From positions 1 through 64,000 of the forward strand of contig JAKFCT010000028.1 in NCBI GenBank assembly GCA_036676495.1: a stretch of DNA of 64,000 bases, given 5' to 3'. This DNA comes from Candidatus Sericytochromatia bacterium. GTDB lineage: Bacteria; Cyanobacteriota; Sericytochromatia; S15B-MN24; UBA4093. Position numbers and translations under genes: made by a program. The first letter of the stretch is position 1, and each line of letters begins with the position of its first letter. Shown here piece by piece: positions 1-64,000 of this stretch. Under the pieces are notes generated by a model that ran no database searches, was not told the DNA's origin, and saw nothing but the letters and a program-made list of their open reading frames with translations.

Positions 1-45
1 CAGCATGATCACCTTGATGGCTTTTTCTGTGAATCTCTCAAACAT
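1..45 (-). CDS. clpC: ATP-dependent Clp protease ATPase ClpC, 5' fragment (runs off window)
   Basis: Minus strand reads MFERFTEKAIKVIML after a GGAGAGG RBS; this is the typical N-terminus of cyanobacterial/plastid ClpC. Confidence 0.85.
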   Translation of the reverse strand, partial: MFERFTEKAIKVIML

Positions 46-183
46 ATCGCACCTCTCCAGATCGCTCCGGTTTCAAATGTAGGAGGCATCTTACCATGGA
101 ATCAGGGGCCGAGGCAGACGAACCAGCCAGCTTGCGGTTTTCAGGCTCGACAAAAAACCTTGTTCCCCTTGCCGAAGTCCTTC

Positions 184-579
184 TCACCTCTCCTCTTCCT
201 CTAGCTGATCCTTGATCTTGGCCTGAATGACCCGGATCTCGCTCTCATGCACCTGTTTCAGCTGGGCCAGCTGATCCAGGCGCCCTTGTATCTGCCGGAT
301 CTCGGCCTCCTTCTGCACCTTGAGCTGGTCGAGCTCATTCTGCAGCCGGATGATCCGCTCCACTCCTGCGAGGTTGATCCCAAGCTCCTGGGTGAGCTTC
401 TGGATGTACATGAGGCGCTCGATGTCCGATTGCGAGTAGAGGCGGTTCTTCCCCTGTCGCTTCGGGTTCACCAACCCTCGACGCTCATACAGCCGCAGCG
501 TCTGTGGGTGCATGTTCACCAGCTCCGCCGCCACCGAAATGATGTAAAGCGGCCGATCCTTTGATGCGTCAAGGGGCAT
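184..579 (-). CDS. hspR: HspR-like MerR-family heat-shock repressor
   Basis: [31 protein letters not shown]...RLYS...[16 protein letters not shown] plus a coiled-coil tail; ATG at 579 with GGAGGAG RBS. Confidence 0.85.
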
Positions 580-681
580 GGCGTCTCCTCCCTGCAAGTT
601 AGTAAGGGTTTACCCCGGCAAGGCGATTGCAAAACCCATCATAACCCAATTGAGTCCGGACAATATATGTCGGAAAACCGC

Positions 682-709
682 AGCTTACCAGAATCGCCCG
701 CGGAGTCAA
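682..709 (-). promoter_or_regulatory. sigma70-like promoter of hspR
   Basis: Minus strand TTGACT-N16-TAAGCT with TGG immediately before the -10. Confidence 0.5.
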
Positions 710-796
710 CCACCCCCGCGGTCCCCCTCGAAAAGGGCTTGGACACCCGCTCGACACCGACACGATGCCCGAAAGAGCGCCCTGCGAGACCGTCAG

Positions 797-826
797 AAAA
801 AAGGGACGACCCCGGAGGGCCGTCCC
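797..826 (-). terminator. Intrinsic terminator after the DUF4139 gene
   Basis: GGGACGACCC/GGGCCGTCCC hairpin next to A6 (U-tract on the minus strand). Confidence 0.65.
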
Positions 827-833
827 CGCTCGA

Positions 834-2264
834 CTAGTAACGGGTCCGCACCGTGTAGGTGACGACCTCCTCCTGGTTCGGAGCCACCTTCACCTCGAAG
901 GCGACGCGCTGGGCATCCAGCTTCTGGAAGTTCCGCGACTTCTGCGTGATCTCCCAGTCCCCGCCCATCCGCTCGATCGCCGTGATCGTGACCGCCTCAT
1001 CCTTGCGGTTGCGCAGCTTGATCTGATAGCTCGACTCGACCACCCGATCCCCGATGACCCGGTAGCCGGTCTGGACCCGCTCCCCGACCAGATCGAAAGC
1101 CTGGCCGAGCTTCACCTTCACCTTCTCGTCCTTGGGAGTGTGATCGATCGCATCCTCCCCCACGAACTGAAGCTGCCCCTCCTTGTCCGCCTGGTAGACC
1201 CTCACGACGCCCTTGGGCAACGGCATTCCGAGCCGACTGGCCTTGTCGTTGGCGAACTCCAGGAAGACGTCGACCTTCTCGGACTGACGTTCCCGGTTCT
1301 GCAGCCAGATGGGCGTGCGCCCGGCATCGAAGACGTACTGCCGCCGGGTCGGAACGTCGGTCGCCGCCATGAGGCTGAGTTGCTTGGTCTGGCGATCCTT
1401 GAGCGTCGTCTTGCGGTTCAACGCGTAAGAGTGATACTCGAAGAGCCCCTGCTCCTCGAACTGGCCGGCGGCATCCGCCGCCTTCGCCATCGCATAGGGC
1501 GCCCGCGCCACTTCCTGGAACCGCTCCCGAACCCGATTGACGTCCCCCGCCACCAGGGTCAGCTTCGCGTTCTGATACGTCGTCCCACTCTGGTTGTTCA
1601 GCGTCACCCAGCCGTTCAGGTTGGCCTTGGAGGCCTGGTCATTCACGACGAGGACGTAGTTGGCCTTCCAGCTCATGCCCCGGGTCAGGTACGAGACGTC
1701 GAGCCGATGCTCCCCTCCGCGATCGTTCTGAAGCCCCCAGACCAAGGTCGGACGGGCCACCAGGTTCTCCGGGACCTTCGGAAGCACGACCCGCCCCGGG
1801 GGATCGAGGTAGATCTTGTCCCCGATCTTATAGACCTGCCCCTCGTTGGTGCTCAGCAACTCGGCCTGCATGACGGAGGTCGGAGTGTGAATCTCAACGC
1901 GCTGCCCCACGTACTTGTCGAGCAGCTTATGCGGGGTCAGGAGATCGTATTCGTAGTTCTGCTCCAGCACCGAGAGCTCGCGCGGCGCCGTGAGCGATCG
2001 CAGGCTCACCGAGGTCGGATCGATCCCCGCCGCCACATCGGCGAAGCTCAGCTCCCGCGCCCCCGCTTCGAGCTTGACGGCACGAACCTCGCGCACCAGC
2101 CCCAGGTCCTCGTTGTAAACGGTGACGGCGACCTCGCGCTGATCCGCCAGGGTGGACTGCTCGGCCCCGGCCTGCTGAGCCGTGACCCCCAGGGTCGTCA
2201 CCAGCGCCAAGGAAAGCGAGAGCAGGCCACGAAGGGCCGTGGGACGACGGAGTTTCGGATTCAT
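834..2264 (-). CDS. Secreted DUF4139-domain protein
   Basis: Signal peptide; VAVTVYNEDLGLVREVR, LEQNYEYDLL, SYLTRGMSWKANY, LFEYHSY and GMPLPKGVVRVY motifs typical of DUF4139/DUF4140 proteins. Confidence 0.8.
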   Translation of the reverse strand: MNPKLRRPTALRGLLSLSLALVTTLGVTAQQAGAEQSTLADQREVAVTVYNEDLGLVREVRAVKLEAGARELSFADVAAGIDPTSVSLRSLTAPRELSVLEQNYEYDLLTPHKLLDKYVGQRVEIHTPTSVMQAELLSTNEGQVYKIGDKIYLDPPGRVVLPKVPENLVARPTLVWGLQNDRGGEHRLDVSYLTRGMSWKANYVLVVNDQASKANLNGWVTLNNQSGTTYQNAKLTLVAGDVNRVRERFQEVARAPYAMAKAADAAGQFEEQGLFEYHSYALNRKTTLKDRQTKQLSLMAATDVPTRRQYVFDAGRTPIWLQNRERQSEKVDVFLEFANDKASRLGMPLPKGVVRVYQADKEGQLQFVGEDAIDHTPKDEKVKVKLGQAFDLVGERVQTGYRVIGDRVVESSYQIKLRNRKDEAVTITAIERMGGDWEITQKSRNFQKLDAQRVAFEVKVAPNQEEVVTYTVRTRY

Positions 2265-2355
2265 CGGTTCCTCCTTTGTGGGTACGAGCTACAGACGAGC
2301 GCGGGGCCGGAAGGGTTCCGTACCCTCCGGCCCCGCCCCACTCAATCAATGGTTG

Positions 2356-3189
2356 CTAAAGCTTGGCTTCGATATCCTTGGCCTCGCGCAGGACGGCCGG
2401 ATACTCACCGAAAGTCGCCTTGAAGCGGCCCCACTGTTCCTTGGCCTCCGCCTTCTGGCCCGCGGCGATCAAGCCGCGAATGTAGTTGGCCTGGATGGCA
2501 TGGAAATAAGGCTCGGCCTTCGCGGCCTTCTCGAGCAGGGGAAGGCCCTTCTTGGGATCTCCCCCCACCGCGCTCGGAGCCTCGACGAAGTAGCGGCCCA
2601 GCGCGTACTGCGAGCGCGAGTTCGCGTCGATCCCCACGGCCTTCTCGAGGTTGCCGCGCACGCCCAACCCGAAGCGCAGCATGGCCATGAGCCCCTCGCG
2701 CTTGGACTTCAAGCCCTGCGCTCCTGCCAGGTTCACCCAGAGCCGGGAGAGCAACTCCTTGTCGGTAGCCTTCTTCTCCCACTTGGCGAGGGCTTTCTCG
2801 CTAGCAGCGATGGACTGATCGTACTTGTCGGCCGCCAACAATCCCGCCCCCAGCCAGACCTGGGCTTCCAGGGAGTCGGGATTGGCATCAGCAGCCCGCT
2901 TGAAGTGAGTCAGCGCGCCGTCGGCATCCGCGACGTGATCCAGCACCTGGCCCATCAGGAGGTTCGCCTCCAGGGACTCGGGGTCCTTCGCGAGCGCCTG
3001 CTCCACGAGTTGACGGGCCTGCGCGAAGCGGCCCTGCCGAAGGTGAGTTTGGGCCTGCGCCAGGGCGCCGTCGGCAGCCGCCACCTGAAACGGCGCCGTG
3101 GCTGCCGGAGCGGCAATCGCAGGGGTGACCAGAGCGGAGAGGGCCAAGAGCGATCCCAAGAGCATTCCGAAGTTGCGGCGATGGTTCAC
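2356..3189 (-). CDS. Secreted tetratricopeptide-repeat protein
   Basis: Signal peptide followed by TPR-like helices (ALAKDPESLEANLLMG, NPDSLEAQVWLG); GTG start after GAAGGAG. Confidence 0.7.
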   Translation of the reverse strand: MNHRRNFGMLLGSLLALSALVTPAIAAPAATAPFQVAAADGALAQAQTHLRQGRFAQARQLVEQALAKDPESLEANLLMGQVLDHVADADGALTHFKRAADANPDSLEAQVWLGAGLLAADKYDQSIAASEKALAKWEKKATDKELLSRLWVNLAGAQGLKSKREGLMAMLRFGLGVRGNLEKAVGIDANSRSQYALGRYFVEAPSAVGGDPKKGLPLLEKAAKAEPYFHAIQANYIRGLIAAGQKAEAKEQWGRFKATFGEYPAVLREAKDIEAKL

Positions 3190-3278
3190 GTGGAAGACTC
3201 CTTCTCGGTGCGAAATGTTACCGGTGCGTCGCCATTGTACCCTCTCCCCACGGGGTTCAACCACGGAGACCCCTCGGG

Positions 3279-6077
3279 CTACTTGGCCTCCATCCAGCTC
3301 GGTCCGACGTTGATATCTACCTTGAGGGGCACGTCCAGCGTCATGGCGCCCTCCATGATCTCCCGGACCCGGGCTTCGAGGGGCTTCACCTCGGCCTCGG
3401 GAACCTCGAAGACCAGTTCGTCGTGCACCTGCAAGAGCATGCGGGCGGCGAATCCCTCGGTCTTGAGCATGTCGTGCAAGCGCACCATGGCAATCTTGAT
3501 GATATCGGCGGCCGTACCCTGGATCGGAGCGTTGATGGCCATCCGCTCCCCGTTCTTGCGCTCGATGGGATTCGACGAGCTCAGCTCCCGGATGAAGCGG
3601 CGGCGACCCAGGAGGGTCATGACGTAGCCGCGGGCCTTGGCCTGCGCCAGCGCCTCGATCTGGTAGTGCCGGATGGCGCTGTAGTGCTCCCAGAACGCGT
3701 CGATGAAGCGCTTGGCGTCCTTCTGGGGGATGCCCAGGATGCGGGCGAGGCTGAAGGCGCCCTGGCCGTAGATCGTCGCGAAGTTGATGGTCTTGCCGAC
3801 CCGGCGCTGATCCTTGGTGACCTCGGCCAGCGGGACCTCGAAGATCTGACTGGCGGTGAGGGCATGGATGTCCTCGTCGTTACGGAAGGCCTCGATGAAG
3901 GCCGGCTCCTTGGCGATCTGAGCGAGGATCCGCAGCTCGATCTGGGAGTAGTCGGCAGCCATCAGGACGTAGCCCGGCTTGGAGGGGACGAAGGCCCTGC
4001 GGATCTCGCGGCCCTCGTCGGTCCGGATGGGGATGTTCTGGAGGTTGGGGTCGGTCGAGGAGAGACGGCCCGTGGCGGCCACGGTCTGGTTGTAGGACGT
4101 GTGCAGGAGGCCGTCACGCGGGTTGATGAGGCTGGGAAGGGCATCCACGTAGGTGCCCTTGAGCTTCGTCAGCTGGCGGTACTCCAGGATCTTGGCGACG
4201 ATCGCGTGCTGCGTGGAGAGCTCCTCGAGGACGCTCGCATCGGTGCTGGGGCCGGTCTTGGTCTTCTTGATGACGGGAAGGCCCAGCGTCTCGAAGAGGA
4301 CGACCGCGAGCTGCTTGGGGCTGTTGATGTTGAAGGCGCTGCCGGCCAGCTCATGGATCTCGGCTTCGAGATCGTGGAGGCGATTGCCCATGATATGCGA
4401 GAGCTGCCCCAGGTAACCGGTGTCGACCTTGACGCCGTGCTGCTCCATCTCGGCCAGGACCTCGATGAGCGGCAACTCGACCTCGTTGAAGAGGGAGTTG
4501 ACCCCCGAGGCGACCAGCTGCTCGCTGAGCTTGCTGACCAGCTCGGACGTGATGGCGGCGTCCGCCCCGGCGTAATCCGCCGCCTTGCGAATGTCCACCT
4601 GGGCCATGGTGATGGCCTTGGCGCCCGTCCCGATGAGCTCGGAGATGGGAGTCATGCGAACCCCCAGGACCTCGTAGGCCAGCTCCTTGAGGCCGTGCGG
4701 ACGGCTCGGGTCGACCAGGTAATCGGCCACCATCGAGTCGAAGCGCATGCCCTTGACGCAGAGGCCGTACTGGCTGAGCACGTTGACGTCGAACTTGGCG
4801 TTATGCGCGAACTTCGCGACCTGAGGGCTCTCCAGCACGGGCTTCAGGGCGGCGAGGACCTGTTCGAGCGGGAGCTGCTGGCCGGAGAGATGGCCGACCG
4901 GGACGTAGTAGGCCTTGCCGGCGAGGCCTTCCCAAGAGAACGAGAGGCCGACAAGCTTCGTATTGAGTGAGCTCAAGGCGTCGGTTTCAGTGTCGAAGGC
5001 GAAGCCGACCTGGGACTCGAGGGCGCGGACCAGCTCCTGGAGGGCCGCTTCGGTATCGACGACCTCGACCTCCACGGCGACGGCCGAGGCTTCGAGGGCC
5101 GCGGGAGCGTCGGCAGCGTCCAGGTCCGAGGCGGGAAGCCCGGAGGTCTCCCCGGTGAAATGGGCGAGGATGGAGGGCAGCTGCCGGGAGATGGTCTTGA
5201 ACTCCAGCTCGTCCAGGACCGCCGTGAGCGTCGGGAGATCGGGCATGTTGAGCTTGCACGCATGCCAATCGATGTCTCCGAGGGGGACCTGGACGTCGAT
5301 GGTGGCGAGCCGGAGCGATTGGCGCGCGAGGTCGACGTTGGCGGCGATCTTCTCGCCCAGCTTGCCGCCGACCTTGTCCAGGTTGGCGAGGAGGTTCTCC
5401 ACGGTGCCCCATTCCTGGAGCAGCTTGGTGGCGGTCTTGTCGCCCACTCCGGGAACGCCGGGGATGTTGTCGGAGGCGTCGCCGGCCAGTCCCTTGTACT
5501 CGATGATCTGGGCGGGGGTGAGGCCGTACTTCTCCTGGACTCCGGCGACGTCCATGCGGGCGAGCTCGGTGCCGGCCTTGGTCCAGAGGACGTTGATCCG
5601 GTCGTCGATGAGCTGGAAGGAGTCGCGATCGCCGGTGACGATCAGGACGTCGTAGCCTTCCTTGCCTGCTTGCTTGGCGATGGTGCCGATGACATCGTCG
5701 GCCTCGTAGCCGTCGATCTCGTAGATGGGCAGTTCGAAGGCCCTCACGATGGCTCGAATGAGGTCCATCTGGGGCCTCAAGTCATCGGGCATCGGCTTGC
5801 GGTGGGCCTTGTAGTCGGCGAACTCTTCGTGGCGGAAGGTCGGGGCGGCGCGGTCGAAGGCGACGGCCATGCATTCCGGGCGGTAGGACTTGATGACGTC
5901 GAGGATCGCCCGCAGGAAGCCGTAGACGGCCCAGGTGGCCTTTCCGTCCTTGGTACGGAGGTCCATGCGCTGGAGCGCGAAGAAGGAGCGGTAGGCCAAG
6001 GCGTGCCCGTCGATGAGCACGAGGCGCTTTCCGGTTGCGAGGGTCGCGGGGGTGGGCGAGAGCGTGGATTCAGCCAT
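3279..6077 (-). CDS. polA: DNA polymerase I
   Basis: 5'-3' exonuclease (LIDGHALAYR, EADDVIG, GDASDNIPGVPGVG), 3'-5' exonuclease (FDTET) and polymerase motifs (TGRLSS, DYSQIELR, LQVHDELVFE). Confidence 0.98.
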   Translation of the reverse strand: MAESTLSPTPATLATGKRLVLIDGHALAYRSFFALQRMDLRTKDGKATWAVYGFLRAILDVIKSYRPECMAVAFDRAAPTFRHEEFADYKAHRKPMPDDLRPQMDLIRAIVRAFELPIYEIDGYEADDVIGTIAKQAGKEGYDVLIVTGDRDSFQLIDDRINVLWTKAGTELARMDVAGVQEKYGLTPAQIIEYKGLAGDASDNIPGVPGVGDKTATKLLQEWGTVENLLANLDKVGGKLGEKIAANVDLARQSLRLATIDVQVPLGDIDWHACKLNMPDLPTLTAVLDELEFKTISRQLPSILAHFTGETSGLPASDLDAADAPAALEASAVAVEVEVVDTEAALQELVRALESQVGFAFDTETDALSSLNTKLVGLSFSWEGLAGKAYYVPVGHLSGQQLPLEQVLAALKPVLESPQVAKFAHNAKFDVNVLSQYGLCVKGMRFDSMVADYLVDPSRPHGLKELAYEVLGVRMTPISELIGTGAKAITMAQVDIRKAADYAGADAAITSELVSKLSEQLVASGVNSLFNEVELPLIEVLAEMEQHGVKVDTGYLGQLSHIMGNRLHDLEAEIHELAGSAFNINSPKQLAVVLFETLGLPVIKKTKTGPSTDASVLEELSTQHAIVAKILEYRQLTKLKGTYVDALPSLINPRDGLLHTSYNQTVAATGRLSSTDPNLQNIPIRTDEGREIRRAFVPSKPGYVLMAADYSQIELRILAQIAKEPAFIEAFRNDEDIHALTASQIFEVPLAEVTKDQRRVGKTINFATIYGQGAFSLARILGIPQKDAKRFIDAFWEHYSAIRHYQIEALAQAKARGYVMTLLGRRRFIRELSSSNPIERKNGERMAINAPIQGTAADIIKIAMVRLHDMLKTEGFAARMLLQVHDELVFEVPEAEVKPLEARVREIMEGAMTLDVPLKVDINVGPSWMEAK

Positions 6078-6084
6078 GGGTCCT

Positions 6085-6969
6085 CTACTCGTCTGACGGG
6101 GCGGGGGATGCGGGCGCGGCTTCCAGGGCCCGTTGATAGGCCTGTCGGCGGGGAATACCGTGAGTCTTGGCAACCTGCTTGGCGGCGTCCTGGGTGCTCA
6201 GGCCCTCGGAAAGCAGGCGAAGCAGGGCGGCTTCCCAGTCACCTTCGGGCTTCTCCTCGGGAGTGGGCGAGCCCCCGACGACGAGGACGATCTCGCCGCG
6301 GACCTCGCGGGCCTCGGCCCATTGCGCCAGCTCGGCGAGGGAGCCGCGCTGGACTTCCTCATGCTGCTTGGTGAGCTCGCGGGCGACGGCCGCGGGGCGA
6401 TCGCCCCCGAAGAGGGCGCTCATGTCGGTGAGGGTGTCGGCAAGGCGATGGGGGGCTTCGTAGAAGACCAGGGTGCGCGGCTCGTGGGCGATCGCCTTCA
6501 AGATCCGGCGGCGGGCCTTGCCTTCACGCGGGAGGAAGCCCTCGAAGACGAAGCGTTCGGTCGGCAGCCCCGAGACCACCAGGCCCGCCACGAAGGCGGA
6601 CGGGCCCGGGATCGGCACCACCGGGATGCCGGCGCGGATGGCCTCGACGATCAGCTCCCACCCGGGATCGGAGATGCCCGGCATGCCGGCGTCGCTGACG
6701 AGGGCGATCGCCGAGCCGGCCTGGAGCATCCCGACGATCTCCGGCGTCCGGCCGCCGAGGTTATGGGCGTGGTAGCTGAGCAGCTTGGCCTGGATGCCGT
6801 GGCGGGCGAGAAGCTTGGAGGTCTGGCGGGTGTCCTCGGCGGCGATCAGGTCCACCTGGCGCAGGGTATCGAGCAAGCGCAAGGTGACGTCTCCCATGTT
6901 GCCGATGGGAGTGCCACAGACGTATAGCGTGCCCGCAGCGGGGCGTTGCGAGGGGGTGAGCGCGTCCAT
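6085..6969 (-). CDS. rsmI: 16S rRNA (cytidine1402-2'-O)-methyltransferase
   Basis: LYVCGTPIGNMGD, AAEDTR, LVSDAGMPGISDPG, FYEAPHR, ARELTK motifs. Confidence 0.95.
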   Translation of the reverse strand: MDALTPSQRPAAGTLYVCGTPIGNMGDVTLRLLDTLRQVDLIAAEDTRQTSKLLARHGIQAKLLSYHAHNLGGRTPEIVGMLQAGSAIALVSDAGMPGISDPGWELIVEAIRAGIPVVPIPGPSAFVAGLVVSGLPTERFVFEGFLPREGKARRRILKAIAHEPRTLVFYEAPHRLADTLTDMSALFGGDRPAAVARELTKQHEEVQRGSLAELAQWAEAREVRGEIVLVVGGSPTPEEKPEGDWEAALLRLLSEGLSTQDAAKQVAKTHGIPRRQAYQRALEAAPASPAPSDE

Positions 6970-7101
6970 GAGGCCATGATACCACTCATTCAGGCCCCGG
7001 CGCCCGCGCCGCGGTGGGAATGGCTGGCATGCGGCAGGCAAGCAACTTTTCGGTTAAACTACCGATAACAACTCGTGAAGCATGTTCCAAGGGGAGGCCC
7101 G

Positions 7102-8163
7102 ATGATCGCTTTACGTCGCCTATCCGTCCTCACGGCCCTGGCCGCCACGCTGGTCCTGGCAGCCTGCGGCGGCTCGACCCTGCCCACTGCTCCGGACGAC
7201 GCCGACGGCTACGACGACGATTACACCCTCCCCTCCCCGGGTCCCGGGGACCTGGATCCCAGTCCCGATTGGACTCCGGATCCGAGCGACGCCAGCCCGA
7301 CCCCGAGCCCCACGCCGAGCGCTCCCACTTGGGAAGGGCCTTCGAACGATTTCCGGCGCTTGATCGGCAAGGGGTACGTGAGCAACTGGCTCTTCGCCCC
7401 GCGGGGCCTCGCCGTCGCCGGGAACCTGCTCTTCATCGCCGACGGCAACCGCTCCTCACTGCGGGGTGCCTACGGGGCGGTCATGGCGTTCGACGGGAAC
7501 AACGAGGACACGTTCACGACGCACGCCGGGATGTACTACGAACGCCGGATCGGGGAGTCGACCGCGCACATGCTGGGCACGGCGGTCCAGGCCGTCGCGG
7601 TGAACGATCAGCTGGTGCTGGCCTCGGACGCGACCGGGGTCAAGGGCTTCATCCGGGCCATTCCGGAGAACGCGCTGAACGGCGGGGCGACCATCGCGCC
7701 TCCGTGCCGGGACATGGCCTTCGCGGGCGGCGTCCTCTACATGGCGCAGGCGGGACAGATCGCCGCCCTCAAAGAAGGGACCTGGGCGGCCGCCTCCGGG
7801 CTGAACGTGGATGCCCGCGGACTGGGCGCGGACGGGCAAGGCCGGCTCTGGGTGGTCACATCGACGCGGATCGCGGCGTACCAGGGCGGGCAGCAAGTGC
7901 TCGACTTCGACGGTCGCGGCACGGACGGAAAAGGCCCGGGGGCCATGCAGCTGGCGGATGTGGCGGCGGATCCCCGGAACGGAGACGTCTACGCCTTGGA
8001 CCAAGGGCGGGTGCTGCGCTTCGATTCCGCGGGCAAGTTCCTGGGGAGCTTCGGCGCCGGGCGGATTGGCCAAGGCGCGAGCATCGTCGTGGGGGCGGAC
8101 GGGTCCGTTTACGTCAGCGACGCGCAGGATGGCGAGGTCTACCAGTACCGCCCAGGCAACTGA
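7102..8163 (+). CDS. Lipoprotein with NHL/beta-propeller-like repeats
   Basis: Lipobox VLAAC, Pro/Thr/Ser linker, and repeats such as PRGLAVAGNLLFIAD, DVAADPRNGDVYALD, IVVGADGSVYVSD. Confidence 0.7.
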   Translation: MIALRRLSVLTALAATLVLAACGGSTLPTAPDDADGYDDDYTLPSPGPGDLDPSPDWTPDPSDASPTPSPTPSAPTWEGPSNDFRRLIGKGYVSNWLFAPRGLAVAGNLLFIADGNRSSLRGAYGAVMAFDGNNEDTFTTHAGMYYERRIGESTAHMLGTAVQAVAVNDQLVLASDATGVKGFIRAIPENALNGGATIAPPCRDMAFAGGVLYMAQAGQIAALKEGTWAAASGLNVDARGLGADGQGRLWVVTSTRIAAYQGGQQVLDFDGRGTDGKGPGAMQLADVAADPRNGDVYALDQGRVLRFDSAGKFLGSFGAGRIGQGASIVVGADGSVYVSDAQDGEVYQYRPGN

Positions 8164-8259
8164 TTTGCCTTCATGGCGCATTGCGCCAAGATGAATCTTT
8201 CGTTTGTTTGCTGAAAGCTAGGCCTCTTTGGGGAATAATACCTCCAGGAGGTGATGCGT

Positions 8260-8733
8260 ATGCAGGTTCTCGTGCTCAGTAACACCTATCAGCCCCTGTA
8301 CACCTGCGGGGTCGAAAAGGCAGTCACGCTGCTGTTCCTGGGGAAAGCGGTCTCGGTCCGGGACTCTGATCAGGTGATTCGGTCCCCCTCGGTGGCCCTT
8401 CCGATTCCCGAAGCGATCCGGTTGCTGGTGAAGGCCATCGTCCACCGCTACTACGAAACCATGCGGCCCACCCGGTCGGCGATCTTCAAGCGCGACAAAC
8501 ATGTTTGTCAGTACTGCGGCTCGCGCAACGATCTCACCATCGACCACGTCCACCCCAAGAGCCGGGGCGGCGAGGATACCTGGGAGAACCTTACGACGGC
8601 TTGCCAAAAATGCAACAACCGTAAGGGGGATCGGCGCCCCGAAGAGGCTGGCATGCTCCTGGCGAGCAGTCCAAAAGCTCCAAGAGCCATCGAGGTGGCC
8701 TCCGACCTCTGGTCGAAACTCATGGGTTGGTAG
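8260..8733 (+). CDS. Stand-alone HNH endonuclease (McrA/HNH_5 type)
   Basis: VLVLSNTYQPL, IFKRDKHVCQYCG, LTIDHVHPKSRGG, WENLTTACQKCNNRKG. Confidence 0.9.
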   Translation: MQVLVLSNTYQPLYTCGVEKAVTLLFLGKAVSVRDSDQVIRSPSVALPIPEAIRLLVKAIVHRYYETMRPTRSAIFKRDKHVCQYCGSRNDLTIDHVHPKSRGGEDTWENLTTACQKCNNRKGDRRPEEAGMLLASSPKAPRAIEVASDLWSKLMGW

Positions 8734-8768
8734 CCGGTTCCCTTGCGGGGAGCCGGCTACCAGCTTTT
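8728..8768 (+). terminator. Intrinsic terminator between the HNH gene and hemB
   Basis: TGGTAGCCGGTTCCC-ttgc-GGGGAGCCGGCTACCA hairpin followed by GCTTTT. Confidence 0.7.
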
Positions 8769-8791
8769 GAGCACGGGAGCCGAGGTGTCGC

Positions 8792-9796
8792 TTAGCGCGC
8801 CTTGAGCCAGCGCGCCGCCTCGAGCGCATGGTAGGTGATGAGGATATCCGCGCCGGCCCGCTTGAGGCCGACGAGGGTCTCCAGCACTAGGCGCTGCTCG
8901 TCAATCCAGCCCCGCTCGGCCGCGGCCTTCACCATGGCGTACTCGCCCGAGACGTTGTAGGCTGCGACCGGCCGGTCGGTCATCTCCTTGACCCGCCAGA
9001 TGATGTCCATGTACGCGAGCGCCGGCTTCACCATCACGATGTCGGCCCCCTCGCCGAGGTCCAGGCTGACCTCCTTGAGCGCCTCGCGGGCGTTGGCGGG
9101 ATCCATCTGGTAGCTGCGGCGATCGCCGAACGCCGGAGCCGACTCCGCCGCCTCCCGGAACGGCCCGTAGTAGCTCGACGCGTACTTCGCCGAGTAGGCC
9201 ATCACCGGCACCGAGGCGAAGCCCGCCGAGTCCAGGGCCTGACGGATCGCTCCGATCCGGCCGTCCATCATATCCGAAGGCGCCACCATGTCCGCTCCCG
9301 CCGCCGCATGGCTCAGGGCCGTCTTCACGAGCAGCTCCACCGAGGGATCGTTGAGCAGCTCTTCGCCCTCGATGACTCCGCAGTGGCCGTGCGAGGTGTA
9401 CTCGCAAAGGCAGACGTCCGTGACCACCAGCAGCTCGGGCAGGGCCTGCTTGAGCGCCCGAACGCCTTCCTGGACGATCCCGTTGGGATCGTACGCACCC
9501 GACGCTTCCAGGTCCTTTTCCGGCGGAATCCCGAAGAGGATCACGCCTCCCACTCCGAGCTCCGCGGCCTCTCTCGCTTCCTTGACGGCTTCGTCGAGGG
9601 AGAGCTGGGCGATGCCCGGCATCGAGCCGATCGGCTTGCGGATGCCGCTGCCCGGCACCAGGAACATGGGGTAGAGGAAGTCGCCCGCGTCGAGGGTGGT
9701 CTCGCGCACCAGGCGGCGCATGGGCTCGGACATGCGCAGGCGCCGGCCCCGAAGGGCCGGGAACCCGGCAGGACGCACGATCGTAGATTGGCTCAT
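8792..9796 (-). CDS. hemB: Porphobilinogen synthase (Zn-type)
   Basis: DVCLCEYTSHGHCG, APSDMMDGR, YQMDPAN, GADIVMVKP, AYNVSGEYAM. Confidence 0.97.
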   Translation of the reverse strand: MSQSTIVRPAGFPALRGRRLRMSEPMRRLVRETTLDAGDFLYPMFLVPGSGIRKPIGSMPGIAQLSLDEAVKEAREAAELGVGGVILFGIPPEKDLEASGAYDPNGIVQEGVRALKQALPELLVVTDVCLCEYTSHGHCGVIEGEELLNDPSVELLVKTALSHAAAGADMVAPSDMMDGRIGAIRQALDSAGFASVPVMAYSAKYASSYYGPFREAAESAPAFGDRRSYQMDPANAREALKEVSLDLGEGADIVMVKPALAYMDIIWRVKEMTDRPVAAYNVSGEYAMVKAAAERGWIDEQRLVLETLVGLKRAGADILITYHALEAARWLKAR

Positions 9797-9798
9797 GG

Positions 9799-11628
<1,830 letters not shown>

Positions 11629-11732
11629 GGAGTCTTCATCCTTAATTTTGTAGAGGGAAGTCATGGCCGATGGCCAGGTGTCATTGTACAATGGCGCCAA
11701 AGGCCGGGCAACCCGGCTCTCTGGTAGGTCTA

Positions 11733-12887
11733 ATGCCCATCGACATCCTCTTTATCAGCAACGGCCATGGCGAAGATTTGATCGCCGCCCGCATCGCCCA
11801 GGAGCTCTCGGATCTGGACGTACGGGGCTTTCCCATGGTGGGAGACGGCGACGCGTACCTGAAGGCCAGCATTCCGGTGGTCGGCCCCCGCCAGGCCATG
11901 CCCAGCGGGGGGTTCATCCTGCGCGACGCCGCGGCCCTGCGTGCCGACATGCGGGCGGGCCTCGGCAAGCTGGCCTGGGATCAGCTGCGCTTCCTGACTT
12001 CCATGGATCCCCCGCGCATGATCGTCGCCGTGGGCGACATGCTGCCGGTGGCGGCCTCGCTCTTGCTTCCGAGCGAGCGGGTGCTCATCGGCTGCAACAA
12101 AACGGACTTCTATACCAGCTGGGGATCGGCGTACCTGAGCGTGGAGATCGCGCTCTTCAAGCTGGCGGGCGTGACCGTCTACCCGCGCGATCCCTTGACC
12201 CATGCGCGCCTCGCCAGGCGCGGCGTCCGCAGCGCGTCGCTGGGCAACCCCATGATGGACGGGCTGGATCCGCGCTGGCCCGGCGAGCCGGGGGTGGTGG
12301 GCGTCCTGCCGGGAAGCCGCCCGGAGGCCTTCGATAACTTCGCTGCGATCCTGCCCTGCCTGGAGGCCCTGGGGCGCATGCGGCCCTTCGAGGCCCTCTT
12401 GGCGGCTCCACGCACGCTGGATCCGCGTGGCTGGGAGGCGATCGCCCGGGAAGCGGGCTGGGAGGTCGGGCCGGAGGCCTTCCGGAAGGGGGAGCTGATC
12501 CTGCGCCGCGACCATGGCTTCGCGGACGTCCTGCGCCGGTCGCAGGTGGTCCTGGGGCTGGCGGGAACGGCCAACGAGCAAGCGGTCGGCTGCGGCCGGC
12601 CGGTGGTGGCCTTTGCGGGCAAGGGCCCCCAGTACAATCCGCTCTTCGCCAAGCTGCAAGCCGAGCTGCTAGGTCCCGGCCTCGAGGTGACGGACGGAGA
12701 CCCCGAGCACGTGGCCGCGGCGATCTCCCGGGCCTTCGACCCGGCTCGACAAGCCGCCGCGCGCGCGGCCGGCCGCGAACGCATGGGAGAGCCGGGCTCC
12801 GCCGCGCGGATCGCGGGATCGCTTCGCCAAAAACTCGGTGGAAAGCCGATCCCCCGGGATCTCAAAAAAGCCTTTACTTTTCCTTAA
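11733..12887 (+). CDS. Lipid-A-disaccharide-synthase-related glycosyltransferase (TIGR03492-like)
   Basis: ILFISNGHGEDLIA, MPSGGF, LGNPMMDGL, LPGSRPEA, AGTANEQAVG, GPQY motifs. Confidence 0.8.
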   Translation: MPIDILFISNGHGEDLIAARIAQELSDLDVRGFPMVGDGDAYLKASIPVVGPRQAMPSGGFILRDAAALRADMRAGLGKLAWDQLRFLTSMDPPRMIVAVGDMLPVAASLLLPSERVLIGCNKTDFYTSWGSAYLSVEIALFKLAGVTVYPRDPLTHARLARRGVRSASLGNPMMDGLDPRWPGEPGVVGVLPGSRPEAFDNFAAILPCLEALGRMRPFEALLAAPRTLDPRGWEAIAREAGWEVGPEAFRKGELILRRDHGFADVLRRSQVVLGLAGTANEQAVGCGRPVVAFAGKGPQYNPLFAKLQAELLGPGLEVTDGDPEHVAAAISRAFDPARQAAARAAGRERMGEPGSAARIAGSLRQKLGGKPIPRDLKKAFTFP

Positions 12888-12975
12888 AGTTGGGTTAATT
12901 TGAGTATAACCCCGGACCCTCCCACACGGTCCTGCCTCAACGACGCACGGCACCCTGCCCGCCAAGGAGAGATGC

Positions 12976-13989
12976 ATGCAATTGACCTCGCTTCCGGTGA
13001 TCGAGCGGCTTGGAACTGGTAAACTCCGTCCGGCCTCCCCCGAGTCGAAAACCGGCAGGCCCTTTGCCTCGCCCAAGGAGATCTTGGTACAGACGCGGCT
13101 CGCGGCCCCCGAGGGCTTGCGCCAGCTCGCGTGGAAGGACGCGCTCTCGCTGACGCGTCCGCGGCAATGGGTGCTTCCGATGGGAGCCATGCTGGCGGGC
13201 TCGCTGGCGGCCGGTTGCGGGGATCACCTGATGGCGACCTGGCCCCAGCTGCTGCTGGGCCTGGCTTTGGTCGGTCCGCTGCTGGCGGGATCGAGCAACC
13301 TCATCAACGCGTATTTCGATCGGGATCTCGAGGCGCCGGGCGGCCTGCTTTCGTCGGGGCGGATGGCTCCGGATCTGGCGGTGGCCCAGATTGCCGTCAT
13401 GGCGCTTCTGGCGCTGGGAGCGGCGAACCTGCTGGGTCCCTGGATCTTCGGGTTGGCCATCGCGAGCGTGTTCATCTCGCTGGCGGTCAACGCGCCGCCG
13501 CTGCGGCTGCGCCGGCAGACCTGGTGGAACGGCCTCTTCCACGGGATCGCGGCGATCGCGTTCCCCTGGGTGATCGGCCACCTTCCGCACGCGGCGCTGA
13601 CGCTGAACTCCGCGATCCTGGCGGGACTCTTCGCGTTCGGCGCGATGGGCCTCCAGATCATGGCGGGCCTGACGGATGCGGATCGGGAGCGCGAGGCGGG
13701 AATCCGTTCGTTCGCGGCCCTGCTGGGCCCCGAGCTGGGGGCGCTGGTCTCCGCCTTGCTGGTGAACACCGCCATCCTGGGCGCCGCCATCCTCTGCTAC
13801 GACGGGAACGCCCTGGCGGCGTCGGGAGCGCTCTCGGTGCTCTTCGCGGTGACGCTGTCGGTGCAGTCCTCCCTGCTTTGGCGAGGAGCGCTGCGGGAGC
13901 GCTGGCCGGTGGGCCTGGTCCACGGCCTGTACATGGTCAGCATGATCATCGCGGGGGCGGCGATCGCCACGGTCACGACCTCGTTCTAG
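12976..13989 (+). CDS. UbiA-superfamily membrane protein resembling (bacterio)chlorophyll synthase ChlG/BchG, with degenerate catalytic motifs
   Basis: Multi-TM; WK..L.L.RP..W, GPLL.G, APPLRL, IAFPWVIGH, R..GIRS; first acidic motif reads NAYFDRDLE. Confidence 0.7.
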   Translation: MQLTSLPVIERLGTGKLRPASPESKTGRPFASPKEILVQTRLAAPEGLRQLAWKDALSLTRPRQWVLPMGAMLAGSLAAGCGDHLMATWPQLLLGLALVGPLLAGSSNLINAYFDRDLEAPGGLLSSGRMAPDLAVAQIAVMALLALGAANLLGPWIFGLAIASVFISLAVNAPPLRLRRQTWWNGLFHGIAAIAFPWVIGHLPHAALTLNSAILAGLFAFGAMGLQIMAGLTDADREREAGIRSFAALLGPELGALVSALLVNTAILGAAILCYDGNALAASGALSVLFAVTLSVQSSLLWRGALRERWPVGLVHGLYMVSMIIAGAAIATVTTSF

Positions 13990-14260
13990 CCCCTCACCGC
14001 TAATGCTCAGAGCCCTCGGCCCGCGCCGGGGGCTCTCAGGCATGACGACGAAACTGTTCGTCACTCTGGCCGAAGCCCGCCGAGCACGGCTTCATTACAG
14101 TCTATTAAGCAGGCAAGCCCAAACCCGCCAATTCTCCCCAGCGTCTTCACGCTTGACTAACAAAACTTTACAAAATGCTTGCCTGATGTTAACCTAGAAC
14201 TCTTCTTTCATCGTCGCCCGATCGTCCGACTGAACGCAGCCGTCAACGAGAGGAAGCATC

Positions 14261-14986
14261 ATGGCCACGAAACCCTTGACCCTTAGCCCCGTGCCGCGTC
14301 ATCCCCGGATGCGGACGTCCTTGCCGAGCCGTACCTGGCCGTGGGGACGCTTCCCGTCACGGCCCTCCGGGACGCTGACCCGCTTTGGATCGCTGTTACT
14401 AGCCGGGGGGCTGGTCTTGAGCTTGGGGGCTACGGCCCGTCTGGTGAAGGCACCGGCCCCTCAAGGGGTAACTGTGCCTCAGGGGGTTGCCTTGGCTCAG
14501 GCGCCGGCTCGGCCGCGCGTGACGCTGGACCGGATTGCTCCTCCTCCGGCGGGGCAGTATCCGTACAAGGCCTTGATCGCGGAGATGGCCGCCAAGTACG
14601 ACTTGTCGCCGGAGTTGGTGGCGGGCGTGGTCTACATCGAGAGCAACTTCGACAAGAACTCCGTGAGCCATGCGGGGGCCATCGGGCTGATGCAGCTGAT
14701 GCCGGCCACCGCAGGGCCCCTGGCCCAGCGGCTGGGGATGCGCAAGCTGGACCTGACCGATCCGCGCATGAACCTGGAACTGGGCTGTTACTTCCTGCGG
14801 CTGCTGCTGAACAAGTACGACAACCACCTTCCGACGGCGCTGAGCTACTACAACGGAGGGCGCTGGGGGATCGTGAGCCGCGGGGTCTACCGCAACCGGC
14901 GCTACATCCGCAAGGTCATGGACTCGTACTGGCGCTACGCGCAGCCGGTGTCCAACGGGTTCAGCACGGGCCAGGTGGCCCCGTGA
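14261..14986 (+). CDS. Lytic transglycosylase (SLT domain)
   Basis: IESNF, AVS-like NSVSHAGAIGLMQLMPAT, ALSYYNGG; N-terminal hydrophobic segment. Confidence 0.9.
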   Translation: MATKPLTLSPVPRHPRMRTSLPSRTWPWGRFPSRPSGTLTRFGSLLLAGGLVLSLGATARLVKAPAPQGVTVPQGVALAQAPARPRVTLDRIAPPPAGQYPYKALIAEMAAKYDLSPELVAGVVYIESNFDKNSVSHAGAIGLMQLMPATAGPLAQRLGMRKLDLTDPRMNLELGCYFLRLLLNKYDNHLPTALSYYNGGRWGIVSRGVYRNRRYIRKVMDSYWRYAQPVSNGFSTGQVAP

Positions 14987-15050
14987 TCGGGGCCTCGGTC
15001 GCCGAGCATTTCTGAGCGATTAAATCCTTATTATTTGTTCATTGAAACGA

Positions 15051-15079
15051 TTGCATCCGTTGTCGGGCTCGCCTATACT
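15051..15079 (+). promoter_or_regulatory. sigma70 promoter driving an ORF-less transcript
   Basis: TTGCAT-N17-TATACT with an AT-rich UP-like tract upstream (15020-15050). Confidence 0.75.
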
Positions 15080-15085
15080 GAGTTT

Positions 15086-15320
15086 CCGCAAGGGATGAGG
15101 CGCATGCCGAGAGGCCCGGGCCGCAAGGCCCCGGTCCGCAGGAGCGCCCCTAGCTGAAGGTGGGCATGCAGCGATCGTATGCTGTGGATGCAAATCCCCC
15201 CACAGGGTCCTCGATGGGGTCGCGGCCGAAGATTCTCCGGGATAGTCGGTAGGGCCACAGACGAACCTGACGGACCGAGGAGGCCAATCGTTCCTCGGAC
15301 GTCATCACTTCCCGCGACGC
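15086..15320 (+). ncRNA. Candidate structured non-coding RNA (~230 nt), family not recognised
   Basis: Lies between a promoter and a terminator; multiple helices, two closed by GCAA tetraloops; 5'/3' ends complementary; no credible ORF. Confidence 0.6.
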
Positions 15321-15347
15321 AAAAAAGGAGGCGCAAGCCTCCTTTTT
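15321..15347. terminator. Bidirectional intrinsic terminator
   Basis: AAAAAAGGAGGC-gcaa-GCCTCCTTTTT. Confidence 0.85.
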
Positions 15348-15359
15348 CGTTTCTCCCCC

Positions 15360-15686
15360 TCAGTGCGGCCGCTGCTCCGGGACCTTCGCGATCGTGAGCT
15401 GGTTGTTCACGTCCAGCACCGCCGGCACCGAGAAGGCCGCTTCCGCCGCCATCCGCTTGTCCTGCCGATCCGGAACCGTGCCCAACAACGTCACCACGCT
15501 GTTCAAGACCCGGATCTCCAGCCCGCCCAACGCGACCCCTTCCTCCTCCAGCGCCTCATGCACCCGTTCCGCCAGCTCCGCGTCGGTTTCGTATCCCAAG
15601 CGCTCCTCGCGCAAACTCGACGGATCCACGTAACTGGACTCCGCCGTGTAGCTCCCACACGTGGGGCAGTAGCCATGCTTGATCAT
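15360..15686 (-). CDS. BON-domain protein with N-terminal CxxC
   Basis: DAELAERVHEAL...VVTLLGTV...AFSVPAVLDVNNQL is the BON pattern; CPTCG at the N-terminus; GGAGG RBS. Confidence 0.85.
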   Translation of the reverse strand: MIKHGYCPTCGSYTAESSYVDPSSLREERLGYETDAELAERVHEALEEEGVALGGLEIRVLNSVVTLLGTVPDRQDKRMAAEAAFSVPAVLDVNNQLTIAKVPEQRPH

Positions 15687-15709
15687 CGCGCACCTCCTGC
15701 GACTCCCTG

Positions 15710-15780
15710 CCGGTCGTTTCTACAGGTCAGCTTCGCTTTACGACTAAAGCCGCTGGCGCCTCGAAACAGCCGCCGGCGCT
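15710..15780. repeat. Dispersed intergenic repeat, copy A
   Basis: CCGGTCGTTTC-taCAGGTCAGCTTCGCT...AGCCGCtGGCGCCTCGAAACAGCCGCCGGCGCT; matches copies at 23561, 52782 and 62781. Confidence 0.8.
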
Positions 15781-15861
15781 TGAGATCAGCGTAACAAGAC
15801 CCCCTCCGTTTTCAAACAGGAAGTCACGGGATTTCTTCCCCCGTCGCGCCGGGGCGCATGC

Positions 15862-15890
15862 AAAAGCCGCCCGGCTGACGCCGGGCGGCT
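15862..15890 (-). terminator. Intrinsic terminator
   Basis: AGCCGCCCGGC-tgac-GCCGGGCGGCT next to A4 (U-tract on the minus strand). Confidence 0.7.
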
Positions 15891-15902
15891 CATCAAAACG
15901 GC

Positions 15903-16064
15903 TTAGTGGTGCTTGACCCGTACCGACGCGTCGCGCGGCAGGTCGAACTCCAGACTCAGGTAATCGAGCATCATGCTCACCGCTTCGTCGCGGTTCTGAA
16001 CGGTGAAGCAATGGTTGAGGACCACATCCGCGTCGTAAGACACCGAAACCCAGTAGCTCTGCAT
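15903..16064 (-). CDS. Small hypothetical protein (~53 aa)
   Basis: ATG after GGAAGGAGAGG RBS, non-low-complexity sequence, own terminator; alternative start at 16091. Confidence 0.55.
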   Translation of the reverse strand: MQSYWVSVSYDADVVLNHCFTVQNRDEAVSMMLDYLSLEFDLPRDASVRVKHH

Positions 16065-16162
16065 GGCCCTCTCCTTCCGCTGGCGCGACATCCATCCCTT
16101 CTATCCGCCGTTCCCGCCCCGAACTGAGTTGTCCTCTGGTTAAACTTCGGGCAAGGTTCGAC

Positions 16163-16951
16163 TCAGCGCGACAGGACCCAGTAAAGCGTCGACGCGGCGC
16201 GGACGTAGGGCGATCGCCAGATCCCTTCTCTCCGGGGCAAACCCTCTAGACGGGCGATCGCCTCCTTCGCCCAGGCCTCCTCGGAGCGAAAGGCCGTCAC
16301 CAGCAAGACGCCTTCGGGCGTGAGCAGGCTCCGCGCATGCCGCAGCAAGCCATCGATATCGAAGTAGGGTCTCGGCAAGGCCCAGTCGAGCAATTCCTGC
16401 TCCCTCCAGAAGGGATGCAGCAAGAGGATCACGTCGTAAGCTCCCGCGTGGGCCCGGACATCGCCCGCGCGATACTCCGCCTCCAGCCCCCGCGCATAGG
16501 CCTGCGCGTAGTCATGCCGGGTGAAGCCGTCCCGGTAACGGTGATAGGGGTCGAGCTCGATCCCGGTCATCCTCACCTCGCGGGGCACAGAGGTTCCCGC
16601 GCGACGCAGGAAGCGATACGCTCCGGGCAGGTAGTGCCAGTCCTTGGCCCCGATATCCAGCACCGAAAGCGCCGGGGGGAGGCGTTCCGCCAGGGGGCCC
16701 AGGGCCGCCTCGAGCATGCCCACCACGTGCAGGTTCTCCCGCTGGTTCTCATGGTCGTCCGGCCAATCCAGGCCGTAGCGCTGGCGCAAGCGTCCGGACG
16801 CTTGCGCCAGCTCGGTTCCCGGGGGAAAGAGCTCTTCCCACGGCTCGGCCGGCACGTTCAGGCCCGAGCGAGGACGAAACGTCAGGCGACGCCATGCAAA
16901 ACGGGCGTGGTTGAGGAGGCTCCAGAGGGCGAAAGTCGAGGAGTGGCGCAT
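16163..16951 (-). CDS. Class I SAM-dependent methyltransferase-like protein
   Basis: VLDIGAK, GIELDP, YDVILLLHPF, LLTPEGVLLV. Confidence 0.7.
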   Translation of the reverse strand: MRHSSTFALWSLLNHARFAWRRLTFRPRSGLNVPAEPWEELFPPGTELAQASGRLRQRYGLDWPDDHENQRENLHVVGMLEAALGPLAERLPPALSVLDIGAKDWHYLPGAYRFLRRAGTSVPREVRMTGIELDPYHRYRDGFTRHDYAQAYARGLEAEYRAGDVRAHAGAYDVILLLHPFWREQELLDWALPRPYFDIDGLLRHARSLLTPEGVLLVTAFRSEEAWAKEAIARLEGLPRREGIWRSPYVRAASTLYWVLSR

Positions 16952-17062
16952 GGGAACATCCTACCAGGCCCGCGCGTTTCCTGAGGTTGGGCCGGAGTTT
17001 CGGGCTGGACACGCGGCCGGCGTTGCGGTTTACTCGTCTTTGACGATTATCAGGAGGATCCC

Positions 17063-17248
17063 ATGGTCACCGACGAACAAGTCGCCCGCATCAACGCGCT
17101 CGCCAGGAAAGCCCGCGAGGAAGGGCTCAGCCCCGAGGAGCAGGAGGAGCAGAAGCTCCTGCGCCGCGCCTACGTCGATGCGGTCAAGAACAGCCTTCGC
17201 TCCCACCTGGAGCACATCACGAATCCCACGCCGGAGAACCGAGGCTAA
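17063..17248 (+). CDS. DUF896/UPF0291 (YnzC-like) small protein
   Basis: RINALARKAREEGLSPEEQEEQKLLRRAYV; AGGAGG RBS. Confidence 0.85.
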   Translation: MVTDEQVARINALARKAREEGLSPEEQEEQKLLRRAYVDAVKNSLRSHLEHITNPTPENRG

Positions 17249-17351
17249 GGGCCTCGCTGCCAGCAACCCGCCAAGCCCTTCCCGGCTCGTGAACTTATGC
17301 TAAGATACGCGCAACGCGATCAGCGCATGGAGCGAGAAAGAAGGTGGGGCG

Positions 17352-17720
17352 ATGATCGACCAAGGTTACTTCGAGGAGAAGCTCAACGACGCGCGCCAGC
17401 GCGCCGTGAAGACCCTGGGCTGGGCGGACAATGAGCTGAAGAACCACGACATGTCCATCCAGGAGGCCATGCCGGACTCGGCGGACGACGAAATTGCCGA
17501 TTCGGCCACCGAGACCTTGACCATGGAGCTCGATGCCGCCTACCAGCGCCGGGCGTCCTCGCGCTTGAACGCCATCGACTCGGCGCTTCAGCGCATGCGG
17601 ATCGGCCAGTTCGGGATCTGCGCCAACTGCGGCATGGAGATTGCCCGGGCGCGCCTCGAGGCGATTCCGTGGACCCCTTACTGCCGGGCTTGCGCCCAGG
17701 ATCTCCAGGCCCTGGACTAA
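17352..17720 (+). CDS. TraR/DksA C4 zinc-finger transcription factor
   Basis: Acidic coiled-coil tip (DDEIADSAT), IDSALQRM..G.FGICANCG.EI...RLEAIPW...CRAC. Confidence 0.9.
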   Translation: MIDQGYFEEKLNDARQRAVKTLGWADNELKNHDMSIQEAMPDSADDEIADSATETLTMELDAAYQRRASSRLNAIDSALQRMRIGQFGICANCGMEIARARLEAIPWTPYCRACAQDLQALD

Positions 17721-18991
17721 CTCCTGGCGATCAGCGTGGCGTAGGCCTCGCCGTCCTCGACGCGATCGACCCGCGCCGTCCAGCGCTGATTGGGGGCGGT
17801 CTCGGCGGCGCTCACCCAGACCTTCAGGAAATGCGGAGTATGCCCGGGACGCTCCGGGCTGCCTTCCGGCGTGCGCTCCGTGAGGACTTCCACCTCTTGG
17901 CCGATGAATCCCTGCTGCCAGGTCGCCTTCGAGCGGGCGGCCGCCTCGCTGAGCCGTGCCATCCGCTCGCCGATCACGGCGGGACTGACCCGCCCATCGA
18001 GGGATTCCGCGTGCGTGCCCTCCCGGACCGAGAACGGGAACTGGTGCACCCCGGCGAAGCCGATCTCCTCGACCATCGCGAGGGTCTCGGCGAAATCCTC
18101 CTCGGTCTCCCCCGGGAAGCCCACGATGATGTCGGTGGTCAGCGCCAGATCGGGCCGCACGGCCCGCAGCTTGGCCACGAGGCGGCGGTACTGGTCCGCG
18201 TTGTAGCGCCGGCGCATCCGGGCCAAGACCCGGCTCGAGCCGCTTTGCAGGCAGAGGTGAATCTGGGGGCAAACCTTGGGATCGGCCAGGCGCTCGACGA
18301 GCGCGTCGGGAAAGTCGATCGGCTCGATGCTCGCGATCCGCCAGCGCGAGAGCTCCGGGACCTCCCGGATTAGTCGGTCGAGCAAGCCCGCGAGGGAGTC
18401 CCCGCGATCCCGGCCGTACATGCCCACGTTGGTCCCCGTGAGCACGACTTCCTGATACCCCGTTGCCGCGAGGGCGCGCGCCCGTTCCACCAGTGCGGCG
18501 GGCGCGACGCTGCGCTCGGGGCCCCGGGTCTGAGGCACGATGCAGAACGCGCAGCGGTTGTTACAGCCCTCCGAAACCTTCAACCAAGCCCGAGTATGCC
18601 CGGTTTGCGTCGGGGACGCGGGAAGCTCGGCACCTAGCTTGCGGTCGTACCAGGCGGCAACCTCGGCGGCAATCCGCTCCTTGTCGTCGCGCGTGGCGAT
18701 CAGCCGGACGCCGGGCATGGCGGCCAGCTCGTCGGGATGATAATCCACCGCACAGCCCGTGACGATCAGGGCCGCCTCGGGATTGGCCCGATACGCCCGG
18801 CGGATCACCTGGCGGCTCTGCCGATCGGCCTCATGGGTCACGGTGCAGGTATTGATGACGTAGACGTCGGCCGGCTCCGGGAAGGGCAGGACCGCGCAAA
18901 CGTCCGCCAGCTGCGCGATGAGCTGGGCCGTCTCGGCCTGGTTGGTCCGGCAGCCCAGGGTGGCGAAGGAAATGGTCGGGTGAGTCGACAT
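17717..18991 (-). CDS. mtaB: tRNA threonylcarbamoyladenosine methylthiotransferase
   Basis: TLGCRTNQAE, INTCTVT, radical-SAM GCNNRCAFC, LQSGS, TDIIVGFPGET, FPFSVREGT, TRAM domain. Confidence 0.9.
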   Translation of the reverse strand: MSTHPTISFATLGCRTNQAETAQLIAQLADVCAVLPFPEPADVYVINTCTVTHEADRQSRQVIRRAYRANPEAALIVTGCAVDYHPDELAAMPGVRLIATRDDKERIAAEVAAWYDRKLGAELPASPTQTGHTRAWLKVSEGCNNRCAFCIVPQTRGPERSVAPAALVERARALAATGYQEVVLTGTNVGMYGRDRGDSLAGLLDRLIREVPELSRWRIASIEPIDFPDALVERLADPKVCPQIHLCLQSGSSRVLARMRRRYNADQYRRLVAKLRAVRPDLALTTDIIVGFPGETEEDFAETLAMVEEIGFAGVHQFPFSVREGTHAESLDGRVSPAVIGERMARLSEAAARSKATWQQGFIGQEVEVLTERTPEGSPERPGHTPHFLKVWVSAAETAPNQRWTARVDRVEDGEAYATLIARS

Positions 18992-19060
18992 GGGTTCGAG
19001 CTTAGCATGGGGCCTTTTGGGGAACAACATGAAACAGCTAGACCCCGCGTCGGAGGCCCC

Positions 19061-20329
19061 ATGTCCCTGATCGATCCCGTCTCGCGCTGGCTCTCCCAGG
19101 CTCCCCTGGTCGGCCGCTACTTCAGCCCGTCCCCCGGCACCCCGAGCAAGGCTTCGGCCGCGTCCGGGGACGAGTTGATCCGCCGCAGCCCGCGCCGGGA
19201 TCCGTTGCGCGTCCACGACTCGTTCGAGAGCCTGCCTCCTGCCAACGGCCGCCACAAGCTGGGAACGGGCACCACGCTCCAGGTCTCCAACCCCGAGGCC
19301 AAGCCCCCGACAGGCCCCGGCCTCACGACGATGAGCTTCAACATCCTCAAGGGCGGAGAGCGCCGCGAGGAGCTGCTCCGCTACCTGCGCGACCTCGATC
19401 GCCAGGGCCGGATGCCCGACGTCATCGCCCTCCAGGAAGCCAACCAAGAAATCGCGGCCTTACTCGCCAAGGAGCTGGGCTTCCATCTCGCGTACCATGG
19501 CCGGGAGCGCGACGAGAAGGGCCGGCTCGTCAACGGTAAGGCCTTCCTCAGTCGCCACCCCATCGAGGACTCCGCGCACTTCACCTACGGCCTGCCCGAG
19601 ACCGAGCGCCAGGACGCGATCCGTCGCAAAGGCAAGGTCGGAGAGCTCGCCGAGGATCGCGGGGCCCTCAGGGTCACGCTCCAGGTCAACGGGCGAGCCG
19701 TCGATCTCTACAACATCCACCACACCCTGGGCGACGCCGGCCTCAACGCGAGTCAACTCCGCCAGCTCAAGACGCTCGCCGAACAGAGCCGAAAGGCCGG
19801 CCGAGAGCTGGTCGTGACGGGGGACTTCAACGCCAACACCATGATCAAGCAAGACGGCTCTTGGTGGGAGGCTCGCCGAAGCGCCTACGACTCGACCGAT
19901 ACCATCGAGGAGTTCCAGGCTCGCTACGGGTCGCTCGGGGACTCCCTGGGCGACGCGAGCGCCGGCAATATCGCCAACGCCGGAGTGCGCCGAGCGTTCC
20001 AGGACTTGATGCGGCTCGCGCCCGATGCCTGGGATGGCGTGGCCGAGCCTCGCACCCGGCGAGCGGACGGTAGCCTGATGACCGCCCAAGCGGCTCGCGA
20101 CCGACTCAATTCGGGAGCGGTGCCGGCGGGGTCCGAGGAGTGGCGCCGCTTGCAGGACGCCGCGGACGGCGCGACCCTGACCGCCGGGACCCGCAAGGAC
20201 GGGACCACCCCGGCGATGGGCAAGCGCTTCGACGCGTTCTTCGCCAGCCTCACGCCCCGCGTGGTCGAAATCGACCGCAGCACCAAAGCCTCGGACCACC
20301 AGCCGCTGATCGCGCACTTCGAGATCTAG
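19061..20329 (+). CDS. Endonuclease/exonuclease/phosphatase (EEP) family protein
   Basis: MSFNI, DVIALQE, LSRHPI, TGDFN, SDHQPL; low-complexity N-terminal leader with no signal peptide. Confidence 0.85.
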   Translation: MSLIDPVSRWLSQAPLVGRYFSPSPGTPSKASAASGDELIRRSPRRDPLRVHDSFESLPPANGRHKLGTGTTLQVSNPEAKPPTGPGLTTMSFNILKGGERREELLRYLRDLDRQGRMPDVIALQEANQEIAALLAKELGFHLAYHGRERDEKGRLVNGKAFLSRHPIEDSAHFTYGLPETERQDAIRRKGKVGELAEDRGALRVTLQVNGRAVDLYNIHHTLGDAGLNASQLRQLKTLAEQSRKAGRELVVTGDFNANTMIKQDGSWWEARRSAYDSTDTIEEFQARYGSLGDSLGDASAGNIANAGVRRAFQDLMRLAPDAWDGVAEPRTRRADGSLMTAQAARDRLNSGAVPAGSEEWRRLQDAADGATLTAGTRKDGTTPAMGKRFDAFFASLTPRVVEIDRSTKASDHQPLIAHFEI

Positions 20330-20348
20330 CCCAAGCGTTCCGTTTGCC

Positions 20349-20392
20349 AAAAGACGCCTTGCTCCGCATCCCGTGGAGCAAGGCGTCTTTTT
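20349..20392. terminator. Bidirectional intrinsic terminator
   Basis: AAAAGACGCCTTGCTCC...GGAGCAAGGCGTCTTTTT between convergent genes. Confidence 0.85.
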
Positions 20393-20408
20393 CTGGTGTC
20401 GGCGGGGG

Positions 20409-21545
20409 TTACTTCAAGAGTTCGCGGGCGATGATCACCCGCTGAATCTGGTTGGTGCCCTCCACGATCTGGAGGATCTTGGCCTGGCGCATCAAGCGTT
20501 CGACGGGGAAGTCCTTGAGGTAGCCGTAGCCGCCGAAGATCTGGACCGCGTCGGTGGTCACGCGCATGCAGGCGTCGGTGGCGAAGCGTTTGGCGATCGC
20601 CGCCTTGCCCGTCGACGGCAGCCCCTTGTCCATCAGGTCGGCCGCCTGGTAGACCAATAGCCGGGAGGCCTCGATATCGGCCGCCATGTCCGCCAGCATG
20701 AACTGGATTCCCTGGAACTGACCGATCGACTTGCCGAACTGCTCGCGCTCCTTGGCGTAGGCGATCGCGTGATCGAGTGCCGCCTGTGCGACGCCGACCG
20801 CCGAGGCCCCGACCGAGATCCGTCCGCCGTCGAGGGCCGTCATGGCCACCTTGAAGCCGATGCCTTCCTCGCCGCCCAGCAAGTTCTCCCGCGGGACCCG
20901 GCAGTCCTCGAAGATCAGCTCCATGGTGGGGGAGGCGCCGAGGCCCATCTTTTGCTCTTTCTTGCCGAAGTGAAAGCCGCGCGTCCCCTTCGGGATCATC
21001 AAGGTGCTGATGCCACCGGGGCCCGGACCGCCGGTCCGAACCATGACGGCGTAGAGATCCGCCTCGCCGCCGCTGGTCACGAAGACCTTGTTGCCGTTGA
21101 CGACGTAGTCCTCGCCGTCCAGCTCGGCCCGGGTGATGAGCGCGGCGGCGTCGGTCCCCGCGCCCGGCTCGGTCAGCGAAAAGGCCGCGAGTTGCTCTCC
21201 CGAAGCCAGGCCGGGCAGCCAGCGCTTCTGCTGCTCGGGGAGGCCGAAGCGGTGGATGAGGGTCTGGACCATGAGGTGCACGGCCAGGGCAGCCCCCGAG
21301 CCGGCGCAGCCCTTGGAGATGCCCTCGGCCACCATGGCGGCGGTGAGGCGGGTAGCGCCCGCCCCGCCGAACTCCGTGGGGGTGAGGAGGCCCGTCAGGC
21401 CCAGGCGGGCCATCTCGCGGAAGTTGTCCCAGCTGAACTCGCCGCGCTCTTCGAGCTCGGCCGCATGGGGCGCGAGCGTGCGCCGGGAGAAGTCGTCCAC
21501 CATGTCGCGGATGAAGGTCTGCTCCGGAGTGAGCGTGAATTCCAT
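20409..21545 (-). CDS. Acyl-CoA dehydrogenase
   Basis: FSLTEPGAGTDA, NGNKVFVT, LDGGRI, EREQFGK, QIFGGYGY, QIVEGTNQIQR. Confidence 0.95.
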   Translation of the reverse strand: MEFTLTPEQTFIRDMVDDFSRRTLAPHAAELEERGEFSWDNFREMARLGLTGLLTPTEFGGAGATRLTAAMVAEGISKGCAGSGAALAVHLMVQTLIHRFGLPEQQKRWLPGLASGEQLAAFSLTEPGAGTDAAALITRAELDGEDYVVNGNKVFVTSGGEADLYAVMVRTGGPGPGGISTLMIPKGTRGFHFGKKEQKMGLGASPTMELIFEDCRVPRENLLGGEEGIGFKVAMTALDGGRISVGASAVGVAQAALDHAIAYAKEREQFGKSIGQFQGIQFMLADMAADIEASRLLVYQAADLMDKGLPSTGKAAIAKRFATDACMRVTTDAVQIFGGYGYLKDFPVERLMRQAKILQIVEGTNQIQRVIIARELLK

Positions 21546-21557
21546 GGCGGCCTCCGG

Positions 21558-22760
21558 CTAGACGCGGACGACGGCGCAGTCGCCCTGGCCGAGGCCTCCG
21601 CAGATGGAGGCGGCTCCGTGGCCTCCCCCCCGGCGGGCGAGCTCGTAGATGAGGGTCATCAGGATGCGGGCTCCCGAGGCGCCGACCGGATGGCCGATGG
21701 CGATCGCCCCGCCGTTGACGTTGGTCCGCTCCCGCAGCGCTTCGACCTTGGCCGCGTCTCCGTCGCCCAGCAGCTGGGTCGAGACCAGGGGCATGGCCGC
21801 GAAGGCCTCGTTGATCTCGAGCAGATCCAGGTCGTCCACCGAAAGGCCCAGCTTCCGCGTGGCTTTCTCGATGGCCTTGGCGGGGATGGTCACGATGTCG
21901 CGCGGATCTCCCGCCACCGAGGCGCAGGAGAGCACGGTGGCCAGGATGGTGAAGCCGTGCTTCTCGGCGAATTCCCGGCTCATCAGGAGGATGGCCGTGG
22001 CCCCGGCGTCGAGGCCCGGCGCGTTGCCCGCCGTCACCGTGGGGCTTCCGTAAACCGTGGGAAGGGAAGCCAGGCGCTCCATGGTGGTCTCGGGCTTGGG
22101 GAACTCATCCTCCGAGACGGTCACGTCACCCTTCCGGGAGGCGATGGTCAAGGGAGCGACCTCAGCGGCGACCTTGCCAGCCTTCAGGGCCTCCTGGTAG
22201 CGCATCTGGCTGCGGTAGGCCCAGCGGTCCAGGTCTTCCCGGCCGATGCCGTGCGAGAGGGCGATGTTGCCGGTGTCCACCGAGACCGGCGCATGGTCGG
22301 GATACTTCATTTGCAAGGGCTCGTCCAGGGTGACGTGGCCCATGCGCGCTCCCCAGCGCAGCTGCGGCATGACGTGGGGGACCCGGCTCAGGTTCTCGGC
22401 TCCCACGGCGATCGCGACGTCGGCCTCTCCCAGCGTGATGGAGCGCCACGCCATCTGAACGGCGGTGAGCGAGGAGCAGCAGGCCCGGTCGAGGGTCATC
22501 GAGACGGTCGTTTCGGGAAGGCCGGCCGCCAAGAGGGCCTGGCGAGCCACCACGGGCGCGAGCACTCCGGTCTCGGCCGGCACGCAGGTGCCCATGTAGA
22601 CCTCGTCCACTTGATCCGGCGCGCACTTGGCGCGTTCGAGCGCCTCCCGGATCACGTGGGAGGCGAGCTGCACTCCCGGCACGTCCTTCAGGGCCCCCCC
22701 GAACTTGCCGAAGGGGGTGCGCACGGCGCTAACGACTACGACGTCTCGATTTCCGCTCAC
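21558..22760 (-). CDS. Thiolase (acetyl-CoA acyltransferase)
   Basis: RTPFG, catalytic ACCSS, EINEAF, NVNGGAIAIGHPVGASG, ICGGLGQG. Confidence 0.95.
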   Translation of the reverse strand: MSGNRDVVVVSAVRTPFGKFGGALKDVPGVQLASHVIREALERAKCAPDQVDEVYMGTCVPAETGVLAPVVARQALLAAGLPETTVSMTLDRACCSSLTAVQMAWRSITLGEADVAIAVGAENLSRVPHVMPQLRWGARMGHVTLDEPLQMKYPDHAPVSVDTGNIALSHGIGREDLDRWAYRSQMRYQEALKAGKVAAEVAPLTIASRKGDVTVSEDEFPKPETTMERLASLPTVYGSPTVTAGNAPGLDAGATAILLMSREFAEKHGFTILATVLSCASVAGDPRDIVTIPAKAIEKATRKLGLSVDDLDLLEINEAFAAMPLVSTQLLGDGDAAKVEALRERTNVNGGAIAIGHPVGASGARILMTLIYELARRGGGHGAASICGGLGQGDCAVVRV

Positions 22761-22969
22761 GGTGGGGTCCTTTCGTCATTGAAGAGGGGACGATCCGGTC
22801 ACTCTTATTCTACCCCGTCAGAGGATGGGGGGGTTTCCGCCTCAAAAGCCCGTCCTGACTCGATCATTAAACGAATGATAACCTCGGATTAAATCCTCCT
22901 TGGTGGAGGAACTTCCGGGAGTTCGCTAGACTGCATAGATACCCCTTGCACCCGCCCCGGAGGGCCGCC

Positions 22970-23560
22970 ATGACTGCCGTTACGCCATCCATCCAGACTC
23001 TTGCCGGCCTCAGCCCGGTCATGCTCGCGGGCGACGTGCTCTTCGCCGAGCAGATGGGTCAGGCCCTGAGTGACGGCGAGCGCAGGCTGCTTTTCGATGC
23101 CTTCGAGGCGAACCTGGCCCATCTGACTCCGTACCTGAATCGGCCCACCACCCACGTCTTCATGCCGCTCGGCGCCCCCGAGGACGGCCATCACGTAGCC
23201 TTCCAGGGCCCCTTCGGCCTCGACGACCTCAAACCGTTCTTCTGCTGCACGCCGAACGCCCTCACGGTCGTCGACGGTCGCCCCTACGGCTTCCTGCGCT
23301 TCCGCCTGATCCGCCTCGAAGGCGAGCAACTCACGCGCGTGGCCGATATCGAGGTCTCGCTCGCCCACGACGCGCCGTCGGTCGGCTTCGAGCTGGTCTG
23401 GTCCCCCTCGGAGCTCGAACCTTTGCGGGTGATTCGCTTCGTGCAGCGCAAGGGCGAAGAGGCCGTCCAGCAGGTTTCCCGCCTGATCGCCGAGTGGGGA
23501 GCCAAGTTCCACCTCATCAAGACCTACCCCGAACTCCAGCGCATGCCGGCCCTTTACTAA
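22970..23560 (+). CDS. Hypothetical protein
   Basis: GGAGGG RBS, GC3-rich codons, no recognisable motif. Confidence 0.65.
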   Translation: MTAVTPSIQTLAGLSPVMLAGDVLFAEQMGQALSDGERRLLFDAFEANLAHLTPYLNRPTTHVFMPLGAPEDGHHVAFQGPFGLDDLKPFFCCTPNALTVVDGRPYGFLRFRLIRLEGEQLTRVADIEVSLAHDAPSVGFELVWSPSELEPLRVIRFVQRKGEEAVQQVSRLIAEWGAKFHLIKTYPELQRMPALY

Positions 23561-23729
23561 CCGGTCGTTGCTTCAGGTCAGCTTCGCTGCCTTGCGCAAC
23601 AGCCGCGGGCGCTTCCCGGTCGTTGCTTCAGGTCAGCTTCGCTGCCTTGCGCAACAGCCGCGGGCGCTTCCCGGTCGTTGCTTCAGGTCAGCTTCGCTTT
23701 CCCAACCCAAGCCGCAGGCGCTCCGCAAC
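23561..23729. repeat. Tandem array of the dispersed repeat: two identical 55-bp units plus one variant
   Basis: CCGGTCGTTGCTTCAGGTCAGCTTCGCTGCCTTGCGCAACAGCCGCGGGCGCTTC at 23561-23615 and 23616-23670; third unit 23671-23729 has a different loop. Confidence 0.95.
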
Positions 23730-23795
23730 AAATCGATAGGGGATCATGGGCGCCGCCCTTTCCTCGCGATCCGCGTGATCCGCTAGAATCAGCCC

Positions 23796-24755
23796 ATGCC
23801 CTCTTCGACCAGCTCCCCCCGAAACCTGATTCCCCTGCTCTTGGCCCTGCTCACGGTCTACGTGGTCTGGGGATCCACGTACCTGGCCATCCGGGTCGCC
23901 GTGCTCGGGATGCCTCCCTTCCTCATGGCAGGGCTGCGCTTCCTGACGGCCAGCATTCTGCTGATCGGAATTGGCGCCATGTTACGCCATCCCTGGCCTA
24001 GCCGCCGGGAGATGGCCTGGGCGGGCCTGGTAGGCCTGTTCTTGCTGTTGGGGGGGAACGGACTGGTCGTCTGGGCCGAGCAATTCATCCCCTCGAGCCT
24101 CGCAGCCCTGCTCATCGCCTCGATGCCGCTCTTCAGCCTGGCCTTCGAGGCCGCAATCCCCACGGGAGAGCGTCCCACCCCCCTCGGCCTGGCCGGCATC
24201 GCGCTCGGCTTCCTGGGGGTCGTGACCCTTTTCTGGCCCACGCTCCAAGCCGGAGACACCAGCAGCCTCTGGGCGCAAGTCATGGTGCTCGCCGGCACGA
24301 TGACCTGGGCCCTGGGCACCATGATCGCCCGGCGCGTGGCCCTGCCCCGCTCGGGAGTCTACAACTCGGGCTTCACCATGCTCGCGGCCGGGTTCGCCTT
24401 CCTCCTCGTCTCGCTCGGCTTCGGCGAGCCCTTCCGCGTGCAATGGGCGGCGATTCCAATGGACGCATGGGCGGCCTTGGCCTACCTGGTCATCTTCGGC
24501 TCGTGCATCGCCTTCTCGGCCTTCGCCTGGCTCAACCGCAATGCCCCGGCCGACCTGACCTCCACGTATGCCTACGTCAACCCCGTCATCGCCGTCATCC
24601 TGGGCTTCTTCCTGCTTCAGGAGCCCGTGACCGCCTGGACGCTCGCCGGCTCGGCGCTCATCGTCCTCTCGGTGGGCCTGGTGATTCGGGGTGGGAAGCG
24701 GCGGGCGCCTCGATACACCGCTCCTCCTCATCCGGACCATAGCCTCCCGGCATGA
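23796..24755 (+). CDS. EamA/DMT family transporter (YedA-like)
   Basis: VYVVWGSTYLAIR, GGNGLV, YLVIFGS, YAYVNPVIAVILG; about 10 TM segments. Confidence 0.9.
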   Translation: MPSSTSSPRNLIPLLLALLTVYVVWGSTYLAIRVAVLGMPPFLMAGLRFLTASILLIGIGAMLRHPWPSRREMAWAGLVGLFLLLGGNGLVVWAEQFIPSSLAALLIASMPLFSLAFEAAIPTGERPTPLGLAGIALGFLGVVTLFWPTLQAGDTSSLWAQVMVLAGTMTWALGTMIARRVALPRSGVYNSGFTMLAAGFAFLLVSLGFGEPFRVQWAAIPMDAWAALAYLVIFGSCIAFSAFAWLNRNAPADLTSTYAYVNPVIAVILGFFLLQEPVTAWTLAGSALIVLSVGLVIRGGKRRAPRYTAPPHPDHSLPA

Positions 24756-26163
24756 GCGTCACCCGGGCCTGCATGCTCCGCTCGAGCATGACCTCCCGGA
24801 TCTGCTCGGCCGGATAGGTCCAGATCTCGGCCAGGGTCGGATGGATATGGGGAATCCTCACGAACTGCTCGATGGTTCCCCGCAGGCTGATCACCGCGAC
24901 CAGCTCATGAATCAGATCCGAGGCCTCCGGCCCGACGGCCTGGGCGCCGAGAATCTCCCCGGTGAACGCGTCGGCGATCAGTTTCACGAAGCCGGATAGG
25001 GCGGTTCCGCCCATCACCTCGGCCTTGCCGAGCTCCACGAAGGGATACGTGGCCACGAGCACCTCGCGCCCCTGCAACGCGCATTCCTTTTCGGTAGGGC
25101 CCACCCGGGCGACGTTGGGATCGGTGAAGACGGCGCTCGGGACCACCCGGTAGTCCATGACGGTCCGGGCATGCTCCAGCGCATTGCGGGCGGCCAGTTC
25201 CCCCTCGGCGATCGCCAGGTGCACCAGAAACGAGCCGCCCCAGGCGTCCCCCGCCGCATAGATCCGGGGATTGCTCGTCTGCATGTACTCGTTGATCCGG
25301 ATCCGCCGCCCCTCCATGGCCACCTGGGCCGCCTGCAAGTCCAGCCCCTGAACGTTGGGCCCACGCCCGGTGGCGACGAAGATCTCCTGCGCGGCGAGCT
25401 CCCGTTCGACTCCGTCGCGCGCCACGACCAGGATCTTCTTGCCGTCTCGCCGTTCGGCCCGGCGGACGTCGGCGCCCGTGACGATCCGGATGCCCTCGCG
25501 CTCCAGCGCCGCCTCGAGCGCCTCGGAGACGTCGAGATCCTCCTGGGGAAGCACCTGTGGAGCCGCCTCGATCAGGGTCACGTCCACCCCCATGCGGGCA
25601 TAGAATTGCCCCAGCTCCACGGCGATGACCCCGCCGCCGAGCACCAGCATCGAGCGCGGTGGGACCGTGAGGCCCAGGGCCTCGTCGCTGAGGAGGTAGC
25701 CGGTATCCTCCAGGCCCGGAATGGGGGGGACCCGCGGGACGGACCCCGTCGCGATCACGACCTGGTTCCCGGTGAGATGGCGATCGCCCACGGCGATCCG
25801 ATCCGGCCCCAGAAAGCGCGCATGCCCCATGATGAGCTCGGTCCTGGGCAACTCGCGGATCTGCTGGATGCGGTAGTCCGCAAAACCCTTGATCAGCTGA
25901 TCTTTTCGCGCCATGACAGCCTGAAAATCGACCGTGACGTCGCCCGTGGTCACCCCCCACTGGCGCGCGACGGAAACCACGTGCGCGATCTCGGCCGATC
26001 GCAAGAGCGCCTTCGAGGGCATGCACCCCCAGAGGATGCAGAGGCCGCCGAGCGGTCCCTTGTCGACCAATGCGACCCTCGCTCCCAGGCTCGAGGCCGT
26101 CCTGGCCGCCGCAAACCCCGCGCTCCCGGCCCCGATAACCACCACGTCGAAGTGATCGGCCAT
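24658..26163 (-). CDS. Class I pyridine nucleotide-disulfide oxidoreductase (LpdA/MerA-like, no MerA C-terminal Cys-Cys)
   Basis: VIGAGSAG, GGLCILWGCMPSK, IATGS, IYAAGD, HIHPTLAE. Confidence 0.9.
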   Translation of the reverse strand: MADHFDVVVIGAGSAGFAAARTASSLGARVALVDKGPLGGLCILWGCMPSKALLRSAEIAHVVSVARQWGVTTGDVTVDFQAVMARKDQLIKGFADYRIQQIRELPRTELIMGHARFLGPDRIAVGDRHLTGNQVVIATGSVPRVPPIPGLEDTGYLLSDEALGLTVPPRSMLVLGGGVIAVELGQFYARMGVDVTLIEAAPQVLPQEDLDVSEALEAALEREGIRIVTGADVRRAERRDGKKILVVARDGVERELAAQEIFVATGRGPNVQGLDLQAAQVAMEGRRIRINEYMQTSNPRIYAAGDAWGGSFLVHLAIAEGELAARNALEHARTVMDYRVVPSAVFTDPNVARVGPTEKECALQGREVLVATYPFVELGKAEVMGGTALSGFVKLIADAFTGEILGAQAVGPEASDLIHELVAVISLRGTIEQFVRIPHIHPTLAEIWTYPAEQIREVMLERSMQARVTLMPGGYGPDEEERCIEAPAASHPESPGPPRGR

Positions 26164-26205
26164 CTCTCCCCTCCCCGGGAGTCTCTCCCCGCCATCCCCC
26201 CGTCC

Positions 26206-26265
26206 GAGGTCGACGCGACCCAGGTCGACGCGACCCAGGCCGACGCGACCGAGGCCGACGACCGC
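26206..26265. repeat. 15-bp tandem repeat x4
   Basis: (G/C)AGG(T/C)CGACGCGACC units upstream of the flavoprotein gene. Confidence 0.85.
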
Positions 26266-26385
26266 GGCTCGGACGATGTCCGGCGAGAGACGCCCTTGCA
26301 CCGGCATCGATGCTAATGCAGACGGGAGCGTTCGACAACGAACGCGTGTCGGGTACGGGCGATGCGCCCCGCGCTCACGGCGCGA

Positions 26386-26787
26386 TCAAGGGGGGAGGCA
26401 ACCTCGCGCCGGATCGGCGCATTCGGGCGGCGCTCCCCAGCGCGCGAACAAGTGGCGATTCCGCGCGAACCAGGCGTAGCACGGGCCCGCCAGCTGCTTG
26501 AACGGGGGCAGGCGCGACCAGGCGGCGATGCTCGACCAGGGAGCGCCGAGCTCTTCCAGCGTTCGAAAAATCGCTTCGGCGCCTGACCAGGCGTTTCCCG
26601 CCGCGTCGAACGCCCAGACCTCCTTGGCCACCTGCTCCGGAGTCAGACCGTAACGGTCGAGAAGGCCCGGCAACTGGCTCGGCAAGGCCGAGATACGGCC
26701 TTGCCGGTCCTGTGCGCGGACCCAAAGGACCATGCGGGTGCAGATCCCGCAGTAACCATCGAAGATCAGGATCACGCGCGCGTCCAA
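26386..26787 (-). CDS. DCC-family (DUF393) thiol-disulfide oxidoreductase
   Basis: LIFDGYCGIC...Y.WFARNRH; TTG start after GGAGG. Confidence 0.85.
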   Translation of the reverse strand: MDARVILIFDGYCGICTRMVLWVRAQDRQGRISALPSQLPGLLDRYGLTPEQVAKEVWAFDAAGNAWSGAEAIFRTLEELGAPWSSIAAWSRLPPFKQLAGPCYAWFARNRHLFARWGAPPECADPARGCLPP

Positions 26788-26800
26788 ACCGCCTCCCGGG

Positions 26801-27334
26801 TTACCGCTTCAGCCGCGTGATGGTGCCGCAGGCGATCCGCGCACCGGAATTGCCGGCGGGATCGCTCACGTAGTCATCCGGGCCGGCGTGGATCATCAGC
26901 GAGGTTCCGCCGGGCTTGAACAGGGAATTGGGCCCTTCCCCCAGGGTGACGCCCGTGGCCAGGGTCGAGACGTCGACCTTTCCGTTCTCGGGGACCGTCA
27001 AGTTCGGCAAGTCTCCGGCATGGGGGCCGTTGGGGTTCTTGAAGCCGTGGGACTTGCCTCCCGGGTTGAAGTGGCCGCCGGCCGACGTGAAGCCCGGAGC
27101 GTGGCACTCCGCGCGATCATGGATGTGGAAGCCATGCACGCCGGGCGGCAGGTTCGAGGCCTTCATGGCAATCAGCACGCCATCCGGCAACTGGGTGAAG
27201 GTCGCCTTGCCCAGCACGGTACCCTGGTCGTCCGTGAGTTCCGCCTCGGCTCCGGGAGGGACCGCATGCCCTTCGACGACACCCGATGCACCGAGGACCA
27301 GCACTGCTCCGAGGACTAAGGCCGCACGTACCAT
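26801..27334 (-). CDS. sodC: Periplasmic Cu/Zn superoxide dismutase
   Basis: HGFHIH, SAGGHFNP, HAGDLPNL, MIHAGPDD, GARIACG; signal peptide. Confidence 0.93.
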   Translation of the reverse strand: MVRAALVLGAVLVLGASGVVEGHAVPPGAEAELTDDQGTVLGKATFTQLPDGVLIAMKASNLPPGVHGFHIHDRAECHAPGFTSAGGHFNPGGKSHGFKNPNGPHAGDLPNLTVPENGKVDVSTLATGVTLGEGPNSLFKPGGTSLMIHAGPDDYVSDPAGNSGARIACGTITRLKR

Positions 27335-27459
27335 GGATGCCTCCTTTCGCCGACCCTCGTCGGACTGCCGAACGATCGTAAGCTCGATGGCAGATTTGAG
27401 CAAGCGACGAGCGATGGTTGTCCGTCCGATCGCCCGGCCCCCCGTGGTAGCATGGGCGC

Positions 27460-29043
27460 ATGAGACTCAGGCTCGGAACCCGCATCGGGATCGGCTACGG
27501 GGTGGTGATCGGCGCCCTGCTCATGGTCCTTGCGATCGCCCTCCTCGCCTTCGAGACGGCTCGCCACGAGACCGTCCAGATTCGCGATCGCTTGAGCCCG
27601 AGCATCGAAGCCACCAACAACCTCATCCTCTCGCTCGAACGGATGGAGAACACCGAGTTCCTCTATTTCTTGCCGGGCTTAGACCTGAACCGCTTGCTCA
27701 AGCGTTACGACGACGCCGAAAAAGAGTTCCGGCGCTGGTTCGTCGAGATCGAGGTCCATGCCGAGAGCCCGCAGGGCCGTGAGCTGGTGGCCCAGATCGG
27801 GCACGACTTCGGGGCCTTCCGGCAAACCGACCAGCGCATGCGCGAGCTCATCCGGGCCGGCCGGACCGCGGAAGCCCGGGACCTGAACGCCGGCGAGTCC
27901 CTGACCCTCGCCAACAGCCTCCGGGACTCCGCGCGGGCCTTCCGGGACCTGAATCTTCAAGCCGTAAAAGCGGGGCAAGCGCGGGAAATCGCCGTCATGA
28001 GAGTGGCCGAGGGCCTCGCCGTCCTCGTCTCCATCCTCGCCGTCCTCCTGGCGGGAAGCTTCTGGTGGCGGACGTCACGCACCATCGTCTCCCCCTTGAT
28101 CGCCCTCCAGCATGCCACCACCCGGATCGCCGAAGGGCAGTTCGTCACCTCCCGGCATGCGCAGAGCGGACGCACGCTCGAGATCGCGGCGCTGGAAGCC
28201 AATTTCAACCACATGTCCCAGCGACTCCAAACCGGGGCACAGCAGTTGCTTGACGCCAACACCACCCTGGAAACCCAGGTGGCCGAACGGACGCAGGCCT
28301 TGAGAAACGCCAACGAGGTGCTCCAAGCGTCCCTCGAAGAGCTTCGCACGCTCGACAAGCTCAAGTCCGACTTCATGGCCGTGATGAGCCACGAGTTGCT
28401 GACCCCGATCAACTTCATCACGGGCTTCGGCTCCGCGCTGGAGGACGGGGTGATGGGGCCGTTGACTCCGGAGCAGGAGCGGGCAGTTCACCGCATGATG
28501 GAGGGCGCGCAGCGGCTGACTCGCATGGTGCGCAACGTGCTGGACTACACCAAGCTCGAATCGGGTGAGCTGACGATCATAGCGACGCGCGTCGACTACG
28601 CGGAGCTCTTACGCAACGTGGCTTCGGCCTTCAAGCCCCAGATCGATGCCAGCCACCAGCAATTCGAATTGAAGGTGACGGCTCCGCTTCCGCTCGTCTG
28701 GGCGGATCCGGACCGTCTGGTTCAGGTCCTCACGGAACTGCTCGACAACGCGGTGAAGTTCACGGCGGGGGGAGGGCGGATCCGGCTCTCGGCGTGGAGC
28801 GAGGCGGACATGGTCGTGACCGAGGTCTCCGACACCGGGATCGGCATCTCTCAGGAAGCGCTGCCCAATCTCTTCAAGGCTTTCAGCCAGGGAGACTCCA
28901 CATCGACGCGCGCCTACGGCGGGATGGGGCTGGGCCTGGCCATCGCCGAGGGCCTGATCACTCAAATGGGGGGCACGCTCAGCGTGCAATCCGGATTGGC
29001 GCAAGGCTCGAGCTTTCGCTTCACCCTGCCGCGGGCTCGGTGA
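27460..29043 (+). CDS. Membrane sensor histidine kinase (4-helix sensor, HAMP, HisKA, HATPase)
   Basis: Two TM segments, SHELLTP, NAVKFT, DTGIGI, GMGLGLAI. Confidence 0.92.
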   Translation: MRLRLGTRIGIGYGVVIGALLMVLAIALLAFETARHETVQIRDRLSPSIEATNNLILSLERMENTEFLYFLPGLDLNRLLKRYDDAEKEFRRWFVEIEVHAESPQGRELVAQIGHDFGAFRQTDQRMRELIRAGRTAEARDLNAGESLTLANSLRDSARAFRDLNLQAVKAGQAREIAVMRVAEGLAVLVSILAVLLAGSFWWRTSRTIVSPLIALQHATTRIAEGQFVTSRHAQSGRTLEIAALEANFNHMSQRLQTGAQQLLDANTTLETQVAERTQALRNANEVLQASLEELRTLDKLKSDFMAVMSHELLTPINFITGFGSALEDGVMGPLTPEQERAVHRMMEGAQRLTRMVRNVLDYTKLESGELTIIATRVDYAELLRNVASAFKPQIDASHQQFELKVTAPLPLVWADPDRLVQVLTELLDNAVKFTAGGGRIRLSAWSEADMVVTEVSDTGIGISQEALPNLFKAFSQGDSTSTRAYGGMGLGLAIAEGLITQMGGTLSVQSGLAQGSSFRFTLPRAR

Positions 29044-29076
29044 AGCGCAGCTCCGGGATTCGGAGGCCGCCGGGGC

Positions 29077-29310
29077 TCAGGCCCAGCGGACCCGCTGCGA
29101 ATCGCTCGCGTTGACTTGCGCGTAAAGCTGAAGGAAGGCCAAGGTCAGCGCTTCCCGCGACACGACGTTCATGCCGATGAGAATCTCTCCCAGCGGCGCG
29201 CCTGGCTTTTCCCGCTGGATGGCCATGGCCCGATCCAGATCCGCCGGATCGATCTGCTGGTTGGAGAGGAGTCGCTGACCCAAGAGGTGATCGAAGCTCG
29301 TCCGTGACAT
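29077..29310 (-). CDS. Stand-alone MshEN-like (c-di-GMP-binding fold) small protein
   Basis: LLGQRLLSNQQIDPADLDRAMAIQ-REKPGA-PLGEILIGMNVVSREALTLAFLQ; AGGAGG RBS. Confidence 0.65.
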   Translation of the reverse strand: MSRTSFDHLLGQRLLSNQQIDPADLDRAMAIQREKPGAPLGEILIGMNVVSREALTLAFLQLYAQVNASDSQRVRWA

Positions 29311-29383
29311 GCCGGTGGTCCTCCTGCCGCATTCCCGCCGCGCGGGAAGGCTCCGTCCATGGAGCGCTTGGCTTCTACCTTCT

Positions 29384-29410
29384 CCATCGGCAAAGGGCCC
29401 CACGACTTGA
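29384..29410 (-). promoter_or_regulatory. sigma28 (FliA)-type promoter
   Basis: Minus strand TCAAG-N14-GCCGATGG, 74 bp upstream of the MshEN-like ATG. Confidence 0.65.
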
Positions 29411-29547
29411 GGCGTACCCGTCGACGCTCACGCAAGCCTCACCGTGATGACGGGCGCACGGAAGGCCTGGCGTCGATGGAGGCGAGAAGGCGGGAGGAGA
29501 TGCGGTCATGCCCACACGGCGGGCTCGGAGCCATGCGCGTGACGAGA

Positions 29548-30375
29548 TTAGTGCTGGAGGATGGTATACCGAACCCGGGCGACCCCGGAACGGACCATGC
29601 CCAGGGCCTCTGCGGCTGCCCGGCTGACGTCGAGGGCGCGCCCGTGGGAATAGGGGCCGCGATCGGTGACCCGAACGAGCGTGGTCTTGCCATTTGCCAG
29701 GTTCGTCACCAGGAGCAAGGTTCCGAAGGGAAGGGTCTTGTGAGCGGCGGTATGGGCATTCATGTCGAAGCGCTCGCCGTTGGCGGAACGGCGGCCGTGA
29801 AACAGGCCCCCGTACCAGGACGCCTTGCCGACCCCGTTTCGCGCTCCAGGCAAGAGCCCGCGCGAGGCCTGCACCTGGATGGGCAGGCCGCCCAGGTGAT
29901 TGCGGAGCGTGTTGACGTAGCGCAGGGTCAAGTCACCTGCCCGTGTGCCCTGCTTGCGGGCGAAGGCTTCGTCGATCTCGATCAGCGGGGTGCTCCCGAC
30001 GGTCACGGCATAGCGACCGCCATGGCGGGCGGGAGTGATCCGGTCACTCCGCAGGGCTCCCTGGGCCCGCAAGGCCATGAGGCGCTGGACGACCCCTTTG
30101 GCGATCGCCCCCTCGTCCTCGAGGAACGTGAAGACAGCCTTGCCGTCGAGATAAACCACCGTCCCCTTGCCCTTGCGCTCCCAGCGGGTAGCAGGCAGCA
30201 CGGGTGCCGGCAGCTCGTCGACGGCGGCGTCGACGAAGGCCTCGGCAGCCGGCACCTGGCGCGCGACGTCCGCCTCGGAGGTGGCCATGGCCCACGGAGC
30301 GAGGGTCAGGCCCGCGACCAGCATCAGGCCGGTGGCGAGGAGGGCGGGCTTTCGGTCTGGACGGTGGGGATTCAC
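29548..30375 (-). CDS. rlpA: RlpA-family septal ring lytic transglycosylase
   Basis: GKASWYG, ANGERFDM, TAAHKTLPFGT, VRVTDRGPY, LDVSRAAA. Confidence 0.85.
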   Translation of the reverse strand: MNPHRPDRKPALLATGLMLVAGLTLAPWAMATSEADVARQVPAAEAFVDAAVDELPAPVLPATRWERKGKGTVVYLDGKAVFTFLEDEGAIAKGVVQRLMALRAQGALRSDRITPARHGGRYAVTVGSTPLIEIDEAFARKQGTRAGDLTLRYVNTLRNHLGGLPIQVQASRGLLPGARNGVGKASWYGGLFHGRRSANGERFDMNAHTAAHKTLPFGTLLLVTNLANGKTTLVRVTDRGPYSHGRALDVSRAAAEALGMVRSGVARVRYTILQH

Positions 30376-30556
30376 GAGGCGTGCTCCTTTCCCGGATCCG
30401 AGGTGACGGCGACGCAGCAACAAAACGCAACAATCCTATCACAACCCTCGGCTGCCAGTCAAAATCCCCCAGCCAAGACGCGCGCCCCCCGGACTCGGGG
30501 GGCGCGCGACAGGCGTCAGGCTAGCTTCGGCGCTCGCGCCGCGGTGTTTGGGGGTG

Positions 30557-31432
30557 CTAGAGCGGGCGCTCGGCTTCGACGAGGACCCAATCGCCCTCGA
30601 CCTCCCGTTCGAGCAGGCGGAAGCCCTGGGCAGCCAAGGCCTGGGCCACGTCATCGGCCTTGCGGGAGATGATCCCCGAGCTGACCAGGCGGCCACCGGG
30701 ACGGGTGATCCGCCAGAGCTCCGGAGCCAGCTCGATGATGACTTCCGCGAGGATGTTGGCGACCACCAGATCCGCTTGTCCCGTCAGGTCCTGGGCGGAA
30801 CCCACCCGGTTCTCCACGGTGACGCGGTTGATGAGCGTGTTCTCCTCGGCCGCCACGACGGCCACCGGATCGTTGTCGACCGCCACGACGTGCGAGGCGC
30901 CCATCATGGCCGCGAGAATCGCCAGGATCCCGGTACCTGCACCCACGTCGTAGACCGTCTCGGCCTTGGATTCGCGCATGGCGCGCTCGACGGCCCGCAT
31001 GCAAAGGCGGGTGGTCGCATGCGTCCCCGTGCCGAAGGCCTGCTTGGGATCCAGGGTGATGACGAGGTCCTCGGGCTGCGGAGCGTACTCCTCCCAGGAG
31101 GGCCGAACCACGATATGCTCCCCGATCCGCTGGACATGCCAGTACTTCTGCCAGCTGGTCGCCCAGTTCTCCTCCGGCAGCGTCCGGGTCTCCACCTGGT
31201 ACGACGCGCCGGGATACGGGCTCAGGCCCTCGCGAATCCCAGCCTCCAGCAGCTCCATGTCGGGAGGCGCGACTTCGGGGAAATAGGCCTTGAGCGTGCT
31301 GGTCTCCTGCTCAGGGGCCTCCGGAGCGCGCTCCGAGACGACGACGCCGGGGACGCCCCGCTCGGTCAGGCTCCAGGCCACCGCTTCGGCAGCCTCGGCG
31401 GGAACGGTGATGGCGAGTTCGAGGTAGTTCAT
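30557..31432 (-). CDS. prmA: Ribosomal protein L11 methyltransferase
   Basis: LDPKQAFGTGTHATT, DVGAGTGIL, ANILA, SGII. Confidence 0.95.
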   Translation of the reverse strand: MNYLELAITVPAEAAEAVAWSLTERGVPGVVVSERAPEAPEQETSTLKAYFPEVAPPDMELLEAGIREGLSPYPGASYQVETRTLPEENWATSWQKYWHVQRIGEHIVVRPSWEEYAPQPEDLVITLDPKQAFGTGTHATTRLCMRAVERAMRESKAETVYDVGAGTGILAILAAMMGASHVVAVDNDPVAVVAAEENTLINRVTVENRVGSAQDLTGQADLVVANILAEVIIELAPELWRITRPGGRLVSSGIISRKADDVAQALAAQGFRLLEREVEGDWVLVEAERPL

Positions 31433-31488
31433 GACCACTTTCGTTTCTTCATGGCGGCGGGCCGCGGCGTTCCAAACCGCCGCGGGCG

Positions 31489-32553
31489 CTAGCTTGCGAC
31501 GACCTTGGTGATGGTGAGGGCGGGGGCGGTGCGCAGATCCAGGGTCGGATAGGGCTGGGAGAGGTCTTTGCCCGCAGCGTCCTGGACGAGGGTCAGGACG
31601 GGACGCGAGGCGAGACGCATGTCCACCTCGGTGACGATCCCCGTCTCGCCCGAGGAGAGCTTGAGGACGGTCCCGGGGGGGTATGGGGCGATGGTCGCGA
31701 TGAAGGTCGTGACCAGCTCCAGCGAGAAGTGGCGATCCGCCTGGGTCATGAGGTACTCGATGGCCTCGTGCGGCAGGAAGCGCTTGCGGTAGACCCGATC
31801 CGAGGTGAGCGCGTCGTAGACGTCGGCGATCGCCCCGATCTGGCCGTTGAGGTGAATGTCATTGCCCTTCAGGCCCTTGGGGTAGCCCGTCCCGTCGAAC
31901 TTCTCGTGATGCTGAAGCACCACGATCTTGGAGTGCGCCGAGAGGGTCTGGATGGAGCGCAGCAGGTCGAAGCCCGAGCGGGCGTGATCCTGCATCTTGG
32001 CGTACTCCTCTTCCGTGAGGCGCCCCGGCTTGTGCAGGATCTCCTCGGAAATCTGCATCTTGCCGACGTCGTGAAGCATCAAGCCCAGGGCCAGGTCCTT
32101 GAGCTTGCGCTCGTCGAGGCCCAGCTGGACCCCGATGATGGTGCCGACCACGCAGACGTTCACCGAGTGCGAGAAGGTGTAGGTGTCGTGGCTCTTGAGA
32201 TCGGCCATCTGGATGATCAGGGTGTCGTTGGCCATGATCGATTCGACGATCCGGGCGGTCACGTCCGAAATGGCCTGCAGGTTGACCCCGGACTTGCCGA
32301 CGTCCCCGAAGGCCCGCCGAATGGTGGTCACGGCCTCCTGGCGCAGCTGCTCCGGGATCACGTCTTGCACCTCGACGCCGGGAACGCGCGGGTCCACCAC
32401 GTAGATGAACCCGTACTGCATTTCCTTCAGGGCCTTGAGGTAACGGTCGGTCAGGGGAGTGCCCTCGCGAAGCAGCACTCGCCCGTCATTGGTGAAGATG
32501 GATTTGCCGAGGACCTGCCCCGGCTGGGCTTTTTCAAGATCAATGGGACGCAT
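31489..32553 (-). CDS. HD-GYP cyclic-dinucleotide phosphodiesterase
   Basis: YTFSHSVNV, LHDVGK, QHHEKFDGTGYP, ADVYDALTSDRVYR. Confidence 0.92.
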   Translation of the reverse strand: MRPIDLEKAQPGQVLGKSIFTNDGRVLLREGTPLTDRYLKALKEMQYGFIYVVDPRVPGVEVQDVIPEQLRQEAVTTIRRAFGDVGKSGVNLQAISDVTARIVESIMANDTLIIQMADLKSHDTYTFSHSVNVCVVGTIIGVQLGLDERKLKDLALGLMLHDVGKMQISEEILHKPGRLTEEEYAKMQDHARSGFDLLRSIQTLSAHSKIVVLQHHEKFDGTGYPKGLKGNDIHLNGQIGAIADVYDALTSDRVYRKRFLPHEAIEYLMTQADRHFSLELVTTFIATIAPYPPGTVLKLSSGETGIVTEVDMRLASRPVLTLVQDAAGKDLSQPYPTLDLRTAPALTITKVVAS

Positions 32554-32560
32554 AAGCTGG

Positions 32561-33208
32561 CTATACCCCGCTTTCGCGGGAGAAAAACCCGCAACTTCCC
32601 TTAACCACCTCGATGAACGCCCTCACGAGGTCCGGATCCTTGCGCCCCGGCGAGCGCTCCACCCCGCTGGAGACGTCCACAGCCTCGACTTGCAGGCGCG
32701 CCAGCAAGTCGCCGACGTTCGACGGACGGAGCCCTCCGGCCACGAGGCGGGGCACGGGGGGCCAGGCCGCGTCCGCAAGCCAGCTCCAATCGAAGGGCTG
32801 CCCCGAGCCCGCTCCGGAATCGAGCAGCAAGCCGTCCAGGCCCGACCAGGCAGACAAATCGTCGAGATCCGAGGGGGCGCGCAGCTGAAGGGCCTTGAAG
32901 ACGGCGAGACTCGGCCGCGCATGCTTGAGGGCCCGCGCGAGCTCGGGGCTCTCCGACCCGTGAAGCTGCAAGGCGCGCAAGCCCGTTACATCCGCCAGGG
33001 CGATCGCCGCTTCCAGCGGCAGGTCCCTCACGACTCCGACCGTCAAGACGAAGGGATGCGCCTCGCGGGCCAGCTCGCGCACCCGCTCCGGCGCCACGTC
33101 ACGCTTGGTGCCCGGCACCATGACGAAGCCCACGGCATCCGCCCCCGCCTGACAGGCGAGACGGACGTCCTCCGGATGCGTCAGCCCACAGATCTTGACC
33201 CGGGTCAT
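32561..33208 (-). CDS. trpF: Phosphoribosylanthranilate isomerase
   Basis: VKICGLT, QLHGSE, GSGQPFDW, AGGLRPSNV, VDVSSGVE. Confidence 0.95.
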   Translation of the reverse strand: MTRVKICGLTHPEDVRLACQAGADAVGFVMVPGTKRDVAPERVRELAREAHPFVLTVGVVRDLPLEAAIALADVTGLRALQLHGSESPELARALKHARPSLAVFKALQLRAPSDLDDLSAWSGLDGLLLDSGAGSGQPFDWSWLADAAWPPVPRLVAGGLRPSNVGDLLARLQVEAVDVSSGVERSPGRKDPDLVRAFIEVVKGSCGFFSRESGV

Positions 33209-33972
33209 GCCAAGAGCGCCTTCACCGCACGCTCCAGATCCGGCTGCGTCAAGAGCGACTCTCCGACCAGCATGGCCTGGACACCCCAGGATTCCAGCTT
33301 TCGCCGGTCCTCGGCCGTCGCGATTCCCGACTCGCTCACCAGGATCGGAGGCTCCGAGAGTCCACGCAAGCGCTCCGCGACCTGGCGGGTCGCCTCCAGA
33401 TCCACCTTGAAGGTCTTGAGGTCCCGGTTGTTCACCCCGATGAGGGGCGCTCCCAGGGTCAAGGCGCGTTCCAGCTCAGCCATGTCGTGGACTTCCAGCA
33501 GGAACTCCAGGTCCCAGCGCGTGCAAGCCTTCATGAGGGAAGCGAGCGTGGCATCGTCGAGCGCCGCGGCGATCAGGAGGACGGCGTCGGCTCCATAGGC
33601 TCGCGCCTGCGGCAGCTGCGCCTCATCGAGGATGAAGTCTTTTCTCAGGACGGGAAGATCGCAGGCCTCACGAGCGGCCTGCAGGTCACTCAGCGACCCT
33701 CCGAAGAAGGTCTCGTCGGTGAGCACCGAGAGGGCGGCCGCTCCGCCTCGCTGGTAGGCGCGGGCCATCTCCGGAGGATTGAAGTCCTCGCGGATGATCG
33801 GGCGGCTCGGGCTCCGGCGCTTGATCTCGGAGATGAGCGCAACGGGGCCGTGGCGAAGCAGGGCCTCTCGGAAGCTCCGACGGGGGAAGCGGGGCTCGGG
33901 AAGCGAGGCCGGATCGATGGCGTCGACCTCACGCCGCTTCTGCGTGAGGATGGTGTCGAGAATGGTCGTCAT
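33205..33972 (-). CDS. trpC: Indole-3-glycerol phosphate synthase
   Basis: EIKRRSPS, LSVLTD, LRKDFI, GVNNRDL, VSESGI, LVGESL. Confidence 0.96.
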   Translation of the reverse strand: MTTILDTILTQKRREVDAIDPASLPEPRFPRRSFREALLRHGPVALISEIKRRSPSRPIIREDFNPPEMARAYQRGGAAALSVLTDETFFGGSLSDLQAAREACDLPVLRKDFILDEAQLPQARAYGADAVLLIAAALDDATLASLMKACTRWDLEFLLEVHDMAELERALTLGAPLIGVNNRDLKTFKVDLEATRQVAERLRGLSEPPILVSESGIATAEDRRKLESWGVQAMLVGESLLTQPDLERAVKALLA

Positions 33973-34002
33973 GGAAGGATCTTACCACGATCCCCGGCAT
34001 GG

Positions 34003-34887
34003 TTAGTGACCGAACTGGACATCCCCTTGAACGCTGGGAAGAGTGAGGGTAAAGGTGCTGCCCAGGTTGCTTCCGGGGCTGTCGGCGACGATGTCGCCGC
34101 CCATGCCGGCCATGAGCTTCTTCACGAGGGGCAAGCCCAGCCCGAGGCCGCCGAAACGGCGGGTGGGGCCGCTCTCGAGCTGCCCGAAGACCGCAAACAG
34201 GGCGGGAAGCTTGGAGGGGGGGATCCCCACCCCCGTATCCGTCACCGCCACGCAGACGCGCTCGGCCTCGACGCTCGCCGTCCAGGAGATCCGGCCTCCT
34301 TCGACGTTGAACTTGATGGCATTGTCGAGGAGGGCCTGCAGGGCGATTTCGAGGCAGAGGCCGTCGGCCCAGACCAAGGGCAGTTGCGGCGAGATCTCCA
34401 TGGCGACCGCGAGTTGCTTGGCCTCCAGCTCCTCGTGGTATTGCCCGATCACGCGGGAAACGGCCTCGTCGAGCTGGATGGGGATGGGGTGAATCTTGAG
34501 GTAGCCGGAGTTGAGCTTGGTCAGCATGATGCTGGTTTCGGCCAGCTGGCCGAGCTTGCGGCTCGCCTGGTGAATCTGCTTGAGAAAGTCGCAGTACTGC
34601 GGCGGCAGCACCCCGGTGGCATCGTCGAGCAGGATCTCGGATAGGCCCTGGATGATGGTGAGGGGCGTCCGCAGCTCATGCCCGATATTGGCCAGGATGT
34701 CGTCATGGAAGGAGGCCACCTCTTGATCGCTGACGCGGGAGCGCTCGGCGTCCGCATGCAGGACCTGGTTGACCCAGGCGAGGTGAAAGAGGAGGTCGGG
34801 GCCGCCCGCGTCGGGTCCGCCCGGGTCGGGTCCGCCCGCGTCGGAGACGGCGCGTGGGGTGGCCGCGGGGCCATGTCGTTGCGTCAT
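34003..34887 (-). CDS. Cytoplasmic histidine kinase (HisKA + HATPase)
   Basis: GHELRTPL, NAIKF, DTGVGI, GLGLGL; no TM segment; start uncertain (34887 or 34956). Confidence 0.85.
   Translation of the reverse strand: MTQRHGPAATPRAVSDAGGPDPGGPDAGGPDLLFHLAWVNQVLHADAERSRVSDQEVASFHDDILANIGHELRTPLTIIQGLSEILLDDATGVLPPQYCDFLKQIHQASRKLGQLAETSIMLTKLNSGYLKIHPIPIQLDEAVSRVIGQYHEELEAKQLAVAMEISPQLPLVWADGLCLEIALQALLDNAIKFNVEGGRISWTASVEAERVCVAVTDTGVGIPPSKLPALFAVFGQLESGPTRRFGGLGLGLPLVKKLMAGMGGDIVADSPGSNLGSTFTLTLPSVQGDVQFGH
34795..34844. repeat. 15-bp tandem repeat x3 inside the kinase N-terminus (DAGGP/DPGGP)
   Basis: GTCGGG(G/T)CCGCCCG(C/G) units. Confidence 0.8.
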
Positions 34888-35170
34888 CGCGAGCGTCCTT
34901 CCTCTCTCCACTGGAGCTCCGGCTTCGCGAGCAGGCTCCTCCCGGAGGCCCGACACGAAACTTCACAACCCGTCACATTATATAACACCTTGCTTGGCTC
35001 CGGGGGTGAAGTTTGTGGAAAGGAGGGCAAAACCCCAGGATTGCCGCCGTTTGACGGCCTTTCGCCTGCTATGATATAAGGAAAGAGCCGTAGTAGAGTT
35101 GCCAACCGACCGGTCTGCGGCCTTCACCAGCAAACATCCGTCGCCACGGCGACGAAGAGGGACGAAGACG

Positions 35171-36442
35171 GTGCTGACGCAACGACGGCGGTTCTCCTTC
35201 CTGGCGACGATGCGCGCCAGCGGCTCCAAGGCTGGCGCCAGCCTGGGGCGGGCAGCCGCAAGCGCTGTCCTATTGGCCACTTTGCTCACCGGCTGCAACG
35301 CCGCGGGATCCCCCAAGACGATCACCCTCTGGCATCCCTGGGGAGGCGCCGAGCTCACGGCTCTCAAGGAAGCCATCAAGGCCTATCAGGCCGAGAATCC
35401 CGGCATCGAGGTGATCGCCCTCCAGGTCCCCTCCGATCGCCTCCAGGACAAGTACCTGCGCTCAGCTGCGGCCAACGGAGGGCCCGACCTCCTGATCGGC
35501 GCCACCGACTGGATCGGCAAGTTCGCCCAGTCCGAGGTCGTCGCCCCGCTCGACGGCCAGGTCCCCGACGACCAGCTGCAGCGCTACCAGAACGTCGCCC
35601 TCTCCGCGCTGCGTTACAAGGGCAAGCTCTACGCCCTCCCCGAAAGCATGGAGACCGTCGCCCTCTACTACAACAAAAAGATGCTTCCGAGCGGTCCCCC
35701 CAAGACGATCCAGGACCTCTTCATCCGGGCCAACTCCCGCGACTACTGGAACGGTGAGTACCTGCTCGCCTACAACACCCAGTTCTACTTCGCCGCGGGC
35801 TACCTCTTCGGCTCGGGAGGCAAGCTCCTCAACACCGAAGGCCAGGCCCAGGTCGACACCCCCGGAGCCGTGCGCTGGCTGAAGCTACTCAAGGCCATGC
35901 GCGAGCATCCCCGCCTTGCCGCCAAGAGCGACTACGGCTACGCCGACGCCCTCTTCCGGGAGCGCAAGGCCGCCATGACCATCAACGGCCCCTGGGCCCT
36001 GGGCGATTACCGGCAGGTCCTCGGCGACGACCTCGGCGTCTCCACCCTGCCGATGGTCGAGGACATGGTGCCTGCCGTGCCGTTCGTCGGCATCAAGTGC
36101 CTGATGTTCAACCCCAACTCGGGCGAGGAACGCCGGGAACGGGCCCTGGCCTTCGCCGACTTCTTCACCTCCCCTTCCAACATGACCCACATGCTGGAAA
36201 AGGCCGGCCACGTCCCGGCCATCAAGGGCATCCCCATCCCCGAAGACAGCCCCCTGGCCGCCTTCGAGCGCCAGGCCAAGTGGGGAACCCCCCTGCCCCC
36301 CGACCCTGAGATGAAGGAAGTCTGGACCCCCATGGACAAGGCCATCGAAGAGGTGCTCACCGACGTCAATCCGCCTTCCAAGGCGATCGCCAACGCCCAG
36401 TCCCTGATCCAGGCCAAGATCGACGCGGTGCGCAAGCAATGA
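35171..36442 (+). CDS. Sugar (maltodextrin-type) ABC transporter substrate-binding lipoprotein
   Basis: Lipobox LTGC, GPDL, YKGKLYALP, LYYNKKM, AAMTINGPW, PEMKEVW; start uncertain. Confidence 0.88.
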   Translation: MLTQRRRFSFLATMRASGSKAGASLGRAAASAVLLATLLTGCNAAGSPKTITLWHPWGGAELTALKEAIKAYQAENPGIEVIALQVPSDRLQDKYLRSAAANGGPDLLIGATDWIGKFAQSEVVAPLDGQVPDDQLQRYQNVALSALRYKGKLYALPESMETVALYYNKKMLPSGPPKTIQDLFIRANSRDYWNGEYLLAYNTQFYFAAGYLFGSGGKLLNTEGQAQVDTPGAVRWLKLLKAMREHPRLAAKSDYGYADALFRERKAAMTINGPWALGDYRQVLGDDLGVSTLPMVEDMVPAVPFVGIKCLMFNPNSGEERRERALAFADFFTSPSNMTHMLEKAGHVPAIKGIPIPEDSPLAAFERQAKWGTPLPPDPEMKEVWTPMDKAIEEVLTDVNPPSKAIANAQSLIQAKIDAVRKQ

Positions 36443-37359
36443 AGAAGAAAGACCTCTCCGAAGCGAACCTCGCCTATCGCTTCATCCTTCCCTCCGCCCT
36501 CGTCATGGCGCTCATCACGGTCTATCCCCTCCTCTACGGAGTCTGGATGGCCTTCACCAACTTCAGCCCGCGCCATATCCGCCACCAGAACCCCGACTTC
36601 GTCGGCCTCCAGAACTTCTGGGACATCCTCAGCCAAGCTCCCTACCTCGACTTCAACTTCCTGAGCGTGCTGGGCTTCAACTTCGTCTGGACCTTCGCCA
36701 ACCTGATCTTCCACGTCTCCCTGGGCGTCGCCCTGGCCCTGCTGATCAACACGCCGGGACTCCGCGGCAAGCGCCTCTACCGCGCCCTCTTGATCCTCCC
36801 CTGGGCCGTCCCCACCTACGTCACGGCCCTGGTCTGGAAGAACATGTTCGACACCCAGTTCGGGGCCGTGAACCTCCTGCTCAAGGAATGGCAGCAAGCC
36901 ATCCCCTTCCTGCCGACCAACATCGACTGGCTGGGGCAATTCCCCCAGGCCTTCTACGCCGTCCTGCTGGTCAACGTCTGGATGGGCTTCCCCTTCATGA
37001 TGATGGTCGCCTCGGGCGCCCTGCAGGCCATTCCCTCGGATCTCTACGAGGCCGCCGACATGGACGGGGCCGGCCCGTGGCGCAAGTTCTGGACCGTCAC
37101 CGTCCCGATGCTCAAGCCCGCCATGGTCCCCGCCATCATGCTCGGCTTCATCTGGACCTTCAACAACTTCAACGTGATCTACTTCGTCACCCAGGGCAAC
37201 CCCTTCGGCAAGACCGAAATCCTCGTCACGCAAGCCTACAAGCTGGTGGATATGGGCATGTACGGACAGGCTTCGGCCTTCGCGCTGATCATCTTCTTCA
37301 TCCTGCTCGGCTTCACCCTGGTGAATCTCAAGATCACCAAGGCCACCCAGGAGGTCTAA
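36439..37359 (+). CDS. Sugar ABC transporter permease (MalF-like)
   Basis: FVGLQNF, LILPWAVP, EAA loop LYEAADMDGA, FNNFNVIY. Confidence 0.9.
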   Translation: MKKKDLSEANLAYRFILPSALVMALITVYPLLYGVWMAFTNFSPRHIRHQNPDFVGLQNFWDILSQAPYLDFNFLSVLGFNFVWTFANLIFHVSLGVALALLINTPGLRGKRLYRALLILPWAVPTYVTALVWKNMFDTQFGAVNLLLKEWQQAIPFLPTNIDWLGQFPQAFYAVLLVNVWMGFPFMMMVASGALQAIPSDLYEAADMDGAGPWRKFWTVTVPMLKPAMVPAIMLGFIWTFNNFNVIYFVTQGNPFGKTEILVTQAYKLVDMGMYGQASAFALIIFFILLGFTLVNLKITKATQEV

Positions 37360-37361
37360 GC

Positions 37362-38228
37362 ATGAACCCGCGACGCCTCAAGCGACTTGCCCACCTCACG
37401 GGCGCCCACCTCGTCCTCGTCGTCTTCGCCCTGTTCTCGATCTTCCCCGTGCTCTGGGTCGTCTCGATGGCGCTCGACCCCAACTCGGTCGCGCGCCCCA
37501 CCGAGCTCAAGCTCCTGCCCTCGGGCATCTCCTTCGAGGCCTTCCGCCAGGTGCTCACCAACCCCACCGAGATCGACGGCATCACCTTCTGGGACCTGCT
37601 TCGCAACTCCATGCTGGTCTCCTTCGGCACCACCGCCTTCGGCATCCTCCTGGGAGCCTCGGGAGCTTACGCCTTCTCGCGCTTCCGCTTCCCGGGCCGC
37701 CAGATGGGCCTGATGACCTTCATCGTGCTCCAGATGTTCCCGGCGGTCGTCTCCATCGCCCCCCTTTACGTCCTGCTCTCCGCCCTGCACATCCGCACCT
37801 CCATCCTCGGCCTGATGATCGCCTATGCGGCCGGCACCCTGCCTTTCGCCATCTGGAACCTCAAGGGCTACTTCGATACCGTCCCCAAGGACCTCGAAGA
37901 AGCCGCCATGATCGACGGCTGCACCCGGACCCAGACCTTCTGGCGGATCGTGCTGCCCCTGTCGGCCCCCGCCGTCGCCGTCACCGCCCTCTTCGGCTTC
38001 ATGACCGGCTGGACCGAGATCATCCTCGCCTGGACCATGCTCGAGAACCCCAAGACCTTCACCCTCGCCATGGCCCTCTACTCGATGGTCGGCCAGTACG
38101 GGACCTTCAAGCCCTGGAGCCAGTTCGCCGCCATGAGCATCATCATCTCCCTGCCCGTGGTGGTGGTCATGCTCTTCCTGCAGCGCTACATCGTCTCCGG
38201 CCTGACCTCCGGCGGGGTCAAGGGGTAG
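37362..38228 (+). CDS. Sugar ABC transporter permease (MalG-like)
   Basis: AYAFSRFRFPGR, QMFP, LEEAAMIDG, QRYIVSGLTSGGVKG. Confidence 0.9.
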   Translation: MNPRRLKRLAHLTGAHLVLVVFALFSIFPVLWVVSMALDPNSVARPTELKLLPSGISFEAFRQVLTNPTEIDGITFWDLLRNSMLVSFGTTAFGILLGASGAYAFSRFRFPGRQMGLMTFIVLQMFPAVVSIAPLYVLLSALHIRTSILGLMIAYAAGTLPFAIWNLKGYFDTVPKDLEEAAMIDGCTRTQTFWRIVLPLSAPAVAVTALFGFMTGWTEIILAWTMLENPKTFTLAMALYSMVGQYGTFKPWSQFAAMSIIISLPVVVVMLFLQRYIVSGLTSGGVKG

Positions 38229-39101
38229 ATGCGCCTCCGGCCCGCGCTGGCACTCGCGCTGGGGCTGCTCCTGATGGGAGGAGCCCCGAACGCCCAGGCC
38301 CAGTTCGACGACACGCACAACTACCGCACGGCTCTCGAGTTCTACCGCCTCGGGGAATGGGGCACCGCCGAACGCATCCTGATCGAGATCCTCGACCGGA
38401 ACGCCGACCACCACCAGGCCCGCTGGACCCTGGCGAGCCTCTACCTGCGCATCGGCCGCCAGGAGGCCGCCACCCCCCTCTTCACCGAGATCGCGAACCG
38501 CGAGGGCGGAGAGCTGGCCCGCCACGCCAAGACCTGGCTCGCGGAAAGTGCCGCGCCGGAGAAGAGCGCGCTCGCCGCTTTCACCCCGGACGCCTCGGGC
38601 TCGGTCACGCTCGCGAGCGCGACGGCCGGGTATCACCTCGCCGAGTTCCCCACCGCCCCCCTCAGCCTCCAGATTCCCGCCGGCTACAAGCTTCAACGCA
38701 GTGACGTCAGGCGCCAAGGCGAGGTCATTCAGGCTCGCTACCTCTTCGCCCCGGACGCCAAGGCCTCCGCACGCCTCGGCCTGACGGTCGAGGTGCTCAC
38801 CCTGGGACGGGGCCAGGAACTCGATGCCGGCAACCACCGGATGGTCATGATCCGCGAGATGCTCTCCCGGGACGGCCTCAACCGAAACACCCCCTTCCGG
38901 GAACAGGACCAGCTCGTGCATGGCCACCTGGCCCACTACCTGGGCTACGCGGATCCCAAGGAGCCCCGGGTCCAGGTCCTCGCCCTGGGAGTCGCCAACG
39001 CGCGCTACCGGGTGATCCTGCGCGCCGCATGCCACGAGTCGATCAGCAAGCAGCACCTGCCCAAGCTGCAGGGGAGTCTCGGCTCGCTTCGGCTCCGCTG
39101 A
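38229..39101 (+). CDS. Secreted TPR-containing protein
   Basis: Signal peptide (AQA), TPR pair (ARWTLASLYLRIG); starts directly after the permease stop. Confidence 0.65.
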   Translation: MRLRPALALALGLLLMGGAPNAQAQFDDTHNYRTALEFYRLGEWGTAERILIEILDRNADHHQARWTLASLYLRIGRQEAATPLFTEIANREGGELARHAKTWLAESAAPEKSALAAFTPDASGSVTLASATAGYHLAEFPTAPLSLQIPAGYKLQRSDVRRQGEVIQARYLFAPDAKASARLGLTVEVLTLGRGQELDAGNHRMVMIREMLSRDGLNRNTPFREQDQLVHGHLAHYLGYADPKEPRVQVLALGVANARYRVILRAACHESISKQHLPKLQGSLGSLRLR

Positions 39102-39206
39102 TCCGGTATACTGACTCGAACATCCGTTTGAAGCCCGCACCCGCGGTTGGTCGATAGCGCCCGCGGCGGGTCCATAGCACCCGAGGCTGATCCATAAGGA
39201 GTCCCC

Positions 39207-40604
39207 ATGGCGAAGGTCAGCAAGCCCAAGATCAAGTACGTCTGTCAGAACTGCGCTTCCGAGCAACCCCGCTGGATGGGACGCTGCCCCGAGTGCTCCG
39301 AGTGGAACACCATGACCGAGGAAGCCTCCACGCCCGTCACGCCCGCCGCCAAGGCCGCCCGCTCGGTCGTGCCCATTCCCCTGAAGGCCGTGAAGCTGGA
39401 CGCCGAGGAGCGCTTCAGCGCCGGTCTGGAAGAGCTCGATCGGGTGCTGGGGGGCGGCATCGTCCCCGGCTCGCTGGTTCTCCTGGGCGGCGATCCCGGC
39501 ATCGGGAAGTCCACGCTGCTTCTGCAGGTGGCCCAGTACCTGGCCTCCACGGGGAAACGGGTGCTCTACGTCTCGGGGGAGGAATCGGCCCGCCAGATCC
39601 GCATGCGCGCCAAGCGCCTCGGCGCCGAGCATGACGGGCTCTTCGTCCTCGCCGAGAACGACACCACCGTCATCGAGGCGGCGCTCCAGGAGATGCAGCC
39701 GGACTGGGCGGTCATCGATTCGATTCAGGCCATCTACAACCCCCACCTCACCTCCACGGCGGGCTCGGTCTCACAGGTCCGGGCCGCCACCGGCTCGCTG
39801 ATGCGCATCGCCAAGGATCAAGGCGTCAGCCTCTGCATCGTCGGGCATGTCACCAAGGAAGGGACGCTCGCCGGCCCCCGGGTGCTGGAGCACATGGTCG
39901 ACACGGTCCTCTACTTCGAGGGCGATCGCTTCAAGTCCTACCGCCTGGTGCGCGCCGTCAAGAACCGCTTCGGCTCCACCAACGAGGTCGGCATCTTCGA
40001 GATGCGCTCCGACGGGCTCGCCGAGGTCGCCAATCCCTCGGCCCTCTTCCTCGCCGAGCGAACCACCGAGACCACCGGCTCGGCCATCGTCGCCACCATG
40101 GAAGGCACCCGCCCCCTCCTGGTCGAGATCCAGGCCCTCGTGAGCCCCTCCATCCTGGCCTCCCCGCGCCGCGCCGCCAACGGCATCGAGCATAACCGCA
40201 TGGTGCAGGTCCTGGCCGTCCTCGAAAAACGCGTCGGCCTTCCCCTCTCCAAGCACGACGTCTACGTGAACGTCGTGGGGGGCTTATCCATCGACGAGCC
40301 GGCCGGAGACCTCGGAGTCGCCCTCGCCGTCGCCTCCAGCATGCGCGACGTGGCCCTCAAGCCCCAGGCGATCGCCATCGGGGAAGTCGGCCTCAACGGC
40401 GAAGTCCGGGCCGTCAGCTCCCTGGAAGCCCGCCTCAAAGAAGCCCAGAAACTGGGCTTCACCCTGGCCGTCGTCCCCGGGCACAACCTCGACGAAAGCC
40501 TCGCCCTGCCTCCCGGCATGGAGGTCATCGGCGTGACCCGGCTCCTGGACGGCATCGTCAAGTCCACCGTCGCCGCATCCGCCGACGGCGGATCGGCCGG
40601 TTAG
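39207..40604 (+). CDS. radA: DNA repair protein RadA/Sms
   Basis: C4 zinc finger, GDPGIGKSTL, KNRFG, Lon-like C-terminal domain. Confidence 0.97.
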   Translation: MAKVSKPKIKYVCQNCASEQPRWMGRCPECSEWNTMTEEASTPVTPAAKAARSVVPIPLKAVKLDAEERFSAGLEELDRVLGGGIVPGSLVLLGGDPGIGKSTLLLQVAQYLASTGKRVLYVSGEESARQIRMRAKRLGAEHDGLFVLAENDTTVIEAALQEMQPDWAVIDSIQAIYNPHLTSTAGSVSQVRAATGSLMRIAKDQGVSLCIVGHVTKEGTLAGPRVLEHMVDTVLYFEGDRFKSYRLVRAVKNRFGSTNEVGIFEMRSDGLAEVANPSALFLAERTTETTGSAIVATMEGTRPLLVEIQALVSPSILASPRRAANGIEHNRMVQVLAVLEKRVGLPLSKHDVYVNVVGGLSIDEPAGDLGVALAVASSMRDVALKPQAIAIGEVGLNGEVRAVSSLEARLKEAQKLGFTLAVVPGHNLDESLALPPGMEVIGVTRLLDGIVKSTVAASADGGSAG

Positions 40605-40653
40605 CTCGGTCACCGTTCTCGAAGCCGTTCACGTCAGACGAGGAGCTCAATCC

Positions 40654-41655
40654 ATGCAGCAGCGCGTGCTCATCACCGGGGCGACGGGATTTATCGGAGG
40701 GGCGATCGCCCATCGCTGGCTCGCACAGGGGCTGGCCCACCCCGGTGATGTGGAAGTGCGCGTCTTGGTGCGCAATCCAGAGGCTCCTCGGGCGCTCGAA
40801 CTGGCCGCTCGGGGGGCTCGCCTTGTCGTGGGGGACTTGCGCGATGCGGCCTCGTTGGAGCAGGCCTGCGTCGGTTGCGACGTCGTGGTGCATGCGGCCA
40901 CCGACACGGAACTCAGCGATCGCGGCCTCGCATGGCAAATCTCGGTCGAGGGCTCGCGCCAGCTCTATGCCGCGGCCGCCCGGGCGGGAGTCTCGCGCTT
41001 CCTCTTCATCAGTTCCTTCATCGTGTACGGAGGGCTCGAGGCGGCCCTCTCGGAGGACGTGACCCCGGTCGCGTTCGGGGATCTCTATGGTGACGTCAAG
41101 ATCGCCGCCGAAAAGGATCTCACCGAGGCCTCCTCGGCACCCGGCATGCCGCAGCTGACCATTTTGCGCCTGCCGTCGGTCTACGGGGCGCAATCCCCCC
41201 ACTGGACCCTCAAGCCGCTCGACGCCGCCCGGCGAAACCGGGTTTACCTGCCGGGCGGAGGGCGTTTCGGCTTTCCCTACCTTTATATCGACAACCTGGT
41301 GGCAGCCGTGACCCGTGCCGTCCTCAGCGAACGCTACGGGGTCTACAACATCTTCGATGGAATGGTCGCCTACGGGGAGTACATGGCCTACTACTGCTCC
41401 ATGGCAGGGACCCGTCCTCGCAACGTTCCCCTCGCCCTGCTCTTCGTCGCCGGCTGGGTGGGGGGAATCCTCTCCGCCCTCACGGGCCGCTACATCCCGC
41501 TGACGCTCCGAAACGTCCGCAAGATCGCCAAGCCCATGTCCGACACCCCCTTCACTCCGGAAAAGGCCCGCCGAGAACTCGGCTGGGAGCCGCTCGTCAG
41601 CTTGGAGGCGGGGATGGCCGCCATTCGGGCCGACCTCTCGGGACACCCCGCCTAG
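40654..41655 (+). CDS. NAD-dependent epimerase/dehydratase (extended SDR)
   Basis: LITGATGFIG, YGDVK (YxxxK), LRLPSVYG, KARRELGW. Confidence 0.88.
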   Translation: MQQRVLITGATGFIGGAIAHRWLAQGLAHPGDVEVRVLVRNPEAPRALELAARGARLVVGDLRDAASLEQACVGCDVVVHAATDTELSDRGLAWQISVEGSRQLYAAAARAGVSRFLFISSFIVYGGLEAALSEDVTPVAFGDLYGDVKIAAEKDLTEASSAPGMPQLTILRLPSVYGAQSPHWTLKPLDAARRNRVYLPGGGRFGFPYLYIDNLVAAVTRAVLSERYGVYNIFDGMVAYGEYMAYYCSMAGTRPRNVPLALLFVAGWVGGILSALTGRYIPLTLRNVRKIAKPMSDTPFTPEKARRELGWEPLVSLEAGMAAIRADLSGHPA

Positions 41656-41689
41656 CCCTATCGCGCGCGACTGCACCCGAGCGCGCAAG

Positions 41690-41713
41690 AAAAAAGGGAG
41701 GCTTTCGCCTCCC
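41690..41713 (-). terminator. Intrinsic terminator
   Basis: A6-GGGAGGC-tttc-GCCTCCC. Confidence 0.7.
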
Positions 41714-41727
41714 CCTCGTCGCTTGCG

Positions 41728-42831
41728 CTACTTCTCGTAGGAGTCCCGAAGGTCCTTGAGGTCCTGCAGCTCGTCCCGGGTGCTGGACAGCTCGCCCTTG
41801 AGCTTCGTGATGGCCCGCTCCAGCTCGGCGATCTTGTCCGCGATCTCCTCGGCGTTCTCCAGGCGTGCCTTGATAGCATCCCCCAGCACCTCGTCGCGCA
41901 GGGTCTCGAGGTCGGAAATCTTGCGCTCGATCGTGGCAATGGTCTTCTCGGTCTTGACGATCTGCGCGTCGAGCTTGGCGAGCTGCTCCCGGTTCTCGGA
42001 GATCCGCCCGTCGAGCTTATCTTGCTTGCCCCGCAGCAGGTCGATCCGCTGCTGGGTCGCATCCAGCTCCCCTTCCTTGGCGTCACCCTGGGCCTGAAGC
42101 TTGCCACGGCGCAGGTTGAGGAAGTAGCCCTCGACGGAGATGACGGCCTGACGGGTGTTGGTCTCGGTCAGCTTGCCTTCGGTGGCATGCATCCGGTCTT
42201 TTGCTTCGCGAGCCTCCGAGGAAGCCGCTTCCTTGCGGACGTTGCCGAGGACGTCGTCGCCCTGCGCATAGCCCGGAAGGGTCGAGAGGTAATCGGCGTA
42301 GTCCTGAGCGCCCTGCGCCTCGCCGTACTGCTTGCGATGCTGCTTGGCCAGCTCCGCCTCGCGCTTGATCAGGGCATCCTGCTCGACCTTGAGGTCGTCG
42401 ATCTTGGCGTCGACGGCGTCGATCTTGCCGGCAATCTCCGCGATCTCGGCCTTCAGCTGGGATTTCTCGCCCAGGGCTCCGGAAAGGTCTTTCTTGAGCT
42501 CCTCGGCGCGCTTCAGCTTGCGGGCCAGGGCATCGCTCAGCTCGGCGCGCTCGACGTGGGCATCGGCCAGGTCGACCTGATTGCGGTACAGGGCCTTGTT
42601 GAGGGTGGAAATCTCACCGTCGATCCGCATCACCTGCTCGCGGATGGCCGTGCCCGACGCGCCGCGCTTGGGGACGCTGATGTCGATGACGTCCTTCTTG
42701 GGCTTGAGCGAGAGACTGTCCGCGCTCACCGGCTTCGACTCGGCAGCGGGGGGCTCGGTCGGCTTGGAAGGAGCCAGGATGGTCGCCCAGTTGAGGGCCC
42801 CGAGCTTCGATTTCGACACCTGATTATCCAT
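41728..42831 (-). CDS. Long coiled-coil protein with Pro-rich N-terminal leader
   Basis: Heptad-rich sequence throughout; no signal peptide or ATPase motif; GGGAGG RBS. Confidence 0.75.
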   Translation of the reverse strand: MDNQVSKSKLGALNWATILAPSKPTEPPAAESKPVSADSLSLKPKKDVIDISVPKRGASGTAIREQVMRIDGEISTLNKALYRNQVDLADAHVERAELSDALARKLKRAEELKKDLSGALGEKSQLKAEIAEIAGKIDAVDAKIDDLKVEQDALIKREAELAKQHRKQYGEAQGAQDYADYLSTLPGYAQGDDVLGNVRKEAASSEAREAKDRMHATEGKLTETNTRQAVISVEGYFLNLRRGKLQAQGDAKEGELDATQQRIDLLRGKQDKLDGRISENREQLAKLDAQIVKTEKTIATIERKISDLETLRDEVLGDAIKARLENAEEIADKIAELERAITKLKGELSSTRDELQDLKDLRDSYEK

Positions 42832-43042
42832 GGCCAAGTCCTCCCACGATCAACGAGCGTTATTCCCTTTGTTTGTCGCCGGGCCGACGCGCGATCTTGC
42901 GAATCAACGGGTTAAGCTTCGACAAAGCCTGCGCCAGAAGCCCGATCCCGACGGACTTCCGCAAGAAAGCCCAGCGTGCCCGAGATCCAAGCGCTTGCTG
43001 CACTAGAGCATACATACCCGCTACCACGCACTTACTCCCGAC

Positions 43043-43069
43043 GAAAGCTTCCGCCGTTTTTCCCGATAA
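43043..43069 (+). promoter_or_regulatory. sigma28-like promoter of the GH1 gene
   Basis: GAAAG-N14-CCCGATAA. Confidence 0.5.
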
Positions 43070-43108
43070 CCATGAGAAGGTTAAGCTTCGGTAAGGAGGG
43101 GATTAAGC

Positions 43109-44524
43109 ATGGCGGCAAAAAGGCGGCTCGGCCACGGCGCGGTTTTCGGCCGCATCATGGGCATGCTGGGGATCCTGGCCATCCTGGCCGGCTGCGGAGG
43201 CCCGAGCGGCTTCGCCTGGCTGGGAGATAACGGCAAGGCCCGCATCCAGTCGGTACCCGGCTCCGATCAGGCCTTCCCCCCGGGCTTCCTCTGGGGCGTC
43301 GCCACGGCGGGCTACCAGTACGAGGGCGGAGACCAGACCTCCCAGTGGGCCGCCTGGGAGCGCTCCCGCCGGGTCAAGCATGCCATCGGCAACGCCACCG
43401 ACCACTGGAACCGCTGGGAAGAAGACCTTGACCTGGCCAAGGATCTCGGCCTCAACGCGTTCCGCATGAGCATCGAATGGGCCCGCATCGAGCCGGAGCG
43501 CGGCCGCATCGACCCCGCGGCCGTGAAGCACTACCATCAGGTGATCGACGGCCTGCGCGCCCGGGGCATGGAGCCCGTCGTGACCCTCGTTCACTTCGCC
43601 TACCCCGCATGGCTCGATCGGCCGCTATCCGGCGGCGAGGGCGGCTGGGAATCCGACGAGACCGTCTCCGAGTTCCGCCGCTACGCCTCCTGGGCGGCCC
43701 AAGAGTACGGAAGCAAAGTTCGCTGGTGGATCACGCTCAACGAGCCCAACACGGCGGGCCTCACCGGCTACATTGCAGGCGTTCATCCCCCGGGGAAACG
43801 CAACCCCTTCGCCTTCGCCAAGGCCATGGAGCGCATGGCCCGCGCTCATCAGGCCGGTTTCGAGGCGATCCACGCCTCGGATCCCGACGCGCAGGTCTCG
43901 ATCAACCCCTTCATCTTCCATCGCCGGCAGCATGCCCCCAACTACGAGATGCAAGCGAGCCAGGACCTCAACGACTTCAGCCTGCTCGACCGCCTGGCCC
44001 CCCCGGTGGGCGAGGCCGGAACGCCTCCGACGGAACGAACCGATAAGCGCTTCCTCGATTACGTGGCCTTCGACTACTACTACGCCCTGGGCTTCTGGGA
44101 CGTGACCAAGATCGGCACCTTCTGGGAATGGCCCATCTACCCCGAAGGGATGTACGAGGTCTCCAAGAAGCTCTACGAACGCTACCGCCTCCCGCTCTTC
44201 GTGGCGGAGAACGGCTTCGCCACCGAAGCCGACAACCCGCGCAAGGACGGCTGGACCCGGGAGGCCTTCCTGGTGAACCACCTGGCTCAGCTGCGCAAGG
44301 CCATGGCCGAAGGCGTGCCGGTCCTGGGCTACATGCACTGGTCCCTGACGGATAACTACGAGTGGGGCACGTACACCCCCCGCTTCGGGCTCTACGGGAT
44401 CGATCGGCGGGATCCCGAGCTGCGCCGCTTCCGGACCGGCGGAGCCGAGGTCTACCGGCAAATCGCCTCCAGCAACCGCCTTCCCGAATCCTTGCTCCAG
44501 CGCTACCTGGGACGGCGGAACTAG
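43109..44524 (+). CDS. Glycoside hydrolase family 1 lipoprotein
   Basis: Lipobox LAGC; FPPGFLWGVATAGYQYEG, TLNEP (acid/base), VAENG (nucleophile), WSLTDNYEW. Confidence 0.92.
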   Translation: MAAKRRLGHGAVFGRIMGMLGILAILAGCGGPSGFAWLGDNGKARIQSVPGSDQAFPPGFLWGVATAGYQYEGGDQTSQWAAWERSRRVKHAIGNATDHWNRWEEDLDLAKDLGLNAFRMSIEWARIEPERGRIDPAAVKHYHQVIDGLRARGMEPVVTLVHFAYPAWLDRPLSGGEGGWESDETVSEFRRYASWAAQEYGSKVRWWITLNEPNTAGLTGYIAGVHPPGKRNPFAFAKAMERMARAHQAGFEAIHASDPDAQVSINPFIFHRRQHAPNYEMQASQDLNDFSLLDRLAPPVGEAGTPPTERTDKRFLDYVAFDYYYALGFWDVTKIGTFWEWPIYPEGMYEVSKKLYERYRLPLFVAENGFATEADNPRKDGWTREAFLVNHLAQLRKAMAEGVPVLGYMHWSLTDNYEWGTYTPRFGLYGIDRRDPELRRFRTGGAEVYRQIASSNRLPESLLQRYLGRRN

Positions 44525-44608
44525 CTTCCGCCGCCAGCGAAGTCTCGCTTCATGCTGGACCTCCGCGACGGATTCGACGATGATGGCCTCGGGAAGGACC
44601 GAGGAGAA

Positions 44609-47419
44609 ATGACCACCATGACGCGAGACCTCCGGGACCGGGATGCTCCCTTGCGCCGGGACATCCGCTGGCTGGGCACCCTGCTGGGCGAGACCCTGAT
44701 CGAGCAAGCTGGACGGGGCCTCTTCGAGACCGAAGAGCGCCTGCGCATCCTCAGCAAGCGTTACCGCCGGCATCCGACCACCATGCGCCAGGATCAGATC
44801 GCCGGCATCATCCGCGGCCTCGGCATCGACGAGGCCATCGGGGTGATCCGGGCCTTCTCGCTCTACTTCGGGCTGGTCAACCTGGCCGAGCAACACCACC
44901 GCGTGCGGCGGCGGCGAGAAGTCCGGCTCTCGGGCGATCGCCCCCAGCGCGGCTCCCTGACCGAGACCTTGCGCCTCCTGAGAGAGAAGGACCTCGATGC
45001 CGCCGCCGTGAGAGCCCTCCTGAGGCGGATCGAGGTGGGCCTCGTGGTCACGGCCCATCCCACCGAGCCGAACCGCAAGACGGTCCTCGGGCAGTGGCAC
45101 GCCGTGACCCAGGATCTCGCGGCCTGGGACGATCCCCGGCTCGGCCCCCGTGAGCGCGATCGCCTTGAAGCCGGGATTCGCGAGACCCTGACGGCCGTCT
45201 GGCAGACCGACGAGGTGCGGCACCGCCGCCCCACGGTCTACGACGAGCAGAACGCGGCGCTCTTCTACTTCCGGGAATCGCTGCTCGACGCGATCCCCCG
45301 CCTTTACGACGAACTGGGCCACGAGTTCCAGACCACCTTCGGTGAGCCCCTGGGGGATCCTCCCCTGCTGGTCAGCTTCGGCACCTGGATCGGGGGCGAT
45401 CGCGACGGCAACCCCTTCGTGACCCCCGAGGCCACCCGCGAGGCGATGCGCCGGCAACGCGCTTTCATGCTCGAGCATTACCTCGACGAGCTCGGCGAGC
45501 TCGTCGTCGAGCTCAGCCTCTCTCGGCGCCGCGTCGGCATCTCCGACGAGCTGAAAGAGACCATCGACGCCTATCTCGCACAGCTGCCACTCGACGAGAC
45601 GGTCCATCCCTGGCTGGAGCGCAACGAAGAGGAGCCCTACCGCCGCTTCATCACCCTGATGGGCTTCCGGCTCCGGCGCAGCCTCGAGGGACGCGAAGGC
45701 GGCTATGCGGCCTGCGATGCGTTCGGGGCGGACCTTGATCGGATGGACCGGAGCCTTCGCGCGCACCGGGGCGAGCGGCTGGCCGACGGCAGGCTTCAAA
45801 CCCTGCGCCTCAAGGCCCGCACCTTCGGCTTCTACCTGGCGGCGCTCGACATTCGCCAGAACAGCCGCGTCCACGAAGAGGCCATGACCGATGCCCTGGC
45901 CGTCGCCGGGGTCATCACGGGCTACCAGGACCTCCCCGAGCATTCGAAGCAGGCCATCCTGCTGCGCGAGCTGGAGAACCCCCGCCCCCTGCTGCCCCCG
46001 GACGCTCCGCTCACGCCCGAGGCGCGCGAGACCTTCGAGACCTTCGTCGCGTTGAAAGACTGCCAGGACATGGCGGGAGCATGTGCGGTCGAAGACTACA
46101 TCGTCAGCATGACCTGCGCGCCGAGCCACCTCTTGGAGGTGCTCGTCATGGCCAAGGAGGCGGGACTCTACCGGTGGTACCCCGGTAGGCAGAACCTCGG
46201 GAGGCAAGGCCCAGGGGGGCAGAGCCCCCAGGGGGTCGTCTCTCGGCTGAACGTGGTGCCCCTCTTCGAGACCATCGAGGATCTGCGGGCCTCCGCGGCG
46301 ATCATGGCCAAGCTCTGGTCGTTCGCTCCCTACCGGGAGGCCTTGCGGAGCCTGGGCGATCGCCAGGAAGTCATGATCGGCTACTCCGACTCCAACAAGG
46401 ACGGCGGGATCCTGACCTCCAATTGGGAGCTTTACAAGGCCCAACGCGACCTGAGCCGGCTGGCACGATCGCATGGCATTGCGCTGCGGCTCTTTCACGG
46501 CCGCGGAGGCACGGTGAGCCGGGGCGGCGGGCCGACCTACGAGGCGATCCTGGCGCAACCCCCGGGCTCGGTGTCGGGGGCAATCAAGCTCACCGAGCAA
46601 GGGGAAGTGCTGGCCTGGAAGTACGGAGTGCCCGATCTCGCCGATCGCAACCTCGAGCAGGCGCTCTCCGCGACGATCCTGGCGAGCCGCGAAGAGCTGG
46701 CGGATCTCAACCGGGTCCGGGAGCGCGATGCGGCGATGGAGCGGATCTCCCAGACCGCCTTCGAAGCGTACCGGCGCGTGGTCTACGAAGATCCCGGCTT
46801 TCTCCAGTTCTTTCAGCAGGCCACACCCTTGGCCGAGATCGAGTCGCTCAAGATCGGGTCGCGGCCGGCCCGGCGGCGCAAGGAAGGCGGGATCGAGACG
46901 CTGCGGGCCATCCCCTGGACGTTCGCGTGGATCCAGACGCGCTTTCTCTTGCCGAGCTGGCTGGGGGCCGGGACCGCCTTGATGGCAGGCCTCGCCGAGG
47001 CGGGCGGGCGGGAGCGGCTGCAGGCCTGGTACCGGGACTGGAGCTACTTCCGGACGCTGATCGGAAACGTCGAGGTCTCCTTGGCGAAGGCGGACATGGC
47101 AATCGCCCGGCGCTACGCGGACCTGGTCGAGGATCCCGCGGTGCGCGAGCGGATCTGGGGCGAGGTGCATGCGGAGTTCGAGCGGGCCCGCGAGGCGGTG
47201 CTGGCCATCTCGGGACAGCGCGAGCTGCTCGAGCGCAATCCGGTCCTTCAGCGGTCGATTCGCCTGCGCAACCCGTACGTGGATCCCTTGAGTCACTTGC
47301 AAGTCGAGCTGTTGCGGCGCAAGCGTCGGGGGGAGGCCCCGGACGAGGCGCAACGCCTGGATTCGGCCCTGGCGCTGACGGTAACGGGAATCGCCGCGGG
47401 GCTTCGCAACTCCGGGTGA
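44609..47419 (+). CDS. ppc: Phosphoenolpyruvate carboxylase
   Basis: TAHPTE, WIGGDRDGNP, QEVMIGYSDSNKDGG, FHGRGG, LRAIPW, C-terminal LRNSG. Confidence 0.97.
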   Translation: MTTMTRDLRDRDAPLRRDIRWLGTLLGETLIEQAGRGLFETEERLRILSKRYRRHPTTMRQDQIAGIIRGLGIDEAIGVIRAFSLYFGLVNLAEQHHRVRRRREVRLSGDRPQRGSLTETLRLLREKDLDAAAVRALLRRIEVGLVVTAHPTEPNRKTVLGQWHAVTQDLAAWDDPRLGPRERDRLEAGIRETLTAVWQTDEVRHRRPTVYDEQNAALFYFRESLLDAIPRLYDELGHEFQTTFGEPLGDPPLLVSFGTWIGGDRDGNPFVTPEATREAMRRQRAFMLEHYLDELGELVVELSLSRRRVGISDELKETIDAYLAQLPLDETVHPWLERNEEEPYRRFITLMGFRLRRSLEGREGGYAACDAFGADLDRMDRSLRAHRGERLADGRLQTLRLKARTFGFYLAALDIRQNSRVHEEAMTDALAVAGVITGYQDLPEHSKQAILLRELENPRPLLPPDAPLTPEARETFETFVALKDCQDMAGACAVEDYIVSMTCAPSHLLEVLVMAKEAGLYRWYPGRQNLGRQGPGGQSPQGVVSRLNVVPLFETIEDLRASAAIMAKLWSFAPYREALRSLGDRQEVMIGYSDSNKDGGILTSNWELYKAQRDLSRLARSHGIALRLFHGRGGTVSRGGGPTYEAILAQPPGSVSGAIKLTEQGEVLAWKYGVPDLADRNLEQALSATILASREELADLNRVRERDAAMERISQTAFEAYRRVVYEDPGFLQFFQQATPLAEIESLKIGSRPARRRKEGGIETLRAIPWTFAWIQTRFLLPSWLGAGTALMAGLAEAGGRERLQAWYRDWSYFRTLIGNVEVSLAKADMAIARRYADLVEDPAVRERIWGEVHAEFERAREAVLAISGQRELLERNPVLQRSIRLRNPYVDPLSHLQVELLRRKRRGEAPDEAQRLDSALALTVTGIAAGLRNSG

Positions 47420-47535
47420 CTCGCTTTACAAGCGTTCAAGCAAACCGTACACTGGATGTCCACGTAGACCCCATCGCGGTCCCTGGATCGATCGTGGGAT
47501 TGGTCCAGTCAACTTGCACCATAGGAGGTACTCTG

Positions 47536-48009
47536 GTGAAGCGAACCCTTACGCTGGCGCTCGCCCTCGCGGCCTCGATCTCCCTGGTTGGCTGTCAGCC
47601 TTCCGAGGAGCAAGGCGCCGAAACCACTCCCCCTGCCACCGAGAGCCCGGCGGCGGAAGCCCCCGCTGGCGAGACCCCGGCGGCCACCGAGGGCGCAGCC
47701 CCCGGCGGACAGCAGGTTGCTGGCGCCCCCGCGGGCGTCGACCTCGCAGCGGGCCAGCAGATCTTCGCGACCAACTGCGCCACCTGCCACGGTCCCCAGG
47801 GCGCTGGCGACGGCCCCGCGGCCTCGGCGCTGAACCCCCGGCCGACCGACCTGGCTGCCGGCCCCTACAAGCACGTCGGCGACTTCGCCACCTGGAAGGG
47901 CGTCGTCGCGAACGGCGTCCCCGGCACCGGCATGGCGCCTTGGTCCGGCACCCTCTCCGAGGACCAGATCAACAACGTCACGGCCTACGCACTCTCGCTC
48001 AAGAAGTAA
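47536..48009 (+). CDS. Lipoprotein mono-heme c-type cytochrome
   Basis: GTG after AGGAGG, lipobox LVGC, Pro/Ala linker, CATCH heme site, axial Met in GTGMAPW. Confidence 0.9.
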   Translation: MKRTLTLALALAASISLVGCQPSEEQGAETTPPATESPAAEAPAGETPAATEGAAPGGQQVAGAPAGVDLAAGQQIFATNCATCHGPQGAGDGPAASALNPRPTDLAAGPYKHVGDFATWKGVVANGVPGTGMAPWSGTLSEDQINNVTAYALSLKK

Positions 48010-48039
48010 GCCTAGCGCGCGCCGCGAATTTTCCGGCAA

Positions 48040-48076
48040 GCAACAGCGGCCGGCCCGATGGGCCGGCCGCTGTTTC
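48040..48076. repeat. Inverted pair of repeat-family end segments forming a hairpin
   Basis: GCAACAGCGGCCGGCCC-gat-GGGCCGGCCGCTGTTTC. Confidence 0.55.
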
Positions 48077-48099
48077 AGTGTCAGGGGCATGACGCCAAT

Positions 48100-48132
48100 A
48101 AAAAAGCCGGCCTCCCCTGAGGGAGGCCGGCT
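48100..48132 (-). terminator. Terminator downstream of tRNA-fMet
   Basis: A6-GCCGGCCTCCC-ctga-GGGAGGCCGGCT. Confidence 0.8.
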
Positions 48133-48134
48133 GA

Positions 48135-48209
<75 letters not shown>

Positions 48210-48221
48210 TCAGGAATACCT

Positions 48222-48250
48222 AGATTACCACCCTTCCGCGTTCGACGCAA
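48222..48250 (-). promoter_or_regulatory. sigma70 promoter of tRNA-fMet
   Basis: TTGCGT-N17-TAATCT. Confidence 0.6.
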
Positions 48251-48276
48251 GCAGTAAGCAAGCCTTATCGCGAACC

Positions 48277-50610
48277 CTAGGCTCCCCAGAGCTCCCGGGC
48301 CAGTTGCGCCCGATGCCAGGAGCGCATCATCTCGAAGATGCCCGCGCCCTTCGCGGCACGGCGAACCCAGCCGCTCGGATCCCGCGCCAGGACCGCCAGC
48401 ACCCGGCGATGCAAGAGCCCCGTGCGGCAGACCGCCTCGCGAACCGCCCAACTCGGGTCCTGGGCGGCCTGCTCGGCCAGTTTCGGCGTCAGGCGCGGGT
48501 TATGGACCGCGGAATAGCGAATGTCGACCAGCCGATCCTGGAGCAGCACGGCCAAAGCCTTGGCCGGCACGTGCGGATTGGAGGCCAGGTCGCGCCGGAC
48601 CTCCGGATCCGGATCCTCCGCCAAGCGCGCGGCCGCCATCGGGGTCAAGTCCGAGCGCTGGGCCAGCATCTTGCGCAGATCCGGCTCCGGATCCTCGGCG
48701 AGCGCCTCGAAGGCCGCCGGTACCACCCGGGGATTCTCCAGCAGCGCGACCCGCACCCGGAAATCCGGATCCTGGGCGAGTTGAGCCTGGACCTGGCGGC
48801 CTGAAGCGGCATGACGGGCCACATCCTCGCGCAGGGAGACCTCCGAGGCCCCTGCCAGGGCCATGAGGACCTCGGCAGGCACCTGAGCCATGGCCAAGAG
48901 ATCGCGCTTCGCCTCCGCCGGCAGCCTCGGATCCTGGGCCAGGTCCTGCCACATGGCCGCGGTCGCCAGGGGATGCGTCAAGGCGGCCCAGCGGATGTTG
49001 CGGTCGGGATCCCCCATGAGGCGGCGCAGGGCCTTCTCGGAGGAGCGCGGGTTCTGGGCCACGCCCGCCCGGGCCTTGCGCTCGGTATCCTCGGCCAGGC
49101 GCGTCAGGGTCTCCGAGGGCGTGCGGGGATGCCAGGCCACCGCAGCCCGCACCTCGGGAACCTCGTCGCGGGAAAGCCGCTCCAGGGTGTCGGGCGAGGC
49201 ATTGGCATGCATGGCCACGTGATACCGAAGCAAGGGATCCCGCTCATGGGCCAGCAGCGCGAGGGCGGGCGAGGAGGTCGTAGGCGCCTCGGCGAGCGTT
49301 CGCATGGCCTGGAGATCCATGCCCTGGGCGAGCGCCTTGGCACAGGCCACGGGCGTCGCGTACGAGTGGGTGAGGACTCCGAAGCGAATGCGGTCGATCG
49401 GGTCCTCTGCGAGCCGCTCCAGGGCCTCGGCGGGGGTGGCGGGATGCCGGGAGGTCAGGGCGCGGACCTCCTCGTCGGGATGCGTGGCGAGGCGGGCGAG
49501 CGAATCGGGCGAGAGGACGGGAATCCGGGCGATCGCCCTCAGCACGTTGACGTCGGGATCGTGGGCCAGGCGCTCCCGAACCGAGGGGGGAAGGGCGGGG
49601 TGCATCGCCAGGCGCGCGCGCAGCTCGGGCTCCCCGGCCCCGGAGAGGGCCTCGAGCACCGAGGGGACCACGTTGCGGTGCGTCAGCACGTCCTGGCGGG
49701 CCTGGAGGGTGCCACGTCGCGCCAGGGTGACCAGGCCCGCGGGCGGGGTCATCGGATGGACGGCCACCCGTTCCTGGATGCGCGGATCGGGATCCTCGGC
49801 CAGGATCCGGAGCATCGAGGAGGTGGCTCCCTTGGAGCGGGCGAGTTGCAGGCGCACCTCGGCGTCGGAATCGCGGGCCATGCGCTCGAGGGTCGCCTCG
49901 ACGGTCCGGGGGTCCCGGGCGACGCGGATCCGCAGTTGGGGATCGGGATCGCGGGAGAGGGCGTCCAGCACCTCGAGGTCGGCCTTGGCATTGGAGAGGA
50001 CGGCCTCACGGACCTCGCGGTCGATGTCGGAGGCCAAGGCCAGCAAGATCTCTGCCGTGGCCCTGGGGTGGGAAGCCACGGCGAAGCGGACGGAGGGATA
50101 GGGAGAGCGCGCGAACGCCTCGAGAATCCGATCGTCGATCCGGGGGTGAACGAGGATGGCATGGGCGATCGCCTCGTCCGCCGCCGAGCTGAGGGCTTCG
50201 AGGACGGCGCGGTTGGCATAGGGATTCTCGGCCAGCGCCAGGCGCACCTCGGGATCGACATCCTGCGCCAGGCGTAGCATGACGGAGGGAGGCAGATCCC
50301 CGCGACGGGCCAGCTGGGCCCTGAGGAGCGGGTCGGGGTCCGCCGCCAGGTGATGCAAGACCTCGGGGGTGACGTCCTTGCGGGAGAGGAGGGCCGCGCG
50401 GATGGCCGGGGACATGTCCGCGGCAAGGGCCTCCAGGACGGTGGAGGAGACCTGGGGGTCGTGGGCGACCTTGAGGCGGGCGGTGGGGTCTTCAGGCAGG
50501 GGGGCGTCGCGGCGGGGCAGCTCGACGGTCGATCCCAAGGGCAACGTGCGAGAGCGCTGAAAGCGATCTCGGCTGAGCGAAGCGGTTTGGCGTCGCGGCT
50601 CCTGGGTCAT
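48277..50610 (-). CDS. Leucine-rich-variant (LRV)/HEAT-like repeat protein
   Basis: Many ~24-aa repeats of LAxDPDxxVRxxVAxHPxTxxxxL. Confidence 0.85.
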   Translation of the reverse strand: MTQEPRRQTASLSRDRFQRSRTLPLGSTVELPRRDAPLPEDPTARLKVAHDPQVSSTVLEALAADMSPAIRAALLSRKDVTPEVLHHLAADPDPLLRAQLARRGDLPPSVMLRLAQDVDPEVRLALAENPYANRAVLEALSSAADEAIAHAILVHPRIDDRILEAFARSPYPSVRFAVASHPRATAEILLALASDIDREVREAVLSNAKADLEVLDALSRDPDPQLRIRVARDPRTVEATLERMARDSDAEVRLQLARSKGATSSMLRILAEDPDPRIQERVAVHPMTPPAGLVTLARRGTLQARQDVLTHRNVVPSVLEALSGAGEPELRARLAMHPALPPSVRERLAHDPDVNVLRAIARIPVLSPDSLARLATHPDEEVRALTSRHPATPAEALERLAEDPIDRIRFGVLTHSYATPVACAKALAQGMDLQAMRTLAEAPTTSSPALALLAHERDPLLRYHVAMHANASPDTLERLSRDEVPEVRAAVAWHPRTPSETLTRLAEDTERKARAGVAQNPRSSEKALRRLMGDPDRNIRWAALTHPLATAAMWQDLAQDPRLPAEAKRDLLAMAQVPAEVLMALAGASEVSLREDVARHAASGRQVQAQLAQDPDFRVRVALLENPRVVPAAFEALAEDPEPDLRKMLAQRSDLTPMAAARLAEDPDPEVRRDLASNPHVPAKALAVLLQDRLVDIRYSAVHNPRLTPKLAEQAAQDPSWAVREAVCRTGLLHRRVLAVLARDPSGWVRRAAKGAGIFEMMRSWHRAQLARELWGA

Positions 50611-50702
50611 GGCCCTCTCCTGGAAAGTCCCACCATCGGAGTTGTCGTCGCCTTAACCGGGATTCTTGCCGGGGTCGCGGGCGGGCGGCACGGCCAAATG
50701 CA

Positions 50703-50732
50703 GAGGGCCGAGATCTTTCGATCTCGGCCCTC
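50703..50732 (-). terminator. Hairpin downstream of tRNA-Asp
   Basis: GAGGGCCGAGATC-tttc-GATCTCGGCCCTC. Confidence 0.6.
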
Positions 50733-50734
50733 AG

Positions 50735-50808
50735 CGGGACTGACGGGGCTCGAACCCGCGACCTCCGCCTTGACAGGGCGGCATTCTAACCAACTGAACT
50801 ACAGTCCC
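50735..50808 (-). tRNA. tRNA-Asp (GTC), CCA not encoded
   Basis: GGGACTGTAGTTCAGTTGGTTAGAATGCCGCCCTGTCAAGGCGGAGGTCGCGGGTTCGAGCCCCGTCAGTCCCG folds as a cloverleaf. Confidence 0.97.
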
Positions 50809-50818
50809 AACAGAATTA

Positions 50819-50847
50819 ATACTAGCGGCTTCCTAGGCCGACGTCAA
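50819..50847 (-). promoter_or_regulatory. sigma70 promoter of tRNA-Asp
   Basis: TTGACG-N17-TAGTAT with an A8 UP-like tract upstream. Confidence 0.75.
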
Positions 50848-50873
50848 CCCTTTTTTTTCCTCCGGCTTAATCT

Positions 50874-51761
50874 TTATTTCTGCACCACCACGACATCTCC
50901 CTGGCGCAAGCGGGCATACAAGTCCTCGATGTCTTCGTTGTAGAGCCGCATGCAGCCGTGAGACGCGTCGGTGCCGATGGATCGGCGGGTGAAAGTCCCG
51001 TGGATCTCCTCGCCATTTCGGGTGATTTTGCCGGTTTCGGGATCGTACTTGCTGAGATCCACCAGGCGCGTGCCGAAGGCCTTGCCGCCGGATTCGGGCC
51101 AGAGTTGGCGGGCGACGGCCGTGGGATCCTTGAGGAAGCCGGAGACGATCTTGATCATGGGATCGGTCTCGGTGCCGGGGGCGCCGGTGGCGATCGGGTA
51201 GATGCGCTCGATCTTGCCTTGCTTGTCGTAAAGGAAGAGGCGGTGCTCGGAGGTATCGACGGCGATGCGGGCGGGCTTGCCCTTGACCTGGGGGGCCGCG
51301 GGGAAGGCCTTGGGGGAGATGGCGGGATCGTCCCAGGCCTTCTTGCCTTCGGCAGGCGCCACCTCATCCAGGGCTTTGAGCGTCTTGGCGTCGAGTTCCC
51401 CGGTCATCGGTAGGCCCTGGCTGGACTGGAATCCCTTGAGAGCCAGCTTGACCTCATTGCCGAACCCGCCGTCTGCACCGGAGGGAAGGCCGAAGCCCAG
51501 GTCAAGAAGGGCGTTTTGAAGGGCTTTGATGCCCTCGCCCTTGGCTCCCGTGGTGAGGGTCTTGCCCGTGAGCACCCCGAGCAGGTCCTCATGGGCGCTG
51601 AAGCGGGAGTTCGACAGCTTGGGGGTGAGCGAGAGGGAGTCTCCGCCGGCGCGCACGGGGGACTTGGGGGCGTTAGGGGGCGTCTGCGTGAGAAGGCCGG
51701 CCCAATTGGGAGCTTTCTGGGCCCGTTGACCGAAAATCGTGCTGATCAGTCCGCTACGCAT
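50874..51761 (-). CDS. L,D-transpeptidase (YkuD) with peptidoglycan-binding domain
   Basis: PG_binding_1 (LQNALLDLGF..ADGGFG..FQSSQGL..TG), catalytic IHGT...SHGCMRL; no signal peptide. Confidence 0.88.
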   Translation of the reverse strand: MRSGLISTIFGQRAQKAPNWAGLLTQTPPNAPKSPVRAGGDSLSLTPKLSNSRFSAHEDLLGVLTGKTLTTGAKGEGIKALQNALLDLGFGLPSGADGGFGNEVKLALKGFQSSQGLPMTGELDAKTLKALDEVAPAEGKKAWDDPAISPKAFPAAPQVKGKPARIAVDTSEHRLFLYDKQGKIERIYPIATGAPGTETDPMIKIVSGFLKDPTAVARQLWPESGGKAFGTRLVDLSKYDPETGKITRNGEEIHGTFTRRSIGTDASHGCMRLYNEDIEDLYARLRQGDVVVVQK

Positions 51762-51963
51762 GGCATCCCCCTTCTGGTGACTTGACGCTCGAGGTGACGA
51801 TTCGTTAATGGGTTATCCGGGGGGACGCGGGGGCGCTTGCGGGGGTTTGGCAAGTTTAAGTCAACTTTAACCGGGTTCAGCGCCGAAGGGCGCGCGGGGG
51901 GAAACGTGCGCGCGCCTGCCGGGAGCCACGAGACCCCCGGCAGGCGCGCGCGGTGGGGCAGGT

Positions 51964-52635
51964 TTAGAAGACGAAGCCCAGGCCCAGGTAGGGGCCGACG
52001 AGGTTGTAGGTCTCGGGTCCCGTGAGGAGGGTCTGGGTGCGGACTCCCGCGTCCACGCCGATGATGTTGGTGAGGGAGTAGCCGATTCCGAGCTTGCCAT
52101 CGAGCACCATGCGGTTGGCCCCGGCGATGCTGAGCCAGGGCGTATAGCCCACGCGTCCTTGCAGCACGAAGCGCTGGGGCAGGTTCAGGTCGAAGATGAG
52201 GCCCAGGGCGACTCCGACTCCGGTGCCGGGGGTGTAGCCGAGGTACTTGGCGCCGCCGGTGCCGGTGAGGGCCCAGCCGAAGACGCCGGTGCCGCTCTGG
52301 AAGAACTTGACCTTGCCTTCGAGGTCGGCGCTGGTGACGTTGCCGTAGCCGGGGAAGGCTCCGGTGAAGCCCCAGATCCCGAAGGAGAGGTTGGGAGTGA
52401 ACCAGAGGTTTGCGGCGAGGCCGGGCGCGAGGGTCGAGGCCGCGGTGGCCGGGGAGCTCAGGAAGGGGTACCAGCCGAAGAGTCCGACGGCTCCCGAGGG
52501 TTTCGGGGTGGAGTAGGCCGTGACCGCGCCGGACGGGCGCTGGGGCTGAGAGGTCCGCATCTGGGCGAACCCGGGGGTGCTGTACGCGAGGACGAGCCCC
52601 GTCCCGAGGGCGGTGGCCCAGAGCACCTTGAGCAT
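51964..52635 (-). CDS. Secreted outer-membrane beta-barrel-like protein
   Basis: Signal peptide, alternating beta-strands, C-terminal GPYLGLGFVF. Confidence 0.6.
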   Translation of the reverse strand: MLKVLWATALGTGLVLAYSTPGFAQMRTSQPQRPSGAVTAYSTPKPSGAVGLFGWYPFLSSPATAASTLAPGLAANLWFTPNLSFGIWGFTGAFPGYGNVTSADLEGKVKFFQSGTGVFGWALTGTGGAKYLGYTPGTGVGVALGLIFDLNLPQRFVLQGRVGYTPWLSIAGANRMVLDGKLGIGYSLTNIIGVDAGVRTQTLLTGPETYNLVGPYLGLGFVF

Positions 52636-52781
52636 GGTTGCCTCCTCTCATGTCCGGACCCGGGCGGGCCCCGAGAGGGTCGGCCCCGGGGCCCCTCCGA
52701 TCATAAGAGGGGGACCCCCGGGCGCGACCACGGCCAAATTAGACAAGACTGGCGCGGGAAACGCGCGCGCGGACGGCGCTC

Positions 52782-52894
52782 AGCGCCCGCGGCTGTTGCG
52801 AGGCGCCCGTGGCGGGGGGACCAGGAAAGCGAGCGATAAGCGAGAACCGCATGGATAGAGGCTGAAAATCAAAGCTCGCGGTCCTGCCGCAACG
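52782..52894. repeat. Dispersed repeat, inverted copy with a longer unrelated interior
   Basis: Reverse complement reads CGTTGCggCAGG...GCCACGGGCGCCTCGCAACAGCCGCGGGCGCT. Confidence 0.65.
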
Positions 52895-52903
52895 AAGATT
52901 GCG

Positions 52904-53389
52904 CTAGCGATCCGGGTGAACGAAGCTGCCGGTCAGCGTGGTGCCCGCGAGAGAGACCTCGGCCTGGATCGTGACGTTCAGGCGCTCGAAGGAGGCTTCG
53001 GGGAAGGCATAGAAGAACAGGCTGCCGTCCTCCTGGTTGGTGGCGGCGGTCATGGCGATCTGCTTGCCGTTCGAGAGTTTCAGGGTGGCCTGGGCTCCGG
53101 CGGCGAAGGGAATGGGGTTCAGTCCGGCGTCCCAGGGGAAGAGGTAGAGCGTGTAGGAGCCCCGCGGCGGCGTGAAGCCGAGGAACTCCAGGTACCGCGA
53201 GCCGGACGGCTGCAGCTGGCCGCCGTAGAGGCCGCGCTGGGGGACGGTCGTTCCCGGGGAGCTTCCCGGATCGGGAGAGCCGATGGTCACCCGTTCGGGG
53301 GTGTCGGGGGCCGTGGGGTAAAGCTCGGCTTGGCAGGCCCAGAGGGCCAGGGCGAGCATGGGGGCGAGCAGGACGGGGCGCATCTTCAT
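52904..53389 (-). CDS. Lipoprotein of unknown function
   Basis: Lipobox LWAC, Pro-rich linker, beta-rich domain. Confidence 0.65.
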   Translation of the reverse strand: MKMRPVLLAPMLALALWACQAELYPTAPDTPERVTIGSPDPGSSPGTTVPQRGLYGGQLQPSGSRYLEFLGFTPPRGSYTLYLFPWDAGLNPIPFAAGAQATLKLSNGKQIAMTAATNQEDGSLFFYAFPEASFERLNVTIQAEVSLAGTTLTGSFVHPDR

Positions 53390-53458
53390 AGCCGCATTCT
53401 ACCCCGAAACGGCTCGCCACGAAACCGGGCCGCCCGTCGCGGGGCGGCCCGGAAGGCG

Positions 53459-53821
53459 CTACAGGAAGCGGACGACGGTGGTCACCTTGGCATGGGTACG
53501 GGGGTCCTCCCCGATGATGTCGATCTTCTGGGGGTCGCCGGATTCGTCCTCCTCGACTTGCAGCTTCGAGGTGCAGATCACGGAGTGGGTCATGCGATCG
53601 GCGTTCTCCACCTCCTGGTGCCCGATCTGGATATCGACGGCGCAGGCCTCGGAGCCCTTCTGCTCGCTCATCACGGCCAGCAAGGGGGCCCGCTCGGCGA
53701 GGACCTTGTCCCCGAACTCGTCGCTCTTGACCTCGACCCGGACATCGGCCTTGCGCTTGATGGTGCTGATGCTGTTGAGGTAGCCCATCCATTGGTCGGT
53801 GGGAATGACTCGGGTACCCAT
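53459..53821 (-). CDS. DUF5335-like protein
   Basis: TRVIPTDQW..YLNSIS...VRVEV....GD.VLAE..PL pattern. Confidence 0.65.
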   Translation of the reverse strand: MGTRVIPTDQWMGYLNSISTIKRKADVRVEVKSDEFGDKVLAERAPLLAVMSEQKGSEACAVDIQIGHQEVENADRMTHSVICTSKLQVEEDESGDPQKIDIIGEDPRTHAKVTTVVRFL

Positions 53822-54066
53822 AAGCCCTCCTTCTCGTCACGCTTGGACCGGCTCGGACCCCAGGGTTCGCCGGCTCATGCTCCGCCGGCCGATCCGGGCG
53901 CATTCCTCCGGTGGGCCCATCTTAACAAAGGGGTTCCCGCGACAAAAGCGACGAGCCAGCTTCATGAGGGCGGAACCGCGCGCCCCACAAACCTCCTCGT
54001 CCTCTCTGGACGTGGGCGCCCGGCTCCTGCTCTGAGAGAGTGAGGGGGGACCGCGAGGAGGGCTGC

Positions 54067-55539
54067 ATGTTAAGCGCGTTACGCCAACTCTTGACCCAGA
54101 GCGTCATCTACGGGCTGGGATCCGTCGCCGGTAGCATGGTGAGCTTCCTGTTGATCCCGCTCTACACCCACCACTTGAGCCCCGCGCAGTACGGGCAACT
54201 GGAAACGATCCTGGCCACCTACCAGATTGGCCTGATCCTCTTCGCCTGGGGCATGGCGAGCTCGCTTTACGGGACCTACTTCGGCCGCTGCAAGGACGAG
54301 GAGGAGCGCCGCACGCTGGTCACCACCGCGATCCTCATGGTGCTCGGCGTCGCGGGCCTCATGGCGGCCCTCGGCACCTGGGCGGCCCCCCAGCTCTCGG
54401 CGCTGCTTCCCGATCTCGACGTCGCGCACCTGCGCGCCGTCATCGGCCTCGCCGCCCTGGGCGCCTTGGGCCTCCTGCCCCTCTCCATCCTGAGGGCCCG
54501 CCAGAAACCCCATCTCTTCGTCGCCCTCACCCTCAGCCAGCTCATCCTGACCGTCGGGCTCAACCTCTACCACGTCGGCGTGCTCGGCATGGGCATCGAA
54601 GGCGTCCTTCGCAGCATGGCGATCGTCCAGGGGGGCCTCGCCGTGATCACCCTGGGAGGCATCTTCTGGAAGTACCCCTTGCGCTTCAGCCCACGGCTCG
54701 CCTGGACGCTGCTCAGCTGGGGGGGGCTTCACCTTCCCAACTCCGTCGCCGCCTGGATCACCCAGCTCACCGACCGCTACTTCCTGCTTTGGTTCACCAC
54801 CGCCACCCAGGTCGGCGTCTACTCGCTCGGCAGCAAGCTCGGGATGATCGTCATGGTCGGCCTCGCGACCCCCTTCTCCCTGGCCTGGCCCGCCTACATG
54901 TACTCGCTCGCCGAGAAGGACCCCGAAGGCGCCCCGCGCATCTACTCGGCCGCCCTCACCTACCTGATGCTGGCTGCCGCCGTGGCCTTCCTCGCCCTCT
55001 CGCTCTTCGCCCCCGAGATCATCCGGCTCATCGCCAACGACTCCTACCAGGGAGCCGGAGAGGTCATCCCCTTGCTCGTCCTCGCCTCCGTGCTCGCCAC
55101 CGCCCATCCCGTCTTTCTCACCGGGGTCAACCTCGCCCGGCGCTTCGGCTTCTACCTGCTCTTCACCGGCGTCGGAGCGAGCGTCAACCTGGGCCTCAAC
55201 TGGCTCTTGATCCCCCGCATGGGCGCCATGGGAGCCGCCCTCGCCAAGGTCGCCAGCTACGCGGCAGTCGCCGCCATCAGCTACACGGTGGCCCAGCGGC
55301 TTCACCCCATTCCCTACGACTGGAAACGGCTCGGGAAGCTCACGGTCGCTTGTCTTGGGATCTACATCGCCGGCCAGTTCGCAGCCGCGTCCGGACCTTG
55401 GAGCCTGCCGCTACGGCTGCTGGCCTTCATGGCCTTTCCCCTCGCGCTCCATGCGCTCGGGTTCCTCACCGCCCCCGAGAAGCGGCACCTCAAGCGCCAG
55501 CTCAAACGGTTCCTTCCCGGACGCGCCCCGGCAGCTTAG
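54067..55539 (+). CDS. Wzx/MATE-like oligosaccharide flippase
   Basis: SVIYGLGS, FLLIPLYTHHLSPAQYG, DRYFL, VGVYS, NWLLIPRMGAMGAA; many TM segments. Confidence 0.88.
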   Translation: MLSALRQLLTQSVIYGLGSVAGSMVSFLLIPLYTHHLSPAQYGQLETILATYQIGLILFAWGMASSLYGTYFGRCKDEEERRTLVTTAILMVLGVAGLMAALGTWAAPQLSALLPDLDVAHLRAVIGLAALGALGLLPLSILRARQKPHLFVALTLSQLILTVGLNLYHVGVLGMGIEGVLRSMAIVQGGLAVITLGGIFWKYPLRFSPRLAWTLLSWGGLHLPNSVAAWITQLTDRYFLLWFTTATQVGVYSLGSKLGMIVMVGLATPFSLAWPAYMYSLAEKDPEGAPRIYSAALTYLMLAAAVAFLALSLFAPEIIRLIANDSYQGAGEVIPLLVLASVLATAHPVFLTGVNLARRFGFYLLFTGVGASVNLGLNWLLIPRMGAMGAALAKVASYAAVAAISYTVAQRLHPIPYDWKRLGKLTVACLGIYIAGQFAAASGPWSLPLRLLAFMAFPLALHALGFLTAPEKRHLKRQLKRFLPGRAPAA

Positions 55540-55551
55540 CCGGGGCTCCGT

Positions 55552-56874
55552 CTAGCCCAGGAGGACGCTGGCCCCCGGCGCCTCCGCCACGGCGCGCCGC
55601 GCCCCTTCCAGGGCGAAAACATCCATCCGAGAGTTCTTGCCCCGCATGGCCACCCCCTCGATGGGCCGAGCCTCGACCCAGGCGGAAACCGCCTGATAGG
55701 TTTCATGGCTCATCAGGACGTCCACCGCATGCTCCTTGGTGAGCGCCTCCAGGCGGCTCGCAGTGTTCACCACGTCGCCCACCGCCGTGTAATCCAGGCG
55801 CAGGGACGTCCCGATGTTGCCCACCACGCATTCTCCCGTGTGGAGCCCAATCCCGATGGCGATCGCCGGCTCTCCCCGCTGCGCGCGCTCGTGATTGAAC
55901 GCTTCGAGCGCGGCGCGCATCGCCAGGGCCGCCTTCACCGCCTGCTCCGCATGGTCCTCGGCCTCCACCGGAGCCCCGAAGAACGCCATGATCCCGTCGC
56001 CCATGTACTTGTCGAGCGTGCCGCCGTGGGCAAAGACGGCATCCACCATGCGCGAGAGATAGGTATTGAGGAAGGTCACCACTTCTTCGGGAAGCATCCG
56101 CTCGCTCATCTGGGTAAAGCCCCGGATATCCGCGAAGAGGACCGTGATCCGCCGCCGCTGCCCCGCGGCCGGCATTTGCCCGTCACTGAGGACCGTCGTG
56201 GCGATCTGCGGCGAGACGTAGCGGGAAAGGACCGTCTGAACCCGGTCCTTCTCGAACTGTTGCGCCACCGCCTGGTCGATCAGCTGGCGCGACTTCGCGA
56301 TGATCAGCTGGGCCACCCCGATCGACGCCAATGCCAGGATCAGCAGCAACCCGATGGAGACCGGGTGCACCGGGTGGCCGTGCCGGTAGTCGAGGGCGAT
56401 CGCCCCCAAAGTGAGGATCAGGGACAAGAGGCCGCTGAACAAGGCCGCCTTGCGGTCGAAGCGTACCGCGGCGTAGCCGTTCAAGAGAAAGGCGAAGTAA
56501 AGCACCGGATCGAACGCCACGATCGACATGTCTGCGACCGTCACCAGGCGATTGAGCGAATGGTTGAGCAGAATGCCGCCCAGCAGGCCGTACTCCAGGA
56601 GGGAGGAGGCGTAGGGAAGGGTCTGATCGTAGCAGCCGGCCTTGATGATCCGCGCGATGACTCCGCAGCCGACCAGGCCGGCGGTGAGGATCCCGACGTC
56701 CCAGTAGAAGGCGAGCGGGGGCTGTCCGCCGTGGGTAACGTAGACGGTGGGCATGACCACCAGCAGCACGGTGATGATCAGGATGGCGCTGACCTGGTTG
56801 ACCCGGATCTCGGCCTTGCGGTTCTCGGCGGCGATCAGGTCTTCGACGGTGGGAGCGAGCTTGAGTTCGATCAT
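55552..56874 (-). CDS. Membrane-bound class III adenylate cyclase
   Basis: LFADIRGFT, LDKYMGDG, GLHTG, DYTAVGDVVNTASRLE; TM-rich N-terminus. Confidence 0.9.
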   Translation of the reverse strand: MIELKLAPTVEDLIAAENRKAEIRVNQVSAILIITVLLVVMPTVYVTHGGQPPLAFYWDVGILTAGLVGCGVIARIIKAGCYDQTLPYASSLLEYGLLGGILLNHSLNRLVTVADMSIVAFDPVLYFAFLLNGYAAVRFDRKAALFSGLLSLILTLGAIALDYRHGHPVHPVSIGLLLILALASIGVAQLIIAKSRQLIDQAVAQQFEKDRVQTVLSRYVSPQIATTVLSDGQMPAAGQRRRITVLFADIRGFTQMSERMLPEEVVTFLNTYLSRMVDAVFAHGGTLDKYMGDGIMAFFGAPVEAEDHAEQAVKAALAMRAALEAFNHERAQRGEPAIAIGIGLHTGECVVGNIGTSLRLDYTAVGDVVNTASRLEALTKEHAVDVLMSHETYQAVSAWVEARPIEGVAMRGKNSRMDVFALEGARRAVAEAPGASVLLG

Positions 56875-56914
56875 GGGTGACCTCCCTCCCCCGTATACCC
56901 CAAATTCCTGCTTG

Positions 56915-58528
56915 CTAGGCGGAGGGGCTCATCTCCAGGACGGCCATGGCGATGTCGGCGGCGTGGTCGTTGATGCGCTGCCAGCCGTTGATCAGCTCGA
57001 GGTGGATGGCCGAGGTGTTGCGGGTATCGATCAGGCCCGACCAGAGGCGTCCCAAGTGGGCCTGGCGCAGGTCGCGCTCCATGCGCGCGATCTTGGGCTT
57101 GGTTTCGAGCACGCTCTCCGCCAGCGCCCGATCCGAGGTCATGAAGGCGACGATCGCCATGTCCAGGTTGGTGGTGACCTTCTGGTGCATCTCCAGCAGC
57201 TCCTGGATGCCTTCGGGCGAGAAGGAGAGGCCCAGGTCGATCATCTTGCGGCCGAGCATGGAGAGCTTGGTGAGGGCGTCTCCGATGTGCTCCAGGTCGT
57301 TGACGATGTAGAGGATGCTCGCGGCCTTGCGCGACTCCTCGGCCGTCAGGGCGTTCTGCGAGAGGTTGGCCAGGTAGTGGACGATGGCCCGGGTGAGGGC
57401 GTCGAGCTCGGACTCCAGCTTCGCGAGGCGATCGAGGATGTCCTCGTCGACCTTCAAGAAGAGCTCCATGGCCTCGCTCATCATGATCTGGACCCGATCG
57501 GCCATGCGCCGGACCTCGCGGTTGGCGGCGCCGAGGGCGAGCACGGGGGATTCGAGGATGCGCTCGTCGAGGTAGCGGATCTGGAAGCCGACCTCCTCGC
57601 TGGGGTTGTTGGGAAGGAAGCGCTTGATGAGGGCGGCCAAGGGGCCCGCCAGGGGGAGAAACATCAGCGACAGGCCGACGTTGAAGAGGGTATGGCCCAT
57701 GGCGATCTGGCGTGGGGCGTCTTCCGCGGTCATGCGGACCAGGGCGGTGAAGGGTTCGAGCAAGGGCACGGCGATGAGCACGCCCGAGATCTTGACCAGG
57801 GCGTGCACCGCTGCGACCCGCTTGGCCTCGAGGGGCGCTCCGATGGAGGCGATCAGGGAGGTGGCGCAGGTGCCGACGTTGGCCCCGAGCATGAGGGGGA
57901 GCGCCGTGGAGAGGGGCATGACGTCGTGGGCGGCGAGCACGAGGGTCAGGCCGATGATGGCGGCCGAGGAGTTGACGGCCGCGGTGGCGAGGGCGCCCAG
58001 CAGGACTCCGAGCCAGATGTCGCGGCCGAGGGCGATCATCATGTCGGCGACCATGGGGGAGTCCTTGAGGGGGGCCATGGTCTGGCCGAAGAGGTGGATG
58101 GCCAGGAAGATCAGGCCGAAGCCGAGGATGGCCTGCCCGAGGTGCTTGAGGAAGGACTTGCGGGCGATGCGCGAGAGCAGGAAACCCAGGGCGACCAGGC
58201 CCATGGCGTAGTCGGTGATCTTGAAGGCGATCAGCTGGACCGTGACGGTGGTGCCGATGTTGGCGCCGAGGATGACGGCGATGGTCTGCTCGAACGACAA
58301 GAGGCCCGCCCCGACGAAGGAGACGAGCAGGACGGTGGTGGCGCCGGAGCTCTGCATGATGGCGGTCATGGCCGTGCCGAGCAGCATCCCGCGCAAGCGG
58401 GTGGTGGTCAGCGTGTTGACCATGGTGCGCAGGCGAGCGCCTGCGGCCTGCTGGAGACCTTCGCCGGCCATATGCATGCCGAGCAGGAGGAGGGCGACTC
58501 CTCCCAGGATGGTGAGCAGAATCTGCAC
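56915..58528 (-). CDS. Na+/Pi cotransporter with PhoU-like C-terminal domain
   Basis: QSSGATT, LGANIGTT, LGANVGT; C-terminal DLEHIGD. Confidence 0.92.
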   Translation of the reverse strand: MQILLTILGGVALLLLGMHMAGEGLQQAAGARLRTMVNTLTTTRLRGMLLGTAMTAIMQSSGATTVLLVSFVGAGLLSFEQTIAVILGANIGTTVTVQLIAFKITDYAMGLVALGFLLSRIARKSFLKHLGQAILGFGLIFLAIHLFGQTMAPLKDSPMVADMMIALGRDIWLGVLLGALATAAVNSSAAIIGLTLVLAAHDVMPLSTALPLMLGANVGTCATSLIASIGAPLEAKRVAAVHALVKISGVLIAVPLLEPFTALVRMTAEDAPRQIAMGHTLFNVGLSLMFLPLAGPLAALIKRFLPNNPSEEVGFQIRYLDERILESPVLALGAANREVRRMADRVQIMMSEAMELFLKVDEDILDRLAKLESELDALTRAIVHYLANLSQNALTAEESRKAASILYIVNDLEHIGDALTKLSMLGRKMIDLGLSFSPEGIQELLEMHQKVTTNLDMAIVAFMTSDRALAESVLETKPKIARMERDLRQAHLGRLWSGLIDTRNTSAIHLELINGWQRINDHAADIAMAVLEMSPSA

Positions 58529-58699
58529 TGAAGCCTCGAATGGTGAGGGTTTCCGCCCCCATGATAGCCCGACTCCAGGAAAAAACCAAGCCTTGGCGCT
58601 TCTTGGTCAATATGGCGGGCAAACCCGGACGAGAAGGACGAGGAGGCATGGCCCGCTCGTCTGCTAGGATGCCTCTCATTCCCGGAAGAGGAGGTGGCC

Positions 58700-60187
58700 A
58701 TGCTCGATTTCATCGCCCAGCTCGCCGTGACGTTCCTGATGATCGTGCTCTACGCCGTGGTTTTCGTGCTGGTCTACGCCAAGGTCATGGGAGGCGCCTT
58801 CAACCGGGGAGCCAAGTTCGCTCCGGCCAAGGACGTGGGAAGCATCCGCTTCTCCGATGTGCTCGGGGTGGACGAGGCGAAGCTGGAAGCCCAGGAGATC
58901 GTGGACTTCCTCAAAAATGCGGGGGAGTACAAGCGGATCGGCGCCAAGATTCCCAAGGGGGTCTTGCTGGTGGGCCCTCCGGGGACGGGCAAGACGCTCT
59001 TGGCCAAGGCGATCGCCAACGAGGCGGGGGTTCCCTTCTACGCCCTTTCGGGCTCGGACTTCGTCGAGGTCTTCGTGGGAGTCGGCGCGAGCCGGATCCG
59101 CAAGCTCTACGCCAAGGCCCGCAAGCACCCGGCGGCCATCGTCTTCATCGACGAGATCGACGCGCTGGGCCGGACCCGCTCCAGCGGCATGTTCGGCAGC
59201 CAGGAGTCCAATCAGACCCTCAACCAGTTCCTGGTCGAACTCGACGGCTTCTCGCGGGGCGGCAACGTCATCACCATCGCCGCGACCAACCTCGAGGAGA
59301 GCCTGGACGCCGCCCTCCTGCGCCCCGGGCGCTTCGATCGCAAGCTCCACATCGGGCTGCCCGACCTCAAGGGGCGCGAGGCGCTGCTGAGCCACTACTC
59401 CCGCAAGATCCAGGTGGAGGACGGGCTCGACATCCAGGCCCTGGCACGGGCGTCGGTCTCCATGAGCGGCGCGGATCTCGCCAACATGGTCAACGAGGCC
59501 AGCATCCTGGCCGTGCGGGCCGGCCGGACGAAGGCGAGCAAGCAGGATTTCGACAAAGCCATCGAGCGGCTCGGCCTCGGACTCGAGCACTCCCAGACCC
59601 TCACCGCCCGCGAGCGGGAGATCGTGGCCTACCACGAGGCGGGCCATGCCCTGGTGAATCTCTACCTGCAACCCCATAAGCGGTTGCACAAGGTTTCCAT
59701 CATCCCGACGGGGCGCAGCGCTCTCGGCTATACCTGGGCCGTGAACGTGGAGGACCGGTACTTGGTGGGGTGTGACGAGTACCGATCCGAGATCATCGCC
59801 TTGCTGGGAGGACGGGCCGCCGAAGCGCTCGTGTTTGGAGAGGTGACGAGTGGGGCGCATTCCGATTTGAAGCGCGCCACGAAACTTGCCGAGCTCATGG
59901 TGTGGGAGCTCGGCATGACGAGCGCAGGCGTGCCCGCCAATTACAAGGAGATGTCCCTCTCGGAAGGGACCCGGCTCCGGCTGGATCAGGATCTCGAAGG
60001 GCTCTTGACGGCCTCGTACCAGCAGGCGCAGGAGTTGCTCGAGCGCAAGCGGCCAGAGCTCGATCGGCTGGCCCAAGGGCTCCTGGCCCATGAGGTGCTC
60101 TACGAGGCAGATATCCAGCGGGTCATCCGCGGAGGAGGGCCGGAGGCCGGCATGCGGCCGCGACCGGGCCGAGAGTGGATCGCCTGA
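58700..60187 (+). CDS. ftsH: FtsH-family ATP-dependent zinc metalloprotease (short paralogue)
   Basis: GPPGTGKT, FVGVG pore loop, FIDEID, LLRPGRFDR, HEAGH, GGRAAE; single N-terminal TM. Confidence 0.85.
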   Translation: MLDFIAQLAVTFLMIVLYAVVFVLVYAKVMGGAFNRGAKFAPAKDVGSIRFSDVLGVDEAKLEAQEIVDFLKNAGEYKRIGAKIPKGVLLVGPPGTGKTLLAKAIANEAGVPFYALSGSDFVEVFVGVGASRIRKLYAKARKHPAAIVFIDEIDALGRTRSSGMFGSQESNQTLNQFLVELDGFSRGGNVITIAATNLEESLDAALLRPGRFDRKLHIGLPDLKGREALLSHYSRKIQVEDGLDIQALARASVSMSGADLANMVNEASILAVRAGRTKASKQDFDKAIERLGLGLEHSQTLTAREREIVAYHEAGHALVNLYLQPHKRLHKVSIIPTGRSALGYTWAVNVEDRYLVGCDEYRSEIIALLGGRAAEALVFGEVTSGAHSDLKRATKLAELMVWELGMTSAGVPANYKEMSLSEGTRLRLDQDLEGLLTASYQQAQELLERKRPELDRLAQGLLAHEVLYEADIQRVIRGGGPEAGMRPRPGREWIA

Positions 60188-61288
60188 TTACTCGAAAAGC
60201 AAGGTCTCATCACCCTCGGCGAATCGCAGGACCAGGGCTCCGTCCGTGCGCTTCACCAGGGTGGCGAGCGTTTCTCCCGTCTTGGTGACGACCGAACCGG
60301 CTTGCACCTGCATGCCCGGGCGAATCGAGAGGACCAGGAAGCGCTCCAGCGGAAGGCTCACGCGCATCTCGGCCAGGTTCTTGCCGAAGTCGTAGACGTA
60401 CGTCAGGGGCCTGGCCTCGCGGCTTTCGGCCTTCCAGGTCCCAAGGCCAACCCCGTTGCCCGACACGTTCTTGTAGCTCAGGTCGAGCAGGGTTTCACCG
60501 AGCTGGATCCGCTCCTCGCCGACGGTGGGCAGGTCCACGCCACCGAACGTGGCGAAGGCGCTATGAGTCGCCTCGGCAGTCACGGGAAGGCCCCCGATCC
60601 GGTAGGAGGCCTTCGAGACGTAGCGTTGCGTCGGCTGGCCCATCGCGGCCGTGATCCAGACTTCGCTGGAGTACCCGTCGAGCACCGGGCTCTTGAGGAG
60701 CGAAATCTGGTAGTAGTTCGTGACGGGCCTTCCCCACGTGAAGGGGTCATCGCCCAGCTCCTCGAGGGTCACGGTCATCTTGCCGTGCACGAGGATCGCG
60801 TCATCGCTCACGTCGAAGCCCGAGGAGGCCGCATTGGGCTGCCGGGTGACGAAGGACTCGACGATCGTGTCTCCCTTGGCGGGGTCTCCGAGACGGTAGA
60901 GGTAGTTGCCGTCCGGCAATTGCTGCTCGTGGCTCGGCAAGGCCTCTCGCTGGGCGGCCACGCGGTAGGCGCCGCCCCCGTTGGAGATGAGGCCGCCCGT
61001 GTTATGGGCGACCAGGGGCGCGTTCTGAGTCAGGCCCGCCCCGTGATTGGAGAGGATCCCCGCCGAGTTGTCGGCGATGAGGGTCGCGGAGGTGAGGTTC
61101 ACCTGCTGGCGCGCCTGCTGCGTGGCGAGGAAGTCCCGGAAGACCTGGGTCATCTGGGTGCGGTCATCCGCGCTCAAGGAGGTGCGCTGTCCAGGGGCAT
61201 CCGAGTCTCGGTTCGAGCTTGCGATTGGAAAGTCACAGCCCGAAAGGGCGAGGCCCAACGCCAGCACGATCCCCCAACTCCACCGCAT
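60188..61288 (-). CDS. Lipoprotein with LISNxG-type short repeats
   Basis: Lipobox LSGC; LIADNSAGILSNHGAGL...LVAHNTGGLISNGGG. Confidence 0.7.
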   Translation of the reverse strand: MRWSWGIVLALGLALSGCDFPIASSNRDSDAPGQRTSLSADDRTQMTQVFRDFLATQQARQQVNLTSATLIADNSAGILSNHGAGLTQNAPLVAHNTGGLISNGGGAYRVAAQREALPSHEQQLPDGNYLYRLGDPAKGDTIVESFVTRQPNAASSGFDVSDDAILVHGKMTVTLEELGDDPFTWGRPVTNYYQISLLKSPVLDGYSSEVWITAAMGQPTQRYVSKASYRIGGLPVTAEATHSAFATFGGVDLPTVGEERIQLGETLLDLSYKNVSGNGVGLGTWKAESREARPLTYVYDFGKNLAEMRVSLPLERFLVLSIRPGMQVQAGSVVTKTGETLATLVKRTDGALVLRFAEGDETLLFE

Positions 61289-61347
61289 CCCTGCACCTCC
61301 CTCGACGGCTCGATGTCCCTTGCTGGTTAGCATACCCTTGCTTGGCG

Positions 61348-62757
61348 TTATCGAACCGGCTCGCGCCGGCTCACGACCTCGATGAGCAAGCGGCCGATCT
61401 CCGCGTTCTCCTGGGGCTTCCGCAGGCGCTCGAGAAGCGGAGCGGGACCTACCGCCCCGATCAGGACCGGCGAGGCGACGTGGCTGGAGGTGGTGAAGCC
61501 GAAGGGCAGCACGTGCTGCTCGCCCGCGGCGATCGCCGCGGTCTCGTGGTAGTTGAAGCTGCGCATCCAGGCCTTCTTGGCCGCCACCCGCTCCACCCAC
61601 TCGCGCTCGACGTCGATTCCCGCATGCGACTTGATGATCCGCTGCGCCTCCTCGATCGAGGTCGCCTTCGAGAGCTCCGGAAGCATCGAATCGAACGAGC
61701 GCTCCACCCGCTCGAGCACCGTCATCCCGTCCGGCGACGGGTAACGGATCGAGCGCGGGTTCTCAGGCTTCTGCTGCCCGATGACCGTGAAGCCGCCCGT
61801 GTCATGATCCGAAGTGACGACCAGGAGGGTGTCGGGGTGCTGCTTCTGGAACTCCCAGGCCTTGGCGATCGCGTCGTCGAAGGCGAGCAGCTCGGCGATC
61901 GCCGCGGCTCCGTCGTTGGAATGCAGAGCATGGTCGATCTTGCCGCCCTCGACCATCAGGAAGAAGCCCTTGGGATGGCGATCCAGGACGTCCAGCGCCT
62001 TCTGGGTCATCTCGGCCAGGGAAGGCTCGGTATCCTTGGGCTTGTCGACCTGATACGAGAGGTGGTCCATGTTGAAGAGGCCGAGGATCTTCTCGCTCTT
62101 GCTCTCCAGCAGCTCGTGGCGGGTCCGGACCACCTGGTAGCCCTTGTTCCATGCCTCGGAGACCAGGTCGCGGTCGTCCTTGCGGCGGCTTCCCGCGAGA
62201 TCCTTGGGCAGGAAGTGGCGCGCGCCCCCACCCAGGAGCAGATCGACGCCCGAATCCAGCTGCTGCGCGGCGATGGCGTTCTCCTCGTCGCGGTCGTTCT
62301 GCAACGCCGAGAAGGCCGCCGGAGTGGCGTGCGAGATCCGGGTGGTGGTCACCAGCCCCACGCGCTTGCCGTTCAGCTTGGCCGCCTCCGAGACGGTCAG
62401 GAGATCCTGGTCCTCGGGGCCCATGCCGATGTAGCCGTTCTTCGTCTTGACGCCGGTGGCCAGCGTGGTCGCCGCGGCCGCCGAGTCCGTGATCATGGAG
62501 TTCGCCGATCCCGTGAAGGCCAGGCCCATGGCCCCCTCCTGGTAGAGCCGGGTCAAGGTGAGCGAGCGGCCGCGCTGGGTCCGGGACGCCAGTTCGGCGG
62601 CCCCCACGATGGGCAGCCCCATGCCGTCGCCGATCATCAGGATGACGTTGCGAACGCCCGGAGCGGGGGCATCCGCCTGGGAGGCCGCCGGCAAGGGCCA
62701 GAAGCCCGTCGCCAACGTGAGTCCAAGTGCGAGGGAAAGCCAGGGGCGAATGCGCAT
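61348..62757 (-). CDS. phoA: Alkaline phosphatase
   Basis: NVILMIGDGMG, TDSAAAAT (catalytic Ser), HATPA, FFLMVEGGKIDHALH, TSDHDTGG; signal peptide. Confidence 0.92.
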   Translation of the reverse strand: MRIRPWLSLALGLTLATGFWPLPAASQADAPAPGVRNVILMIGDGMGLPIVGAAELASRTQRGRSLTLTRLYQEGAMGLAFTGSANSMITDSAAAATTLATGVKTKNGYIGMGPEDQDLLTVSEAAKLNGKRVGLVTTTRISHATPAAFSALQNDRDEENAIAAQQLDSGVDLLLGGGARHFLPKDLAGSRRKDDRDLVSEAWNKGYQVVRTRHELLESKSEKILGLFNMDHLSYQVDKPKDTEPSLAEMTQKALDVLDRHPKGFFLMVEGGKIDHALHSNDGAAAIAELLAFDDAIAKAWEFQKQHPDTLLVVTSDHDTGGFTVIGQQKPENPRSIRYPSPDGMTVLERVERSFDSMLPELSKATSIEEAQRIIKSHAGIDVEREWVERVAAKKAWMRSFNYHETAAIAAGEQHVLPFGFTTSSHVASPVLIGAVGPAPLLERLRKPQENAEIGRLLIEVVSRREPVR

Positions 62758-62780
62758 GGAATTAATTCTCCTAGACCATA

Positions 62781-62830
62781 CGTTGCTTCAGGACAGCTTC
62801 GCTGCCTTTCGCAACAGCCGCGGGCGCTTC
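62781..62830. repeat. Dispersed repeat, single 50-bp copy
   Basis: CGTTGCTTCAGGaCAGCTTCGCTGCCTTtCGCAACAGCCGCGGGCGCTTC; two mismatches to the 23561 unit. Confidence 0.9.
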
Positions 62831-64000
62831 AGAGCTCCGAGACGCGCTGCTGGAACGTCAAGTTCCACGTGCCGCCAGGCGGCAAATCGAGCTTCCAGTG
62901 CGGCATGAAGACCGAGCCTTGATATACCCGCTCGAATCCCGACTCGGACATCGAGACCGTCTCGATCGGGAAGCGCCAGACCGTCGTGGACTTGTTCCAG
63001 GAAAGCAGGAACTCGATGCCCTGGACCTCATCCCGAGCGCCCAGCGCCCCGAGGTCATGCAGCTCGCCCTTGGACGCCAGGTGCGGCTCGGCAATCTCGC
63101 GGCCCGGCGACACGTAGATCCGGTCGTCGGAATGACCCGCCAGCAGGTTGAACGCAAACTCGACGCCGAACCAGAGCGACACCGGCAGGTCCCGCCCATT
63201 CGTCACCGCGTATTCCACCTGGGCTGTCGGGCCAATCTTCGGCACCGTCACCTTCTTGGCGATCGAGACGGGCCAGAAGTCCGTCCCCACCCAGACATGG
63301 CCGTCGCGAGTAAGGGTCAGGCTCGTCCCGTTGGCATCGCGCTCAATGGTCGGGCGGTAGTGCTGGTTGACGAAATCCCCCTGCTCGCCGTAGGTCACGT
63401 TGTAGAAGGTCTCCAGCCGCGAGTCCGGGTGCAGGAAGTGATCGATGAAGGAGATCCGGCGGTACCAGTCATGGAAGACCAACCGCTCGAGGCCCGGCTC
63501 CTTGGCGAAGTAGAGCTCATGCAGCGAATGGGGGACCCGATCCCGGGGGGGGCCCTCGGAGGCCCCGGCAATCTTGTTATGGTAGGGCTCCGGGCGTCGC
63601 GCCAAGGTGTCGATCAGGTTGAACGCCTTGGGCTTGAAATCCAGCTCGAAGAGCGCACCGCCCTCCCGCCGGAAATAGAGGTTCTGGGACGCCGTCGAGA
63701 TGAGGATCTCGGGGGCCCCGTCGCAGTCGAAGTCCCGCTCGGAGATCTCGCAGAACTCCCGCCCCTCGTGAAGGATCCGGTCCGCGATGGTCTCGGCGTT
63801 CAGGAGGTTCTGGTAGCTGGTCGAGCGAAGATGGCTCAGGTACAAGCCCCCGAAGGTCCCGTGCCAGTAGGGGTCGTTGGTCTGCGCCTGATAAAGAGAG
63901 GTGACGGCCTCGTCGAGCGACTGGGAGGCTTCGGCTCCCAGCGCATGCGCCGGCACCGGGTTTTTGACCTCGCTGGCCGCGGCCACCTTGCTGGAGACCA
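62829..64000 (-). CDS. GH57 alpha-amylase/4-alpha-glucanotransferase (DUF1925/DUF1926), 3' part
   Basis: AQTNDPYWHGTFGGLYL.HLR, DTLARRPEPYH, SFIDHF, EQGDFVN, ETVSMSESGFERVYQG. Confidence 0.88.
   Translation of the reverse strand, partial: VSSKVAAASEVKNPVPAHALGAEASQSLDEAVTSLYQAQTNDPYWHGTFGGLYLSHLRSTSYQNLLNAETIADRILHEGREFCEISERDFDCDGAPEILISTASQNLYFRREGGALFELDFKPKAFNLIDTLARRPEPYHNKIAGASEGPPRDRVPHSLHELYFAKEPGLERLVFHDWYRRISFIDHFLHPDSRLETFYNVTYGEQGDFVNQHYRPTIERDANGTSLTLTRDGHVWVGTDFWPVSIAKKVTVPKIGPTAQVEYAVTNGRDLPVSLWFGVEFAFNLLAGHSDDRIYVSPGREIAEPHLASKGELHDLGALGARDEVQGIEFLLSWNKSTTVWRFPIETVSMSESGFERVYQGSVFMPHWKLDLPPGGTWNLTFQQRVSEL

Follow-up and report, generated by a model that had tools for sequence, protein, structure and literature searches.

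P0001, a 337-aa membrane protein encoded in a Sericytochromatia genome, and its relatives are best read as a new subfamily of catalytically dead, repurposed proteins resembling (bacterio)chlorophyll ((B)Chl) synthases. Judged by their sequences, proteins of this clade fail every criterion for a (B)Chl synthase. Automatic naming in the source records (for example P0003 and P0005, 'chlorophyll synthase' or 'bacteriochlorophyll/chlorophyll a synthase') may be misread as evidence for phototrophy in Sericytochromatia. What we describe is a coherent, order-specific subfamily under selection; it groups with the (B)Chl synthases and may stand beside all of them. It lends itself as an outgroup with which to root synthase trees, offers a test case of a membrane enzyme repurposed after loss of catalysis, and is one of few gene-level clues as to whether lineages sister to Cyanobacteria were once able to make chlorophyll. 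No paper describing the family was found in a full-text literature search.

The gene was detected in a window of 64,000 nt, the whole stretch of DNA analyzed here. As proposed in an initial annotation made from the sequence alone, its frame is open throughout, and a strong Shine-Dalgarno sequence (AAGGAG) lies 6 nt ahead of the ATG. A consensus promoter scan returned no promoter-like site on the + strand upstream of the gene, so its promoter can only be presumed. The terminator scan of 11400-15200 returned 0 sites, and an Rfam scan of the window gave two tRNAs only, none near the P0001 gene. An opposite-strand ORF of 375 aa was considered and found unsupported, as the Pfam UbiA match belongs to the + frame. 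The gene and its surroundings are as follows.

8792-9796, - strand: hemB (Pfam ALAD, 492 bits)
9799-11625, - strand: glmS, divergent from the P0001 gene (named from translation and conservation)
11670-12887, + strand: upstream gene related to lipid-A-disaccharide synthase (TIGR03492, 310 bits, cut-off 219.2)
12860-12969, + strand: region upstream of P0001, with an AT-rich island (12860-12912) and the Shine-Dalgarno sequence (12964-12969), read from the sequence
12976-13989, + strand: P0001 coding sequence (open frame), degenerate (B)Chl-synthase-like UbiA-fold membrane protein of 337 aa
14261-14986, + strand: lytic transglycosylase with an SLT domain, directly downstream of P0001 (Pfam SLT, 84.3 bits)

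Relationship to (bacterio)chlorophyll synthases

With the Pfam UbiA model (PF01040), P0001 scored 59.7 bits (cut-off 34.2). Its scores with the curated synthase models were 138.9 bits for PRK07566 (NCBIfam BchG/ChlG), 128.8 for TIGR01476 (BchG), 69.5 for TIGR02056 (ChlG) and 62.4 for PRK12392 (BchK), all below the respective cut-offs (313, 212.3, 436.45 and 494); canonical control synthases pass the curated cut-offs. The next UbiA family model, PRK12884, gave 42 bits. Eight more clade members reached 50-162 bits with TIGR01476 and 58-181 bits with PRK07566. Overall, (B)Chl-synthase models were top-scoring in all 9 clade members tested (58-181 bits), and the synthase score was at least 2.7 times that of the best DGGGPS-like model where the latter was listed. 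In BLASTP, all 27 clade rows matched BchG, ChlG and BchK more closely than they matched the rest of the UbiA proteins, the top canonical match of P0001 being P0020 (29% identity, E 1.1e-23). BchG supplied the best-scoring models as well as the best-scoring canonical proteins. Four BchK-like rows (P0032, P0038, P0044 and P0068) had BLAST scores to the clade similar to those of ChlG and BchG; they reach 232-242 bits, below the PRK12392 cut-off of 494, and the label BchK is thus approximate.

HMMER aligned residues 53-290 of P0001 to PDB 9sas_C ('Chlorophyll a synthase') with an E value of 2.2e-18. All the ChlG segments listed in the initial annotation were recovered in this alignment, namely WKDALSLTRPRQW/WKIRLQLMKPITW, NAPPLRLRRQTWW/SAPPLKLKQNGWL, LVGPLLAG/LSGPLMTG, AVAQI/VVTQI, IAFPWVIGH/IALPWWAGH and REAGIRSF/RQLGLKSL. 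Phylogenies were built with FastTree and then as careful maximum likelihood (ML) trees of 49 rows (12 from the clade) and 41 rows (5 from the clade), in which the clade and the canonical synthases were separated from other UbiA proteins with supports of 98/94 and 97/96 (UFBoot 98 and 97). Model scores, BLASTP and ML trees agree on a (B)Chl-synthase-like protein, and neither best hits nor tree placement fell with DGGGPS, UbiA or MenA, the outcome named beforehand as speaking against this assignment. The heme O synthase and MenA roles are filled by other genes of the genome.

The AF2 model of P0001 (pLDDT 83.5, pTM 0.80) has nine predicted helices, and in a Foldseek search of the PDB it matched UbiA folds (7bpu_A, E 1.1e-5), with probability 1.00 to DGGGPS, AfUbiA and ApUbiA; this library (to April 2026) gave no ChlG entry, so that the fold comparison covers UbiA structures other than ChlG. 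The best matches were the archaeal DGGGPS/UbiA homologues 7bpu, 6m31, 4tq3 and 4od5 (E 1e-5 to 6e-4, TM ~0.62-0.70 on target). These are only 14-20% identical to P0001 and keep both Asp-rich motifs; the low PRK12884 score and a tree separation at 97-98% support likewise set P0001 apart from them. ESM Atlas returned generic UbiA and ChlG-family clusters only. Like ChlG of Synechocystis (PDB 9sas/9sau; TIGR02056), to which it is collinear over residues 53-290, P0001 has nine predicted helices in a UbiA fold, and the two share the GP, D93-R, APPL(K/R)L(K/R), PW..G and G(I/L)(R/K)S segments.

Catalytic and clade-specific residues

Residues were counted in 21 non-redundant clade members and 43 canonical synthases, with synthase positions numbered as in Synechocystis ChlG. 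The segments concerned, all on the + strand and located by alignment to ChlG unless stated otherwise, are listed below.

12976-13008, +: MQLTSLPVIER, an N-terminal peptide predicted to be disordered, with the consensus MQLRSFPV..R in the clade (from conservation and the model)
13306-13338, +: N111 A112 Y F D115 R D L E119 A---P121, the remains of the first Asp-rich motif, with a shortened cap loop
13486-13515, +: V171-N-A-P-P-L-R177-L-R179-R, equivalent to the ChlG segment Y159-SAPPLKLK167
13549-13569, +: A192-A193-I-A-F-P-W198, equivalent to the ChlG segment S-Y181-I182-A-L-P-W
13663-13689, +: A230 G231 L T233 D A D R E238, the remains of the second Asp-rich motif
13726-13791, +: G-P-E253-L-G255...N-T265-A-I-L-G-A-A-I272, helix after the second cap loop (from clade conservation)

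The initial annotation had claimed erosion of both Asp-rich motifs, and both alignments were borne out: NDFYDRDIDAINEP lies opposite NAYFDRDLEA---P (aa 111-121, nt 13306-13338) and NDFKSVEGD opposite AGLTDADRE (aa 230-238, nt 13663-13689). In the first motif of P0001, N89 and D93 are kept, D90 is replaced by Ala and D97 by Glu, and the cap loop carries a 3-residue deletion and a Gly (G123) in place of R104. The pattern N89-D90-x-x-D93-x-x-x-D97 followed by AINEPxR104P is consequently not matched. Among clade members, Asp was found at position 90 in 0/21 (vs 43/43 canonical synthases), Asn at position 89 in 14/21 and an acidic residue (D/E) at position 93 in 20/21; in P0015, P0019, P0040 and P0047 the motif is lost or deleted. 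The replacement of D90 and R104 supports erosion, but of a milder kind than claimed, as the arrangement N-A-x-x-D-x-x-x-D recurs in P0059 and P0114, two other UbiA-family relatives in which the second motif is kept. The first motif of P0001 could therefore bind one Mg2+.

The second motif departs from ChlG at four positions (N218 to Ala, D219 to Gly, K221 to Thr and D226 to Glu) and does not match N218-D219-F-K221-x-x-x-G-D226. Asp at position 219 is present in 0/21 clade members vs 37/43 canonical synthases. It is also present in the other UbiA relatives examined. With respect to the two Asp-rich motifs expected in the UbiA superfamily, P0001 has the first partly kept (N, D, E) and the second without its leading Asp. 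Outside these motifs, Y159 is replaced by V171 and Y181 by A193, Tyr being found at either position in 0/21 clade members vs 40/43 canonical synthases. K165 and K167 correspond to R177 and R179, the latter present in 19/21 members, and W198 is invariant in the clade and in canonical synthases alike. P0001 thus keeps basic residues at the K39, K165 and K167 positions, together with an Arg after D93 (R116). By eye, the alignment has the Q305 equivalent mostly kept in the clade. The second cap loop of P0001 still carries acidic residues (D234, D236, E238 and E240), and these might conceivably form a relocated metal site with E253, a position that is invariably acidic.

According to a preprint on the structure of ChlG, the residues lost here are contacts of the diphosphate, Mg or chlorophyllide (Chlide), Y159 and Y181 sit next to the prenyl carbon that reacts and to the C17-C18 bond of the acceptor substrate, and 14 of 16 Ala mutants gave at most 1% product, the identity of the mutated residues being deduced from its text (10.64898/2026.05.13.724888). 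The same preprint reports that BchG carries Phe at the I44 gate position of ChlG (10.64898/2026.05.13.724888). Members of our clade have V, L or A at this gate, a small aliphatic residue in P0001 as in ChlG. P0001 is unlike ChlG in having other residues in place of D90, R104, Y159, Y181, N218, D219 and K221, a shorter first cap loop and an additional conserved N-terminal peptide, and in that no chlorophyllide-pathway, Hlip or reaction-centre gene was found over cut-off in its genome. It differs from BchG by the same catalytic losses, by a gate without the Phe reported in the preprint, and by ML placement outside BchG. Other degenerate BchG-like sequences (P0086 and P0087) were encountered sporadically.

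The clade is further marked by features of its own. The N-terminal peptide, absent from the 43 canonical synthases, has M1 in 19/21, P7 in 20/21 and R11 in 18/21 members; in the AF2 model of P0001, pLDDT is <50 across residues 1-50. A genome-wide search for this motif at ORF starts gave 1 match, P0001 itself. In the helix after the second cap loop, position 253 is E/D in 21/21 members, and G255, T265 and I272 are each present in 21/21 and rare among the 43 canonical synthases. F219 is also among the invariant residues peculiar to the clade.

Distribution, neighborhood and origin

The P0001 gene is maintained by purifying selection and is not decaying. Within the genus, its dN/dS is 0.126-0.169, compared with 0.130-0.165 for hemB and 0.096-0.118 for glmS; two orthologues from genomes of the same genus are 87% and 83% identical. 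Of 47 Sericytochromatia genomes, 17 carried an intact copy, with no stops in any match; all 17 belong to a single order of this non-phototrophic sister class of the Cyanobacteria. Gene-tree clades correspond to three genome families (f1, f3 and f4), which argues for vertical descent within the order. It was not found in the sister family f2 (0/8 genomes), in other Sericytochromatia families (0/20) or in two further families of the phylum (0/54). In the phylum-wide search, 55 genomes outside the class matched, which may be phototrophs with canonical ChlG, and the 54 without a match may be Vampirovibrionia.

The initial annotation had noted a lack of bch/chl and reaction-centre genes in the window, and this extends to the whole genome (4.14 Mb, 91.9% complete): no BchI, BchH (Mg-chelatase), BchM/ChlM or BchP/ChlP, and no Photo_RC, PsaA/B or Chloroa_b-bind (Hlip), scored over cut-off, absence at this completeness not amounting to proof. 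Genomes of the order thus appear to offer no chlorophyllide substrate.

Among the neighbors, glmS is no more than two genes away from the ChlG-like gene in 15/17 loci, and the SLT gene is downstream on the same strand in 13/17 (gaps of 82-384 nt) and missing from three loci of genus g4. In family f2, which is without the ChlG-like gene, glmS is 65-68% identical. The hemB gene had been pointed out at ~3 kb; the distance (3.2 kb) is correct, but a specific link is not supported, since hemB is part of a glmS-hemB pair kept in 5/5 f2 genomes examined, all without a ChlG-like gene. In those five, neither an SLT nor an HNH gene stands beside the pair. The TIGR03492 gene was rejected as a functional partner, being present in 41/47 genomes of the class irrespective of the ChlG-like gene and, in most genomes carrying the latter, located on other contigs. 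The glmS/SLT synteny may reflect only general collinearity within the order.

The gene had been proposed to be either a relic of phototrophic ancestry or a horizontal acquisition. Both possibilities stand, but the choice was incomplete, as both ML trees favor a third, placing the clade as sister to all crown ChlG/BchG/BchK. The clade may be a stem lineage of the (B)Chl-synthase family or may have diverged from it early, and it would have become fixed in the ancestor shared by the three Sericytochromatia families, having arrived vertically, by transfer or as an old paralogue. AU tests reject neither a placement beside ChlG (delta lnL 5.8, p 0.22) nor one beside BchG (p 0.151), so that relic, transfer and old sister lineage are all possible.

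A rival reading, plausible but less likely than not, is that the ancestor of the order acquired bchG horizontally from an anoxygenic phototroph, that catalysis was lost, and that fast evolution pulls the clade to the base of the tree. That the clade is confined to one order, with 17/47 class genomes carrying it, and has a long stem of 0.67 substitutions per site is consistent with such a history, as is the AU result for BchG. BchG-type proteins (P0020-P0027) also outrank the first ChlG-type protein (P0028) among the matches of P0001, and by eye the W-x-x-P-M-x-A stretch after the K39 equivalent resembles BchG-type rows. On the other hand, the ML trees have the clade as the sister of all synthases and not nested among them, two less derived members (L036 and P0016) score ChlG and BchK equal to BchG, no donor lineage is identifiable, and the composition of the gene is fully native (GC3 0.88), although this is expected for an old event.

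The clade may be the closest surviving kin of all (B)Chl synthases and would then be either the last molecular vestige of a phylum-wide ancestor that made chlorophyll, with phototrophy lost in Sericytochromatia, or the descendant of a pre-photosynthetic membrane protein that was recruited as a synthase; in our assessment this is improbable. It is quite improbable that the clade goes back to a true ChlG of a chlorophyll-making ancestor common to Cyanobacteriia and Sericytochromatia and was retained in a secondary role once phototrophy had disappeared. P0001 does share its phylum with ChlG-bearing cyanobacteria, the AU test leaves the grouping with ChlG standing, the I44 position is unlike the Phe that the preprint reports for BchG, and monophyly of the canonical synthases drops from 92/93 with 12 clade rows to 57/22 with the 5 slower-evolving ones. 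Against this, the clade falls outside all crown synthases in both ML trees, BLAST scores to ChlG, BchG and BchK are about equal, and no other vestige of the chlorophyll pathway was found in the 91.9%-complete genome. Absence of the gene from f2 and the other families surveyed means that a relic would need many losses. If either the vestige or the pre-photosynthetic reading were true, the clade would give an assayable handle on the origin of tetrapyrrole esterification and membrane-bound phototrophy.

Function of the P0001 clade

Because residues needed by (B)Chl synthases are lost and the gene is under selection, P0001 almost certainly has another function. The catalytically altered pseudo-enzyme proposed initially fits these two findings, which suit an altered enzyme as well as a pseudo-enzyme; the accompanying suggestion of a pigment- or tetrapyrrole-binding scaffold found no support, since the predicted Chlide contacts N218 and K221 are replaced and only the Q305 equivalent is mostly kept. 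We moderately favor a catalytically dead, repurposed nine-helix UbiA-fold protein of the inner membrane, derived from the (B)Chl-synthase lineage and serving, we propose, not in catalysis but as an adaptor or sensor that binds lipid. P0001 would no longer act as a (B)Chl synthase, and ionization of prenyl diphosphates would most likely be lost altogether. Its cavity may still bind, but not turn over, an anionic isoprenoid or a comparable lipid head group, and the disordered N-terminal peptide, with the clade-specific residues after the second cap loop, may dock a partner; together these would make P0001 a lipid-binding adaptor or sensor. A works-like analogy is UBIAD1, reported to be a geranylgeraniol-responsive binding partner of HMG-CoA reductase (PMC4374513), a UbiA-fold protein whose protein binding has a regulatory role. 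The 'HMGCR-UBIAD1 complex' (8djk) was among the Foldseek matches of P0001. UBIAD1 is also an active prenyltransferase with intact motifs, and the homology is at superfamily level only.

A credible but unlikely alternative to the adaptor or sensor is that P0001 has kept enzyme activity, as a UbiA-family transferase whose metal/diphosphate site has been rebuilt and which acts on a substrate other than (bacterio)chlorophyllide (e.g., a quinone, a lipid or an envelope precursor). Purifying selection equal to that of housekeeping neighbors would suit it, and N111, D115 and E119 preserve the N..D...D/E spacing of other UbiA relatives. The retained basic positions (K39, K165, K167) and R116, the acidic residues of the second loop with E253, and the envelope genes glmS and SLT nearby point the same way. 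However, the second-motif Asp and the Tyr of YSxPP are each lost in 21/21 members, while other UbiA relatives examined keep both, and the first motif is too variable within the clade (Asn in 14/21, loss or deletion in the four members named above) to resemble a shared catalytic site. Furthermore, no co-distributed partner enzyme was found, the TIGR03492 gene being ubiquitous.

Finally, it is exceedingly improbable that the gene is a pseudogene in decay or an artefact of annotating a GC-rich genome, and the present results already contradict this: the catalytic motifs are eroded and many spurious long ORFs overlap the gene in a window of 66.5% GC, but the dN/dS of 0.13-0.17, intact frames in 17 genomes despite divergence to 33-46% identity, a strong Shine-Dalgarno sequence, a confidently predicted fold and invariant residues specific to the clade all speak against it.

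The ChlG-like gene and its family

The protein P0001, a 337-residue ChlG-like product of the UbiA fold, is folded, membrane-embedded and under selection, and belongs to the (bacterio)chlorophyll ((B)Chl) synthase lineage. As the initial annotation had claimed, its frame at window positions 12976-13989 on the forward strand runs without interruption for 337 codons. AAGGAG at 12964-12969 stands six bases 5' of the ATG, an AT-rich island (12860-12912) lies upstream of it in a window otherwise of 66.5% GC, and the GC3 of the gene, 0.88, is native. The Pfam UbiA domain falls on the forward frame (59.7 bits, cut-off 34.2); a longer opposite-strand ORF was rejected as one among many spurious GC-rich frames.

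HMMER aligned PDB 9sas_C ('Chlorophyll a synthase') to P0001 residues 53-290 (E 2.2e-18). Every segment pair that the initial annotation had quoted for ChlG is present in this alignment, and the two motifs it had called eroded are seen where it had placed them. In the NCBIfam scan the top four models were all (B)Chl synthases, with P0001 far under each curated cut-off.

NCBIfam scores of P0001
PRK07566: 138.9 bits (cut-off 313)
TIGR01476: 128.8 bits (cut-off 212.3)
TIGR02056: 69.5 bits (cut-off 436)
PRK12392: 62.4 bits (cut-off 494)

Other UbiA models reached 42.1 bits at best against 138.9, in agreement with the proposed kinship to ChlG/BchG rather than to other UbiA subfamilies, and eight further members of the degenerate clade (P0001 and its relatives) gave the same pattern. 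PRK07566 also gives 90-147 bits to some non-Chl UbiA proteins, but these do just as well on DGGGPS-like models (P0059: 147 vs 142), as against 139 vs 42 for P0001. AlphaFold2 gave a confident model (pLDDT 83.5, pTM 0.80; residues 1-50 disordered), which Foldseek matched to the UbiA-fold structures DGGGPS 7bpu/6m31, AfUbiA 4tq3, ApUbiA 4od5, UBIAD1 8djk and membrane PRTase 8j8j; no ChlG entry was among these matches.

Catalytic positions and probable role

A preprint on Synechocystis ChlG (10.64898/2026.05.13.724888) assigns diphosphate/Mg2+ binding to N89, D90, D93 and D97, diphosphate contacts to K39, R104 and K167, a second Mg2+ site to D219 and D226, chlorophyllide contacts to N218, K221, Q301 and Q305, and a substrate gate to I44; Y159 and Y181 adjoin the reactive carbon, and 14 of 16 alanine mutants formed <=1% product. 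Adding 29 to the PDB chain index recovers every residue number given in the preprint, so the mapping onto P0001 is secure.

Synechocystis ChlG residues and their counterparts in P0001
K39: R61, conservative
I44: V66, small aliphatic retained
N89: N111, kept
D90: A112, lost
D93: D115, kept
D97: E119, conservative
R104: G123, lost, with an adjoining 3-residue deletion
Y159: V171, lost
K165 / K167: R177 / R179, conservative
Y181: A193, lost
N218: A230, lost
D219: G231, lost
K221: T233, lost
D226: E238, conservative

Residues were counted over 21 non-redundant clade members (<90% identity, from 27 rows) and 43 canonical synthases (ChlG, BchG and BchK). Asp at D90 occurs in 0/21 vs 43/43, Tyr at Y159 in 0/21 vs 40/43, Tyr at Y181 likewise in 0/21 vs 40/43, and Asp at D219 in 0/21 vs 37/43; N89 is retained in 14 of the 21 clade members, and 20 have D or E at the D93 position. 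Since the less derived members P0016, P0017 and P0018 still carry ...DRDIDAINSPDRPLPSG and ...EGDRR, the clade-wide loss comprises D90, both tyrosines and the N-D that opens the second motif, decay beyond this being lineage-specific. The first motif of P0001 should not be over-read, as N-A-x-x-D-x-x-x-D also appears in other UbiA relatives with the second motif intact (P0059, P0114).

The clade has conserved positions of its own. M1, P7 and R11 (N-terminal peptide), G154, R179, F219, L232 and A248 are invariant and lacking in canonical synthases; E253 (E/D in 21/21) and G255, T265 and I272 (21/21 each) are likewise not canonical-synthase features. The N-terminal motif begins no other ORF in the genome. 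In genus g4 (L041, G016:C144; L042, G015:C95), Leu rather than Met precedes the QLRAFPV peptide inside a longer open frame, which points to initiation at a codon other than ATG, or to an extended N-terminus, in that genus. Members of family f4 (P0016, P0017; loci L038-L040, L043, L044, L046) have a ~20-residue insertion (…EEGLGTHLDSRLGLGTSDADG…) at the same loop as the ~11-residue insertion of ChlG-type relative to BchG-type rows.

P0001 has neither the second metal site nor the two active-site tyrosines, and its host organism has no chlorophyllide. It is almost certainly unable to esterify (B)Chlide and would probably fail to ionise any prenyl diphosphate. Because D93/R94 and three basic diphosphate-contact positions are retained, we infer that it still binds an anionic isoprenoid-type lipid; on this view it would serve as an adaptor or sensor acting via the conserved N-terminal peptide and a clade-specific surface. 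The main rival, an active site rebuilt for another substrate, appears rather unlikely.

Phylogenetic placement and origin

Tree rows were labelled by FastTree clade, with 15 canonical rows scanned against NCBIfam as anchors; P0028 alone passed the ChlG equivalog cut-off, P0020, P0021, P0025, P0026, P0027 and P0031 passed PRK07566 and not TIGR02056, and rows labelled 'BchK' score under the BchK cut-off. With IQ-TREE (LG+C20+F+G4 PMSF; 49 of 115 rows, including 11 other UbiA proteins), the degenerate clade was monophyletic (100/99), was united with the canonical synthases against the 11 other UbiA proteins (98/94), and was sister to a canonical clade that itself had support of 92/93. In a repeat run with only five slower-evolving clade members and the longest outgroup row dropped, this union again appeared (97/96), but canonical monophyly went down to 57/22; both trees bear out the predicted grouping with ChlG/BchG/BchK. 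By BLASTP, all 27 clade rows scored about equally to BchG, ChlG and BchK and always above other UbiA proteins. AU tests rejected neither attachment to ChlG (delta lnL 5.8, p 0.22) nor to BchG (delta lnL 6.9, p 0.151).

The degenerate clade belongs within the (B)Chl-synthase total group, where the trees and AU tests together allow more than one attachment point. Its stem measures 0.67 substitutions per site, and long-branch effects on its placement are a live concern. We tentatively favor an origin as an old sister lineage of (B)Chl synthases; a bchG-type transfer followed by fast evolution is a possible but less likely origin. A vertical relic from a phototrophic ancestor is improbable. Models for BchI, BchH, BchM, BchP, Photo_RC, PsaA/B and Chloroa_b-bind gave no match over cut-off in the 4.14-Mb, 91.9%-complete genome, which extends the initial observation of no photosynthesis genes in the window. 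Soo et al. (2017), as cited in PMC5972617, reportedly found no photosynthesis genes in Sericytochromatia. Two isolated BchG-clade sequences from metagenome representatives, P0086 and P0087, have damaged Asp-rich motifs (P0086: NNW.SDRS, PRHFGS), so degenerate synthase-like proteins may have arisen more than once.

Distribution and genomic setting

An exhaustive HMMER search of 1.84 billion representatives returned only 210 matches at E <= 1e-3, 5 of them at E <= 1e-30. Among the best 150 of the 210, nine full-length representatives (P0009, P0014-P0019 and the more distant P0040 and P0047; fragment P0054 left aside) share the N-terminus MQL(R/T)S(F/L)P and have no ND..D...D and no NDFK. The contigs that hold orthologues at 87% and 83% identity bear the title Candidatus Sericytochromatia bacterium and belong to genomes of the window's own genus. 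Whole-genome searches of the class found a homologue in 17/47 genomes, all within the window's order (including f1 8/9, f3 1/1 and f4 7/8), with 0/8 in sister family f2 and 0/20 in the class's three families beyond that order. The gene-tree clades line up with families f1, f3 and f4, which indicates vertical descent of the gene. Searching the phylum with P0016 matched 72/151 genomes: the same Sericytochromatia and, across twenty other families, all 55 of 55 genomes (29-34% identity, E 1e-30 to 1e-36), these matches being presumably ChlG of phototrophic cyanobacteria, with 0/52 and 0/2 in two further families. No description of the degenerate family was found in the full text, supplementary gene tables aside, of literature on Sericytochromatia and (bacterio)chlorophyll-synthase or ChlG-BchG-like proteins, nor any mention in the relevant passages of PMC9066304, PMC5972617, PMC10156173 and 10.1101/2025.02.17.634645.

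Over 17 loci (15 lineage groups) the recurrent order is HNH - hemB(-) - glmS(-) - ChlG-like(+) - SLT(+), SLT being a lytic transglycosylase gene. glmS lies <=2 genes away in 15/17 loci, and in 13/17 the next gene downstream is SLT in the same orientation, after a gap of 82-384 nt; family f2 retains the glmS-hemB pair but has none of the ChlG-like, SLT and HNH genes beside it (5/5 genomes). As functional evidence this synteny is weak: it hints at a cell-envelope link but may be plain collinearity. Within-genus dN/dS (NG86) was 0.126-0.169 for the ChlG-like gene, compared with 0.130-0.165 for hemB, 0.096-0.118 for glmS and 0.24-0.30 for SLT.

Other genes around the locus
8251-8733 (+): HNH endonuclease, 160 aa, adjoining hemB
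11670-12887 (+): TIGR03492 gene ('lipid-A-disaccharide synthase-related protein'), 310 bits
16163-16951 (-): 262-aa protein with a weak Methyltransf_23 match (19.4 bits, under cut-off)

The TIGR03492 gene was set aside as an incidental neighbour, occurring in 41/47 genomes of the class; among 14 control genomes, only Synechococcus elongatus and Deinococcus radiodurans have it. Conservation of the HNH gene next to hemB-glmS extends over 11 of the order's lineage groups, and the gene's dN/dS of 0.037 (one pair measured) denotes very strong constraint, unusual for a stand-alone HNH gene. The 262-aa protein is conserved close to the locus across 7 lineage groups.

Further UbiA genes in the genome comprise heme O synthase, MenA and one unassigned prenyltransferase. 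menA (1,4-dihydroxy-2-naphthoate polyprenyltransferase) is apparently split over two contig ends (G000:C13:18353-18487 and G000:C33:8-709; L007, L004), so contigs C13 and C33 are probably adjacent. The unassigned one, a fourth UbiA-family gene (329 aa; G000:C33:40205-40900; L006:1414-2400, -), had matches to just two models, PRK13592 at 99 bits (cut-off 443) and PRK05951 at 69 bits. Over the window as a whole, Rfam at its gathering threshold matched only two tRNA genes, at 48136-48209 and 50735-50808 (-).

Follow-up and report, generated by a model that had tools for sequence, protein, structure and literature searches.

A candidate structured noncoding RNA gene, narrowly distributed in Sericytochromatia, between SLT- and BON-domain protein genes

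Several kinds of structured bacterial RNAs resemble, in one respect or another, the locus described in this report. 6S RNA (Rfam accession RF00013) is a stable, abundant and untranslated RNA of roughly 180-200 nt that has its own promoter and binds RNA polymerase. It folds into a long rod whose large central bubble mimics an open promoter. The Ms1 RNA of mycobacteria is a stable, multistem RNA of approximately 300 nt that is confined to one lineage and binds the RNA polymerase core. In Y RNA and YrlA, which are associated with the Ro protein (Rsr), a stem formed by the two ends closes a structured body, and the RNA acts by binding a protein. The lysine riboswitch (RF00168) is a multihelix junction closed by a P1 stem. 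Finally, raiA, OLE and similar orphan motifs are intergenic RNAs with complex conserved folds and their own promoters and terminators; they occur in many genera or phyla and exhibit strong covariation.

The candidate RNA was detected in a genome of the Sericytochromatia, an uncultured, little-studied and non-photosynthetic sister lineage of photosynthetic cyanobacteria. That part of the literature covered by our search held nothing on noncoding RNAs of this lineage. The window (that is, the whole 64,000-nt stretch of DNA that was analysed) includes a gene for an SLT-domain lytic transglycosylase on the plus strand (positions 14261-14986; Pfam PF01464, E 6e-24) and, downstream of it, a gene for a BON-domain protein on the minus strand (15360-15686; PF04972, E 4.9e-13). 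A preliminary description of the region between these genes proposed a new multistem noncoding RNA with its own promoter and terminator and noted that the next gene is convergent, so that the RNA is not a leader acting in cis. The orientation of the BON-domain gene agrees with the latter statement. The RNA body between promoter and terminator is about 235 nt long, and the unit is present in a single copy in its own genome (4.14 Mb, 65.9% G+C, 91.9% complete). We predict a primary transcript of about 262 nt from the plus strand (15086-15347), in which the start is placed according to the -10 element and the 3' end according to the U-run of the terminator.

The proposal of a new RNA gene is sustained by the absence of a matching Rfam family, by conservation above that of neutral sites, by substitutions compatible with the structure, by a promoter of the type used for stable RNAs and by the presence of the core in contigs from RNA libraries. 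We therefore hold with high confidence that the locus is a genuine gene for a structured RNA, and we regard it as a real, narrowly distributed and new noncoding RNA that is highly conserved between the SLT and BON genes and is predicted to be folded and separately transcribed. As a candidate for a new family, it belongs to a known kind, that of independent bacterial genes for structured noncoding RNAs. Its value is that of a well-delimited family candidate, and it does not introduce a new principle.

The promoter, TTGCAT-N17-TATACT, is read directly on the plus strand at 15051-15079, where a 17-nt spacer separates TTGCAT (15051-15056) from TATACT (15074-15079). It had been called a near-consensus sigma70 promoter. 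This wording suits the -10 element only, because the -35 element matches TTGACA at just three of six positions. Among six homologous loci, including that of the window, the -10 element is invariant, and the -35 element is TTGCAT in four, TTGCAC in L035 and TTGTCT in L003. Between the two hexamers, the spacer is variable. Base composition predicts 0.036 copies of the exact string TTGCAT-N17-TATACT in the 4.14-Mb genome, yet three are present. Apart from the copy at the candidate, one is found 53 nt upstream of the tmRNA gene, and another precedes a tRNA-Pro(GGG) gene by about 60 nt; all three copies thus precede either an established RNA gene or the candidate. Judged by this association, the promoter is of the type that serves the stable RNA genes of this genome.

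Directly upstream of the -35 element lies an AT-rich block of 32 nt (15019-15050, plus strand) that is nearly invariant in all six loci and includes the palindrome TTCA-T-TGAA at 15038-15046. This block may be an UP-element-like sequence or the binding site of an activator. When up to three mismatches are allowed, a 23-nt string taken from the block has no second occurrence in the genome, so that a search for a regulon sharing the block yielded no further member at this threshold.

At its other end, the unit is bounded by an intrinsic terminator (15321-15347) that is common to the RNA and the convergent BON gene. It consists of an A-run (15321-15326), a stem of GGAGGC (15327-15332) and GCCTCC (15337-15342) with a GCAA loop, and a T-run (15343-15347). 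Because the hairpin is flanked by both an A-run and a T-run, the terminator should work in both directions. A repeat scan describes the same element as an inverted repeat with 11-nt arms, 100% complementary, and a 4-nt loop. The terminator is confirmed by direct reading and is kept in all homologues. A generic consensus scan for promoters and terminators listed none of either at the two sites. Nevertheless, the unit has the promoter and Rho-independent terminator, at conserved positions, that are generally expected of a gene for a noncoding RNA.

To establish how widely the RNA is distributed, we used several kinds of search. A BLAST search of 41 related genomes found it in the genome of the window and in two genomes of the same genus (G001 and G002, with 84% and 79% identity). 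A further BLAST match, in G010, is to a similar terminator only, and the BON neighbor there is a different gene. For distant homologues, we used a covariance model of the core, termed R1, that was built from the homologues reported here. At E<=0.01, R1 recovered the same three genomes and no others, that is, 3 of 27 genomes in the order, 3 of 47 in the class and 3 of 151 in a sample of the phylum. Three additional matches within the class (15-17 bits, E<=1) have long deletions in their alignments and were judged to be noise, and R1 with filters off detected nothing in the syntenic spacers of other genera. An exact-pattern scan of a genome collection returned two records with the same cores as G001 and G002. 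The corresponding metagenome scan returned four loci. Three of these, L035, L036 and L037, score 149-168 bits and are genuine homologues, although L036 and L037 are nearly the same sequence. The fourth, L034, shares only a 22-mer, is not matched by the model and aligns nowhere else; we dismissed it as a chance match. In total, five clearly different sequences are available, and all of them are flanked by the same SLT and BON genes. The SLT gene, located by tblastn, served as syntenic anchor and lies beside the RNA in L002, L003, L035, L036 and L037, and the BON gene adjoins the RNA in every homologous locus. Among the genomes and contigs searched, the RNA has so far been found in one genus of Sericytochromatia only.

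Within this genus, parts of the RNA are strikingly constant. In the core alignment, columns 60-150, which cover the upper part of domain C and domain D (see below), are 88-97% identical in all 10 pairwise comparisons, and the core includes stretches of 32 and 40 nt with little or no variation. In the adjacent BON gene, identity at third codon positions is 61-74%, a difference of 26-39%. By this comparison, nucleotide conservation of the core is far above that of neutral sites. An RNA of about 235 nt whose arms are more conserved than the adjoining proteins, and whose promoter string is that of tmRNA, is likely to be important for the genus.

The alignment supports a predicted fold that is closed by a stem, P1. 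It has four domains, of which A is a variable arm, B a three-way junction, C a long hairpin and D another hairpin. This architecture is common to the consensus fold and to the folds predicted for four homologues singly. P1 is formed by a 5' strand, CGC-AA-GGGA (15087-15095), and a 3' strand, UCCC-GCG (15310-15316), in which GGGA (15092-15095) pairs with UCCC (15310-15313) and CGC/GCG extends the helix. The GGGA/UCCC pairing can form in all five sequences, and additional pairs lengthen it in L003 (CU/AG) and L036 (UG/CA). The preliminary description was right that a closing stem exists, but the register it gave is specific to the window. Because MAFFT placed the 3' strand out of register, P1 was assessed by direct reading and does not enter the pair counts given below.

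Domain A (15098-15158) is an arm of about 55-90 nt that differs in length and sequence in every species, although it folds into at least one hairpin in each sequence. Of the helices proposed earlier, the hairpin GGGCC-GCAA-GGCCC falls within this variable arm, and GCATGCC/GGCATGC is perfect in the window only.

Domain B (15160-15203) is a three-way junction closed by GUGGG/CCCAC, and its helices 1-3 are 100% paired. Its hairpin B1 (15168-15185) has an 8-nt loop that starts with GAYCG, and hairpin B2 (15186-15197) has the form GGAU-loop-AUCC. The latter corresponds to a previously noted GGAT/ATCC hairpin, which holds in five different homologues and includes one double change from U-A to C-G. 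The helix CTGTGG/CCACAG, which was reported to overlap it, is broken by a T-to-C change in L003; GUGGG/CCCAC together with GCAGC/GCUGU fits all sequences instead. Double changes in domain B occur at pairs 14-31 and 35-40.

Domain C (15205-15268) is a long, irregular hairpin of 23 pairs, 100% paired, whose apex contains a tandem A/G internal loop and a C(UCCG)G tetraloop. The segment 15222-15253 is invariant. Pair 62-104 shows a double change from G-C to A-U in two sequences, and five other pairs have one-sided changes through which pairing is kept. Domain D (15269-15303) is a hairpin of 13 pairs with the consensus GACGG-A-CCGAGGAG / loop / UUCCUCGG-N-CGUC, in which 93.6% of positions are paired; it is nearly invariant and has no double changes. 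Two further helices of the preliminary description, GCCGA/TCGGT and CCGAGGA/TCCTCGG, hold in five different homologues, the second of them extended by GACGG/CCGTC. All the strings listed in that description are in fact present in the sequence, but three of its helices (GCATGCC/GGCATGC, CTGTGG/CCACAG and the closing stem in its original register) give way to other pairings. The suggestion that two GNRA loops indicate tertiary packing gains nothing from the comparison, since the loop in domain A differs in every species and that of B2 is UAAC in L003. As the GNRA loops are not conserved, they lend no weight to such packing.

Of 300 cells in the core alignment, 98.3% form standard pairs, compared with 34-49% when the partners are slid by one to three columns. 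Three pairs have double changes (14-31, 35-40 and 62-104), and seven pairs have one-sided changes in which pairing is kept through G-U; these counts come from five sequences, and 39 of the 50 pairs never vary. The observed covariation score was reached by none of 500 shuffles, although the alignment was fitted to a model made from the same sequences. Covariation analysis has little power here, because only five clearly different, closely related sequences from one genus are at hand. The pattern of substitutions is compatible with the proposed structure.

The plus strand is favored by conserved G-U pairs and by A-to-G changes opposite U, and its folding energy is lower than that of the minus strand in all five sequences. 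For the window, the z score of the folding energy is -2.28 with the terminator and a nonsignificant -0.79 without it; without the terminator, the homologues range from -1.2 to -3.1. Taken alone, folding energy is weak evidence, and it is not clearly better than chance.

We compared the locus with Rfam 15 (4227 families), as the preliminary description had advised with 6S RNA, the lysine riboswitch and other families in mind. At gathering score, no family matches at the candidate in a search of the whole window, where the only matches are two tRNAs elsewhere, and none matches L035 or L036. At E<=10, a search of 14950-15450 gave eight chance-level matches (12-17 bits, compared with cut-offs of 34-70 bits). 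Most of these sit on the terminator, and none is to 6S RNA, the lysine riboswitch or another riboswitch. Nor is the candidate the genome's version of one of the universal RNAs, whose hallmarks had been said to be lacking. RNase P RNA (262.6 bits), tmRNA (130.9 bits) and SRP RNA (68.1 and 63.1 bits) are encoded at other loci, all above the cut-offs.

A divergent RNA of the 6S or Ms1 type had also been considered. The candidate resembles 6S RNA in having its own promoter and in being untranslated. However, a canonical 6S RNA is located elsewhere in the genome (C29:35971-36156; 84.3 bits against the RF00013 cut-off of 46.4 bits), and no RF00013 match occurs in 14950-15450 even at E<=10. Moreover, the consensus fold is a branched, P1-closed junction with four arms, not a rod with a central bubble. 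A divergent RNA of the 6S or Ms1 type is accordingly not supported. The nearest analogue is Ms1, as an abundant, lineage-specific and protein-binding RNA that is not 6S RNA, although the two were likened by the general description of Ms1 only. By analogy, the candidate would work most like 6S RNA or lineage-specific protein-binding RNAs of the Ms1 type.

A faint resemblance to the lysine riboswitch had been suggested, and the candidate does share with it a P1-closed multihelix junction and the word GAGGCGC near the 5' end. Nevertheless, the resemblance is not supported: RF00168 gives no match at E<=10 and the junction strands of the candidate are not conserved. The RNA also has no downstream gene in cis: it is followed by its terminator and then by the convergent BON-domain gene, and so is not the leader of a lysine gene on the same strand. 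Like Y RNA and YrlA, the candidate has ends that pair in a closing stem and a structured body. We rejected this identity, since a search for the Ro gene (TROVE, PF05731) gave no matches in the 91.9% complete genome, and the candidate has neither a tRNA-like module nor an Rfam match. Orphan motifs of the raiA and OLE type differ from the candidate in their distribution, given that it is found in one genus only, and it has no Rfam match to them.

A search of a sequence index returned 20 runs that hold part of the stretch, four of which are RNA libraries from four studies. These four served as evidence, and the runs X1-X3 and X5-X17, with their habitats, were set aside. Each of the four has a short contig, of 157-171 nt, over the core. 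The contigs start at 15159, 15169, 15172 or 15174 and end at 15303 or 15313. The contig from X4 is identical to the window, and the other three have the variants of a species like that of G002. Those from X18 and X20 have loose, adapter-like letters at 15174 and 15172, respectively, and 5 nt past 15303, which we take to be the ends of Illumina adapters. If so, the inserts would extend from 15174 and 15172 to 5 nt past 15303, with the same 3' end in two studies. Such contigs show neither the strand, nor the ends, nor the level of an RNA, and DNA can occur in RNA libraries; we thus regard them as a weak hint of an abundant and perhaps processed RNA. Processing of the RNA may yield a stable core of about 135 nt, from 15172 or 15174 to about 15308. 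Contigs from the RNA runs cover neither 14723-15132 nor 15338-15800, which we count as no evidence. The pieces of these runs at 14661-14712 are low-identity SLT fragments from other organisms.

The interpretation that we prefer, while putting its chances at slightly less than even, is that the locus encodes a stable, protein-binding RNA that acts in trans as a component of a ribonucleoprotein (RNP) or as a decoy. The plus strand of an independent gene would be transcribed from the stable-RNA-type promoter, and transcription would end at the two-way terminator. The transcript of about 262 nt is predicted to fold into the P1-closed multihelix junction bearing A, B, C and D. On this scaffold, the upper part of C and all of D would be displayed as a sequence-specific binding surface, and the RNA would act in trans through the protein bound there. 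The proposed surface is suggested by the distribution of variation: the junction strands and arm A vary, whereas in upper C and in D both strands of each helix are almost invariant. In a regulatory RNA that acts by base pairing, a short open seed would be kept while the stems covaried, and in an aptamer or ribozyme the junction would be kept, so that this pattern best fits a protein-binding scaffold. The promoter also fits such a reading. The invariant helices could equally reflect alternative pairings, as in a switch, or tertiary contacts. Among the approaches for which the RNA is a concrete target are read analysis of metatranscriptomes, covariation, in vitro probing and pull-downs.

Next in plausibility, although we consider it unlikely on balance, is that the RNA is a base-pairing regulatory small RNA (sRNA). 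An accessible segment, such as the 5' end, the GAYCG-containing loop of B1 or the loop of D, would pair with mRNAs in trans, and the remaining fold would serve stability only. Several features suit such an RNA. The gene has a promoter of its own and a Rho-independent terminator that ends in a U-tail, it lacks an ORF, its length is usual for sRNAs, and so is its narrow, genus-level distribution. However, conservation spans about 90 nt and includes both strands of helices, and so is not that of a short, single-stranded seed. In addition, a scan of the genome for near-exact complementarity, unguided by gene annotation, gave as its best target a 17-nt match (E 0.05) that lies in a coding sequence and involves a species-variable part of the RNA. 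The rest are 14-15-mers and 18-20-mers with one mismatch (E 0.2-3.2), none of them convincing.

It is improbable that the RNA is instead an orphan aptamer that senses a ligand, an orphan ribozyme or a switch between conformations; in these cases, the invariant helices would represent tertiary contacts or mutually exclusive pairings. A complex branched fold, invariant helices and an invariant UNCG-type loop would be in keeping with this proposal, as would the competing pairings near P1 that were pointed out in the preliminary description. The inserts in RNA libraries from two studies begin inside the B1 loop, which would fit a cleavage site, but ends within loops are also expected from chemical fragmentation of a folded RNA. 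Moreover, the junction strands, where the core of an aptamer or ribozyme usually resides, vary between species. The lack of a downstream gene in cis, and of any riboswitch or ribozyme family among matches at E<=10, likewise speaks against a sensor or ribozyme.

An even smaller probability attaches to an element that functions as DNA, such as a protein-binding, replication or recombination site, or to the relic of an inserted element. In the sister genus g4, the SLT and BON genes abut without a spacer. Because the unit is absent there, it arose or was inserted as a block, which is in line with such an element, as is the weak thermodynamic signal. On the other hand, double changes keep pairs, and one-sided changes keep G-U pairs that exist on the plus strand only; promoter and terminator are conserved at the right places; and the core is present in contigs from RNA libraries. 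No flanking direct or inverted repeats were found around the single-copy unit. An origin from a mobile element was rejected, since searches of phage, plasmid and viral collections returned only short chance or terminator-like pieces.

The preliminary description had found no credible ORF over approximately 230 nt, and examination of the reading frames, none of which is conserved, bears this out. The list of ORFs includes one of 87 aa on the minus strand (15073-15336, with a TTG start) and one of 72 aa on the plus strand (15179-15397). The plus-strand ORF crosses the terminator, and its ATG at 15179 is lost in other species. On the minus strand, frame 0 has no stop within the core of the window, L002 or L035, but it has one in L003 and is shifted by a 1-nt deletion inside the core of L036. 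The deletion, together with the mostly nonsynonymous nature of the changes inspected in this frame, argues against coding. A small protein encoded on either strand is thus extremely improbable, the more so as candidate starts are not conserved and the 32- and 40-nt stretches lack synonymous changes.

Finally, the spacer between the SLT and BON genes of another sister genus, g2, bears on a broader proposal. In the genome G003, this spacer contains a repeat element and an unrelated-looking, RNA-like unit with a strong fold. On the proposal, to which we give somewhat less credence than to a base-pairing sRNA, the candidate would be the first representative of a novel class of large structured RNAs confined to Sericytochromatia, functioning as an RNP scaffold or as a catalytic or sensor RNA, and the SLT-BON spacer would be a fast-evolving "RNA slot" that includes the unit in G003. 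This unit has no Rfam match and shows no similarity to R1 beyond a hairpin of 10.1 bits. The word GCGATCG is common to both RNAs, and it is weak evidence of homology because GCGATCGC is enriched in the genome. In layout, the unit (L017, positions 2256-2476; z score -4.17) is similar to the candidate RNA: it has a TATAAT that resembles a promoter element, a stem that closes it, a three-way junction in which a loop contains GCGAUCG, and a terminator.

The promoter of the candidate RNA, TTGCAT-N17-TATACT, has identical copies in the window's own genome (G000), upstream of the tmRNA gene (G000:C47:107447-107475) and of a tRNA-Pro(GGG) gene (G000:C69:36391-36419, minus strand). In the same genome, the RNase P RNA gene has the promoter TTGACG-N17-TAAAAT, and TATACT is found as the -10 element at one SRP RNA gene. 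Two SRP RNA matches above the cut-off occur within this single genome (G000:C34:21-120 and G000:C75:6847-6944). This pair reflects either a duplication or the contamination of the assembly, which is reported as 6.7%.

In the sister genus g2, the spacer between the SLT and BON genes (locus L017, from genome G003, contig C73) carries a different unit of roughly 220 nucleotides (L017 2256-2476). A TATAAT box and a closing stem are present, as are a three-way junction, with GCGAUCG within the loop of its first hairpin, and a terminator-like hairpin. The unit folds with a z score of -4.17, and none of 200 shuffled sequences folded equally well. Similarity to the model of the candidate RNA is limited to one hairpin, and a comparison with Rfam gave no match. 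The unit could be a very diverged homologue of the candidate or, alternatively, an independent RNA. A REP/MITE-like repeat of about 55 nucleotides (L017 2150-2206) is located beside this spacer. G003 contains 52 matches to the repeat and G006, another of the genomes compared, contains 22; the remaining eight genomes of the family contain none.

An unrelated metagenome contig (L034 2562-2583) contains an exact 22-mer of the invariant apex of the long hairpin, domain C. It has no other likeness to the candidate; we took this match to be due to chance and rejected the contig as a homologue. Within the candidate itself, the 5' end (window positions 15087-15108) and the 5' half of the terminator (15318-15339) are 77% alike over 22 nucleotides, and both open with CGCAA.

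In the 64-kb window there are 40 copies of GCGATCGC, the cyanobacterial HIP1 octamer (for example, at 1994-2001 and 16210-16217), compared with 5.33 +/- 2.19 in shuffled sequences; the observation also concerns the loop of hairpin B1 in domain B of the candidate RNA (15171-15177). Enrichment of the palindrome thus seems to extend to this non-photosynthetic Sericytochromatia genome, and a literature search found no paper that treats HIP1 and Sericytochromatia together.

The BON-domain protein encoded downstream of the candidate RNA (15360-15686, minus strand) begins with MIKHGYCPTCG, a start conserved in all five species. Such a cysteine-containing N-terminus is unusual among BON proteins.
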